A stretch of DNA of 64,000 bases, taken from Raillietiella orientalis (taxonomy: Eukaryota). Below the pieces are notes generated by a model that saw only the letters and a program-made list of their open reading frames with translations, made no database searches and was not told where the DNA came from. The translations under genes and the position numbers were made by a program. The stretch lies in the NCBI GenBank assembly GCA_036172245.1, contig JAYWIR010000002.1, positions 6,138,001 through 6,202,000 on the forward strand. The letters run 5' to 3'. Of this stretch, positions 1 through 64,000 are shown one piece after another (position 1 is the stretch's first letter; each line of letters begins with the position of its first letter).

Positions 1-149
1 TGATGAGTGGTGGTTGGACCATGGGACAACTCACGGATGCTGCTACCCCAACTGTACTTTCGCAAGGACAACAGAGTCTTCTGTGGTACTCCAGGGTGAG
101 GAGAAGGCAATCTGCTCGGCATTCCATCCGAAGACTTGGAGTGGCCCTC

Positions 150-720
150 AAAGCTCAAGGACAGCAGCACCCTCCCCTTGAAGTGGCAGGGGATGGCACT
201 TCTTCTGTTGCACTGGGATCTTCCCTGCAACACATCCGACACCAATGGACAGTCGGGAGTGTGAGACCGAACTGCTGTAGGTGCAGGGAATGGGAATTCC
301 TCCCGCACCTGCTTGTGAATCGTGATGCCCTCAGGATCCTGTGGGAACGTTTCGGAACGACCCCCCGGATCCCGGTTGCCCGGGCACCCCCCTTTCCCAG
401 GGACATTTTGCGGCTCCTCTTTGTACGGGAATCTCTGCAGACAGCCGCAGCCCTAGCAGCACTTTGCTTCATCTGCGGGACTGTGGCAACCTGGAGCGAA
501 GCCGACAGAGGACGAGGCAGGAGGGATGACGTCCAGCTCGCACTTTGCTTTCTGTGGATCTCAGCTCGTTGTCTACACCTGGGACCTATTCGAACGGACC
601 TAGCCGGTATCCTGGAAAGTATGCAGAATCCATTCAGCGGACAGTGTTCTCTACCCGATCCTTGCAAAGATTTTTAGTTGTTTATTTTTACTCTTTCTTT
701 TTATTTTTCTTTTCTTTCCT
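150..720 (+). mobile_element. Decayed 3' end of an L1/Tx1-like non-LTR retrotransposon (zf-RVT-like region plus T-rich 3' UTR)
   Basis: LPLKWQGMALLLLHWDLP, then after a frameshift PNCCRCREWEFLPHLLVNRDALRILW (CxxC-E-H-W pattern); T-rich tract after the stop; C-terminus homologous to 22674-22817. Confidence 0.55.
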
Positions 721-849
721 CCCATCCTCCTCCGCTGTCTAGGAGAGCCCCTCCAGTCTGCGTACCGGCGACCTGGCAGGTCCTTCAAAGAATCGGTTGT
801 GGTAAGGCTCCTTGCCCCTTACCCCGATAGTTGCAAGTCTATTGTTCTT

Positions 850-2060
850 TCCAGTAAACACCCTGGTGTGACAGATGGCGACCACCTATGCAGGAAGGGA
901 AGCGCAACGTCTCGGACGGCCTCGCCACGCGCCCCAGCAAGCGGGCGCTTGCTGCCCGGGATCTCGTCTGAGGGGGAGTTTGCATCCCCGGGAATATGAT
1001 GTTAGTGGAGGGTTGGTTTACCCAAGAGGAGGTTCGTTGTGCGGCTGGAAGTCTCGATGGGTCCCGTCGAAACACCACGAAGTCTCCGCATTCACGGAAC
1101 CGAATGGGAAGAGGAAGTTCGGCAGACATCTGGATTGAGCAGCAGATGATGGCAGCAGGACTCCGGTCCGGTTTTGCGACGGATTCCCTTGCCTGAGCTG
1201 ACCTTCAGGCTCCGTGCTGGTGGGGAGCATCCATCCGCCACCTTTCCAGCTCTTTCCGAACGCACTTCACTCTCCCGTGGAGTCGTCACAGATGACCGCG
1301 CAAGCCACCTGCATTCCATGCCCAGGAGTCCCCCCAAGAGAAGGCAGTTGTCAGTGCTCCCTAGAGGCACAGCTAGCTGGCCAGCTGCCCCACTAGATCG
1401 CTGATAGCTTCTTGCAAGAAGACTTGAGATGCCAATTCTTAAATCGTCCTTTGCTTCCGGCCCACGGTGTCGAAGTTTACAGCCTCATCTCATTCCTTTC
1501 CTCCTTCCCTTGCTCCTCCACCGCCGCCGCCTTTCTGAGAGAGATGAAAGATGTCCTTTGGCTAGCGGATACCAGAATTATTTAGGAGATCCATGAGCCT
1601 ATGGATCTCTACCTAGGAGAAGGAATCTTCGGAGATCCCCACTGGAAGACGGAGGAAAAGTAACCATATGGATAACCATCAATTGAGAGGTTCGCGTCAC
1701 CCAGCTGACATGGATGACTACTCGTGTGAGCATGAAATCCATGTGCCTTTAAGCGGGCAGAGAAAGCAGAGCGAAGTAATGTTAAAAATGGTTTTCAATC
1801 ATCCGAACCGATGAGTTTCCACAGCGAGGTTTTGACTTCTCTCTTCGTACTCCGCCGTGATTACGGGAGCATCTCAGTGAGGAGCAGAAGGTGGCAGCAG
1901 CCTCTCGATGATCAACTTGGAAATCGAGACGCCACATCCTTTCTTGCCACAACTACCCTCCTTCCTTACTCCACAGACTCGACCTCCATCCTACCCATGA
2001 ACCTGCGTTCCTCTCCGGGGGTGGGAGGGTTCTCAGGTATTCGGCCCATCAACGATCCGG
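850..2060 (+). mobile_element. Highly decayed RNase H-bearing (I-group-like) LINE
   Basis: Ordered degenerate motifs: KHPGVTDGDHL (cf. KYLGVxLD), IEQQMMAAGLRSG, LWIST*..GIFGD (cf. WIPSHxGIxGN), HNYPPSLLHRLDL (cf. GHxYLxxHLHRI); many stops and frameshifts. Confidence 0.4.
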
Positions 2061-3525
2061 AGTCCAGCGCAGGCCTTGACCACGTCTGGAATTAGGCGGG
2101 AGAAGGAGGCATAGAACACTGGGTGACCAGGGCTTCAGCGAAGAATACAAATTCGCTTTCAGGGGAGAACCACGCCCTTTCGTCAGAGCTTCAATTGCAA
2201 CAGCGACCTGCGGAAGAGTGGGAGTTGCGCGTCCCAGCCGCGGCAGCTACGCAGGGCATATGGACCGCCGTTCGGCGTCAGCGCACACCCTCATTGCGAC
2301 TCTCCTACATTCCCCCGCGCTGCCCAGGATGACGATGAAGCTGGAAAACGCCCAAGGCAACCAGCGCGTCATCATCCCGACAACACCCAGCCGCCAGATC
2401 CACCTACCTCTTCCACGTGAACCCCCGCGGGAGGTTACCGAAGAGTAAACCAGGGAGCCCCTCGGCCACTCCTCCCGCCATTCTGTGCGCGTGCGCTCAT
2501 CTTCCGCGCTTCCAACTCAGTGGCTCATCCTTCCATGGAGCAAGCGGCACTGGGAAGATGTTAATAGGAGGAAGCAAGAGAAGAATGGGATGAAGGGAAA
2601 AAGAAGAGAAGGAGGAAGGAGAGGAAAGGGACACCGTTATACGCCTCATTTCGGGAATCGGGCGCATCTCGCCATGCCCACCAGCTCGGCACAGGAGATT
2701 GCGGTTTCGGAAGAGGGCGGTAGCGTCGGAGGCCCTCGCTACAGTGCACCTTTCCTTCGCAGCCCTTTTGCGGCTCAGCGAACGACCCAAGGGGGATGAG
2801 CAATGGCTCTAAGCGCTCGCACTACCTTCGTAACTTCCAGGCTCACGCAAGCACCACCACCGCCACCCTTCTGTATGGGGGGAAGGCGAGGAAAGAGGGT
2901 GCCAAGGTAGCCTCCTTCCGCGCGGAAGGAGAGAACTTGCGATGGGTGACAGAGCCTCCATGTGAGCCTAAAGAGGAGGGCCTCGCGGCGGGACGAGACG
3001 ATGCGTCAGCGTTATTTTCTCGTTCGTCAGTTCCCAGCCATCGGGTCAGGTCATGAAAGGGACGGATCATGTGCTCCAGGGCCGAGGACCGTGGGCCGTG
3101 GGTCGGGACGACGGACCTCCCGGGAGAGGCGTCGAAGAGACTAGCGGCCCCCTCGTGGGCGACGCTAGTGGTTCCGCTGCTGCAGGTGGTGCCATAGCTT
3201 CGCCCTGGTGGACGCCTCTCGAGGATAAAAAAATGGAAAGAGTGAGCAGGCGATGGAGTCCCGCTTTCTTTCTCCCTGAAGCAGCCTCTTTCCGCGACGG
3301 CGGCCGCGTTGCCTGGATACGCACTGAGAGGTCGCCTGAGCGCCGTCGCTCCGCCTGACTCGCGTGGCGGCGGGGAGCGCGACACTTCACCCTCGCCATC
3401 CCCGCCATCCTCTCCCGAGGGAGCCGCGCACACTCGTCCTCGGGGATGCTCCCCCCCGCACACCCGCTCTCGCGCGCACCGTCTCCGCTCCCTCCCTCCC
3501 GTCCCGTTGCGTCGTCCCCGGAAGT

Positions 3526-4003
3526 TTATAAATAGACGGTTCTCCCGAGCGTCCCGGAGCCCACGGTGCTGAGTGTGCTGCCGCCCCCTGCCTGCTCCCA
3601 GGATCTGCGGATGCTCCCTGGAAGCTCTCCGATCTCCCCCCCTCCTCGTTGCTCAGAGGACCGGAGGGGAGGAAGAGGAGGAGAGGAGGCTGCAAACTCC
3701 CGCCGCTGCTTGCCTCGCCTCATGGGCCGCTCCGGGAGGGCGGGAGCATCGGAAGGGAAGAGGCGTGACCTCTCCCTCCCCCCCTTCCTGTGAAAACCCC
3801 CCCTGCCGCTCCAGCATGGCGCCTCTCGGAAGGAGAGCGACGGGACGCAGGGAGCGAGAGGGCCGACGACCCCTCCCTCCCCCCCGCCCTCGAGGCCGGC
3901 GCAGCCTCTCACATGGGCGCGACCGTGCCTGCGCAGGCCGCAGGGGAAGGCTGCTGTCGACCTATGGAAAGGGGCCGAGTATTTTCGGTATGACTAAAAA
4001 TAG
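3526..4003. promoter_or_regulatory. Pair of MEF2 consensus sites (TTATAAATAG 3526-3535, CTAAAAATAG 3994-4003)
   Basis: AT-rich 10-mers in very GC-rich DNA, both followed by ACGG. Confidence 0.4.
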
Positions 4004-4586
4004 ACGGCTGGGGCGTTCCCGTCCGACGGGAGTTGTGGGCGCCCGTGCCGGCGCTCAAAGATTGGGGGGAGGCGGGGGAAGAAGGAGAAGGGGGAGCCAT
4101 GCAGGGCAACTCGCACTGCGAGGAGCGTGCGGAGACCGCCCACGCCGCGCCACTGGCGGGAAGGCTGAGCGCTCAGGGATGTGTAGGGCCGGAGAGGCGC
4201 CTGCCGCAGTCACCTCTAGAGAAATCGGCGTCCCACCCGCCCTCAGGACTTCGGGGGAGATCCCGGAGCCCTGCGCGAAAATCCTCACGATTGGCCACGC
4301 GTCCCAAGCCCCAAGCCCGCTCCTCCCATGGATTCACCCAGATCAGCAGCCGCGCTGCGACTTCCAAGGAGACGCGGAGGCGGGGAGTCCCGCCGTGGCG
4401 GCTCCGCAAGGAGAGGACCGCCTCCTACGTGGCTGTCGCGCCTTTGCTTCAAGGCGACGGAGGAAGGGCCGTGGCTTAGGCCAACCCGCGCCATGGAGAA
4501 CCATACCAGAAACCCCCGCCGTGTCAGGGATTTCACTCAGCTCCGGGAGGACACTCCCTGTCCCATATTCCACGAACAGCAGACGA

Positions 4587-4876
4587 AGCAAACCTACCGC
4601 TACCCATTCTCAATTAGCAGAGCACCTACTGTTCGCTGTTCTCACCAGCAGAGCACCTACCGCTACTCATTCTCACCGACAGCTTACCTATCGCTACCCG
4701 TCTTCAACAGCAGCATGCCTACTGCTCTCCGTTCCCACCTTCAGCGCATCTGTTATCTGGAAAGGCGCACCATTTCCGTCCTCATGTTCCTTTCCATTTC
4801 TGTATGTGCGCTGTCGATGAGAAGGGTAGCAGTAGGTGCTCTGCTGGTGAGAACGGGTAGCGATAGGCTCGCACTG
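4587..4876. repeat. 31-bp minisatellite, 5 direct units (4587-4739) and 2 inverted units (4816-4876); foldback arrangement
   Basis: Consensus approx. AGCAGAGCACCTACCGCTACCCGTTCTCACC; reverse complement of 4816-4876 gives two units. Confidence 0.85.
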
Positions 4877-5508
4877 GACAGTTCTGGTGCCTGGTGTCCA
4901 GACGGCGCCTCCGGCGACTTCCTCCACACGGAGGTTTCCAGCCTCCTCCCTCTGACATGAGAGGCCGCGAAGAGGATGAAGATAAATCACGTGTAATCAC
5001 ATGTGCATCCTGGGAGTTGGGATCACTACAAATCAAGTGTGATTCATGGGACAGTCGAGTGCTAACTCACTCCCCCATTGGGAGGGAAGACGTTCTGGAA
5101 GAATCTGGCGCCGCCGCTCCCCGGCAAGGGAGAGTTCGGGAGGAAGGCGCGAGCGGACGCGGAAGAACGGAAGGGGAAGCCGCCACGCTCTCTTACAGGA
5201 AACGCCAAGGGAGGACGGCCGGCGACCCGCGCAGAGACACCCTGTCGTCCGCTCGGAAGCCGCCTGAGACGCACCGACGCGCCCGGCTGCTCCGAGACGG
5301 GGAAACCCGCGCACCCGGAAGAGACTTCACATTCGCGTCTTCCGCCTCCTCTTCCTCGAAGGGGCGAATGGCGCGGAGGGGCTTCCTGCGAGCGGGGATC
5401 CTCGCCTACTCTGCCTCCTTGTAGTCCCTCTTTTGCGATCGCTCAAGGGATTGCGAGCGAGATGCGATGTTCCCGCAGCAACGAATAGATTTGAAACTGG
5501 AACTCGAT

Positions 5509-5835
5509 GTGGTGCTCCAGGCCATGAGAAAATCAATGGCAGCGGACATCTTCAGTGGTGCTCCAGAATGGCGGAAAAGAGATTGCAGGAAGCTCTTTCT
5601 GTGGCGCTCCAGGGTGAGGAAAAAGCGATGGCAGTGGGCGTCTTGTATAATGCTCCAGGATGACGGAAAAGAGATTGGCAGTGGGCGTCCTGTATAATGC
5701 TCCAGGATGACAAAAAAGAGATTGGCAGTCGACGTCTTGCGTGGTACTCCAGAATAACAGCTGAAAAGAGATAACAGCGGACGTCTTCCGTGGTGCTCTA
5801 GGGTGGCAAGAAAGCTATGGATGTGGACGTCTCCC
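5509..5835. repeat. 46-47-bp minisatellite, about 7 diverged units
   Basis: Unit TGCTCCAGGATGACGGAAAAGAGATTGGCAGTGGGCGTCCTGTATAA; two central units nearly identical. Confidence 0.85.
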
Positions 5836-5949
5836 CCTTACAGATCTTCTGCTGAAGCACCAGGGGGGAAAGGCGAAGGAAGAAGGACAGGTACAGGCAA
5901 TCAGCTCCCCTCTTTTTCTCCGGAGGATCGTCAGCTTCAGCCAGAACTA

Positions 5950-6830
5950 TCTTCCCGGAATCCCTAGGAATCTTGCTATCGGTGAAGGGAAGAGAGTGAA
6001 AGGGACCCTCCAGGCGATGAGAGGAGCGCATCCGGAGGGGAACGGTACGCTCCAACGTACGGGAGATCCGCTGGAGGTTGGGACGCCACCCGTGACGAAG
6101 GAATACCCTCGCGAACGGCGACATTTCTTTTCATCCTCGAGTAGAGGATGAATGAGGGAGAAGCAGATACGGCGATGACGGAGTTAGATTTCCTGGTCAT
6201 CGGTCATGACCCTCGACACATCCTTTGAGAATCCAAGGACGAGCAAATCGTTCACGAGTGCTCATGAACGCGGTCGTCGCGTTTCCGAGTAGCATGCATC
6301 CCTTTGTGTGACGGCGCGTCCTCCTCCCGCTCTGAGCAGGACCAAGTAGCAACGGCGACTCCACGTCGGTCGCCACCTGGGACCAAGGTCTCCCTTCTCC
6401 CGGCGCGTCGTTAGGGAAGGGGGAAGGAAGAAGGCGCCCGCGCCTCCGGGTGCGGGGTCGCAGGTTCCGCTAATCCGCTTCCCGGTAAAGGGGTCTGGGA
6501 AAGCGCGTTTCCCGGAAGGGCGGGGGAGCCTGGACGCCGCCCGAAGGCACCCTTAGGAAAGCGGCGCTGTGTGGCAGGGGGAGCGAGTGGTGCTCGGGGA
6601 AGAGAGTGAGGGAATGTGGGGTCCTTCCGTTGCCGGGCCATCCCGTGAGGTGGCTACCCGTGAGAGCGACAATCGATCTCGCCCTTCCCCGTGATTGATA
6701 TGGCAGTCACGTTGATTGAAGGAGTCACTGAAACAGATATCATTTATCTTGTTCTCTTTCTCCGCGACAAGAATGTCATCCGCATACAAAAATAGCTCGG
6801 ATGTAATCAGTCGTAACCAAACAACTTGTA
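5950..6830 (-). mobile_element. Decayed non-LTR reverse transcriptase (CR1/L2-like)
   Basis: SELFLYADDILV (YADD catalytic motif, about 6800-6765); downstream FSLIHPLLE (cf. SLIRPxLEY, about 6160-6135). Confidence 0.55.
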
Positions 6831-8599
6831 TCTCGTCCTGTACCGCACATCTTGGACTTTGTAAAGGCTGCGTGATACCCGCATCTCAAGCAGGATGTGG
6901 AGACCCCGAGCGAACACGCAGGATCGTGCGGTGCTGCAACTACCGACGCCGGCACGGCTGGCTCGGAAGACGCGCGTTCCTCTCCCGTGTGATTGAATTA
7001 CGAGCTCGCCCGCGGCCTCCTAGAAGGAAGGAAGAAAAAACGGGAAAGAAAGGAAAAGAAGGGAAGGGGGACACATCCTACTTGGACCATTGTTTAGTAA
7101 AAGGCGAAAGAACTGTGCGTTGTTTAGGGGATAGAGGGAAAGACGCCGACGTCCCCTGCGCTTCTCTCAGGAGCCAGGCATCCCTTCATCCTTTTTCGGA
7201 GAGTGCGAAGGAACCGGGACGCTCGGTGGGACGGGTTTGGAACCGCGCACGGGCAGGTCGCGCGGCTTCCCGCCTCTTTGCGCGCGCGTGGTGTGCGGTG
7301 CGCTGGGATAGCGAGCTCTGGAGGAGCAAGGGGCAGACGAGACCGAAGATGAGTCAGCGGCCGGCAAGGCGCCGGCGCCCCCATTGGCCTCTTCTTCCCT
7401 CTCTCCCTTCCTCCTTCCTTCCTTCCTTTCCCCGATGGTTTTCCTGGATCCGGCGGCGTGCCTCCACTCCCAGAATCCAGCAGAGGGTTCGAAAGCATCC
7501 ATCTCGGAGAAGGAAGAAAAAAAAATCGATCCAACCGACCATCCCCAGCTGCGCCCTACGCAATGCACCTTCAATTAAAGGGCATCGTCGATAAGGATGC
7601 CGTGTTCATCACCATTACCGCGCCGTCCCATCAAAGACGGGCTAATCCCGAGCTAATGGTCCCACGCCCGATTTATGATTCGATCCCTGAACCCCTCTTC
7701 TCCCTTTCTCTCCCTCCGCTCCGCATTTTCACCTTCAGTCTCACTTCCCGCCCCCAGTTTTCCCCTTAGCACCGTTAATCTCCGCATCCACAAATAACTC
7801 ATAAATTGCCAGACTGGGGATCAGGCATCAGCCCAACTTCTACGCGCTCCTCCCCCTCTTCTGCTCCCTCCAGGACGAAATGCCCCCTCATCCAGGCACG
7901 AGCACTCTTCCCGCCTGCCTGAATCTTTTTCCGATCCCCCCCCCCTCATCCTTACTTTCCCCGTCCCTATCAGACCAATTACGACTTTAGCATCAGAAAC
8001 AATGCCATTCCATGAGCGGAGACGCACGCACGCACGCACGCACGTGCGTGCGTGCGTGAGTGGGTTGGCGCGTAGGTGGATGTCCAACTGCATATAGTAG
8101 ACTTTTGCGGGATGCGTGTCCCATTTCCAAGGAAAGAGGCAGCTTTCACACTTCATCCCTGAGACCATTGTCTGGGCTCTCCTGGTTCACCCTTCCATTC
8201 CACGCCACCCAGCCTCGCCATCCACCTACCACCCATCTTCGGCGATCGCTGCATCGCCTTGTTCTTCGCAGTCCCTTCGAGTTTAACATTCCGACCAAGG
8301 ACAGCGCAAGGAACGAGCCAGGAGTCACGTGCAATGGCTCCACGCATCGCTGCAGACACGGAAGTACCACCGCTACCGCTGCGCCCCATGTCTCGGATGA
8401 TACAACCGGAAATCCACTTGCCGCCCCCGCTGAACCGCGTGCCATCAACCCTACCGCTCACATTCGTTATCAACCCCTCAGCAAGCCGTCAAACCACATG
8501 CCACCCGAACCACCAAATCAAAGTCCACCCTTCCCGGGGTGTACAGCGACCCCCTGCCTCCATCACGACTGCATCCCAGCCCTGATGCATAGGGCATTC

Positions 8600-9050
8600 C
8601 AAACTAAGGTGGCATCTGGGGTCGAAGCCTACCCACCAAGTCCACTTCTGGGTGCCTGCTGGAACTTCAAGGTCCAGAACGCGCTCTCTAGCTGTGGTGT
8701 AACTGCAAGAGCTCCGACGCGGCTTAACAGGAAGACCCGCCTCCTCAAGTAGCGCTCGGTGGCGCAACGGGGTGGTCTAATCTGGCGGAGAATTCGTCCC
8801 CCTTGTACTGCAAACTCGCTAGAAGCCCTACTTGAGTCCCTCGCATCTGGAAACGCATATCCCTCTCTGGCCCAGAGGCAGCCGCACCGAAAATCCAGTA
8901 GTACCGCTTCGGATGACGGAGGATCGTGCAATTCAGACGCAATTCCTCCTACCCAAGCAGCCTATTGGCATCCGGCGAGCGGATGTGCGTCTTCGGAGAG
9001 CCCTTCGCATCCCAACGCTGGACCGGAAGATCGAGACCAACGGAGGCGCG
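8600..9050 (+). mobile_element. Possible decayed LINE RT C-terminal region
   Basis: KPYLSPSHLETHIPLW (cf. RPHLEYAxPVW) followed by AIQTQFL...LRRALRIPTLDRKI. Confidence 0.3.
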
Positions 9051-9109
9051 CGACCGGTGGATGTGCGCAGTGAGGATGGTTGAAAGCTCATGAAAAATGA
9101 TGAAGCAGC

Positions 9110-9450
9110 ACTTCCTCCTCTTCTTCTTCCTTTTCTTCTCTTCTTCCTCCCTTCCTCCTCCTACCTCTCCTTCTTCCTCTTTCCCTTCCTTCCTCCTCCT
9201 ACCTCCCCTTCTTCTTCCTCCTCCCTTGCTTTTCCTCTTCTCTTCCCCCTTCTTTCTTCCTCCTCCTTTCTTCTTACCATTGCTCCCTCCTTTTCCCCCT
9301 TCTCCTCTTTTCCTCCCTCTCTCCTCCTGATCTTCTTCTCCTTCTTCCCTTTCCTCATTCCCTTTTCTCCTCCTGTTCTCTTTCCTGACTTCGTCCTCCA
9401 CATCCTCTACCTCCCTTCCTTCTCTTCTCTCCATCCTTCTGCCTTACTCC
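9110..9450. repeat. About 340-bp polypyrimidine (CT-rich) tract
   Basis: Almost only C/T on the + strand; similar tracts at about 12125-12245 (purine), 20005-20090 and 23270-23430. Confidence 0.9.
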
Positions 9451-9625
9451 CTCAAGGAAGGAAGGAGGAAGGCGTCCTCCCGGCGCGGGCAAAGGCGGCG
9501 CGCTTCCGGTCTTCGCCGCGCTGCGAGCGCGTGACGCACAACGAACGGAGCCACAAGGGGGCGGGCACGCTCCAAGCCCATCAGCCAGCGAAGGAAGGGG
9601 AAAAAAACACACACATCTGGGAGTG

Positions 9626-9643
9626 CATTCTAAATTTAGAATG
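9626..9643. promoter_or_regulatory. 18-bp palindrome CATTCTAAATTTAGAATG containing MEF2 consensus CTAAATTTAG (9630-9639)
   Basis: Directly visible palindrome and motif. Confidence 0.35.
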
Positions 9644-10683
9644 ATGCATTCTTCATTCTAACGAACGACGCTACAGACCTATTCGTCTCCCATTTAGAAA
9701 CCGTGCGTTTTGTCCCGGATCCACTCGCTGGCAGCGTTCCAGATCATCCGTCGCAGATGGCTGGGGCATGCTGCAGAGAGGAGGGTGGAGGGGGGGTCGC
9801 TCACTCAAGGATCGCCTCAGCGAAGACTCGTGAGATGCCCTGCGGCGAGCCCCCCTTCCCCGCCGCAGGACGGCGGTGAGGTGGCGCAGGGATACAGCGC
9901 CGCCGCCGCGACCTGGGGGCAGGTGGGGAGCGCCGAGAAACCGGAGCCACGTCGACCTCTGGCACGGGATCGAAGGCGCAAGAACCAGAGGGGGATCAGA
10001 GAGGGCAGCTCGCCACGGAGTCAGCGTCCTTCTCATTTCTAGGAAACGCCGGAGGCGAAGGATCCGTCCAGTGCCGAGTTGCCCGCGCCTGGGAGGGCCC
10101 ATCTCGAGGCAGCAAAACGGGTGAAGAAGCCCCTCCAAGGAACCGGGCTGAAGGAGGTCAAGGAGGAAGGCTCGGGTGGCGGCACGCTTCGCCTCCGCCT
10201 TGGGCGGAAACCCAATCGCGAGCAACCCGCGGACAGCCGGGCATGGGACCCCTCCACGAGTCACAGCTGACCTTCTTCCATGATTGTTGCTGCCATGGGC
10301 GATCAGCTGCATGGGCGAGGAGCTCGCCGACACGCTTCCTCCACTTCGTTTGACGCCCGTTCCCTCACCGCTCCACCTCTGGAAGGGTTGGCGCGCCGCT
10401 CTCAGTTGGTTGACGCTCCACCTTGCCCTGCTTCCGCGTGCACCGCGAAGCGGGAAGCAGGATTCTTCTTGCCTCCCTCCCTATGCTTCCCTCCCTGGCC
10501 ATGCCCTCCCCTTCTTTTTCCCCCTTCTCCTTCCTTCGGGTGCACGCAGCCGCTTTGAAGCTAGATAGGCCAGCTAGTCCTATCTCCACGGAAACTCGGA
10601 TTCCACCGGGACTCGGGAAAACACCCACCGGAGGCGGGGTGGCTCCGCAGGATGGCTCTGGAAGGAGCTTTGCCCTTCGTTAC

Positions 10684-10778
10684 AGAACCGGGCAACCAAG
10701 CCTCGCCAACAGACGACATCGGACCGCTTGAGAACTGGGCAACCAGGCGCCAACAGATAACTCCTTGGGACCGCTCGC
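10684..10778. repeat. Diverged ~46-bp tandem duplication
   Basis: AGAACCGGGCAACCAAGCCTCGCCAACAGA..GGACCGCT repeated as AGAACTGGGCAACCAGGCGCCAACAGA..GGACCGCT. Confidence 0.7.
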
Positions 10779-11779
10779 ATGCACTTCGGGCGACATTCGG
10801 GCTAACCACGTCACTCTTCGGGATCGGCAGCGGCAGCGGCGCACCGTCCTGGAGTCTGGCACTCGCTGCCAAGACGTGAACCAGCGTCCACCCGTCAGCG
10901 GTACCCCCACCCCTTCTAAGAGCGACCCGCATCGCGATTTCGCCCCAGGCGGTGCGGCCCACCTCAGGGTCTTCCTCCACCTCCATCTCTTCGCGACGTC
11001 GAATCCCAGATGAGCGCGCGGTGCCAGCGACCGTGGAACGCTGGAGTGCCACCCTCCTGCGCCCGCGGGCGCCTCTTGGGCGAAGCTTCCAAACGAATCA
11101 CGGAGCATGGCCACCTCGCACGGTTTCCGTGGAGACTCGAGGAAGCTACTCATCCAAGAGGGTCGGCGCCAGAGTTCGCGAAGCCCCTGCGCGGCCTGCA
11201 GCCCAGCGGCACGCTCCCGGCGGTCATGAAGGCGCAGCTGCAGTCACTGCTCTCCTAGTCTCTGGAGAAGCCCACCCGCTTCTCTCCTGGGCTCCCACCC
11301 CCCTCGTCCCCTTCAGTGCACTTCCGAAACCACCCACAGCGAGCCGGAAACGCGCAGCGGGGCGCCTCCGTTCTTGCTGACCATCTTCCCCACCCCCTTC
11401 TCTCCCTCCTCTCCCACCTGACCGCCCTCCATCTCCCGTGCTGCTGTTTCAGGAGAAGACTTCAGGAGATCTACTAAAACAGATGGCCCGCATAGAGCCC
11501 CCGCGGGCGTCCACGGAGGGAACTGGCCTAGGAGGTGTTTCCGGGAAGACCTCAGGAAGCGGTGGCCCCCAAGGAGAGCACGAGGCCCGGATAGGCGGGC
11601 TGCATTCCTCTCGAGATGGACTGGCATCCCTGTCACTCCCGTGTTCGCCATGCAGGGAGGAGGAAGGGCCGGCACCGTAGCGCCAAGGATCGAACTTCCC
11701 TGAAGATGCGCGAGGCAACCGACCGTCGGCCGTGGAGTTTGCCTCGGGTGGGGGTGAGCCGAAATGGCGCCCCTCACCT

Positions 11780-12030
11780 TAACGGCGTCTCTTCGTCGCC
11801 ACGAAGGGGCACCGACGTCTGGTGCCGCGACAGCCCTTCCCTGGCATGACTTCCTGCTTTCCCCCGCCGTGCAAGAGGAAGAGCAAGACGGAAGGTGAGA
11901 GGTCCCTCGGCTGATCCCCGTCGCGAGAGAGGTCATATCCCACAGCTCCCCGTGGAAACACTGAAAGGCGAAATCTCTCGCCTTAGTGATCCTTGATCTC
12001 CTCACTCTGGGAGTCACTGCAGCAACGCCA
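11780..12030 (-). mobile_element. Decayed L1/Tx1-like zf-RVT region
   Basis: KARDFAFQCFHGELWDMTSL...PSCSSSCTAGES.. follows the KxRDFxxxxxHGxL...CxxC..ES..H pattern. Confidence 0.45.
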
Positions 12031-13008
12031 GAAGAAGAACGTCTCATCATTCTTCCCCCACAAGGAGAATGCTCACTTCTTTCGCGGAAAGAGACATCCC
12101 GAGAGACGCCGCCGGTCTGAAGGGTGGAGAAAGCGAGGAGACGAAGGAAGGAAGGGAGGGAGGAGGAGGAGAAAATGAGAAGGAGAAGGAAGATTGGAGG
12201 AAGGGAGAAGAAAGATAAAAAAGAGTAGGAAGAAGAGGTGGAAGCGGAAATCGTCGCTCTCGTACTCGAGCTGCCGTCGCCCGCGACGGGAGCGACGATT
12301 TCCGAGAAGCGCACGCGTCTCCCAGGACTGCAACTCCACACGCTCCAAAGCCGGTCGCACGTCTTTTAGAGGCTCGTGGCGATGCCGCGCGAAAAGGGGA
12401 GAATTCGGATGGGTCTCCGCCCCCTCGCTGGATGCCCGCACGGGTGGCGCGCGCTGCCCTCGATCGCGTCTCTACGGAACCCGCCCCTTTCTTTCACTCA
12501 TTCCTTGCCTGCCGGAGTCAAGTCTGATCGAGACCCTCGTCCAAGCGCCTCCTGCAGGCGTCAGCGCCCCGGAGTGAGGGACCTCAGTCGCCAACGTCTC
12601 GAAAGAATGCAAATTGGATGTCATGGCGAGCTCGGCTTCCAGAACCCTTTCGTTGCTCAGAGACGGCCTCCAGGATGTCCATCCCTATCGCGCGTTCTCC
12701 TCGTCGCCTGGACGCCGCGAAGGTCGATCGCGTCTCTACGGGGAATGTCGAAGGGTCCACCTCCTCCTTTACCCCGATTTCCCGAAACGGCCCCTGACGG
12801 TGACTGCTGCCGGAGGACGATCCTGTTCACCAGCCAAGCCGCCATGGTTTCCTCTCCCTGCTCTTTCGCCATCGCTTGCAGATCGTATCAGTTCCCTTCT
12901 CGGGAAGGAATCTTCCTCTTCTCGGCCTAGAAATCTGGGAACTTCGCGGTCTGGCTTCTCCTCCTTCGATAGCCGGAGAAGGGAGAAATTCCCTTAAGCG
13001 ATGAGGTT

Positions 13009-13251
13009 TCACAACCTGCGTCGTGTTCCTGCCTCCTTGCCCAGGAAGAATGCATAGTCTAAGAACGAGAGGGGGGGGGGGTCAAAAACATGCCGCATTT
13101 GCCCACCGCATTTCTTTGAAGTTTTGCAACAGACCGCAGGCAGTTTCCTGATCTGCTGGTCGAAAAGCGATCCCCGCCGAAGAACCAGTCTGATATCCTG
13201 AAGGAAACTTCTTCCGATCCCCGCAACCTCCCAATCCGCACCCACCAGCAT
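13009..13251 (-). mobile_element. Decayed CR1/L2-like RT thumb fragment
   Basis: SFLQDIRLVLRRGSLFDQQI...CKTSKKCG (cf. KDLGVxxDxxLxFxxHI...K). Confidence 0.35.
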
Positions 13252-13594
13252 CGAGCTGGCTAGCTAGCCACCAGCCGGAATCCGAGGCGCACCGTTGTGG
13301 CTCTTCCCTTACCAACCATCAGGAGCGGAAATGGAGCCCCTGCTTCGTGGAACCACCCAGACGAACGACTCTTCCTGCAGCTGAGCTCTACACAGCCACC
13401 CTGGCCCGGGGGGTCGCTCCGGGGCACGCTGACTGAAAATGAGGAGCAGACGGAGAGATGAAGAATGGGAGGAGTATGCCACGTCACGAGCTGGAGTCTA
13501 CTGTCACATGACCTCCTCTCTCCCTCAGGAGGCAGCGTCTGCACCTGCGACTTCCACACCGAGACGAAAGATGAGGCTCGTTGCCTCGCTCTCT

Positions 13595-13740
13595 TCGTCA
13601 TCGTAATCAGAAGCAACAGTAGCATCTCCATCATTGTCATCATCATCATAAACAGCAGAAAAAGCATCTTCAGCAACAGAAGCAGCATCTCCATCATCGT
13701 CGTTATCATTATCAACAACAGCAGCAGCAGTACCATCACC
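13595..13740. repeat. Degenerate CAT/CAG trinucleotide tract with internal ~63-bp duplication
   Basis: Visible triplet repeats; the His/Gln frame is interrupted by TAG. Confidence 0.75.
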
Positions 13741-14349
13741 CTTCCAAGCCATCTTTCCATCTGAGAGAGTCAGAGACCTTCCTGGCCCTTAGCAGTAGGC
13801 CGTCGACCCAGTTCGGCAACAGAAGGCCCCTTCCGGGAGGAAAAATTGGCGGATGGGGCAGCGGAGAGAGGGAGAAGGAGAACGGAAGTCTGGAGATCCG
13901 CCCCTCCCGGGAACGACGGTGAGTCCGCTGCACCCGCGCGTCCATAGAAGCGCCTTTCAGAGGTCGGCGTTCGCGGGTAAGCTGGGTTTCCGCGGAAACG
14001 GGCGGAAGATCAGTCCCCTCCCCGTCCCATTCCTGCTTCCTGGGGACGGAGGAACACGAGCTTGGAGGAGGAGCGCTGGCCAGCACCTCGCTCTCTCCCC
14101 TTCCCCTCTTCTTCCTCCCCTCCGCGACATCTGTATCGCTCCTTCTGCCCTCCAGCCGTCAGGAGAGGTCACCGATACAGGGCCCCTTTCCTACGTTGAC
14201 CACTCATCCTCCTTCACCGCTGGGACCTCCGACGGGCGCCAGCAGCGGGAAGGGTTACCAAGCGACGCGCCCACTGAGGAGGAACGGTGGGGGTCCTTCC
14301 GCACGGACCCCTGGAACACACACCAGGGACCGCGGCAGGGCTAGCAGCA

Positions 14350-14850
14350 CACCACGGAGGCACTTCGGCGTGGCCCTATGGAACCTGCCCAAAGGGGTCC
14401 TCTCTTCCCCAGACTCTCCGGGAGCCATTTCGTGCCACGCGCACAGTCACGGAGGTTCTCGAGCTGGGCGAAGTGGCCGCCACTCGGGAAGCCGCCTGCG
14501 ATCGCCGCCGCCCCACATGAGACGCCCTACAACGGGATGGCCCAACCCGGGACGCAGACTTCTACCGTCCAGTCTGGCAGCACCGCTCTGGAACGCCCCC
14601 ATGTCGTCCCCGTCACGCCGCCGGAGCAGTTCCGTCCGGAAGGAGAGCCACAGCCGTGCTGTGGCGCAAGGGGCGGTTGTCGAGGCCGGCCACGGTCCGT
14701 CGTGGAGAAGGCGAGCCCTTCCGATCCACCTCCGAATGGGGGGACTTCGGGTTACACGCGCTCCGTGTGCGATGGCGGCACCTGAAGCGCGGAACACCTG
14801 GTCACCAGGAAAGGAACCGTCACCTGCACCATGCGGAGGTCAAGAGCGGA
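14350..14850 (+). mobile_element. Decayed L1/Tx1-like RT C-terminal region
   Basis: Ordered motifs across frames: RHFGVAL, SRRFSSWAKWPPLGK (cf. RLxxWxxxxLSxxGR), AVLWRKG (cf. FLW), RALPIHLRMGGL (cf. LPxxxGGLG). Confidence 0.5.
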
Positions 14851-16277
14851 GCCTCCCAAACACGCGGGTGAGGGGCTGGTATGGACCTCCTAGGGGAAGT
14901 CTAGCAGGTCCTCCTGGCCCTACAGTGCCTGCGCCTCCGCATTATCCGATCAGCAGCTGCCGACCAGTCCTGCTGCCCGCCCGCCGAGGAACCCGGTGAC
15001 ACCAAGGGGATTCCGGTTAGCCGCCTACGCCCGCTCCCACTCCGAGTTGCCACCGCGGAGGCGCGGAGGAACCCACCTGGAGTGACCTTCGCAACTTGCA
15101 CCTCTTCACGACGCCTCTCTCCCTCCCTCTTTCTCTCTCTGTCGCAGAGCGCATCTTCTTCCTCTCTTCCTCTTCTTCTTCCCTCCCCCCCCCCGTCTCT
15201 TTCCTCCTTTCTCCCTCTCCTTCTGCGCCCACCTCAGATCGCGTGATCCCTTGCCCTCGGGTGATGAAGCGCAGCACGTAGAGACAAGGTCCGCGAACGA
15301 CGGCGGAAACGGCGAGGGCACGCATGTGCAGCAGCGGCGGCGCGCAGGGGATCGACGGGGGCTGCCGTTTGCGCCCCGCGGCGGGGAACCCTGCGAGCAC
15401 GACGAGATGCCTTCACCTCCTCCTCCCCTTCTCCTCCTTCCCCTGTCCTCCCCTCCGCTCCCTGCAGGTCCCTCCGTCCTTCCGAATCGCCGAGCTGCTC
15501 CTGCCGGATCGATTCGCGGGCGAGCAGGGAGCCCTCGCGAGGGACTCGCCTTCCGCGTGCATGGCAACCGAACGGGGGATCGCGTGCCATCCTGAGCGGG
15601 TCCAATCAGGGCAGGCAGACGCGAGTGCGGGACGAACCGAAGGCGACGAGCCTCCTCCCACGCCTTCCGGGCATCCCGAGGCCTGACGAAGGTCAGGGAA
15701 GACAAAATTTCGCCCCGAGGGCTTCCGGCCACTGCGGAAGAGGGGCATCGCCGCCACCCCCCTGGCGCGCGCGTCCGGAGAAGTGGCGGTGCGGCGTCAA
15801 ATCCGGCCGCCTCAGAGGCGTCCCCGCTGGCGCAGAGCAGCGAAGGCTCCAGTCGCCGGGAGTGGACCCGCCCCCGCAGCTGCGATCTTCCTCCTCCTCG
15901 CCTTCCCGGCAGCTCCGGGAGACGGTGAGCCGCGTCACTCAGGTGACCAAACCCAGGAGTCCTTCCCCGGCCTTCGGGGGAGGAGAGGCGGAGGAGCAGC
16001 AGCACCTGCATGTCCACGGGTATTCTGCTCAGAGAGGCGAGCAGCCCCTGGCGTGTGGGGCGGGGAGGCCGCGCCGACTGCCTCGCAGAGAAGGAGGCGG
16101 GAGATCACGCGCCTGGGTCGTCTGGCAGGGGCGTGTCGGGCCCTCCTTCCTTTGCGTTCTTCCCTCCACCTCTCTTCTCCTCCCTGTCGCGTACCCAATC
16201 CAAGCAGCAGAAGCGCGCTGGCTGGCGGGCTGCGTCGTTCCCGTCGCCATGGCCACCCCACTCCCCCTCGAGTCGCC

Positions 16278-16536
16278 GCCGTCATCGTCGTCATCATCAT
16301 CAGCTGCAGCAATGGTCCTGACGCGATCGTCATCGTCTTTAGCACCAGAAACAGCACCAGAACGGCAATGAGGATGGCAAAACGGTCATCATCTTCTTCA
16401 TTGTCATCGTCATTGTTGCCATCGTCGTCATCTTCGTTATTGCCATCGTCATCTCCATCGTCGGCTCCGTCACTGTCGTCATCGTCATCTGCGTCATCAT
16501 GGACGTTTTCGTCATTGACATTGTTGTCGTCGTCGT
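16278..16536. repeat. Degenerate (TCA/TCG)n trinucleotide tract
   Basis: Visible triplet repeats producing spurious Ser-rich and Asp-rich ORFs. Confidence 0.85.
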
Positions 16537-18489
16537 GACCACCAGCTGCTCCTCTTCTCTCGGGTCCACTCGGCCACCCACAGGATTGTGGGGGCGCTCT
16601 CTCGCCGGTCATGCGTCTGACCTCGGAAATTCCTTCCCCCCCCCTTCACCCCCATGGATGATCCTGCGCGCGCCCCGTGCCCAGACGGCTCGCTGGTGCT
16701 CGGGACCGAGCTTTTTGTGCAGCGGGGCCCGCAGAGAACGGCGCCCGTCGGCCATGGGATCTCCGTTCGACGGGACGCCCGCCGGAGGGCACGGAGGCGG
16801 GCAGCAGCTCCGTTCCCCCTTCCTCCCAGTGGCAGGTGAGCAAGGACAAGCCGGGACCATCCTCGGGAGGCGGTCCCGACCTCCTGCGAGCGTCTCCCGG
16901 AGGAGAGACGGGGGGGAAGAGAGGAAACTACTCCCCCTCCACGCTGGAGAAGTAAGGCGCCACCAGACCCCGCCCCCTCGGTCTGCTCGCCCAGAGCTCT
17001 CATTCCACCGCCGGAAACACAGGGGTTCGGCGCGTAGCCGCGCACCAGCTCTGCGCGACCACGGGGCGCCCGGGGAGACGGGAGGTCTTCCTCCGCTCAT
17101 CCTTTCACGGTCCTAAGGGGATTGGTCCTCCCTGGATCGCGTCCGGGAGGAGGAGGAGCGTCCGGGCGGGAAGTCCTCGCCGGGATCTCTCCCGGAAGCG
17201 CAGCTCCTCGCACCTACTGCCTGCAAGGACCATCCGCAGCCGGGCAAAAACTGACGGAGGCGCGGCCCCCGGGTCTCTCTCAAAGCACGCGGGCGCTCCT
17301 CCGAAATGGCTATGCGTCCAGGAAGAGGGAGGGAGGGAGGTCAGCGCAAGTGGGCCAAGTGGCGCAGCTCCCGCCCGCCCACGCCTGCTGGAAGCGTGCC
17401 CCTGGGGCCGCCGCTGCCGCTTCTCCCAGGGGGCTTCGAGAGGCGGCGACGAGCCTGTGGCCGCCATCCTTGGTTGCGGAGCGCAGTATGTGGCTGCTCC
17501 TGACGGTGGCACCGCGCACCCTCCTCGCACTCCGCTAGAAGAGTCCAAACGCCCCGCCGCGAGTCTGTCCGCCCTGACCAGCGGGGCTCGATCGAGGCGG
17601 CATGCCCTCCTCGCACAGGGAGACAGGTGACCTTCAGCCCCGACCTCGCTGGAGATAATTCCTTGGGGTCGCCCTCCCCTGGGCTTGACGTCGCCGACCG
17701 GCGCGGACGGCAAGGAGCGGGTCGCCATGCTCCGCCAGTCGTTGGCTCCGGGAGCCGGGCGAGGGAGAGAGCGGCGATCGCCCGCTGACATTGGGGTCTG
17801 GAGCAGCTGTCGCAGCTTTCGGGTCCACCCGCTCGCGGCGCGCAGATCGGCTTCCGAGTTACCCTGGTAGTTGGAATCGACCTGATCGCAGGGGGGAGGG
17901 GAGGGGGCGATCGACTCGGCTGGCGCGGGAGGCGAACTCCCTTCGTCCGCACACGCATGGCACATGCACTCTGCGTGCGGAGCAGGGAGACGCCCAGCTC
18001 GCGCGCACGTGAGACGACGCGCAACACATCGAACTTCCTCCTCTCCCCGGTGGATCGCCAGGGCCGCGAGGCGTCACTGCAGGCAGGCGGTTGCGCCGCT
18101 AGCGAGAGAGCGGGGGTAGCAGTCCGGGAGAGCGAAGGAAAGGGAGGCTTCCCTCCCTCAGCAACCCATCCGTGGCGCCTAGCTGGTGGGATGAGCGCCA
18201 CTCCCTCTCCTTCCCCCCCTCCTCCCTTCCCTAGGAAGTTTCCGCGCGGAGACGACCCAGAGCTCCCAGCCATTGCTCGCTAAGTATCTCAAGAGCCGGT
18301 CACATGCCTCGCGGCGCGCACTTGGCTCTTTAACACCACACCACCCGCGGAGGGTGCGTGTAATTGTTCAAGATAGCTGGCACCCCGGGGGGTCCGCCCT
18401 ATGGATCCAGGAAGGGCTTGGAGTCCATTCCTCTCTCGCTTGGGGAGGATCCCCCCGGATAGGGCAGATCTCACCTCCCACCCTGGTTG

Positions 18490-18690
18490 TCTCCGAAGGG
18501 AACCCAGAAGGGAATCCCCGTTCCTCATTCTCTCTGGAGGGACTCCCCGGAAGAAGGGTAGTCCTCTCCATTTCATCTTCTCCAAAGGGAACCCGGAAAG
18601 GATCCGCTAGTAGGAATTTCTTCTCCGGAGGGAACCCACAAGGGAACTGCTCCTGTTCGCTCCTCTGAGGAGAACCCGAAGGGACGCTTC
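18490..18690. repeat. Diverged ~42-bp minisatellite, about 5 units
   Basis: Recurrent CTCYGRAGGGAACCC..AAGGGA core at about 40-48-nt spacing. Confidence 0.7.
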
Positions 18691-19059
18691 CGAAATTCAG
18701 AAGGGGCGCTGCAGCTTCCCGCAGGGGGATTCCTTGCATTCTTCTGTAGAAGTGGCGACTCGGAGGGTCTCCCCCGCAACAGAGGAGGTCCGCTCCTTTA
18801 AACAACTGGAGAGGTGCCTATGAAGGCTCCTGCTCCATCTTGAAACCGGAGGGGTTCCGCCGGTGGGGAAGGTCCGCTCTCCGTTGTACGACCGGAGGGG
18901 GAACTCCCCACTCCTTGATTCCTGGAAGGACCCGAAGGTAGACTCCCATTGTTCCGGTCTTCATCGGGGCCTCCGGGCGGTGCCACGCTTGAATGTTTCG
19001 GCCAGCCAGCGCCATTGCAGGAGAAACTCGAAACCCAACGGCGCAATGGCATCAGTTTC

Positions 19060-19126
19060 TGTCGGAGTATTCGAACCCGTGACGCATGGTACCACACGTG
19101 GAAGCCTTAACCACTAAGCCTCCGAC
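19060..19126 (-). pseudogene. tRNA-derived sequence (pseudo-tRNA or SINE head)
   Basis: Minus strand GTCGGAGGCTTAGTGGTTAAGGC...GGGTTCGAATACTCCGAC: A-box-like and B-box-like motifs and complementary ends GTCGGAG/CTCCGAC; anticodon and T arms are degenerate. Confidence 0.6.
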
Positions 19127-20089
19127 GCGGTCCGGGTGGTAACCAGCCATCGCTCGCAGGTCTCATCCAGGAACGAGGCAGCGGCCGGATTCCCGCGGCC
19201 CTCTGGGAAGGGGTCGGCGGGAAGGAATGCCCAGTCCCAGCACGGCAGCGCTTCTCTCCTTTCTCTCCAAGGACGGTCAAGGAAGTGGAAAAGACGGACG
19301 TAAGCGACGGGAACTTAAATGAGGGGGGGACTCTTTTTCCCCTGTTTCGCTCTGCCTCGGGATCGGGGGGGAGGGGGGGAAGGGAACCTCTGGAGAGAGC
19401 GAGACCAAATCGTTTATGCCCCCGGACACAAAGAACTAACACGCAGACACTCAACGGCCCCGTTCGCGCGCTGCCACACACTCATGAGAACTGGAAGCCC
19501 GCGCTTCCGGGAGATGGGAGGGAGGAAGAGGAGCCGGCCACCCGGCGGTTCAAGACGCTGAGTCGCTCCTCGGAGGGCTGCTGCGCCTTGGGGGGGAAGG
19601 AGCGGAACCCTCAGCTTCCTCCGGAGGACGCTCGGGAGGGACATCCAGGATCCACCCGGGCGCCGAAACGCCTGGTGGAGCTCAGGGGAACTCGCGAATG
19701 GGGAGGAGCGGACGCGCGCGGCTCGCAGGAGGTCACTTGCCTTTGATTTGCTGATCAGTCGATCTTTTAGACAGGTGGCCTCCTCTTCCTCCTCAGAAGC
19801 GAGCAACCTCGAACGCCAGAGCGGAGGAAACGACCGAAGACCTCCGAAGATGACCCGCGATGGTGGGGAATCGCCACTGGCCATCCGTGCTAACCTGAAG
19901 GGGTGGCGGCTGCATGCCCATGAGACGACTGACCACTTCCGCTTTTCAGGGCTGAGACATGGGGTAGATGAAAAGGACGAGTGGGGGACGCCCCCACAAA
20001 GCGTGCCTTCTCTTTCTAGTTCTCCTCCCCTTCTCCTCCCCTTCTCCTCCTCCTCCTCTTCCTCTTCCTCCGACTCTTTCTTCTCTTTC

Positions 20090-20330
20090 ATGGATACCTG
20101 GTTCGACTGTGCATCCACGAATATGCACCTGGGGCGCTGCGTGGGTGACGTGAAGTCACAAGAGCGGACGAGCTCCTTCCCACACCGCTGTGGTGCGGAC
20201 TCTCCAGCTGCTTCCCTGCAGAGGCGGTATGCGGCGCTTCTGTCGCCGAAGATGGCTCACCGGCTGCGACTGCTGTTGGTCCAGGATGGCTCTCCAGGGA
20301 TTCTTCCCTTCCCATTCCTCCCTCAGCCTC
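20090..20330 (-). mobile_element. Possible decayed R4/RLE-type non-LTR element C-terminal region
   Basis: REEWEGK, YRLCREA, ESPHH, RCGKEL and TSRH in order (cf. CRLC..ET..H....C..L.....RH). Confidence 0.3.
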
Positions 20331-22169
20331 TGCGGTGGCTGCAGAGGCGAAGGTTGCGCATGCGCCATGTCTGCAGGCTCATCCCACCTGGGTCGCACGT
20401 CGCACCCGGGTCATCACCCCGTGGGGAGCCTTGGCAGGCACTACTCCGCCTTCCATCCAGGTAGTAAGCGCCCCCTCCTCCTTCTGCTCCTCGTTGCCAT
20501 TGATACGTGGCCGTTTGGTGTCCTCGGCTCACGAAGGTGAGTGAGTGCCGTGCTACTACGCTGCCGCCGTCGAGAGGCAGGGAGAAGGTGGAAAGGTTAG
20601 TGGAGGGGGAGACCTGGAAATTTCCCATTGAAAGGTCCCCCGCTCCTTCCCGCGCGTGTTCAATCCTTTCCGGGAGCGCGCGGCGGCGGCTGTTCCAGGA
20701 CCCTCAGATTCGAAGATCTCTCCGTGGAGGAGGCGGGGAGGAAGTGGAGCGGAGGATAATCGTTTCGGGGAAGGAAGGGACCTGAAAGGCATGCCGGGAC
20801 GTCTCCGGGAGGAAGGAAGAGGAGGGGGAGAGCGCTTTCCGACGTCCCTCACGGCCCCTTCCCCCGAGGTCTCTCCAGGTAGCAGCCGCCCTCCCCCTCT
20901 GCCCAAGGGACTCCCGGAGGAACGGCGGTCGCGCGCGCTTCCCGGAGTCGTTTGATCGATACCGCCGTGCGAGCGCAGCCTCTCAGGACTCGCGAGGTTC
21001 GTGTCGGGTCCGAGGGAGAAGTGACCCCTTTCCGCAGCCGGGGGTGAGGATAGAGGCGCCTTCAGCTTCAGCGCGCGCGCGATAGGAAAGCCGATGCCAC
21101 TCCGGGTCGCTGCGGAGGTCGCTGTCGCTCCGCTCGGCAAGGGAAGCGCACGCGAAAATCTCTCTTCCTTCCCGCCGGACGCTGGGGCCTGAGAGTCGCG
21201 ACACGGGCCACGGCAAACGTGAGCCTCTTGGCAGGGGGAAGAGTCCCCAGTGGAAGGCAAGGAAGGACGACAACACCTTCCCCACGATCATAGCACGGCA
21301 GTCTTCGCGGAAAGTCGCGCCACCGGTGGGTGGCCGTAAGGACGAGCGACCTTGGTGCGCTCAGCGCTCAGACGGCGAGAATCCGCTGCGCGTCGCTAGG
21401 GATCCCCACCTTCCCCAGAAGAAAAAAGAATTCCTTCATCGGGCTCTGCGATCACTCTCGGGTTTCGCGCTGGCAGCCGCCAGGGGAAGCAGCCGAGCTG
21501 TAAGAGTCGTCAAAGATACCTGAGCTTGAAGTCCCTCAAGCAGTCCCCTGCCTGACCCTTGACCTCGGAACCCGCCAGTGACGATTTCGCTTCAATCTCT
21601 TTCGGCACCTGCAGCACTCCTCTCAAAGGAGCATCATCATTTATACATGCGTACGGATGCGGATTTAGAAGGATGGACGGAGATTTGCAGACACGTGGAG
21701 CGCACAGGCTCAGGTCCATAGGCACACGTGGACGCAGGCTGGTGCGAGCGCAGAACGACGGACGAGTGGACGCAGGCGGGTGCCGGGAAGGCACAGGTTC
21801 GTGGACATACGTAGATGCAGATGTACACTTGCTGATAAAGGCGTGTAGATGTACAGAAGCATAGGTATGGACTGATAAGCTTGATAAGCTTGATAAGTGC
21901 AGTTGCAGTGATGCTTAGTCACGGATACAGAGACATTGGACGCAAATAGCTGTATAGCTGTATAGGCAGAAGTGGCAGAATTCCTATAGATGGACGGTTA
22001 AATAATGGAACCCCACAATATTCCTGGAATTTGGGGTGTTCAAAGGAGACAGAGACCGTAGAGCCCGTACGGACGATGGGTGGTCATTCCAAGCAAAGAT
22101 GGCGGACGAAGCAGCTTCGTCGTCGTCCTCCTCCTCCTCCCTTGCTCATCCCTGCCGTTTCGCGCTCTG

Positions 22170-22450
22170 GCATCCGGACGACGTGACTGCAGAGATCGCC
22201 CGCTACGAGATTTCGATGAGGTCGCAGAGAGATAAATCATCTGGAGAGGTGCTTCAGTGATGGAAAGCATCTCCGATTCCGCGGTACGAGTCGCACCTTT
22301 TCCTTGCCCAGCGTTCAGAGGCCTCTCGCCGATTCATCCGGGCGGTCTCGAAACGGACAGCTTGCCGCAGGGACGCAACCGGCTGCAGGCGTCGCTCGCA
22401 CCGTCCGCAGCATTACAAGATGTGAAAGAACACAGCTATAAGTTGAGCTT
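22170..22450 (+). mobile_element. Possible decayed hAT dimerisation-domain fragment
   Basis: EIARYE...VLQ*WK (cf. LxWWK), then RNRL...VK. Confidence 0.3.
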
Positions 22451-22634
22451 GGACTTCACGAGATCATCAGGCAAGATGAAGCAGCAGCCATCTCCGGGAG
22501 CTTTTTTCCCTGCGCGCTTCCTGCGAGCCAAGCCCGGAGGCTCGGGCGAAGGCGCACGCAAAAAATCGGGATGGCAGGATTCCTTCAAGGCTGGCAGATG
22601 CCACTCGAAGAGGAAGTGGATGTCCAAGTAGCGC

Positions 22635-23065
22635 GAGGCTACCCGGCTGGAGCCACTCCTCCTGCATACGCGCATACGCGGAATCGTGGCGGCATGGAAT
22701 GTGTCTAGAAGATGCAGGAATGGCAGGGATGCCACCCACTGGACTCGAATATTCGCACGAAAGCTCTCCAGGTGGCCCCACCTGGGCGTGAACGGGACTC
22801 AGCTCGCTAGGATCCTAAACAGGATCTAGAGGACCGATCCACGCCCAGTGTGATCCCATCCCCGACCCCCCCTCCCCACTCCCAGAACTTGGTGCCCTCC
22901 CCACATTTCACCTTTTGTTTGTTTTTTTGTTTTTTATTCCTACCCCCTCGCGTTGGATGGACCTCGCCGGTTTTTGCACCGGCAGCTAGCTTGCTGTTGT
23001 GGGGTGGATGTGCCCTTGGGTTCACCACAAGAAAGGGGAATATGTTTTTATTTGTTTCAAATCAA
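22635..23065 (+). mobile_element. 5'-truncated 3' end of the same L1/Tx1-like family as 150-720
   Basis: 22674-22817 aligns without gaps to 471-614 (19/48 aa identical by hand count); stop at 22827-22829, then T-rich 3' UTR. Confidence 0.65.
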
Positions 23066-23079
23066 TGCCCCGGCACATC

Positions 23080-23240
23080 CGGGTGACAAACTCCTCCGGT
23101 CAGATGGTACACGGAGTTGCTGCGCGCGACAGGTGGACCCGTCGGGGGCCAAATGGCCGGGGTCCGTCCAGACACAAGCACCGGAGCTGACCTCGCGCGT
23201 AGGCGACCTGCTCCCCTCCCGCCCAGGCACCCCGAATCTG
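23080..23240 (+). repeat. Short dispersed repeat; second, internally deleted copy at about 24102-24190
   Basis: Shared blocks GGGT.AC..ACTCC..CGGT.AG, GAGT.GCTGCGCG.AC and CGTAG.CGACCTGCTCCC in the same order. Confidence 0.55.
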
Positions 23241-24275
23241 CTGGTTTCTGTAGCCCTTTCTAAGCGCGCCCCTTTCTCCACCTCTTTTGGCCCCTCCTTC
23301 CTTCCTCCTCTTCCTCTTTTCCTCCTCCTCCTCTCTCACTCTTTCCTCCTCTCTTCCTCCCTTACTCCTCTTCCCCCTCCTTTATTGCTCTTCTTCCCCC
23401 TCTCCTTGCTCCATCCTTCCATCCTCCCATCGCTCTCCTGCTCTGCGAGGGCTTTGCCAGGACGCGTCCCCTGGCGCCCGGACTCATGGGGTGCGGCGGG
23501 AGGACCGGGAGAGGTCGCATGCTGTCCGCTGCGGGGCGCCGGCAGAAGGACTGGCGCGGCCTCACGGTGGCGGGAGAGCGCTCGAGGAAGAGAACCCAGC
23601 CTCTTGCTGAACCGAGACTCTCACGGAAGGTGAGTTCCGGAGCTTCTGCAAGAGCACGCCGCAGGAACTTCGCCCCAAGGTCCGGACTTTTGGGGGTCGG
23701 GAACTCCTGATCCACCTTTGGCGCGCCGTAATCACCTCCCTCCCGCTCGCCTTCCCATCACTCATGGCGGATGGCGGCGCCCGGAAGCGCCAACCGAGCC
23801 TCCGCTGCCGCGTACTCTTCGGTCGTTCGCCCCGTCCCCTCCCCTTCGTTCGTAGCAACCCCGACCGCGCCAGGGAGTCTTGGAGATCGGGGAGGGTTCA
23901 GGCAGTGGCCGCTGGAGGATGTCCCTGCATTCCCGGTAGTCCCCTGCCTTCCGCGGGTCGCCCGTGCCCCCAATGGTGCCCCGGAAAGTGGGCTCTGGAA
24001 AGCGCCGTCGGCGGGAATCCGCCCCTCTCTCTTTTCGAACCTTTTCTGCCTTTGAGAACGGAAGGGGGGGGGGGCCTCCGCTTTCCGCTGGTCCTCTTGG
24101 GCGGGTCACCGACTCCCGGTAAGGCCCGAGTGCTGCGCGACCCCTGCGTATCTCCGTAGCCGACCTGCTCCCTCCCCCTCCCTCCGAATGCTTCTCACCG
24201 CGCTTCCTCCCTGCCGTATGGACGTTCCGTATCCGCCCGTCAGTCCTTTCACGGGAGGACCCTCGAAGTGGAAAA

Positions 24276-24285
24276 CTATTTTTAG
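24276..24285. promoter_or_regulatory. MEF2 consensus site CTATTTTTAG
   Basis: Exact CTA(A/T)4TAG match. Confidence 0.4.
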
Positions 24286-26369
24286 AAACTCTTTCGCAGC
24301 TTCAGGGAGGAGCTCTCTTGTAAGGCAGCGGGCGTGCCGCGCCAGCCGCCCTCCCCTCGGTAATGAATGGGGAGGGGGCAGCCTGCAAGAACGCCGCCAG
24401 AGTTCCCCGCGAGCCGGCGAGAAAACTCCCAGACTGGTTGCGAGACAACCGCGGGAACTGCCGCAGGCAACGGGAGCGGGCAGTGGCCGGGAATAGAAGC
24501 AGCAGCAACATCCTCCTTCCTCTTGCCCTTCTCGCAGAATACCTCTTTTCCCTGTAGAGGGAGGGGGAAGGAGGAGAAACAAAAGAAAAGGAGTGGGGCA
24601 CACCGGTGAATCGGCAGAAAAACAGATCCCAGCGGCGAGGGGTCAGCGACCCCGGACGACACGAACTCTCCAGATCGAAGCATTGGATGCGAAGCCGCCG
24701 TGGGGGAAAGCGGTAGCCTCCTTCGAGAAGGGACGCTTGTTCCAAGATGGCCGCTAGCTTTGCGGCCGCTCCCACAGATGGCACGGAGTGCTCGGAAGAC
24801 GCCGCATGATATCAGCTGGTCGGCAGATGAGTGCTGCGGGCGGGAGGAGAGGGTCCGGGATCGAAGGGGGACGAAGGGAGGGAGGGCCGGACGCGCAGGG
24901 AAATGAAAGGAGACGTGTCTCGCGGACCGGGGCACCCCGAGAGATAACCCCTAGGTCGCCCTCCGGCGCTGCTGAGATGCCGAGAGCACGTTCGGTCGGG
25001 AGAGCCGTTCGCGGAAGCAGCAAGGATGTCGGAAGTCGCGACAAACACTCAGAGGAGGAGGCTGCGGTCGGAGGAGCAGGAGAAAAAGAGAAGGAGGAGG
25101 GGGGGAGGGAGGAAGCAAACAGTCCTGGAGGAACGCATCGCTACCGAAAGGGATGAGCAGAATAAGGGACGGCGGGACACGGGCGCAAAACTGACGAGGA
25201 GACGGCCCGCAGTTTCACCAAGTGCCACGGAAGATTTTCGATCCTCGTTTTTCCTCTCCTTACTCCCCCCCCCCTCCTCTCGGCTAAGCTCCTCGGCCGG
25301 CAGATGGCGTTCCTCTGTTCCTCGTGAGCCGAGCGTGGGCACGACAGATGATCGCGCGCTTTCCCTTTCAGGATGGCTGCGAAGGGTGCGGTCGATCGTG
25401 GGCTTGGCCGCTGGGGCCTCTCGATCGACAGAATGGAGAAGAGGCTGGAGCCCGTTCTTTCTCGGGAGAGGGTTTGGCTCCCGAGTGGACCGCGCGGAAA
25501 CGTTCCCCCGGGAGCGCATCGGTCCCGCTCAACGCCTCCCCTTCCCGTCCCGCGCGCACCGCCAAGACTCGGCCAGAAGACTCGCAGAGGCGGGCGGCGA
25601 GGCTGCGCTCGAGCAGCCAGAAGCGGCCCAAACCCGTGGGGTCGCCCGACGAGTCGCGAAACCGCGGTGCAGCCGGGACGCGCATGCGCGCGAGAGAGGG
25701 AGGGGGGGGGGGGAAGGGCGTTCTTCTGCTCCCTTGCCTGGCTCGTGACTCCCCGCCGATGCCCTTCAAGCACCCGCCGCCTCCTTGATCGTTCGCTTCA
25801 TCCCTCCTGAAACGGCGCCAGCCCTCTCGCGCGTGCGGCCCATGAGAGGCGTGACACCGGCAGCAGTCGGCTCGACCTTCCCCTCCGCGCTCCCCGTCGC
25901 AGCGTGGTGACCGACAGCGGTTCGATTTTGAGCCCCGCAGCCCCTCCTTTTATCCCGGCGCGTGCCACGCCGCGCTGGCGTGAGCCCTACACGGCCAGCG
26001 GCGTGTAAGCGCACACACCTCCCAGCGTCGGGGGGGAGGGGGGGGGAGAGGAAGACGGCTTAGCAGAGCAGGGCACGCAGCAGCAACGCCTTCCCTCCCT
26101 CCCTCCCTCCTCCTCCTCCCGTCCCGAAGAGGCGAGACGAGCGGAGCGGAGAGCGCTCGTCGCCGTCGTCGTCTCCGCAAACGGAGGGGCGGCACGAGGA
26201 CGCGGCGGGGGAGAACTCGTGCGCTAGCGGATGATGGGTGGGCGGGTGGGAGGAAGAGGGGGCGAAGGTGAGCAGGCGAAGGGCGCAAGTAGGAAACAGC
26301 AGCGGAAGGCGGCGGCGACGGTGCGTGATGCACGCTGCGTGCCGCCCAACGAATCCAAGAAGGCGCGCT

Positions 26370-26790
26370 CTCACGCACGTGCACCTACGTCCGTCCCTCT
26401 ATAAATAGACGCGCGTGGTCGCATGGAAACGCGACAAACAAGCGGAGACGTGCACCTCCGCGCCGAAAGACGAGGCTTTCGAGAAATCTGTAACGGTGCG
26501 TGCGTGCGTATGTACGTAGGTGTGCGCACGCATTCGTGTGTACACTCAGGCGTACATCTCCGTGTATGCCTGCATATGCATCGTTCTCCACGTGAGCACG
26601 TTCCGTATCGTGTGTACGTGCACCCACATAGGTACGTTTGTACGTGAGTACACACACGCGCGCGTGGATTCCTGTTCGGATGTTTACGCGCGTGTACATC
26701 CGCACGTGTATGCAGAAACGAGTGGCTAGTGCGGGATCTGAATGGGAGCGCGAGTAGGTGAGTGTACGTGAGTATGTTCGGGAGTGTATG
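26370..26790. repeat. Low-complexity alternating purine-pyrimidine region (GT/AC/GC/TA)
   Basis: e.g. GTGCGTGCGTGCGTATGTACGTA, GTGTGTACGTGCAC; similar patches at 8022-8062 and 34500-34660. Confidence 0.7.
26399..26408. promoter_or_regulatory. MEF2 consensus site CTATAAATAG (also TATA-like)
   Basis: Exact CTA(A/T)4TAG in GC-rich DNA 0.85 kb upstream of the CRE palindrome. Confidence 0.45.
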
Positions 26791-27262
26791 GTTCGCGTCG
26801 CGCTCGCTGTGAGGCATCCCTGGCGCGCTTTGCGGTGGCCAACCTGCGGCGTGCCCCGAGGGCATGGCAGTACACCTCCTTAAGAGACCATGTTCTCTAC
26901 CCGCACGCTCTCAAACCAGGGCAGCGTCCCCCGATCGCGCGCCTCCGCCGCCTCGTAGAGGCAGGGCGAAGGAAAGGAGGGTGGAATGGGGAAGGAGAAC
27001 TTATAGTACTCCCTCGTGGGGGGCAGAGCACGGCTTAAGAAGAGGGCGGATAATGCCTTCCCGGCTCGTCGCTCCCCCTGCCGAGTAGGGAGGAGGTCGT
27101 GCCCTTACAAGATCACACCGAAGAAGCGTGGGTGCGCCACTCATCTTTCTCCCTCCATCTCCCTTCCCCCACGATGGAGCCGTCCCCGATGACCTCTTGT
27201 TCAAGGAAGGGGACGCCTTTCCCATTCCGAGGCAGCCCAGAGCGAACCACCCTCCGAAGAAG

Positions 27263-27342
27263 GCGCTGCCGCTGCAGCCACGAGGCGCTCTGACGTCACG
27301 CGCGCGTGACGTCAGAGCGCCTCGTGGCTGCAGCGGCAGCGC
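27263..27342. promoter_or_regulatory. 80-bp perfect palindrome with two consensus CRE sites (TGACGTCA at 27291-27298 and 27307-27314)
   Basis: 27263-27302 is the exact reverse complement of 27303-27342 with no spacer; about 1.1 kb upstream of the PDE ATG. Sequence is directly seen; regulatory role is inferred. Confidence 0.8.
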
Positions 27343-28449
27343 TTTGAAGCCGGGTTCGCTTGGCCGGGGAAAGGATTAGGGGATAGGATGGAAGGAGTGG
27401 GAGCCGGATTCCGCGAGCCCTCCGGCACTGCCGCAAGGGAGAGGGAAGAGAAACGCTTGGCGCTGCCCCCGTTTCCCTGTTGCGAGCAACCGGGATGCGC
27501 AGGCGGGAGGCGAGGAAGCGGGCGGCGGACGAGGGCAGTCGAGGCGACGCTCCTGCCTTCGTCTCCTTCCCTCCCTCCCTCCTGCTGCGCGCGCGCGCGC
27601 TCCTCCCTCCTTCCCCTTCCGTCCCATCCCCGCTCGCGCGTGCGCGCGCGCACCCCGCGATCGCGGCTCGCGATCCGCCGCCGCCGCGCGCGGGTAGCGC
27701 AGTGCCGCTGCTGCTGCTGGCCCGCTCGACGCCGCCGCTGCTGCTGCCCCCCTGCGACGAGCGCGCGCGGTAGCAACTGCCCCCACGTACCCACCCACCC
27801 AGGGCGACCCGTGCAAAGTGTGAAAAAAAGGGAGCGACCCGCGACGTCAGCCGCCCCGGGCGCCGCCGCGGCAGCACCGGGCGGAGTCGAGGAAAAGGCA
27901 GAGGGCAGGAGGTGGTGCTGTTGGTGGCTGCGCTGGTGGTGGTGCGGAAGGAGCAGAGAGGCGCCCGCCGCGGCGACAGCAGGACGTGGGAGCAGAGAGG
28001 AGGACAACCCGCGGACACCCGCGGCCTCCTTGGTCTCCGCCGCCTCCCCCGCGACACTCCCCTCGCCGTCGCTACCCCCCGGTTCCTGGAAGGTCGCCTC
28101 TCCACTCCACCCCCCCGGGACAGCTGCCGTCGCCGCGCCGGCCCCGCCCCCTTTGCTTCCCGCCCTTCCGGGGTCGCGCACTCGCCGCCATGACGGCGGC
28201 GGCGGCGGCGGAGCCGGAGGAAGCGGCGACGAGGGCGACGGCAGCCACGAGGAAGACGACGATGATGATGATAATGACCACGACGAAGGCTCTCCCCTGC
28301 TGCTGCTGCTAGAAGACGCGACACCGCCGACGACCCATGCGCGGCGCTGGCTGTCCCCATGCCCGGCAGCACTAGCCGCGCAGCAGCAACAGCAGCAGCA
28401 GCAGCGTCCCTTCCCCCCGAGTGTCCCCACCACTGCCGCCGCCGCCGGC

Positions 28450-28587
28450 ATGACGTCCTGCGGCTGCGGCGGCGACCCCCGCGGCTGCTGCCGCATTCCC
28501 AAAGGTGGCGGCAGGCGCTCCGGCAGAATCTGGAGCTTCCTCAACAGAGTCTTCTGCCTCAGGAAGAACGGCGAGCGGAACTGCACC
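28450..28587 (+). CDS. PDE7: Probable first coding exon of the PDE7-like gene (MTSCGCGGDPRGCCRIPKGGGRRSGRIWSFLNRVFCLRKNGERNCT)
   Basis: ATG with G at -3, 46 codons, canonical donor ACC|GTAAGC (phase 0), GC/CpG-rich surroundings; joins in frame to 29125-29188 and 47296. True start may lie further upstream (frame open from 27388). Confidence 0.7.
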
Positions 28588-29124
28588 GTAAGCGGGCGCG
28601 ACACGCGAGCCGTGAGCGGGGGTGGGGGGGACCCTGGCGCCCCCGCGAGGCATGGAGGACCGAGAAGCCTCAGTCGAGGTAGCCAACTTTTCTCCTCCTC
28701 CGCTTTTGCCCAACCATTTCCCCTCCTTCTCCCCTCCGTTGCCTTGAGCACCGCAGCAGCTCCGAGATACCCGCCCCCGCCGAGAACGCATGCGCGCGCG
28801 GCACACCGGTCGTTTGCCCTGCAAATCTCTCGTGCCGCCGCCACCACCGAGAGCACTGCGGTTGCGAAGGGCAGAGGGCGCTGCTGCCAGAGGCGCTGAG
28901 CAGCCTCTCCCGTTCGTGGGTCCCTTTCCCGGTTCCTTCTCTCCCTCTCCCGACCTGGTTCCTTCTTCCGCAGCTCGCCGCTTTCCCTGGGGCGCCCGCC
29001 TGCGAAGACGTCATGCCGGCCGGCAAGGGACTGCTCCTCCTCCCCGGGAAATCCATCCCGCCTGACTCCTTAGGGAGCGCTCTCGCGGCGCCTCGCGCGC
29101 GCCCCTGATGCTTTTCTGTTCCAG

Positions 29125-29188
29125 AGGGAGGCCGCCCCCGCCGAGGAACGGTCCAGCCAGTACGCCATCCACGCTGCCGCTACCCTGG
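29125..29188 (+). CDS. PDE7: Probable second coding exon of the PDE7-like gene (REAAPAEERSSQYAIHAAATL)
   Basis: Strong acceptor CTTTTCTGTTCCAG and donor TGG|GTGAGT; 64 nt converts phase 0 to phase 1, exactly what the exon at 47296 (TC AAC) requires. Confidence 0.7.
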
Positions 29189-32100
29189 GTGAGTCGCCGT
29201 CTCCCCACTCTAAGCAACAATCGCTCGAGCGAAAGCGCGCCGGCCGCCGGCGGGTAAAGCCCCCTCCCCCCGCGTCGCGTTGGCAACGAGACGTGCTGCT
29301 GCCCGCCGCGCTCTCCGCACCTTGCACCCCTCTGCGGGAGAGGGCGTCGGATAGTCTCCGGAAACACCAGCGCCGCCGCAAGGCAGGGAACAAAAGGGGG
29401 CGGTGCGCCAGGTCCGTGACAGTCTGCACCCGGGAAGAGTGGGGCGCCGTCGGCAGCCTCTCAGGGAGGGAAGGAGGGACAGAAGGATGCTTCCACAAGG
29501 ACTGGCCTCCGCCTCCCCAGGAGAACCCGCGAGAGGGGTGGGGAGGGACGGTTTCCCTCGCCTCTTCATCCTGCGCGAACGCTTCCCCCACGTCGCCAGG
29601 TGCCCACCCTCCGTTGCGAACGCCGTCTATCCTGACCAGCCTGCGAGGCACTTCCCTCCCTCGCCGCGGATGGAGGAGGCCTTATGGGGAAAGGGAGGAA
29701 ACCCTCAGAAGTACTCGACGAATGCGATTCCCCTCCCCCGCTGCCATTTCTGATTGCTTCTCGCCTCCTCACGAGAGGAGGCGCGAGCTGGGTGAGCTCC
29801 GTCCGAGGTTCGTAGAGCGCGGCCGTTGGCGCATGGGAGGTCCCCGGCAGACTCCACCGCGTAGCACCCCTTCCTTCCCTCCCCCCTCGCCCGAGCGCCC
29901 GCTGCCTGCGGAAGTATGCTCTGGGTTTTTCTTTTTGTCAACCCCTGGCTCCACATGGTTCCCCATCTGGAGCCGGGACACGGGGCTGTCAAGCGAACGG
30001 TGCGTCCGGCCACGCGCGGTTGACTTCCCCTGGGAGCTTTCATTTGGTGTCCTTCGGGAGGATGGATTCCCCCGTCTAGGTTTCCAAGGCGAAGTTCTCC
30101 CGCGCTGAACCTGTTCTCCATAATTCCATGACGGGAGGGGGAGGCAGAAGACTAAGGTGCGCCACGGCCGCCTCGCTGGTGCTTGCCTGCCGTCTTCGAC
30201 CGCGTTTCTCTGGAGGAGGTGGTCGAAATGGAGCCTCGGACGAAGACAGACAGGAAGGCAGGAAGGAAGGGGAGACGCCGCCGTGTTTCTGCGCTTCTCT
30301 TCCTTCAAGTTGCCTCTCGACGCCCGGGACGCCTCTGCGCCGTGATGCTAGCGACGACGCCTAGCCGCATCTCGCGCTCCGTTCTCGAAGAGCCCAGAAG
30401 GAAAGAGACGAACCTCGTGCACCTCGTCGCGAGGGAGGGAGAGGGGGGGGGGGCGCCTCATCGCCGTCGCCACGGCCGACTGGCGCTCGAGCCAGGCGGT
30501 GGCGACCGAGCGATTCCGCGGCTCGTCTGAGAGAGCAGCTTGCCCGCACCGGCCCTCCCTATCCGGAGCGCGTGCGCGCGCGCATGGAGAGAGAAAGCTG
30601 CGGCGTATCGCTCGGTCGAAGGTCAGGAGGTGCGACCGAATTTCCCAGAGTTCGACGCGCGCACGCAAGCGCGTTCGTCTCCAGCCCGGCGCGCGGGATG
30701 CGAGGCCGCCACGACACCGTCGTTCGCACGAGAGGGCATGAGAGGAGGACTACAACAACAGGAAAAAAAAAAAAAAAGCAGGGACGGGGGGCGAGGGGAG
30801 GAAGGAAGACGAAGATCGCGCAAGAATGATGGTGTGTTGTGGGGCGCTTTGTTTTGCTCCGCCGACGTCGTCGGTGCCAGGGGAGAGACACACCCTTCTT
30901 TTTTTTTTTTTTTTTTTGTTTATTTCGAGACTTCGCGAACGCGCACCGCTGTCGGGACGCGCGCGCCACTGGCTGACTGCTGGCGCGCCAGTGCACGCGA
31001 CTCCAGTCGGCATTGCTGATCCGGTGCCCTGGCAGCTGGGCGTTTTGACGCGAACTTTCTTCGCCGACTCCGACACGCGGAGGTGGGAGTGCTGTTCTCC
31101 ATCCTCAGGCGACCATTCTCGTGCCGTAGATGCGCCGCGAGCAGTCTTTTTCCCTTTTGCCTTTTTTCTCACTCCTTCCGTTCAGAGTCCTTCGGAGTTT
31201 CGGCGCTTCCTCTCGAGCAGCTTGGAAGCTGAAGAGGTCGCTTTCCGGGGAGTGGGGGAGCCGACCTTCCCTCCCCCACTGAATGTTTCGATTCTCTTTC
31301 TGGACGTATCCTCGTTCCTGCACAGAGGTAACGACGACTGGCGCACCTCTCGCCAGTGGCTCACACGGGACCCTCCCTCCTGGCTCGCCTTATTGCTCTC
31401 ATACGCATGCAGATCGGGATGTGTACCCAATGCAAGGGTGGACAGCCTCCTCTGTAAAGTTTTTCATTGCGCACGCGTCGAATGCGCATGAAACGCTCCG
31501 AGAGCGCGCGCGCAGATTTGGCGCCTCCGCGGCTTCTACGATTTGCTCCGCCGTCCTCACCGTCTCGAGCGCGGCTACCACGTGTGTGCAGGTGTTCTGT
31601 TTTTTTTTTTTTTTTTTTGGCTTGCGCTTTTTCCTTCCGCTGCGGTTTGGGAGCGCAGCGCTTTCATCACCTGGGATCGGTTTCCCGGACCACACGGGAC
31701 CGCCCGCGGGGGGCCCGCGAGCCGTGGCCCTGACAAGCCCCACGTCAATGTGTGCGGGAGGCATCGATTCGCCGCTGCTGCTGCCGCCGCCGCCGCCGCC
31801 GCTTCAGCGTGCCCGCGTTCTCCCACGATGATGGCAAATCGATACTCCCAGAGCGCAGGAGCGCGTTGCCCGGCACCCGCTCGCGGGGCTTTCGGGGGAC
31901 TGCCGCTTCTTTAGACCGCTTCCCCCCCCCCCCCTTCCGTCTGCATCCGCGCGCGCCTTCTCGCGGAGACCGCTCGCTCTCAGCGAAAGCGCGTGCGCTC
32001 GCGCTGCGGCAGGAATCGCAGCGGACAAAGCTCTCGCTTGGTGTGCCCCGCCTGGGAAGTTGCCCCGGCGACGCCTCCAGTGCCCCTCTCCGCCCGAAGG

Positions 32101-33599
32101 CGTCCCGTGAGTGCACCAACACGAGCGGGGTGCGGCGGAGACAGCAACCCCGGAAGCAACCAGGAACTGCGGCATGGCCTTCGCCTTTCCCCTCTCCCTC
32201 CGAAGGGAACCTCGAGGCGAGGGGGCACCTGTTCGCTGGATCCGGGCGTTCCGTGGCATCGCCGCGGGCAATGGATGTGAGAAGGACCGATGGACGGACG
32301 ACACGGGACGCCGAAACCTCCTCCCGCTGTCGACTCTTGGGCCGGTGAAGGGCGTTCGCTTCGCGCGACCCTCCCGCGTCATTGACCGCCGGCTCGACTC
32401 CTTGTTTTCTTTCCTCCTGCTCGCCTCCCGCCCCCGTTGCTGTTGCATCGCCTGTGAAAATAAGGGAGAGTGCGACCCACTCGCAGGAGGAGATAGCCGA
32501 TGCCGAGGTGCTCGCTCGCCAGCGGCGGCGGCAGCACTCCTAGCGGCCCACTGACGAACGAGAGGCGCTGTGCTCTTTCGGAAGGCCAGCGGATCGCGTA
32601 GTAGCCGGCTGCTCCTCTTTTCGAAGCGCCCGAGAAGAGGGGACGGCCCCGGCCCCCGTCCAAGCGGCGTTCCTCTCTCTTGCCCGCTTCCAGAAGGAGC
32701 CTGCAGCCGCCTCCCCCTTTCTCGCAACGCAGCCTCCTCAAGCTGGCGTCCCTCCAAGCGCCGCCCCCGCCGGGACGGTCGCCCCTCCTTGACTCCTCCG
32801 CGAGACGGTGGTCTCCGTTCCGGAAGGCTTCCATCGTGGCCCCTCCTCCTCCTGGATGGCAGGACGCTTTCTCCCTTCCCGCGAGCCCAGGGGAAGAGCC
32901 GGGGCGCGGGAATAGGGGGGGGAGCACGGCGCAGCGCCGGGCGAAAGTGAAAGCGGGGCGATCGAAATCGATGCTCTTCAGGGAGCCGGGGAAAACGCGG
33001 GGATCGATAAGGACGGAGGGCGGTGCTGCTGCTGCTGCTGCGTCGCGCTCTTCGCCACATATCGGATTGAGTCGCAGTGCCCGGGTGGTGGGTGGGGAGA
33101 GGGGCGGATACGAACGCCGTCCGCCCGCCCTCTCTTTGCTGGGGCCGCCTCTCTTGACGGTCGGGGTGGGAACCGCCGGCTGCGTGCCGCCCTCTCCTTT
33201 CCTGGAGGCGTTCCGATCTCGGGGAGAGGACGGAAGACTCCATACCGGGGCACGCACGCGGCAGTAGCCGGCGGCTGCCATCCCGCCGCGCTCACTCACC
33301 ACTCTCTGCCCTTTCCGTCCCTCCACCCACCCCGAGTCGCAGCCTGCGAGCGAAGGCTGCAGAGTCCATGAGGCCAGACGCCCCTTCGGAAGGAAAGGAC
33401 GCTGCGGTCGCTCCAAGCGGCCTTTCGTGCGTGGTAGCCCCCGCCATGCCGGAGGCACTCTCCCATCAGGAGTGTGGGAGGAAGTCGACGGGGTCACATA
33501 CGGACAGCTCCCTCCGAAGATCGGAGAAGTGAACGGGCTTGGAGGAAGAGGAAAAGGAATGAGTCGCGAGCCCCACCTCGGCAGTGCCGGGAAGGAGAC

Positions 33600-34130
33600 G
33601 TCCTCAGGAGGCGTGCCGCGCTGCCTCTTCCTCCTCCTCCGTACGTCTTCGTCTTGTGCCGCCCGAGGGTCTTCCAGACCGAGACGACGGGAATTCGGAA
33701 GACTCGGGTCTCTTCGCGACCTTCCATCTTTCTGCCCAGCCACCTCCTAGGCAATATCCGACGGTCGCGCCACCACCCTGGCTCCTTCTTTCCCGCTGGC
33801 GCCGCCGGGAAAGGCCCACAGCGGCGAGAGCCGCGCCGCGAGCCGTCTTCCCTCCCTTTGAGCTGTGGACCGTCCAGGAGACCACCGAGAACGCGCTCCC
33901 TCAAGCAGCTGCTCCAGGAGGCTTCACTTCCCCGTGCTCCCCACTCTACCTGTGGCATTGACCTGTGGAACTCTCTCCCTGCGTCTTCCCCCCCCTCCCC
34001 GACCGGCGAATTCCCGCTCCCCTTTCCTGGCGGCGACGCGCGAGAGCACGCTGTAGGAACCAGCTCCTGACCTCTTTGAAATTTTCTGGAGTCGAGATGC
34101 AGGGATCCAGGACGCTCACGCTTGGCGCGC
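33600..34130 (-). mobile_element. Possible decayed LINE RT fragment inside the PDE long intron
   Basis: ENFKEVRSWFLQRAL (cf. LxxVxxWFxxNxL), then RVLGGLLD (cf. KFLGVxLD). Confidence 0.3.
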
Positions 34131-37100
34131 GAGGTTGGCGAACATCCATCCCCTCGCCCTCCCGTCCCCCTCCTCCCTACCCTCTTCCCGAAAAGGTCGA
34201 GCAAGCGACGGGTGGCAAGGAATCTCGCGGCGGTTCGCGAGATGGCGCGCGCCTCTTTGCTCTTCCGCGTCGTCCTTCGCGCATGGCGAGCTTTTCGGAT
34301 CTTTTTCCTATCCACGGTGATGAAGGAAGGGGGAGAGAGGATGAGAGAGAGAAATAAGCGACGCGTTCGCAAGAACCTTCCCGATTTTCTTCGAGATTCC
34401 CTTTTTTTTTTTTTTTTTTTTTCCTTTCGTTCCGCTTCAGGACTGGATGGATGGATGTTTTCCCCTTTTCCTAAACAGCGGGCAATGTGACTTCGCCGGG
34501 TGTGCACGCGGGCGCATACGCGATGGCCGTACACAACTGGGCGTGCGCGTGCTGCGCGCACGTTTCTGCACGCGCGCACGCAGTGTACGGAACAGGTACG
34601 TCTGTACGTACTCGAGCACGCGCGGGAAATGTACACATAGACAAACTGATGCGCACGCGATCCTTGCCCTCGCGTTTCGTTTATTTATTTATTTATTTTC
34701 CTTTTTCTTTTTCGGGGGGGGGGGGGACTCAGTTTCTGGTTTAATCTAATTACAGTGATAAATAAATTCCCGGAAAAGGACCGCCGGTTACCATGGAGAA
34801 CGGCTTGCTGTAGCACACGCTTGGGAATGAGATTAGAAAGTATCGATCAGAAAACATACATTTAGTGTTGTGATTCGAGGAATCGCCGCTCGTTTGTTTG
34901 CCTACTTGCCCTGCAGTGTCTGTGCTCCACCGGTTGTTTGAGGGACAAATATTGTTTCTGTCCGCAGCAAATTTGTCGGTGCAGAGCTAACAAAAGTGCG
35001 TTTGGCGTGCACGCGGCGCGGCGCCGTTCCCTCGAACGTTTTTCCAAGATGGCGCATTTTGCACGCGGACGTTCTGTTCCGCTCCTCACTGCCGGAATTC
35101 CGTCCTCCACTCCATTGTTGCGCTTCGACCCCGCAGGAAACTTCCAGATCTTCGTGCCCCCCCCCTTCCTCCTCCTCCTCCTCCTCCTCCTCCTCCTCTG
35201 CACGCGCGCGCGACGCAGTACGGTGGCGGGGAAGAAGAGCCGTTTGGTTGCTCCTCCATGGAACACTCAGGACAGTCGAGCATGCGTGCGCTTCTCTCTT
35301 ATCCTTTCCATCGGCAAAGCCCCGCGCAACGCAGTCATGGCCTTAGGAAAGGAATCTCGGGGTTCCACCTGCACCCCAAAGGCGACTGTTTGCAACGGGG
35401 TGTTGGTGCGATGAGGTTTTCGTTTTTATTAAGGACGTTCATCCGGCAATTATGATCGCACAATGCATCATCCGTATTTGTTGATGGACTCCTCTCTCAG
35501 GATGCCATGAAGTTCGACATAAATGTTGAAAAACTGCCAATGAAAAAGCGCTCGAATGCAGCAGATCCAGCATGCGCAACAAAAGCATCCTTATCTCCGA
35601 CGACGGGGCCGCAGAACGCTCACGTCTACATTCTTCGGTCGCTTTACAGCATCTTAGCCCATACGATCAGCACGGTTCTGTATCTTTCGGTGCCAAGGGA
35701 ACCTTCGCTGCCGAAACGTAACCGTAGACCGCATCTTTGCTTCCTCACGTTGCCCTTTTGGAAAGAAAGACAGGAAAAAAAAGGGGGGGGGGGAGCAAGT
35801 TCAAACGAATTCGATATTGGCAAACCTCTCTTCAGGCACCGGGAACACAAAATGTGTTACAAGGAAACATCCGTCTAAGTGAAAACACCACCGTTGCGCG
35901 AGTGCTGAGCTCGGTAAACCGACTTCGCGCCTCCCCTTGAGCACCACCACCACCGGCCTTCTGTAGGTTGCGGTCACGGTCCAGCCGAAGAGTGAGGTGC
36001 AGCCGCCCACCACGCACGAGGGCAGCTGTGATGGCACCCTTTCACTCTGACAAGCCCTTAAAATTACGGAGCAACGTGAAGATCAGTGTCTCGCTACTCT
36101 CCAGAGAAATCAATGAATTTTCGAAATCTTTGAAACGGTCTTCAGACGCGCTCTCCCCTTTCCCCCCTTTCCCCCCCCCCCCCCCCCCATTCGCCCCAGA
36201 CTGCTAGGGAAAAAAAAAGAAAAAAGATAAAGTCAAGGCGAGTTGACGCCGAAACTGTTGAAAAGTTCGACATGGCCAAACTCCCGGATATACTGAAAAT
36301 TGAACTTTTCGCGGAGTCCTTTGTAAACCTAACAGAAATTCCGAATGCCTTTTTGACCAGAGAAAAGAGTGGGGAAAATTTCAGTTCAAAAGGTATGTTT
36401 TTTGCTCTCCGTCCCTGGGTTTTCTTCCCTCTTCTTTTTTTGCATAAAGTGAAACTGAGTTTTTTCTTTACGTGTGTGTTTTTTGTTGTTTTGTTTTGCT
36501 TTTGCTTTTTTTTTTTGGGGGGGGGGGGGGATGTTTTCACGGTGTTCATCGTCGCACGGAAACCATGGAGGGATTTCCAGTAAAGCAGTCGCTGTGGTAG
36601 TGGGCTCAGTGTCCAGAATTAAGTAAACATACATTTACGCGTGTTATTCATCATCAGTCTATGTTACATCCAGATAAAAGCGAAACAAAAAGTATGGCTT
36701 TGAAAGCGGAAAAGCAGTCACTTACAGCTGGTACATACGATGGACAAAAACCGTCCTCTGTGAGTACATTGCTATCTCGTGTAAGTTGGACCTCTGGAAT
36801 CGCAAGGTGCATTGCATGAAACGCTTCCTAATGGAAATGCTATATTTGTTTGTCTTTTTTGTCCTTTTTTTTTTTTTTTTCCCCTGCCGAACGCATTCTG
36901 AAAAGTTTATTCGTATCAAATCGCACTGTGCACCAGAAGAGAAGATCTCAGCCTGCTCTTCCGTCTTGCCGGAGGAAGGCGCCGGTAATTCTCTGAAGAT
37001 TTTCTCGTGTCTTCGGTTGCTTCACACATCGGCTGAAGTGTAAGATCTTCACTTCTCGTCACGATGCAGTGATTATCGATAAGAACAATTACGTAGTGTG

Positions 37101-39976
37101 TATGTAAACGAATTTTCATTTCCGTCATTATTTTAAATGTGTGTGTGCGCGTATTTCTCTCTGGTTCGCACTCGATGTCAGTAGGCCGCGTAGTCTCTGA
37201 AACTACGGAACCATGGTCATCATCTCGGAACCCTCCTCGCAATTTCTTTTTCTTTCCTTCTTTTCTTTTTTTTTTTTTTTTGTTTGTTTGTTTTTGAAAT
37301 ACACGAGCAAAGTGAGCTGTTATGCTTAAGAAAATGTTGGCCGGCCGGAGTTTCTTGAAATCTCCATGCAGAAGAAATACGACCTTCATGTTTGTGGAAG
37401 TCCCATTGTGTCCCACATCGGATGGGTGTAATCGTCGAAAGTGTTTGACTGTGCGCTGTTCTCATATAAATGAATAACTGCACGGGTTACGAATCATCAA
37501 CGTGCAGTGAAGTAGGTGTTGCTGTGTGAAAGCCCATAGCCAACAGCCACGAGTGTTCCGGCAGTGTAAACACAACTGCCACAGGGTACGTGCCTTATGC
37601 GTGGGTAAACATTCGTACACGGGTCGCTTTCGAATTCAAACAAATCAAATCGAATCAGCATTTTTATAAACAGCGGTCGCGGAAACGATGCTGTGTTTCC
37701 GTGCCTCCCCCGAGACCTTAAGAGAGAGGACACTGAAACCCAGATGCAAATTTCGAAACCTCCAATGCTTTGGGATCGACTCGTATTAACGATACGCAGC
37801 GTGGGCTTTCTTCCAGAGTGCTTGTTTTTGTCCGGAAGAAAAACACTCCAAACACGTGTTGAGCATGGGTACGCGTGCGAGTGCAAGCCAGTGCCCCACC
37901 CCATGCGCCCATCCTCCCCTCGGTCCGGATCAACTGCCCCTAGGAAATCTCGCTTGGATCTTGCTTCCCCCTCCCGCTCTAAGGGTGCGCGACCAAGAGT
38001 CGTGTGTGTGTCCGACTCTTTCCGCTGCCCTCTTGGGGTACTCAGTAATGACACGGAACTCTGGGGGAACTATCGTTTAGACACTGGAGGCATTTCCGTA
38101 ACTTGGGGGGGGGGGAAATGCGGCAAGTTTTTTTTTTTTTTTTTTTTCAAAGTGAAAAGGGAAATTGTCGAGGGCCCGCGAGAGAATATGAAGTGAAAAT
38201 TTGAAGGAGATGGGGGAAAAATATCCGGACTCGTCATTTCATTCACTTTGAGAGAAAACTGTTGCACGCTTGGGCCTCTGTTTTTCGGACACTGAGCCGT
38301 CATGAACACTGCCTTCGAGCGCCTTCCATAGTCGTTCTGGGCTCTCGACAGATTCCTGGTGAGTCGGATAACTGCAATGGCCTTGCACTCACCGGTTGAT
38401 TTATAATGTTTTGGGTTGCATTTCACTGTGCTCAGCCGACTTTACTGATATCCGTGTGTACGTCTTCTGACGGGATCGGTATCTGTGGAGTTACGAAGAG
38501 GCTTTGGGTGTTACGACGTCAGTCGCGGCGGATCTATACGTGTGGCGTCCTGTTGCATCCGTTCTCCATGAAATGCCGATGTTTGCTTCCGAGATTCGAA
38601 GTTTCCAAATGGTTCCCCTCCTTCCTCCTCCCTTGGTTAGCATTAGCGCATTTCAGTGCTTGGAGACCGTAGGAAAGGTGCTCGTTAGGGAAATCTGCAG
38701 GAGCGATCAAAGACTGCTGCATGCACGGAGAAAGTCTCGCTCTTGCAGCAGCTTCAACGACCGCAATTAACGCTTGAACAGGAAAAACGCGATACGTATC
38801 GCAGGTTGAGATGCAAAGTTATTTGGAACCGGGCATCTTTCTGGAAATCATGCAGAACTCCTGGCATCGGAATGGTTCTTTCTTTGTCGTACAAGAGGGA
38901 AGAACGCAAGATGAGCGAACTTTATGTGGGTGGAGAAAACCGGGATGCATTTCCTGGTCGCTTTTAAACGGCGTGTAGTTTTTTTTTTTTTTTTTCCTCC
39001 CGATGCGATTGCAAAATTGGGCTGGCGAAAGCTTCCGTACATTAGCGGTCCACGAGCATCATCCACTGCTGTGTATTGGCAAAACACTGTGTGGGTGTTT
39101 TTTTTTCTTTTTTTCCAGTGGCTTTTCGATCTTTGCCTTGCAAGTAGGTTGTGCAAAAAATCAGGTACTGCGGGCACAAAGGACCAAAGGCTGCTGCTGA
39201 AGGATGCAGCGGATGCTGTATCACGGGAAAGGAAAAAAAAAACTCGTGGATTTCTTTTGACTATTAATCAGTTCTGTGATTGCATGAAGGAGGAAAGAAG
39301 AAGAAAGCACAAAAATCCCGAGGTACAAACGATCGGAACCTCCGAGCGTAACGAGAAAATTATGCTGAGCCATTTGGCCACTCCGTCGACGATATGCATT
39401 CACGAACTCGACTCGGCGTATGCGGTCATAATAAAAATCGAAATCCAAAACTGAAAATTAAATCAGGTTTAATCACAAAACAACACCGTGAGGCATTTTC
39501 AGCTCCTCCGCATATTGTGTTTCTTAATTGGTGCGGATTCGTTGAAGTTTCCTCGGATCCCTCGATCGCACCTCCTCCGTGGGCACTCTTGACGTGGAAG
39601 AAAGGAAAAGGAAAGAAAATGCCCACATATGAGTGAGATAGCGAGGCAGACGGCCCAGACGTTGGGACGTGTGTGCATCGTGTCGAGCGAATGGGACGTT
39701 TTTCCAGGGAACCCGCTGCAAACTCGTTGGAACAGATGGTTTCATAAACACGAAACACTCACCGTTTTGTGTTCAAGGGATCCGAAAAAAGAAATGAGCT
39801 TTCGTCATTAGAAATGCTCCAAGCGTGGTAGATCCTCGAATTATTCCGGAAACTCCACCTGGAAACGCTGAAGGTGCGTGAGCTTTGAGAAGCAGTGGAA
39901 AATTCGACTGTCCTGCGACGGGCATGGGTGGTTACGAAAACGAATAAACCATTTACATGGCTCTTTTTTTTTTGTA

Positions 39977-40003
39977 AATATATATATATATATATACATA
40001 TAT
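39977..40003. repeat. (TA)n microsatellite; others are (GT)n 43430-43456, (CT)n 49983-50018, (TGGT)n 56817-56840
   Basis: Directly visible. Confidence 0.9.
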
Positions 40004-41299
40004 AACAGCGATTTGCTACGGTTCTTGGATGTCGCACTGCGGTGTACAAATGGAGACAGGGTATACACAGCTCACTGAGTAGCTTCCACGAGCGACTCTG
40101 CTGAGATGCCTGAGCGGCAATTACCGTATTTCTTTCAAAACGATCGCAGTCTCCATGCTACTTCTAGGAAGATGTATTTTCCCATTTTTTTTTTTTCCCT
40201 TCCTTCCCTTTTCTTTCCCGCAAAGCACATAGTTCCTCCCCCCGACTGTGGTGCAGGCCTTTCAGGCTTTGACCGTTCTCAAACCCCCTTGTAAACACGT
40301 GAGCACGTGTGTGCAGCAGTGATGTTTCCAGATTTAATGCGTTTATAATAATATAGAGGCTTTCTTATCAATCAGGCAAGAAATTTCTCCGATGGTAGCA
40401 GGAACTTGTTTCAAAGCCATTAGGCGTGCAGGTTGGTTTCTTTTTTTCTTTTTCTCTCCGGGAACACATGCATGCTTCTCACCACCGGATTATTCGGAAT
40501 TTTTTTTGTTGTTGTTGTTCTTGAACCCTTTTCGAAATTTGAACGTTTCCGGAAGTGTAAACTGTTGAAAGGATTGAAGGAAAGAAAAGGAAAGTCTACG
40601 TTGCAGATGCGGTCGCACGTAATCACTACTACTATAACGTGAACACCGTTGCACCACACTACCAACAACAGGTGTCACCAAGCTTAGCTGCCAGTAAATT
40701 GGCGTTTACGTAGGTGCGGGCATCCTCGAACCGTTTTCATCTCGTTTCCAGTCAACTAGGCGTTCATTCGGACACCTAAGGGAACAGGATGCAAGATAGC
40801 TGATAGCGCATAGGGCATGTCCTGAATTAATAATCGTCTGGTGCATTATTCCGCGTAAGGTACGAGAAGTTCCCGCAGATTGGCAATCCTCAGCAGCGAA
40901 TGCTTTTCACTTTCATCGGAGGCTGTGGTGCTTGCGATGCGAACCTTGGAGCCTCCAGGAAGTCCAACCGGTGTGGAGCCGACACGAATAACGTGTAAGG
41001 TCACCAGCACCGGTTGAAGCCTCGACCGTTCCCTCTCGCTTGCAACTACTGTGTTGATCCAAAGAATTTTCAAGTTTCAGTCTTCTTCTAATCGAGCGTC
41101 CGTAAATCCAGTAACGTAGGCGAAACTCGGGAAAGCCGCTTCCATCCATTCCGAGCCAAGCTTTCGCCCTATTTTGAAACCAAATGTGTGGTGTCTGTGA
41201 AACTCTTGCATTGAAACTACCATCTCCGTGCCGAAGTGCGTGACAAGAAAATTGATTGGGTAGAAGATAAAAAAGTTTTCAAAATGTTGTGGGTCACGG

Positions 41300-41880
41300 G
41301 AGTGTGTTCACTGTGAAGGAAATCTGGTGCCCAGTGTGTGCGTGTGTATAACGGTGTTGTTGCGTCAAGGAAAATATCAGCAAATCGCTTTCTAATGCCT
41401 GCATTGCAATGGGTGTTCGATACACCGAGCGAGAGGAGTTCGGATGAGTACGGGAAAACGGTAGGTTTTGATGATGAATCACCCTGAAGTGCAATCTGTT
41501 TCCAAAAGGAACTGCCCTTTCGCTTCCGTCGTCCCTGGCCTCACCGAACAGCCACACTGTGGATGGAAATCCACGACTGGACACTCTGAAATTCACTTTC
41601 GTCACATTTGACGCAGTGTTTCAGTTATTTGAGGGAGTTTATTAGCTCTTCGGGTTGAAGGGCATCCCAGCATGAACTTGAAATGTTTGCCAACTTGCAA
41701 TCTCGAGTGTGGATCCGTTGTCGTTGATTCGCAGTTCCAGATTTCCAACACGTCTCGACACGGATCGTGTGCACGAAATAAAGGAATCCGTTTCCAGGAG
41801 TCGTTGTGGCTTTGAAAGTTTGTTTATCACGAAATGGAATTTCAGTTTGTTTGCGTTAGCTGTGGAATCATCTCAGTCCC
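41300..41880 (-). mobile_element. Decayed hAT transposase C-terminal half (may extend to about 42700)
   Basis: FWKQIALQGDSSSKPTVFPYSSELLSLGVSNTHCNAGIRKRFADI resembles FW...FPxL...PHSNAxxERxFS; upstream LKFHFVINKLSKPQRLLETD. Confidence 0.55.
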
Positions 41881-42151
41881 CGTCCAGATAGAGAGAGATT
41901 CATACCGGCATGGAAGCACATCAGATCAAGTAAAATCATTTGAAGGATGCTGTTTTTTTTTTTTGTTGTTGTTGTTGTTTTTTCCTCTTTCTCCGTACAC
42001 GTCGGACGTACACGCGCCCTGCGTTGACCAAGACGGTTCGGGTTTGATGGTGCAGTCGTTAAGACACGATTTTTTGAATGCTTTGGAAGAATTTTAATGA
42101 AACCGTGAAGGCATGTGCTCTTTGCGAATGATTTGCAACGGCCGTTGATCG

Positions 42152-42202
42152 TGATGTTTATTAATGTCGATGATGAACCATCATCGATATTAATGAATAT
42201 CA
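42152..42202 (+). other. 24-bp stem hairpin, 3-nt loop
   Basis: TGATGTTTATTAATGTCGATGATG-AAC-CATCATCGATATTAATGAATATCA; all three non-Watson-Crick pairs are G-U on the + strand. Confidence 0.8.
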
Positions 42203-43429
42203 AATGTGCTGACTTTGTTGATAGAATCCGATCGAACTTCCGCCTTAAAAAGTGTCCGTCTTTGATTTGTGTGTGTGCGCATTTTGTTTGAAAAATTCCA
42301 TTTTAAAACTGCCTAGGTGTGCAGGTTGTTGATCCGAAAGAAGTAGAAGACAATATGTGCAAATGGTAGAAAAGAAAAAAAAAAGGGGGGGGGGGGATAG
42401 AGAGAGCGAGTTCTTTTATGCTCACTTTGCTTATATTCTAGAAACTCACGGTCCGCCGTAAAACGAGTTTCTTCCAGAGTTTTGGCCTTTGGATCCGCCA
42501 AAGGCCAAGAAGATGGAAAATATGCAGACTACCTCTTCCCACCATGCTGTTTTGCTTCTGCCTGGCGCACCAAATACGTCGGAAAACATATTTTGCCGAT
42601 TCAGTTCGAGGATAGAAGAAATTCTAAATCCACATCTCCTTTGGCATCCCAGCTTCCTTCGCAAACTGCTTTTTTTGTTTGTCTGTGAAACGGATGAAGT
42701 TTTCCTCTTCCGGAAAACCATGGGAAACCGCGTATTATTCCCTCTTCCGTTATTTTTGTCTTGAACTTCCCTGTCGGAATTTCTTCCTGTCTCTTAAACA
42801 TCTGAGATTACTCTGTGCGTGTGTGTCCATTTGAATATTCTTGCAGCCCCTCTGGCGACGCTCAACAACGGAATTCCAATCCGAAAAACCAAATGCGGTC
42901 CACTGAAAGGAAAACGGGAACCTTGCTGTCTAAACAAGAGCTCTCCGTAACGATTCCTTTTCACTTTTTTAGAAGAAGAAAACAGAAAGGCGTGGTCGCA
43001 AAGCGCGCCACTGCCACCAGTGCAGGAGTCGGACAGTGCAGAGCTTGAAGGAACAATGTGTTTATTGCGTGGGTGGTACCCACTTCGTAGGTAGTTTCTG
43101 CACTCGGCCGTGCGTTCGTGTCTTCGCGGTTGCCCCCACTCGGTGACCCGCCCCGAAGCGCCTTGCTTTGCTTCCGGGGCACACAGACTCGGGTCTGTGC
43201 GTGTCTCTTAGGAAATGAGTTTGCGTTTCCGGCGTCTCTATTGGAATTCTGTACAAAACGTCTTGGAGCACGACTCGGCCCCACGCTTGCCTATCAATGG
43301 GATAGGAGTAGCTCGTGCAAGCCAGGTGAATCATCCATTTTTGTTCGCGAGAGCTTGAAATTTATTTCCATAAATCCGAATCCGAAAAATCACGTTGCCT
43401 CAGAGCGAGCTAGACGTAACCAGAGGGAA

Positions 43430-43460
<31 letters not shown>

Positions 43461-46400
43461 TTAAAAAAAGGAGAGGTCTTGACATTCAAATCCAGGAAGT
43501 ATGAACTTTTAAGCACTTGCTGCTTCTTAGGCTGGGTTTTGGATCATATTGCTGCCTACTTTCCAGTTGCTCCATGCCCTGGTCGATTTAGAACCTTGAA
43601 GAAAACCTGTGAGACTCGCTCTAAAGATTCGCTGTAGGTACATCCTCCTGCAGTGTGTTCACTCCTGCCTCTTCTTTTTTTTTCTTTTTCTTTTTTTTTT
43701 ACGCAGAAAATGCAAACCTGATCCTGAAACTCGAGATAAGACACACTGCACGTTCGGTTGTGTATGACGAGTTTTTCCGCGGCCGAAAGAAGTGCTCTCC
43801 GCATACGCTGGTGGGCTGTAGGTCGCGGTGCACGAATTGTGACCCCTCAGCAGCTCAGTGGTTCAACAAATGTTGGTTCTTCCCATTTGCTTCAGTCCCG
43901 TGTCGGGACCGTCTTGACGATAGGATTCGTTGACATTTTATTGAGGATTAGCGTCGTGAGCATGGGACTCCCTGACGATGTGGATCGCGTTCCTTGTTCC
44001 GCAAAAACACGTACAACGTGTGTGTGGTTAGAAAGACGGCTCAGAAACTCGAATGGGAATAAACGGCAGACGAGGAAACATCGAAAACGTGGAGGAGGAT
44101 GCTCCGCGACCTGCACATCTCTGTCGCTTGAAGGTGACTGAAGAGAAAATTTCTTTCCTGGCAGCCCAAGAGAAAAAGGCGCTCTCCTCCCTTCCTTCCC
44201 TTGCGTGTACGTCTGCCGTTGACGTCTGCAAATCTCTCGCCTTCGCTTCGAAACTCACCTACTGGAAACGCACATATTGCAATGAAATTAAAACCATGCT
44301 ATAAAGGACTGCAAGAAGACGCCTTTGAGTTCCATTTCGTGTGTGTGCACGCAGGCAGATACCAAACATACCCGAAGGGTATGGTGGAAACGGATTGCGA
44401 AAGCAACCTCGGTGCTGTACGCGTCGACGAAATACGCCATTAGAGAGACGTTTGATTTCTGTGCGGATTTTTATGGTTCATGAAATGGAAATCAATGCAT
44501 TGCGCTTCCGATTCATGTGCTCTTTGCCACCCCTTTGAAGACCACTTATGCAATGCAAAAGCAATGCGTCGAGTTCCATGGAGGCACCAATCGCTTGGAA
44601 GGTTCGCTCGGCGTTGTGACGTGCAGAGTTTCACCGGCGGGAAATGCGCGCCAAGGAGCGCAGAGCCGCTTCCGACCACCCTGCTGTTGGGTGCGCCCGC
44701 GAAACCGGGGGGGGGACGTCTGCAAACGAATGGTCTTTACCAGCTTGTGCTCGAATGGGTGCTTCTTCAAGCCAAAAACCCCCTTCTTACACCCAATTGC
44801 TTGCTTCTCGTAGTCAGTTGCTTTATCGCAGGGCATTTGGAGCGGATGAAGCCAGTGGTGGTTGCGTCCTGACTTAGTGTCCCATGAAGAGAATTGGAAA
44901 CGAAAGAAACTCTTAGGCAAAAGTGGATCAATATTTGTGAAGCCTTATTTCAGCGGGCTGCGATGCGGCTAAGGTTGACATCAGCATTAGGCACAGCTGA
45001 TATTTATCATCAGGGGTAATTCTGAGAACCCACGGCTCGCAAGAGCTCGAGCATCCTGGCTGAAGGAATTTGTGATAAATGTAGCAGAAACTGCTGATTT
45101 TACACAAGGGGTCTTTATTTTATTGCGTTTCCCCCTTCTGATTATCTGCATATTTCCCCCATCCGTTTCGCAGTTTAAAAAATTCTTTGGATGACCCCTA
45201 AGCTACTGCCGAATGCTATTCTGACTTTACGGATATCTTTTGCAATAATTCCTCCGGCCAGTTAAGGAACGCGCGCTCTTGATCGCCTCAATAAAAAAGA
45301 GTCGCGGAAAGCCAGGTGGAATTGGTCCGTCTTCTAGCGTCTTGCATCCCGGCCCCCTTGACAGCGTTCCGTACCCAGAACGCTGCCATATTTGCGGCCG
45401 CTTCGAGCAGAATTGATGACGGTCTCCATTTCAGGGCACTCTGTTTCACAAACGGTTCCCGGGTTGTTGTGGTTGTTTTTCAACAGCAGACAACAAAAAC
45501 GGAAAATGATGCCCACGAATTAGCAGCATCCGTGCCTGCGTTGCCTTGAGGAAAGCTCTTGCCGATTCCTCCGGTTTCCTGCTTGAGTCGTTCGATTTCT
45601 GCATTCCCCGTTGCCGGATTTCTGCTGCGGGAGAGGAAGGGAAAAAGGAAAAAAGCGTGCCGGCATTCCAGCATGATTTTTCTCGGCCACTTGTTGATTT
45701 CCCTCTTCCTCTCTCTTGTTTGCGCTCGCGAAACCGAGGAAAATTCGCGGGGTCCCCTGGCAAGTCAGGTGCCGCGCATCCCGATTTCACTCGTATGCGT
45801 TTCACCCGCGCGTCGTTTCCTTGACACGGCGAGCAGCAGGAGCCGGGAGCGAGCGAGCGTTCTGGCACTTTCGGCAGCGCACGGAGCGAAGCGCCGCCTG
45901 GCGGCGCTCCTCTTCGCCGGGATCCGACTCGTTACACGGCGCGAACCCCCTCAGAGCGAGCTTTCGGGAAATGCACGCTCTCGTTCCAGGTTGATGATGC
46001 ACTTGCATTTCCTCCCAAGTCGTACTTGAGCTGCGCTCTTGCTCCTGGCGAGGCGTCGCCTCCACCGCACGGCGGGCTTTCGCTTCGCCCGCCTTCCCCG
46101 ATTTCGGAATGCTTCCGGGTGCCGCCGGTACGCGGCATTGCCTGCCCTTTCGTAAGGTCATGCCATCCGAATTCCGAGTACGTATATCGCAGGCGTGGAG
46201 AATTTGCTGCTCGTGGTGCACGTGGAGGGCTTTGGCCCTTGTGAGACTTTCCAGCCCCTCCCCCTCCCCGTTTCCCGCGGTTTTCGGGTCTCGGCACATC
46301 CACGCGTGTTTTGTAACATTCGAGTGGGGTATTGCTTGCAACTTTGCAAGGGCCTGGAATTCCCAGAGGTAACAAACAGTAGTTGATGCCGTCCATTCGG

Positions 46401-46731
46401 AGCGGAAAGCCTTCCTCTCTCCGAAACGGACGGTGTGCCGCCGCACTTCGTCGGGATCGGCTGAAAACTCTGCGTGGAAAGCGTTGGAGAAGGATGGATC
46501 CTGTCTCGCTGGCGAGATCCCGGGAACTCCCCCCCCCCTCCCCCCATTCCCTTCTTTTTCTTCTTCGTTCTTCTCGGAACTGTCTTGTGTACTTGTTCCG
46601 AGTCGTCTCGGCGCGTGCACCTGAGAGTTCATAACGACCGAGGATTGCTGGCTCCTTCCCCTTCCCCCCTCCCTTCCCCCCTCCCTCCTGTGGCCCACGT
46701 GGTCGCGTGAGCCGTTTGAATGAGTTCGAAT

Positions 46732-46786
46732 GAAAACCGGAGCGTACGGTCGCGGGAGATCTTCGCGACCGTACGCTCCGGTTTTC
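46732..46786. other. Inverted repeat with perfect 23-bp arms and 9-nt spacer
   Basis: GAAAACCGGAGCGTACGGTCGCG-GGAGATCTT-CGCGACCGTACGCTCCGGTTTTC. Confidence 0.85.
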
Positions 46787-47295
46787 TTACCATGGAAAAG
46801 GAAGTAATGGGACCCCGCCGCTCGAAGTGACTGCCTCGCGCCAACCCGGCGATGGCCCTCTGAGCAGAGTTTTTCGTGCGCCCCTTAGACATTTTCGCTC
46901 CCCAAGGTTTCCGCGGGCAATCGGACTCTTGGGGTATCGATCCGCTCCTTTAAAGATTTTTACATTTCGCGACCTTTGAGCGGAAGCGCTGCTGAGCAGA
47001 TCCATCGCGAGGTAAAGGAGAGGGGGGAGGGAGTGCAGCTGGACGAGCTATTCGAGTGGCTATCAGACGGGGATACCTTTTGTGGATGACTGCGTGGCAA
47101 AAGAGTCGGTTACTGAAAAAGGAAAAACCGATCAGGAAGCGAAAAATGAAGAAATTTCCCCCCTTCGTTTGCGTGGAAGTGTAGCGCGCCCCCATGCAAA
47201 CGAAGTTTTTTTTTTTTTTTTCGAGGGGTTGGGGTGGGGGCTTGCAGATCGGCGACGGAACGTGACCACTCCACCCCCCCTTTCCTCCCTTCCAG

Positions 47296-49382
47296 TCAAC
47301 TGCGATGACCTCAGCGGCGTCAAGTCTTCGATCCTGGGGAGCATGAGCTTCACGCCCTCGGAGCAGATGCTGATCCGCCTCGTCGCCGACCGCGGAAGCA
47401 ACCCCATGGGTCGCTTCCTGACCCTACGGCGACGTCGGAAGCGGCGCCTGGTGACGCGGTCGCTGACGGTGCACAAAGCCCTGGTGGACGACGTCCTGCA
47501 CGCGCAGTGCCAGGTGAGGTTCGCAGAGCGAAAGCGTTTCCAAGTGCGAGAGCGCGGCCCGCGGCCCCCTCCCCCAGCTGATGCTGAATCGGATCGGAGA
47601 CTGGAACTTCAGTGCTTTCACCCTGGACTACGTCGCTGGAGGTTTGGTGCTTGGGCGTGCCCGCGTTGCCCGCTGCCGCTTCTCCCCCCCCCCTCTCTCC
47701 TCCGTAGGGCATTCGCTGCCGATGCTATGCATGCACTTGTTCCACGAGCACGGGCTGCTGCGCCACTTTCGGATCGACCCCGTGCGGGCGTGGCACTTTT
47801 TCGGTCAGTAGCCTCGCGGTGGCCAGGGAAGCGCGCAGCACGCAGCGCGGTTCGCGCCGTAGTTCTTGTGGAGGAGGGCTACCGCTCCAACCCCTACCAC
47901 AACTCCATTCATGCCACCGACGTCACCCAGGCGATGCACTGCTACCTCCACGAAGACAAGGTCGGGACGGCGGGTGCCCGCGCCGTCGCCGCAACGACCC
48001 CTCCCCCTCTCCTGCTTTGCAGATCCTTCGCCACCTGCAGCCCCTGGAGAAGATTGCGGCGCTGATCGCGGCCATGTCGCACGATCTCGACCACCCCGGG
48101 GTCACCCAGTCTTTCCTGATCGCGACGCGCAACCACCTCGCTTCCCTGTACAAAGTAGGCAGACTCGCCAGCGGGAAGGGGGACGCGCGCGCGCGCGGGG
48201 AGGAGGAGGAACCGTCGCGCGGAGGGACGCGCGCATCTTGCAGAACGCCAGCGTGCTGGAGAACCATCACTGGCGCTCATGCATCGGCTGCCTGAACGAG
48301 AGCTGCGTGCTGGACTCCCTGGACGCCGACCAGTGGAACGCCATGCTGGACATCGTGCGCAGCCTCATCCTCGCCACCGACATGGCGCGCCACCAGGAGT
48401 TCCGCGACGGCCTGCAGGTTTGTCTTCGCGGCCGCCACTCACCCCACCTATTTCCGGCTTGCGCAGAGCAAGCTGCAGATAGGGAAGCTGGACGCCAGCC
48501 ACTCCAAGCTGCGCTGCTTCGCCCTCTGCATCGCCCTCAAGTGCGCGGACATCTCCAACCTGTGCCGCCCTGGGCCCATCAGCCAGCTCTGGTCCCGCCG
48601 CGTGTGCGATGAGTTCTACCGGCAGGGCGACTACGAGAGGGCTCTCGGCCTGCCCGTGACACCCATCTGCGACCGGACCGTGTCTTCCATGCCCTCCATA
48701 CAGATAAGTGCGTGCCCGGAGGGCGGCAGGGGAGCCCGTTCTACCCGGGCCTCCGCCGCGGGGCTTTGCAGGGTTCCTCCACGGCATCGTGCGGCCCCTG
48801 TTCGAGCTCTGGGACGCCTGGCTGCAGTCCCCCCTCTCCGCCGCCATGATGGCCAACCTGCGGGGCAACGAGCGCTACTGGCGCCACCAAGCGGGCGACT
48901 CGCTGGAGGCCGCGAGGCAGCAGCAGCAGCAGGCGGCCGAGCTGCTGAGGCCGGTGCCCGCCTCCGCGGATGCGCGGCGGTACTCCGTCCCCGTGCCCTC
49001 CCTCGTGTTGCGATCTCCCCCGCGGCGGCGCGAACGGCGCCACTCCGACTTCCTGGTGGTCCCCGTCGAGCCGCCCTCGGAGGCTGCTGACGAGCTCGCG
49101 CCCGAGCTGAGCATCGCCACGTTCAGCGGCGGGACCACCACCACGGCCCCGGGCCGCGACCCAGCCCAGCCCTCGCCGACAGCAGCAGCCTCCTCCCCGG
49201 CCGCGAGCGATGACGACCACGACACCGCCGCCGCCTCCGGGCGCCTCCGTTTCCAACGCTCGTCCGAGGCCGCCAGCCCCCCCCAACAGACCCTGCTCCG
49301 CAGGGGATCCCTGCCCGCCGTCCCGGAAGCGGAGGACGAGAAGCGCCGCCGCCGCTCGGAGCCCTACAGCGTGACAGGTTAG
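47296..49382 (+). CDS. PDE7: Class I cAMP phosphodiesterase, PDE7-like, exons 3-10 (catalytic domain and C-tail): 47296-47513, 47578-47641, 47708-47803, 47863-47960, 48023-48154, 48244-48417, 48467-48707, 48772-49382
   Basis: Spliced translation keeps frame across seven GT-AG introns (64, 66, 59, 62, 89, 49, 64 nt). It contains [28 protein letters not shown] (metal-binding HD signature), [39 protein letters not shown] and [14 protein letters not shown] and [10 protein letters not shown] are characteristic of PDE7 as I recall vertebrate PDE7A/B. Confidence 0.95.
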
Positions 49383-49421
49383 CACCCGGGGCCAGCGCCG
49401 CCCTTGCCAAAATCCCGAAAG

Positions 49422-49732
49422 GTGTCCTGAAGCTCGTTAGCGCCACCCCCTGCCCGTCCTGGAAGACGTCCGTGCTGCGCAGGGGATCCCTGCCCTCCCG
49501 CCTCAGGAAGGACGCCGGCTCGCTCCTGGAAATCGTGCATTCTGTGATACTAGGTACACCCACGCCGGGGAGGGCCGCAGCGGCTGGCCGCAGCTGCTTT
49601 CTAGGAGCCGGCAAAGAGCAGCGGCTGCTGCTGGCCTCCGACGCGGCGCGCGGCGGCGCGCCCTACGGGGAGTGGCGAGGCGGCGGCGAGGACCATTCCG
49701 CAGACGTCGACCTGTTCCCCTGTGTGTGCTGA
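49422..49732 (+). CDS. PDE7: Possible alternative terminal exon of the PDE7-like gene (GVLKLVSATPCPSWKTSVLRRGSLP...DLFPCVC*)
   Basis: A 44-nt intron 49378-49421 (GTTAGC...GAAAG) would remove the TAG at 49380 and continue in frame into a second LRRGSLP motif. The acceptor is weak. An optional in-frame 51-nt intron is possible at 49554-49604. Confidence 0.45.
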
Positions 49733-52700
49733 CGCGCGCGGGTCCCCGCCCCCACGCCCTCACGCCCGCCCTACCCCCCGTTTTCCGCTTCTGAAGAATA
49801 CAGATTCGTTTTGCTTGTTTTCCCCCGCCTGTTTCTCTGCGCAGGGGAGGCGGGGAGCAGGCGGGAAAGAGCTCTCTTTCCAACTCTTCTCGACACTCCC
49901 CCGGTCCCTCCTGCCCGGGAGACGAGCCTCCCTCCCCGAAAGGGAACGTCCTCGTCGGTGACCACCGCCAGCTCTTCCTTTTCTCTCCCTCTTTCTCTCT
50001 CTCTCTCTCTCTCTCTCACTCCCCCCACCCACCCAACACTCCGCTCGCCGTCGCACTAGAGCACCTCCACCCGAGCAGGTAGCCGATTGGTAGCCAGACG
50101 GACCCCGTTTCCCCCCTCCCCCTCAGGGTAAATTCCCCCTTCCGGCCCGTCTGGCGTTCCATCCTGGCTCCCCGATACCCTCCCTGCCCCGCAAACCGAG
50201 GGCGCGCCCGCACCTTACAGAGAGTGTCCCCGCGGGAACCACGATTTTCCTGGCGGAGGACCGAAGGAGTTGGGAGGCGCGTGGGACGGGTCCGAGAATT
50301 CGATGGAACCCTCCGATCGGCGCCGCCTCTGCTGCCGACGTCACCGCCCGCTTCACGCGCGGTCACCGCGAGCGTCCCTTGTGGCCCGGCGGGGAGGGCG
50401 GCAACGGGCCCTCTGGTGCGCGCGTGGCGGAAGGCAAGGGTTGCATTTCTGTGGCAGCCGTCGCGCGCAAGCGCGCCCCCTCTCCTTCCTCCTAAGCAGC
50501 TCCAACCCAGCGCGGATCGGCAGAAGGGGGCAAACCACAAAACGCGGGGGGGAGGGAAGCGCGTGCGCGCCCGGGAGGACCGGAAGTCGCTCGGCGCGCG
50601 GACGATTCGCGCGGTTCCCCCGCCGGCGGCTCAGCCGGTCGCCTCGCGAAGCCGCGGCGCGGCGTTCTTGTCTGCGAGCGGGACGCGTTCACGGCACCCT
50701 GGGCTCCTCGATGCGCCTCCGGAACGGGAGCGAGAGGGCGGGTGTCTCCTCCCGGGTTCGTTCAGGCGCCTGGGGAGGCGGGAGAGAGGAAAGGGACCGT
50801 GCGGGACGAGGCCCGGCGGCGGAAAACGTGTTCGAAGGAACCCGAAGAATCGACGAGACGCCCGGGCGAGCGATGTTCGGGGGCGCAGGGAATGGGGCGA
50901 CGCGTCCGTCTCGTTATCGGACGCCTTCCTAACGGTGGGGGGAAGAGGAGGAGGGAAGGGGGCGTTTGTTGCCTTCGTCGCAGGGGCGGATTCGGGCCGC
51001 AATGTTGCGGACGAAATCCGGTGGCTCGAGAACGGACGAAAGAACCCGCGCAATCGCGAAACCCGTCGCGCAGCGCGCAGCAAGTCAATCGGGAGGGGGA
51101 GGGAGGGAGGCTCCCGACACACACCCACACACCTAGCGCGGTCGAGGGAAGGAGGAGGCGGGAGGAGCAGAGCCATCCCCTAGGAAGTGCATCTGCCGCG
51201 TAAGTGTTGCCTAACCGGCTGCGGTCGCATCGAGCGGCTGCAATTTGATCCCCCGTGCCGCCGCCGCGCACTCCAGCTCCGCTCCTCGGCTCGTTGTCAT
51301 GTGAACGGCGTTGCCAACTCCTCGCGATGGCGGTCGTTTTCGCTCTTCCGTTCCATTCATCTCAGCACGCTGCAATCCGGCACGACCTCCCGTCTCGCTT
51401 CCAGAACACGCCTGTCCACGAGCTCGTGCCGCGGGGTAAACCAAAGGGAATCCGGCTCGCCCCAAGTGACCCCGTGCAAGCGGGAGGGGGAAGGGCACCC
51501 GTGAAAAACGGCCTTTCTCCCGTCCGCGCAGAGGGCGCACGCGCGCACGTCGCCGACGCTTCTGCCAGGCACTCACCCACCTACCCCGTCACCCGCATCC
51601 CGCCACGGCTCGCGCGTTCTTTCTGCTCCTTTGCGCCCCCCCCCCCCCCCTTCTTCTCGGCTCTTCTTCCCCTCCTACGTTCACGGACGGAAGGGCAGGG
51701 ATGACGCGAGCGGCCCTCCCCGTCCGTTCAGTTCCCCGATCTTCAATCTGCCGTCGTCATAATTACCTCCTGAGCGCCTCGGAGCGCGATCACTCCGGAC
51801 GGTGCCCTCCTAGCAGGTCTGCTCGACTTTCATCGATGGAACTGGTTCATAAACCACGCTTCTCTGACACGCCAGCGCTGGTTCGCGCTGATTTATTGAA
51901 GGATTCGTGCGCGTCCTGCAGGCAGACGGGACGGCAAGCAGAGGCCGGCGGCCCGGGCGGCATGCGCGCGCGCAGGGCAGTTGCCGAGATCGGGGGGAGG
52001 GGGGAGGGGGAAGCGAGCTCCGGGAAGCCGGAGGGATGGCAACGGAGAAACCGGGGAGCTCTAGGAAGTCGCCCGCGGCGACAGGCCAAGCGCATCGTTG
52101 GCTCCGTGAAAACGCCACGTCCTGTCGGGATGAGGTTCCAGACAGCAGCTTGGGCTTCCGCATCCTTCCATCTGGAGAGCGCTTTCATCGCCGCACGCGC
52201 ATGGCGCTCGGAATAGGAGGAGAGCCAGGTTCTTCCCGCTCAGGGGAGGATGACCCCCCGTCCGAGCTCGGCACCGCCAGGCGTCGCGGGTTCCAATCCC
52301 GCACGGGGACAGATCGACGGCCAGAGAAACGGAGGGCGCTCCGTTTGGTTGCAAGTCACCCCGCTAGATGACACAGGTTGGTCTATTCGGTGAGACACCG
52401 GTGGACGCCGGATGCCCCCGTTAACTGGTCGGGATTGGAAGTTGAAGTTGATTGACCCAGGACATCCAGGAGCACCTGTTCCCTTCGGGGTTATCCGGTC
52501 TTGAAAATGGGGCCACGCCAAGGAGCTGGTCGATACCCCCTCGGGGGATGGCTCCTCCAGAGTGCATGAAGCGCGCTACTCCCTTAGGGGTCGTCTTCAG
52601 AGGAAGGAACCAGGAGCTGATCCTTTCGAGGGGATCACCAAGGCGAGCTCCGGAACCTTCCTGGACTCAGGACGATGGCTCCTCCTGGGTGCGCTTTCAG

Positions 52701-55700
52701 CTTGAAGAGCTAATACGCACCCTCAGAGGGTGGCGTAGGCAGCGTTCGGGACCCCCCGCTAAGGAGACCGAGGAGGGTTTTTCGGGACTTCTTGGGAAGA
52801 AAAAAAAAAGATAAAAAAGCTGAAAGGGAAGCAGCGAAAACAGGAGAAGCCAACAGGATTACCTGCGCGAGGTTTCCAAAACGACGCGGCCGGAGCGGAG
52901 GGGTCGGGCTGCTCCCGCCACGTTGCCGAGGAAACACTCGGGTGAAGGCGTGGTCGGCTCCACGAAGAGAAGCGGTCGAGTCTGCTTCCTCAGTGTAGCT
53001 GAGGGAGGGCAGGGGCAGGGGCTCGTAGAGTCGACCCTCTCGAGATAATGGGAAAGTGGTAATATGGAGCGTTCCCGGAGAAATGCGCAGTTGCGCGCGC
53101 CAGAGCGGGGACCGAGTGGCGTCAGATGCGCGCTTTCGATCCCGCCGCGACGGAAAGCGAGGACGATGCGCGGTCGGCAGCCACTCGGGGAAAAATGCCC
53201 CGCCGCGCAGATGGTCCTCGCGTGCTGCGGGGAAATTCCCGCCGCAGAGAGCTCGGGGGTGGGGCTCCCGAGCCCCTGGCAGCAGCGGACCCCGGCCCCG
53301 CTTCGGGACGCGCTGGTCGAAGAGGAGAAAAGCAGACCGGGCGGGAGGGACAGCAGCACCTCCTGCCGGCGGCACTCCGCACTCGCCGGCGCAGCAATGC
53401 GCGCAGAAGCTCCGCGAAGACCTGGCGACGATGCGCGCGCGGTCCTGTCTCTCCCCCTCCACACTTCGAAGCGCGAGTGCAGTCAGGACCCCTTAGAATA
53501 GGTCGGCCAGAGAGCGCCGAAGTGCCTCCCCTCCGCATCGGGGGAGAGGGGGGAGTCTCGTTCTGAAGATGCGCTGCCGCACTCGCCATGACCACCGCTC
53601 ACCCTTGACAGACGAAGACGAATGCGACATGGCTCCTGGGAGGGCGGCACCTGGGCTCTGACGGCACGCAGTTTCTTGCGTGCTGCCCCCCCTTACCCCC
53701 CCCCCCAAGGAAGTGGCGGACGGTTCTTCAGGACTTCTTGAGAATTAAAAAAAAAAAAAAAGCTGGAAGGGAAGCAGCGGTGACAGAAGGAGAACCCGAA
53801 AGGATTGACTGCTCGGGGTTTCCCAGCCGACGCGGCCGCGGTGGAGGGGTTGCTTCTGCATCCGCCCTGGACTCTGAACGCGCGCGCTTCAGCTCCACAA
53901 GCGAAGAGCAGAGAAAGGTTTTGCTTTTCGTTCCTTCCTTCCCTGATCGCCAGGTTTCTTGCACCACCCTTCTCTGCCGTTCCTCGGATCCCGCGTGTGA
54001 AAGAAAAGAAAAAAAATGGGGCAGGGGACACCTGCCCCTCAGGCAAACCGTCTGAGGGGTAAACAGCGCCGAGATGGATCATTTGGGAGTCCACCAGCCT
54101 AGTATCTCGGGGCGCGCCGATGGCAGGCCTCCAAGCCGCACCGATCCGCGTGATTTTGGGGTAGGTCACGGAACACCCGACCCTCCGGTCATCCCGCTAA
54201 GTGCAGGAGAATCCACTCGCGAACGACAGCAACGAGGCACCGACAGGTGGAGGTGGCGCAACCGGTCGGAAACGGCTCGCGAGCCATGCGCTCAGTTCCA
54301 TGGTCGACCTCCTCCTTCAGCTGATGTTACGGCGCCTTCCATGTCCCCAGTTTGCTTCCACCTCACGATGCGTGATCGTCGACCACCATCATCACTCCGC
54401 TGTTGCTCTTTCTCGACCACCGCTCCCGGCCGCGGAAGGCATGAAAGAAGGCGGTCGTTCGCTCGCACGGGTTCCTCTCAGCCCGCTCGGCCTTCTTCGT
54501 CCCGGTCCTTCTGGGCTCCACCTTCGCGCCATTCAGGCGCTTCCACGGCTCCACTGTCTGTCCACCTTCGGAATGATCGCCTCTGGCGTTTGCTTTCCCC
54601 TCGACTCCAGAATTCTTCGCGTCTGGGATCTTCGGTGGGGAGACGTCTCCTGACCCTCAGGGGACCGGTGTCGGCTGATGGGCGTTCCTTCCGCGCCTGC
54701 GACTTCCCGGAGGACCGAAGGAAGAAGGGGAAGAAGAGAGCGAGGCTTCTGGAATGCGCTGCACCCTCGGGCGTGTCTTCTTTGCCGTGGTGCCTGGACA
54801 GGCAGCTGTCGCTCCCCACCTTGGACAGACGGAAACCACGCGTCCCCGGCACTGCCCTGGGAACCAAAAGGAAAAGAAGAAGAAACAGTCGATCCGCGGC
54901 AATAGATCAAGACTGACGGGCGAAGCTCGACGGCCAGCCTAAGAAGTCTCCACCTCTCCTCCCGGCAGCTGCTGTTGGCCGCATTGCCCGCTCCGCGCGT
55001 AGGTATTTCTTGCAGGCCGTCTTCCCTGACTGCTTCGGGGAGCTTTCCGTGGCGGCCGCTGCAGCTTCCCGTCTGGCGCTCCCGCCGCGGAGGTTTGACG
55101 GTGCGAACCGCGAGAGTCAATCAGAGCAAGAGTGGAAATCACGCCGCCACCCACCCACCCACCCCTCTCCGGTATGGGCACCGTCCCGTCAGGGAGACCA
55201 CAGGAAGCTGAAGGCGTGAGGCAGTTCTGGAAGGAGGGTGAACAAGGCGGCGTCAGCCGGAAACTTCTGCTTCTTGCTTCTGCTCGGGAAAGCTCGGTCT
55301 TCTGCGGAGCTGCGGCAGCGGAAGATGCGGCCTCGCTCTCCTTCCTGGAGCCGGAGAAAGACAGCCATGCTGCTGCCAGTGATGCAGCCAGGTGACCGCC
55401 CTCATTCTCAGACAGGGAAAGGTGGGCGGGCAGTCCAGCCAAGACATGGAGCTGCCTCTCTTGGAGGCCTGCCATCGACGACGGGCAGGCGTGACCCCCC
55501 GGAGGACAAGGAGGTCGCCTTGTCCTCCTTCTCCTTCTCTCTCCCTCCCATCTCTCAGGACAAGGCGACCGCGCGCGCCTTCCAAACACGGGGGCTTCAT
55601 CTCCTCCCACTTAGGGACACGCGACGGACTTCTTCCTTGAGGGTAACTGGAGAGAAGCGACCGGATGGCTCCGACGGAGCGGCTACCTTCCCGATGTTCG

Positions 55701-58700
55701 ATCTCGCAGATGCTGCCGCCGTCGCAGCAGGTCTTTCACGTCAGCATTCCTGGGCTGGGACGGGCAATCGATCTTTCCGCCTGCTTGCCCGCGGGCCGAG
55801 GTGTCTCGCAAAATTGGCGTCATCGTGTCGCAAGAGGCAGCGCGTCGTCCACGCGATGGCCAGCTCGCACGGCGCCCTTCTCAGCGCTCGTTGCAATTGG
55901 CGACACGGAAGGCACACGCTTCTGCCCCAGCTGGTGCTGCTGCCGGCATTCCATCTGGAAAACGGAGGCGACACTGGCCGATTCCGAGGTCGTTGAGGTC
56001 CTCGTGCGCATGAAGATCCAAGCTGCCTCCGAGAACTTGCAAGCGATCCAGAGCTTGTCCCTACCTCCCGTTTTGGACGGCCGAGGCGGCTGCGTGCACA
56101 CCTCCGCGAGTGCGAATGGCACGCTGGTCGGGGAGGGGGGCTTTGCACCCTGAGGGGCCGCAGATGGGACATAGTACTCCCGAACGCCGCCACCCTCGAG
56201 GAGGAGAGGTCGGAAAAACGAGAGAAGGGACGGCGTGGTCCTCAGAGGTCAGCTCCGAGATAAAGAGCTGGGCACATCGCAAGGGCCGCGAGCGAGAAGT
56301 GCGCATCCTACGAAAGGCACCAAAGACTTGCGAAGCAGCAATCCTTGCGCGCCGCTGTCCTGCGTGCACCAGCACCTTGGAACTGCCTCTCATCACGATC
56401 TCGGGGCCTCGATAGGGCCGTGTTCGTGGAGACTGGCCCCGCACTCTACCTTCCTGGTTCCTGGGCTTTCTTTCTGTTGATTTTGATTTTCCCACCCACC
56501 CCACTCCCACTGCCCGTCTGGCTCGAGTGGAGGAGGAGAGGAAGAAAAGAAAAGGAGGAGGTCCTTCTTCCCTCCCTCCACCCTCCCTCCTCCTCCTCTT
56601 CTCCCGCCTGGCTCGGAAGACCTCAGCACCGGTTCCATGGCTTCGCTCGCTCTGCGCGTCGAAGACGTCGTAGAATTCGTTCAAGCTGTCTTGGCACTCT
56701 CGTACCTTCGGATTTCCGTGCCATGGGCAGACGGGACTGCCTTTCGCTTACAGAAAAAATCGATCTCGTTCCCGCTGTCCGGGTAGTGTGGAGGGAGGGG
56801 GGTCGCTGCCGCCCGGTGGTTGGTTGGTTGGTTGGTTGGTACGAGGTGCGCACATCTCTCCGCTGTGCCCCCCCTCCCCAGCCGGGATGCTCCTCTTGGC
56901 CCGTTTCTCCTTTTCTCAGGGAAGGGAAGCCTCTGCCAGCGATTGCCTGCGGGCGCAAAACAATCCAAAAAAAAGAGCAGGGGCCTCAGGAGTGACACTG
57001 TGCGCCGCGGCCCACGAGCTGCGGCCTCCCCGCTCGCGAAGGGGGGGAAGGGGGAGGAAGAGGCAGAACAAAGGTAGCAGAAGAAGACGCACGCGCAGCA
57101 AGTCGTCGGCAGCTATTTCCCCGTCAAGCAATTCGCCCACGGACGTGCGGCTGCGGCGTCATGCGCGCCGAGGGCCGAAATCATTCCGACCGAAGTAATG
57201 GTGTCCCGTTCCAGCATCCCCACTGTGGTACCCACAGGGCCCCGTTCGCTCTCCTCCCCCGAAGTGCAGCCGTCGAATCACCCTGAGCCTTCAGGCTTTG
57301 ACGTGCGTGCTTCACCTGACCGGGGCGCGGCGCTACCACGGGCCGTGCGTGCAACCCTCCACGATTCTCTGCAAAGAACGAGCCAAAGATGCTTACTAGG
57401 AGGGCGAGCGTGTCTTTGCCGACCTCATGGAATGAACCGGGCATGGTCACTTTGCTTTAGCCTACTCGGCGTGGGTAGGCTTGCAGCGAAGGTGAGCTCC
57501 AGAGAAGAAAAGGAATAGCCTCATCTGAGCGCCTGCAAATTCCACCTCGGTTCCGCGTAGGTGTAGCAAAGTCTTCGTCGCGCTTGCACGGCCAGACACG
57601 TCAGGGGGATCGGCGAGGAAAGCGTGCCTTCGATCTGGCTTTCCCCTTCCTTTGTCAGCAACCGTGATAATGGCACCTATCCACGAGCGAGCCGATCAAG
57701 GGGATCGGGAAGAAGAGGGGTTCGCTCGGTGGTTGGTGAACGAATCGATCGGGGTCGATCGGTGGCGGCTCGCTGGTTTGGCGAGCAGCAAGAGGACCTG
57801 CGTTGAAGCAAATTTTCTGTTCTCAAGGCCGAACTTCCTCCTTCTCTCTTCCTCCTCGCCTTCCTGACGTTCGGAAATGGCAGAGGGTTGCGAGGCTCTT
57901 CCGACGAAGTGACGACACCCTCCCGTTGCTATTTCGGTCACTTGAGGATCCCTCTGGTTTCCCTTGGCGTCCGACGTGCTTCAGATGAACCTCGAAGTGT
58001 CACGAACGCGGTGAAAAGGAAAAGAAACTTGACAGTGCGTGCTCCCCCCCTTGCTCCCCCTCCTCCCGTTGCACGGAACATCCCGAAGACGAGAAAGCAG
58101 TGGTGGATTGGCGGTCTGGGAGCCCATGGGCACAAACAAGCAGGGAGAGAGAGAGACGTGCCGCTGCCGCCGAACTTCTACCGTAGAAATGGTGCGCGCT
58201 CATCCGCCGGATGCGCTTGGCTGCAGAGTGACTCGACAGTGCGCGTGAACTTGCAATTATCTGTGGGGAGGAGGCGCTGCAACTCTTCGGGAACTTTCAT
58301 CTCCTCGCTCAAGCGGAACTGGCGCCGCTTACCGCCATTCTTCCATGTTTGGGAAGCGCTCAAATTTTCTGAAACGCGTTGTCTTCCTCTCTCCTCCCCT
58401 CTTCCCTCTCTCTCCCTCCCCCTCCTCCTCCTTCTCCCTGTATCTTTCTTTCCCTCTTTGAGCGCGCGTCTCTCTTCTCTCTCCTCTCGGCTTTCGTCGA
58501 AAGGAAAAGCTGGGAGAACACGCTTTGCTGAGAACGGTTCTCGCATCTGGTCGGGCAGCTTCTTTCTTGCGAGGCAGAAGACCGCGAGGATGTGAGCAGT
58601 CGGGCAGAGCATCTGCTGCGGTGGAGCCACTCGAAGGGCTGCTGCTGCGTGCAGCTGTTTCTCCGTGGAAGACCCGTCGGCTCCAGCAGCGTACGAACGG

Positions 58701-60769
58701 CGCGCTCAGTATGAGCCGAAGGTGTAAGCCGACCAACGATGCCAGAAACGCGTGGAGCCAACGCGACGGGCGCCGCTGCTCGTCCCTCCTCCCCTCCCCC
58801 TCAGCCCTGAAAATCGAAAAAACAAAAATGGAAAATCTGCAAACGCAGCGTGCGGATCCAACAGAAAGCGAAGGGAGGCGGCGCACCGGCACTTCCGGCT
58901 GGAAGAGCGCGCGGCGCGTCCGACGAGCGGCCGGCCGAGCGCGCGCGCCCTGGCGGCCGCCCCAGAGTTTGCCTTTCCGGGCACTTCCTTGCGTGCCTTT
59001 TGCCCGCGATAAGTGGCTGCGATAAAAACGGAATGGGGTGATGATGATCAGGGAGAGATGGGTGACGCTGCCTGCCTGCTCGGCATTGCGTGGACTTCAT
59101 CCAGGGCCGGCCGGCGCAGTGATGAGTTACTCGGGCTGATCAATGATTCATCAGCTCAGGAGACACTTGGGCGAGTTCTTTCGGTCGTTTGTCACCGATA
59201 GGACGAGACTGTCCTCCGGTCAAAAAAAAGAAAAGAAAAGCAAGAGGGTAATCGCCTTGCAAATAAAGAGGAATCGAAGCTTATGGCGTGCACAATTTTG
59301 CGGATGTATCACTTTCACTTTCCCTCGCTTCTTTCCGCCTTTCTTCCTTTCCTTCCTTCCTTCTTTTGACGCGAGGATGCGCTGCGAGCGTGGTCCCGCG
59401 GCGATCGGAACTGCGAACGGGAGAGGAGGTGGAGGAGGAGGTTCCTGAGCGCGACACCGGGAGGACGAGACCAGAAGACTCGATCGAGCATGGACCAAGA
59501 CGGCGTGCTGCTGATGATGGTTTCCTCGAGAAATCAGGGACGCGATCAACCAGCTGATTACACGAGGAGCAGACGCGTCCAATAAAGCAGAACGCGAGGA
59601 GCGCGCGCCTCTCTCTCGGGGAGCGGGCGAGCGGCTGGCTGCTTCCGGTACCGACTCCCCACTCGGAATTTCAATCGAAGGATGCACTTCTCTCTCCCTC
59701 CTCGTTCCCGCTTCGAGCGAAAAGCAGAGACGAACGGCGAGTTCGGACGGCTTCTGGACAACGCGCGACGCGAAATCGCCCTCGTGGCAAAACGCGATGC
59801 CGACTCCCGCCCGGAAGATGAGGCAGAGGTAGCAGCCTCCTCCCGCATCCAAGAGTACACTGGAACCGAGGATGCTCGCAATCGAAGGAAGAAGCGGCGG
59901 CAGCTCTCCCGAGATGCCACTCGCGCCCCGCCGCCTCCATTTAGAACCGTCCGCTCCGGCATGCCGGAACGGGTGGCGGAGGTGCTTGCGGTCCCTCCCG
60001 AAAAGCGGGCGTGGGCTCAAGTGAGCGGCAACACTGCACTGCTGCACTCTTGCGTGACGCTACACTGCGCGGTCCCCTGCTGAAAGCAAAAGGGAAAGCG
60101 CTTCGCGGAACATCAAGCAGCGCTCCAGTCCGTCCGCGGGGAGCAGGATGCAAACGGGATCGCTGCCACGAAGAGCATCAGCAGCGCTCCAGTTGGGAAG
60201 CGGACAGAACCTGTGAGAGCCTTCCTCACTGCCTGCGCTCCGAACCAGCCCCGGTGTCTTCACCCCCGGAGATCTCGCGTTTGGGAACGGAAGGTTTCAC
60301 CGCCACACGCGCCCGGAAGGATCGTTCGTGGGCGGCGACGGGAACGGCTGGAGCACCTCCTCACCGACCAGCAATCTCTTGGATGATGCACGGGAACCCG
60401 GCCATCCGTGCCTCACGCGAACTGGCGACTGGGAACGAATCATACCAACGGATCTCTCGGAAAGGGTGGGGGGAGGCTGGATAAATCATGCTCTCTCCCT
60501 TGGCTCGGAAAGTGCCCTGGTGGACACGCAGGCGCACTGCGCACGACTTTTGAGCGCGCCCTTTCTCTGGATTCCGCCTCTGGAGGAAGGTGGTGAGAAA
60601 GCAGTAGCATCCTGACTCGTCGGCACTTGAGAGACTGCGGCGGTGGGAACCTGGTCGCGACGAAGAAGGAAACACGAGCTCTCGGGTGGTGCGCTTAGAG
60701 CGGCGGTCACCTACCCTCCTCGCTTCGCGTGTGGCGGCGACGGCGCGCGGGCCACTACCATGACACCCC

Positions 60770-61025
60770 GGAGCTCTTAGGACAGGACCGCGCGGAACAA
60801 AAGAGGAAATGGCCGTCCCCCCTGCCCGAAAATTTATTTACGGGATTAGGCGGCCATCGCGAGAATCATGTGCTAGCAAGACACCGGCTGAGGAGAATGC
60901 AGATGGCCGCCTATCCACAGATGAGAAATTGGTACAGCATCCGTCGGGAGGAACGAAAAGCAACCGGACTCGTTAAAAGGATTGCTTCCTGATTGATTGC
61001 ACAGAAGAATAAGAAGAAGAAAGAC
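60770..61025 (+). mobile_element. Possible 3' end of an RTE-clade LINE
   Basis: KRGNGRP..IYL (cf. GKRxRGRP..Y), later RNW, ending in a GAAGAATAAGAAGAAGA tail. Confidence 0.35.
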
Positions 61026-61039
61026 ACGTAGCACTCATT

Positions 61040-61600
61040 CGGTGTAGACTCCGCATTGAATCCTCGGGCTTAACAACCTTCCGCGAGCACCAGGAGCGCT
61101 AAGGGAAAAGATGCAAGGACCCAGCCGCTCTTCCCTGGAGACACGAGCTCCCAGGAAGAAGAAAGTGCTCCGATGTCGGAACGCACCTCCCGTGATCGTA
61201 GGGAGCACTCGGAAACTGCACTCCGGTAGTTGGCGAGGTGGTGCGCGACCTGGGGCGGCGCGGGGAACAAACCCGAACGGTTCTTGCGGTGAGCTGCTGG
61301 AGCTTGTTCTTCCAAGCGCATCCTGGTGCTCCAGGATCCCTCCCCACGCCGCCGGAGGATTTTGTCCCGTAGCGCCGCTGCACCCCTCTTGTCTTGGAAT
61401 GGTGGGACGCCCAAATGCTCTAGAGGTCCAACTAACCTTCCAGCAATTGTACTCGGGCAGCAAACTTGGCCACACGAGGCCCAAGCGTGCAGCCCCGTGA
61501 GAAAAAACGCGTGCATCCCCTCTTCTCGTTGTCTCGTCCACATCATCCTTTCTGGTGAATCCGCCCCTCCACAATGCAACGCCGGTCATCATCATGTCCT
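61040..61600 (-). mobile_element. Decayed L1/Tx1-like RT fragment
   Basis: LEHLGVPPF..DKILRR..SWSTRMRL, PQVAHHLANY, RSTFFFLGARVSRE in order. Confidence 0.4.
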
Positions 61601-62959
61601 CCTCCCTCAACCGTCTCCGGGGACTCTCCTTGCTTGTGCAGCTGTCTCCTAGCGGGAAACTTAGCACAAAGCGCTGTTTGGGCGTCCTCGGCACACGTCA
61701 CGTCCAGAGGAAGACGGAGAAGCGTTGTACGTTGTACACCTTGACGCAAGTACCCCCCGTCGGCTTATCCCTGCCCTTCGGCTCCCAGACCATCCGAGCC
61801 CAGACGCATCTTACTCGGCCTCGTGCTCATGTCTGTGCGTCCCCTTGGCACGCTTCAGGAAACCAAAGTCGTCTCTGAGGTTCCTTGTGCCTCCAGGAAA
61901 ATGTATTTTTTTAAAAAAAAAGTTCAGGTCCAAGTTACATTTGGTTTTGGGAATGCTTTTGCACCGCTCTCTGACGTTCTCTTCTGCAAGCTGACTTGTT
62001 AGAACCGCCTGCTTGTTTGAAACCCCCGAGAGTTGTCCTTTTCCTCTGCTCACATCTCAGCTCCCAGTGTGAAGCGTTTTCCTCCCTTCTGATGAACACC
62101 GAGGAGGACCCTGAAGCAATCCCGGTGCTCGGGGTCTCCTAGGAAAGAAGCCTAATCCAAAATCTGCGGAGCGCCCCTTCGGTTAGGATATTCCTCTATA
62201 CCCCATTTCTGGATTGAAACGGAAAGGTCATTTTCTCCTCTGACAAAAGTCTCCCCTATGGCGCCCGGCATGGCATCACACAGCCAATTCCTTGCTGCAC
62301 AGTGCAGGAAAAACTCTTGGTGAGCCGCTGCCTTCTGCGAGATGTGCACGGAGAAGCCAGAAACAGGCACTCGCCCGTGTTGCAGACACTGAAATCAGGA
62401 CTTCTTTCTCCCTTACGGGTTTCTGAACCAAATACAAGTAACATGGTGATAAATAAAGATAACGATGGGGAAAAAAGTAGATGAGAGAGATTTTTTTTTT
62501 CTTCTAGAAAACAAAGCAAAATTCCTTTCCATTTTAATTTTCCACTTCGCATGCTGAAATAAGAACTTTCAATATGCAACGCTTAAAGATTAAAATAAAT
62601 TCAGGAGTCATAGATCCAGTCTCCACTAAACATCTGTTTTCAGACAAAATAATTACAAATAAAAATGAAAACAGCATCTCAACTTCAGCTCCGCTTGTAT
62701 GTCTGACGACTTTTTAGGGAAGTGTCCTACGGCTAGCCATGATGATTAAAGATGTTGCTTCCGAAAAACAGGTTGCTTGGTTGGAAACCGACACTCAAAT
62801 TTCAAGGAGCACGGTGTTGCGCTGAAGTCAAGCAAACTTGGGAGATCTTGGCGCCTCGTCCTTGTAAACAGCGGAACCCAAATTCATTAAAAGAACGAGC
62901 TATTTTCGAGCAACCACTTTTCATCTGTTTGCATTAATTGCTTTTTTTTTTTTTTTTTT

Positions 62960-63900
62960 TTACTGCGAGTGGGCACGGATTTTTCAAGGGAGTATTTGAG
63001 TAACGAGACCTAGTCTTATTCATTTGCCATGCAAGTACAACCTTTTGGAATTCTGAAAGGTTGTGCATCAAATTTGTCGGATGCACAACCGCTGCTTTCC
63101 TTTGAGTTCTCGGGTTCTGGTACCCCTCCAGAGTTACGAAACTGTTATGTAAGAATTGCCTCACCGCGGAGAGTTTTTTTTTTTCCTTCCTTTTTTTTTT
63201 TTTTTTTTTTTACGATGTTTGTATTTTAATTTACTCTTCAGACCTTCTAACGAACGCGACACTATTTTTAACTGTGTTTGCTTTGGAAGTTCTCTCGCTC
63301 TGTTTTCATGGTGCACCTTCAGTAGGGGCTTTGCAAAGTAGCGATGTTTGCAGTCACCACGTGTTTTGTGGAGCAGGTACTGATCACGTATTCTGAATGT
63401 GAGTATTTCGTGGAATAATTCTTGCATCAGATTTGTTTTGAGCCAGATTTAAAAAAAAAAGAAAAAGATGTGAATTATTATTTTAAAAACTTTTCCTCAG
63501 CATTTGGAAGTTTCTAGTGGACCAACGAAATTGATAGTGGTGTATTGACTGGCACTCGTTAAAAATAAACTAACAGCAAACTGTTGTTTTCGAAACATTT
63601 TTCGAAGTGACTGAAATTTGCGTGGAAAACGTGAAGTGTTGTCAGCTACCAGGCCATCGAATCGTCGTCGCAAGATGCCATACAGGAGGATGCCGAAACT
63701 TAAAATTGGAATCGCTACCACTGCCGTTTGTGCAACTTTGGCATATTATAAACTGAAAGTTCAGGTAGTCATTATTCACCAGCATATTTACCCGCGTTCT
63801 TAGAAACGACATTGTTTACTATGTACATGATATCTGAAATGATTTTGCACCTGCAACTCTTGAAATCTCAATGTCAAGAGTTCGAAGCAAAGGTGATAAT
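62960..63900 (-). mobile_element. Decayed, internally deleted hAT transposase
   Basis: Ordered motifs IMYIVNNVVS, FDGLVADNTS..KFQSL (second catalytic Asp region), C..H-like ECQSIHH/TINFV, QELFHEIL, VSRSLE..KLKY, QMNKTRSR (cf. KTxxRNRL). Confidence 0.55.
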
Positions 63901-64000
63901 CATTTTCGGTTCACGATTGACCCAGTTTTTTTATTTCCCGCGTTCTACGATGAATAATTCCCGATGACCCTCAGCACACTCGAGATATTTAATTTTTTGC

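Follow-up and report, generated by a model that had tools for sequence, protein, structure and literature searches.

A perfect 80-bp palindrome with twin CREs, a probable product of local fold-back copying, upstream of a PDE7-like gene

Introduction

How does a perfect 80-bp palindrome come to carry two CREs, i.e., two cAMP-responsive sites, upstream of a putative phosphodiesterase gene, and does it act there as an ordinary duplex or as a structural switch? The question arises from a window of 64 kb (the whole stretch of DNA analysed), for which an original prediction had described a duplicated CRE element acting in negative feedback on cAMP. A literature search that was not aimed at arthropod PDE7 promoters turned up no description of twin consensus CREs within a long, perfect palindrome at the promoter of a PDE gene, and absence from print is not claimed. 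The available part of PMC7504236 makes no mention of CREs in PDE7 promoters.

Results

The palindrome and its surroundings

The assembly sequence contains at 27263-27342 a perfect palindrome made of two 40-bp arms with a spacer of 0 and a GC content of 75%. The object announced by the original prediction, i.e., 80 bp, zero spacer and exact reverse-complement arms, is thus confirmed as real in the assembly, and its length is far beyond chance expectation. The two TGACGTCA motifs, announced 8 bp apart across CGCGCGCG, were found as described (Table 1), the latter occupying 27299-27306. TGACGTCA, the CREB/ATF consensus, occurs in the 64-kb window at these two sites only. The centres of the CREs are 16 bp apart, i.e., 1.52 turns, so that two dimers could occupy roughly opposite faces of the helix. 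It must be stressed that, when one arm of an inverted repeat contains a CRE, the other necessarily contains one too; the pair is thus one event and not two lines of evidence.

Table 1. Coordinates of the palindrome, of its sites and of the neighbouring features in the window
Feature	Position	Strand	Basis
Palindrome, left arm, 40 bp	27263..27302	+	Direct sequence comparison
Palindrome, right arm, exact reverse complement of the left arm	27303..27342	+	Direct sequence comparison
Extended 86-bp unit, the arms reaching 43 bp when one G-T mismatch is allowed; GAAG on both sides (27256-27259, 27346-27349)	27260..27345		
CRE 1, TGACGTCA	27291..27298		Sequence; CREB/ATF consensus
CRE 2, TGACGTCA	27307..27314		Sequence; CREB/ATF consensus
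Alternating purine-pyrimidine centre, 12 bp, containing (CG)4; hard to melt, weak Z-DNA candidate	27297..27308		
Weak and degenerate inverted symmetry of the flanking sequence, with an inverted match of 8 bp ~10-20 bp beyond the arms	27123..27475		
AT-rich 10-mer that fits a TATA box as well as a MEF2 site, ~855 bp before the palindrome	26399..26408		Match to consensus
Putative coding exon 1 of the PDE7-like gene, encoding a Cys-rich N-terminus, with a GT donor at phase 0	28450..28587	+	
Putative second exon, phase 0 to 1, by which the conserved exon at 47296 is again read in frame	29125..29188	+	
Candidate alternative first coding exon, probable phase-1 end	36272..36392	+	Sequence reading
Eight exons: conserved pre-catalytic segment, PDEase_I domain and tail of the PDE7-like protein	47296..49382	+	

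As single-stranded DNA, the palindrome folds with z = -10 (0/200 shuffles equally stable), and as RNA at -102 kcal/mol with z = -11.6 (no shuffle as stable, n = 200). Its central 10 bp amount to -18.3 kcal/mol, i.e., they are within the hardest 0.74% of the 10-mers of the window, a TA run being at -6.5. (CG)4/(GC)4 runs occur 30 times in the 64-kb window. The hexamer CACGCG, which is the class C site bound by repressors of the Hairy/E(spl) type, is present on both strands of the centre (27297-27308) and overlaps the end of each CRE.

A BLAST search with the palindrome and its flanks (301 bp) against the 210-Mb genome returned its own locus only, with no second haplotype copy; a search of the genome with a 24-mer from the arm, up to 3 mismatches being allowed, matched the two arms only. 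This search for further copies had been proposed at the outset, and its outcome is that the palindrome is not a multi-copy MITE. The palindrome is interior to a 7.45-Mb contig and unique sequence resumes on each side. The direct repeat GAAG around the 86-bp unit has a null rate of 4.6% (a match of at least 4 bp in 922/20000 null draws), and a direct repeat of at least 4 bp was found at 0/25 other inverted repeats tested.

Among the nine flank lengths tried, the inverted symmetry of the flanks is best at 140 bp (19/1,442 random sites, 5/1,500 shuffles). It appears at 140-160 bp, and there is none at 80-100 bp (662/1,454 random sites; 265/1,472 shuffles). The same test applied to other inverted repeats reaches p 0.05 in 1 case out of 23. 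This symmetry is possibly a remnant of an older, larger inverted repeat, a suggestion and not more. An inversion of strand asymmetry at the palindrome was also sought, and no clear switch was seen.

The PDE7-like gene

Motifs typical of PDEs are grouped at 47.9-48.7 kb of the + strand, the catalytic exons being localized at 47.6-49.4 kb. The gene model comprises ten exons with GT-AG boundaries and encodes 611 aa with zero internal stops; the metal-binding His/Asp motifs and the invariant Gln are intact, and the PDEase_I domain (PF00233) is above the cut-off. When one 73-aa catalytic exon is compared with solved structures, PDE7A is the best match (E 1.5e-14; PDE4C, 4.3e-11). Its top database relatives are insect and crustacean proteins with 60-72% identity, several of them named PDE7A/7B-like; the host is thus an arthropod that is not close to any of them. 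By these sequence features the downstream gene qualifies as an intact PDE7-like class I phosphodiesterase, PDE7 being its nearest characterised relative. Its product would hydrolyse cAMP specifically, as the family does.

The first two exons (Table 1) are predicted from splice signals, phase and likeness to the Cys-rich N-termini of homologues. The local alignment of the 611-aa model with a homologue from a barnacle extends as far as the Cys cluster at the N-terminus. The homology of exon 1 is not significant in BLASTP (E = 1.9), and exon 1 is outside the top 15 of the homologue-profile search; its block score ranks 7/2,909. A «Met plus three Cys» filter, which was picked after exon 1 had been seen, leaves 1/26,732 background positions. 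A search for closer protein relatives of the N-terminus gave none at E 0.001, and a second one gave 17 weak matches, chiefly single-exon fragments.

The end of the palindrome is 1,107 bp from the putative start codon, the catalytic exons lying ~20 kb further downstream. The original location of the element upstream of a cAMP phosphodiesterase holds in so far as an intact PDE7-like gene is present downstream, while the link between the palindrome and the catalytic exons depends on the predicted exon at 28450 and on an 18-kb intron.

Other features of this gene are as follows: (i) the start of the candidate exon at 36272-36392 is loosely like an alternative N-terminus of insect homologues; (ii) at 48705-48773 the spliced model has Arg-Phe after the invariant Gln region, where homologues have Gly-Phe, and this may be real or may reflect a misplaced splice site; (iii) a second single-copy inverted repeat is present at 46732-46786, ~510 bp upstream of the exon at 47296, with perfect 23-bp arms and a 9-nt spacer that is itself nearly palindromic.

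The upstream region

No divergent coding gene was recognized upstream by Pfam: 0 matches for the 128 ORFs of at least 105 aa in 1-27400 and 3 overlapping ORFs. At gathering thresholds, the 64-kb window contains 0 Rfam families. The AT-rich 10-mer at 26399-26408 is a TATA/MEF2-like site, matches of the MEF2 type being found 8 times per 600 kb. A further CRE variant is localized at 27842 in a GC-rich region. Both are consistent with an activity-regulated promoter, yet they are not rare.

A similar TATA/MEF2-like site is present at 3526-3535; like that at 26399-26408, it is followed by ACG in GC-rich surroundings, and it may mark another promoter. An ATG at 27388, 45 bp past the palindrome, is in frame with the putative exon 1 with no intervening stop; the 354 extra codons of the 27388-28587 frame are of low complexity, and long frames also exist on the opposite strand. 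At 5508-5820, units of 46-47 bp are repeated about six times in a degenerate tandem array, and short dispersed repeats are found at 4594-4867, with inverted copies 100-160 bp apart that are 83% complementary over ~40 bp.

Elsewhere in the genome, a pKID domain above the cut-off, with the RRPSY motif, is encoded on contig C28, so that a PKA-activated CREB is present in this genome.

Inverted repeats in the genome

Inverted repeats with a spacer of at most 12 nt were counted in a 600-kb sample of the large contigs, made up of 60 segments of 10 kb each at round coordinates. Arms of low complexity (trinucleotide entropy < 2.8 bits, as in TA runs) were removed prior to any counting. The sample contains 15, 7, 4, 2 and 1 perfect complex inverted repeats for minimum arms of 14, 16, 18, 20 and 25 bp, respectively, and 0 for arms of at least 30 or 40 bp. 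After local shuffling of the sample, 0 remain with an arm of at least 14 bp. The genome-wide extrapolation is ~5,300 (2,900-8,700) at an arm of 14 bp and ~700 (85-2,500) at 20 bp; arms of at least 40 bp are expected 2 times with a geometric tail and 25 times with a power-law tail.

Of the 26 inverted repeats in the 950 kb examined, the palindrome is the longest (next arms 28 bp) and is one of the two that are spacer-less. Perfect repeats of a similar kind, with spacers of 1-12 nt, are distributed among many contigs. With no arm of at least 30 bp in 600 kb and 2/26 repeats without spacer, the palindrome is an outlier of its class; this class is common, and the palindrome is not a unique kind of object. 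The richness of the genome in inverted repeats, from which the second CRE follows as an automatic product of the palindrome, had escaped the original prediction. Its view of a duplicated element agrees with these results: local duplication is the likely origin.

CpG observed/expected is 0.92 in the first 200 kb of the genome sample. One sampled stretch (L023:1178-1326) contains a degenerate inverted repeat with 70-bp arms, 11 mismatches and a 9-nt spacer, which is either a small hairpin element or a member of the class of greater age.

Single and twin CREs in the genome

The genome contains 4,955 CREs against 1,445-2,497 expected, i.e., about one per 42 kb, so that any one site need not be functional. 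Pairs of CREs within 30 bp number 23 against 3.6 by chance (8 against 2.4 for a control motif), and pairs at 31-61 bp number 5 (control 5). All 28 pair loci were examined: 2 are in perfect arms of at least 14 bp, i.e., the palindrome and a repeat on contig C33, both with arms of at least 23 bp, and two further loci are in arms of 11-12 bp. For arms of at least 20 bp, two CRE-bearing repeats against 0.28 expected (P = 0.033) hint at bias or selection; for arms of at least 14 bp, 1.2 are expected by chance and the P of two is 0.34. No twin full CRE was found near the 9 other PDE loci among the matches listed.

The half-unit made of a CRE and CGCG occurs 133 times against 28-43 expected (control: 36 against 32-50). 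This excess is compatible with the descent of the palindrome from an ordinary promoter site, and may also be a mere reflection of GC-rich promoter context.

The other loci deserve a short description. The repeat at C33:1123551-1123605 (L105:1497-1551) has a twin CRE, 23-bp arms and a 9-nt spacer; it is localized in AT-rich DNA. From C1:3658279 onward (L115:276-460), a twin CRE in 11-bp arms is followed ~150 bp downstream by a third full CRE, and this cluster is a candidate CREB enhancer by its sequence. At C34:488942-488976 a twin CRE adjoins an ETS-like CCGGAAG motif, a combination that resembles the vertebrate ETS-CRE composite. ORFs near the other CRE-bearing repeats gave 0 Pfam matches for the 148 longest of 650.

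The 24-bp core of the palindrome is also present in four contigs (L106-L109) of one metagenome assembly, with arms of 12-14 bp. These contigs form a repeat family whose copies are 75-88% alike and dense in CRE and CGCG words, with only 24-30 bp in common with the window. The core is thus able to arise independently. Conservation of the element across animals was considered and rejected, since L106-L109 match nothing beyond the core; this is read as convergence.

Discussion

Origin of the palindrome

Local fold-back copying of an ordinary cAMP-responsive site is the most likely origin of the palindrome. The successive steps would be: (i) an ancestor with a single CRE followed by CGCG, the half-unit that is over-represented in the genome; (ii) a nascent or resected 3' end that folds on a self-complementary CG run, the (CG)4 centre being the likely primer, and copies ~40 nt of its own strand, either by snap-back end joining or by a template switch during replication; (iii) the doubling of the CRE, which the geometry itself shows, copying having given two full sites 16 bp apart. 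In a variant of step (ii), a template switch would perfect the core of an older quasi-palindrome. The features of a snap-back product are found together at this locus, i.e., single-copy perfect arms, no spacer, a self-complementary central primer and a genome-wide class of similar repeats, and the same process is plausibly the source of the thousands of shorter inverted repeats of the genome. Since 0 differences are seen in 80 sites (divergence of at most 3.7% per site), the duplication, or the last homogenisation of the arms, is recent. Homogenisation of repeat arms by template switching is described in excerpts of PMC3820800 and PMC8604942.

Possible function of the twin CREs

The reading that we prefer, and to which we give about an even chance, is that a promoter CRE was recently doubled, by snap-back duplication or by homogenisation of the arms, which produced a B-form twin CREB site for negative feedback on cAMP. 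CREB dimers would bind one or both CREs in duplex DNA, and the PKA-phosphorylated pKID would raise PDE7 transcription, the enzyme then lowering cAMP. A consensus CRE and a CREB-type activator are both present in the genome. From the sequence, the palindrome would belong to the promoter of the PDE7-like gene, bind CREB and induce the gene; CRE-driven feedback on cAMP is plausible. According to the available part of PMC13095499, vertebrate PDE7 is specific for cAMP, and dopamine D1 receptors control PDE7B in the striatum. The host being an arthropod according to its PDE homologues, the regulation of vertebrate PDE4 and PDE7B is an analogy only.

The first alternative is that of a neutral passenger, i.e., a real snap-back duplication that chanced to include a CRE and has no role in PDE7 regulation. 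CREs and inverted repeats are both common in this genome, 1.2 CRE-bearing repeats with arms of at least 14 bp are expected by chance, very many windows were scanned, and the C33 repeat provides a twin CRE in AT-rich DNA with no Pfam match among the longest nearby ORFs. On the contrary, the palindrome is at most 1.1 kb from the putative start of one of about ten PDE genes (among the matches listed) in 210 Mb, in a GC-rich region with the CRE variant at 27842 and the MEF2/TATA-like site. On balance we hold this alternative to be unlikely.

According to another possibility, which is improbable, an old inverted repeat is actively homogenised at its apex, i.e., at the palindrome, which recurrent template switching would keep perfect and selection would retain; a supercoiling-sensitive cruciform or Z-DNA in the PDE7 promoter would then re-orient two CREB dimers and couple PDE7 transcription to cAMP feedback. 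In a broader form of this view, the high rate of snap-back repeats would offer this genome a general route to the doubling of palindromic transcription-factor sites.

A related proposal, which develops the possibly structure-switchable element of the original prediction, is that of a selected structure switch: negative supercoiling driven by transcription would extrude a cruciform (or convert the centre to Z-DNA) and alter CREB geometry or nucleosome occupancy, as proposed for the proenkephalin enhancer (PMC1524902, in part). The 40-bp arms are perfect and spacer-less, and the repeat can form a stable hairpin. With assumed constants, the equilibrium threshold of the cruciform is at sigma -0.02 to -0.06, and longer arms favour in theory the cruciform over Z-DNA at equilibrium (excerpts of PMC10783518). 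The weak flank symmetry could moreover correspond to an old repeat whose core was kept perfect. The nature of the centre is opposed to this proposal. According to the accessible sections of PMC1851657, extrusion at physiological salt begins with the opening of the central 8-10 bp, and an AT-rich centre is called a prerequisite in vivo; here a readily opening AT-rich centre is not found, the centre being in the top 0.74% for duplex stability. Besides, (CG)4/(GC)4 runs are frequent in the window. It had also been claimed that both CREs re-form as duplex in the cruciform. This is right, since perfect arms re-form one fully paired CRE each, two in all; extrusion thus neither creates nor destroys sites, and the number and pairing of CREs remain the same. 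The GC-rich centre, by blocking extrusion, would also explain the persistence of the palindrome. Lagging-strand hairpins are possible, as a source of instability and not of regulation (PMC7999016, in part). A structure switch at this locus is consequently quite improbable, and the palindrome probably functions as a normal double helix.

An artefact of assembly or polishing, i.e., a fold-back chimera or an imperfect repeat homogenised by mis-mapped reads, would also give zero spacer and zero mismatches. Such an origin is unlikely, to the point of deserving little weight: the palindrome is in a contig interior between unique flanks with no second haplotype copy, an internal 40-bp inversion would require two strand switches, perfect repeats with 1-12-nt spacers are dispersed over many contigs, and the outer G-T mismatch and the flank remnant resemble evolved sequence.

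It is very unlikely that the palindrome acts as an RNA hairpin, i.e., that it is transcribed (as part of a 5' leader or of the first intron if transcription starts near 26430, or within an upstream RNA) into a 40-bp dsRNA stem for Dicer-2 or ADAR or for a scanning block. The stability of the RNA fold, the TATA-like site at 26400, the consensus donors at 26592-26809 and the in-frame ATG directly after the hairpin are in agreement with it. Conserved RNA stems typically have G-U pairs or bulges, and the 40 bp are here without any of them; no Rfam match was obtained, the filter used gave no strong acceptor in 27343-28460, and such a leader would contain many upstream ATGs.

Finally, it is highly improbable that a MITE-like hairpin element was inserted here with a target-site duplication of 4 bp and that the palindrome is its relic: the GAAG on each side of the 86-bp unit and the presence of the same 24-bp core in an unrelated repeat family of another assembly speak for it, and the absence of another copy, both in BLAST and in the 24-mer search with 3 mismatches allowed, the 4.6% null rate of the direct repeat with 0/25 among other repeats, and the mere 24-30 bp shared by the metagenome repeats with the window speak against it.

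If the preferred reading of a fold-back duplication is true, this locus is a clean natural case of the one-step gain of a homotypic pair of transcription-factor sites, at the promoter of a cAMP feedback gene little studied in arthropods. If the structure switch were true, an 80-bp element with two consensus CREs would be a far simpler test system than the enkephalin enhancer, and would serve the long-standing problem of a regulatory role of cruciforms at eukaryotic promoters in vivo. In both cases, the class of thousands of short-spacer perfect inverted repeats provides a measurable background for such claims.

Comparison with known systems

Spiro and McMurray (1997) reportedly proposed a role of a cruciform of the proenkephalin enhancer in cAMP induction. 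The enkephalin element folds into an imperfect hairpin, in which mismatches reportedly give rise to a new CREB site; a site change of this type is impossible in the perfect palindrome described here. In the human proenkephalin CRE enhancer, an inverted repeat overlaps cAMP-responsive sites and a cruciform role in cAMP induction was proposed (PMC1524902, in part); this 23-bp duplex-to-hairpin/cruciform switch is the nearest precedent (PMC1524902 and excerpts of PMC3176155). The present palindrome differs by its length of 80 bp, its perfection, its two full consensus CREs and its GC centre.

Human PATRRs are likewise long, symmetric and spacer-less palindromes. They differ in having 190-600 bp and AT-rich centres (excerpts of PMC1851657), as compared with 80 bp, 75% GC and a (CG)4 centre in the present case.

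The promoters of egr-B in insects and crustaceans are marked by two conserved CREs near the start of an activity-responsive gene (PMC6140108, in part), a likeness with the present locus. In contrast with egr-B and vertebrate PDE7B, the CREs are here mirror copies within one palindrome.

A likeness in mechanism exists with the products of snap-back SD-MMEJ and with quasi-palindromes, where a short inverted primer allows self-templated synthesis of a longer inverted repeat; in Drosophila end joining, snap-back synthesis makes inserts that are part of longer inverted repeats (available text of PMC5728401). As compared with these products, the 40-bp arm of the palindrome is long for the class found in this genome, and the mechanism proposed here would be the same.
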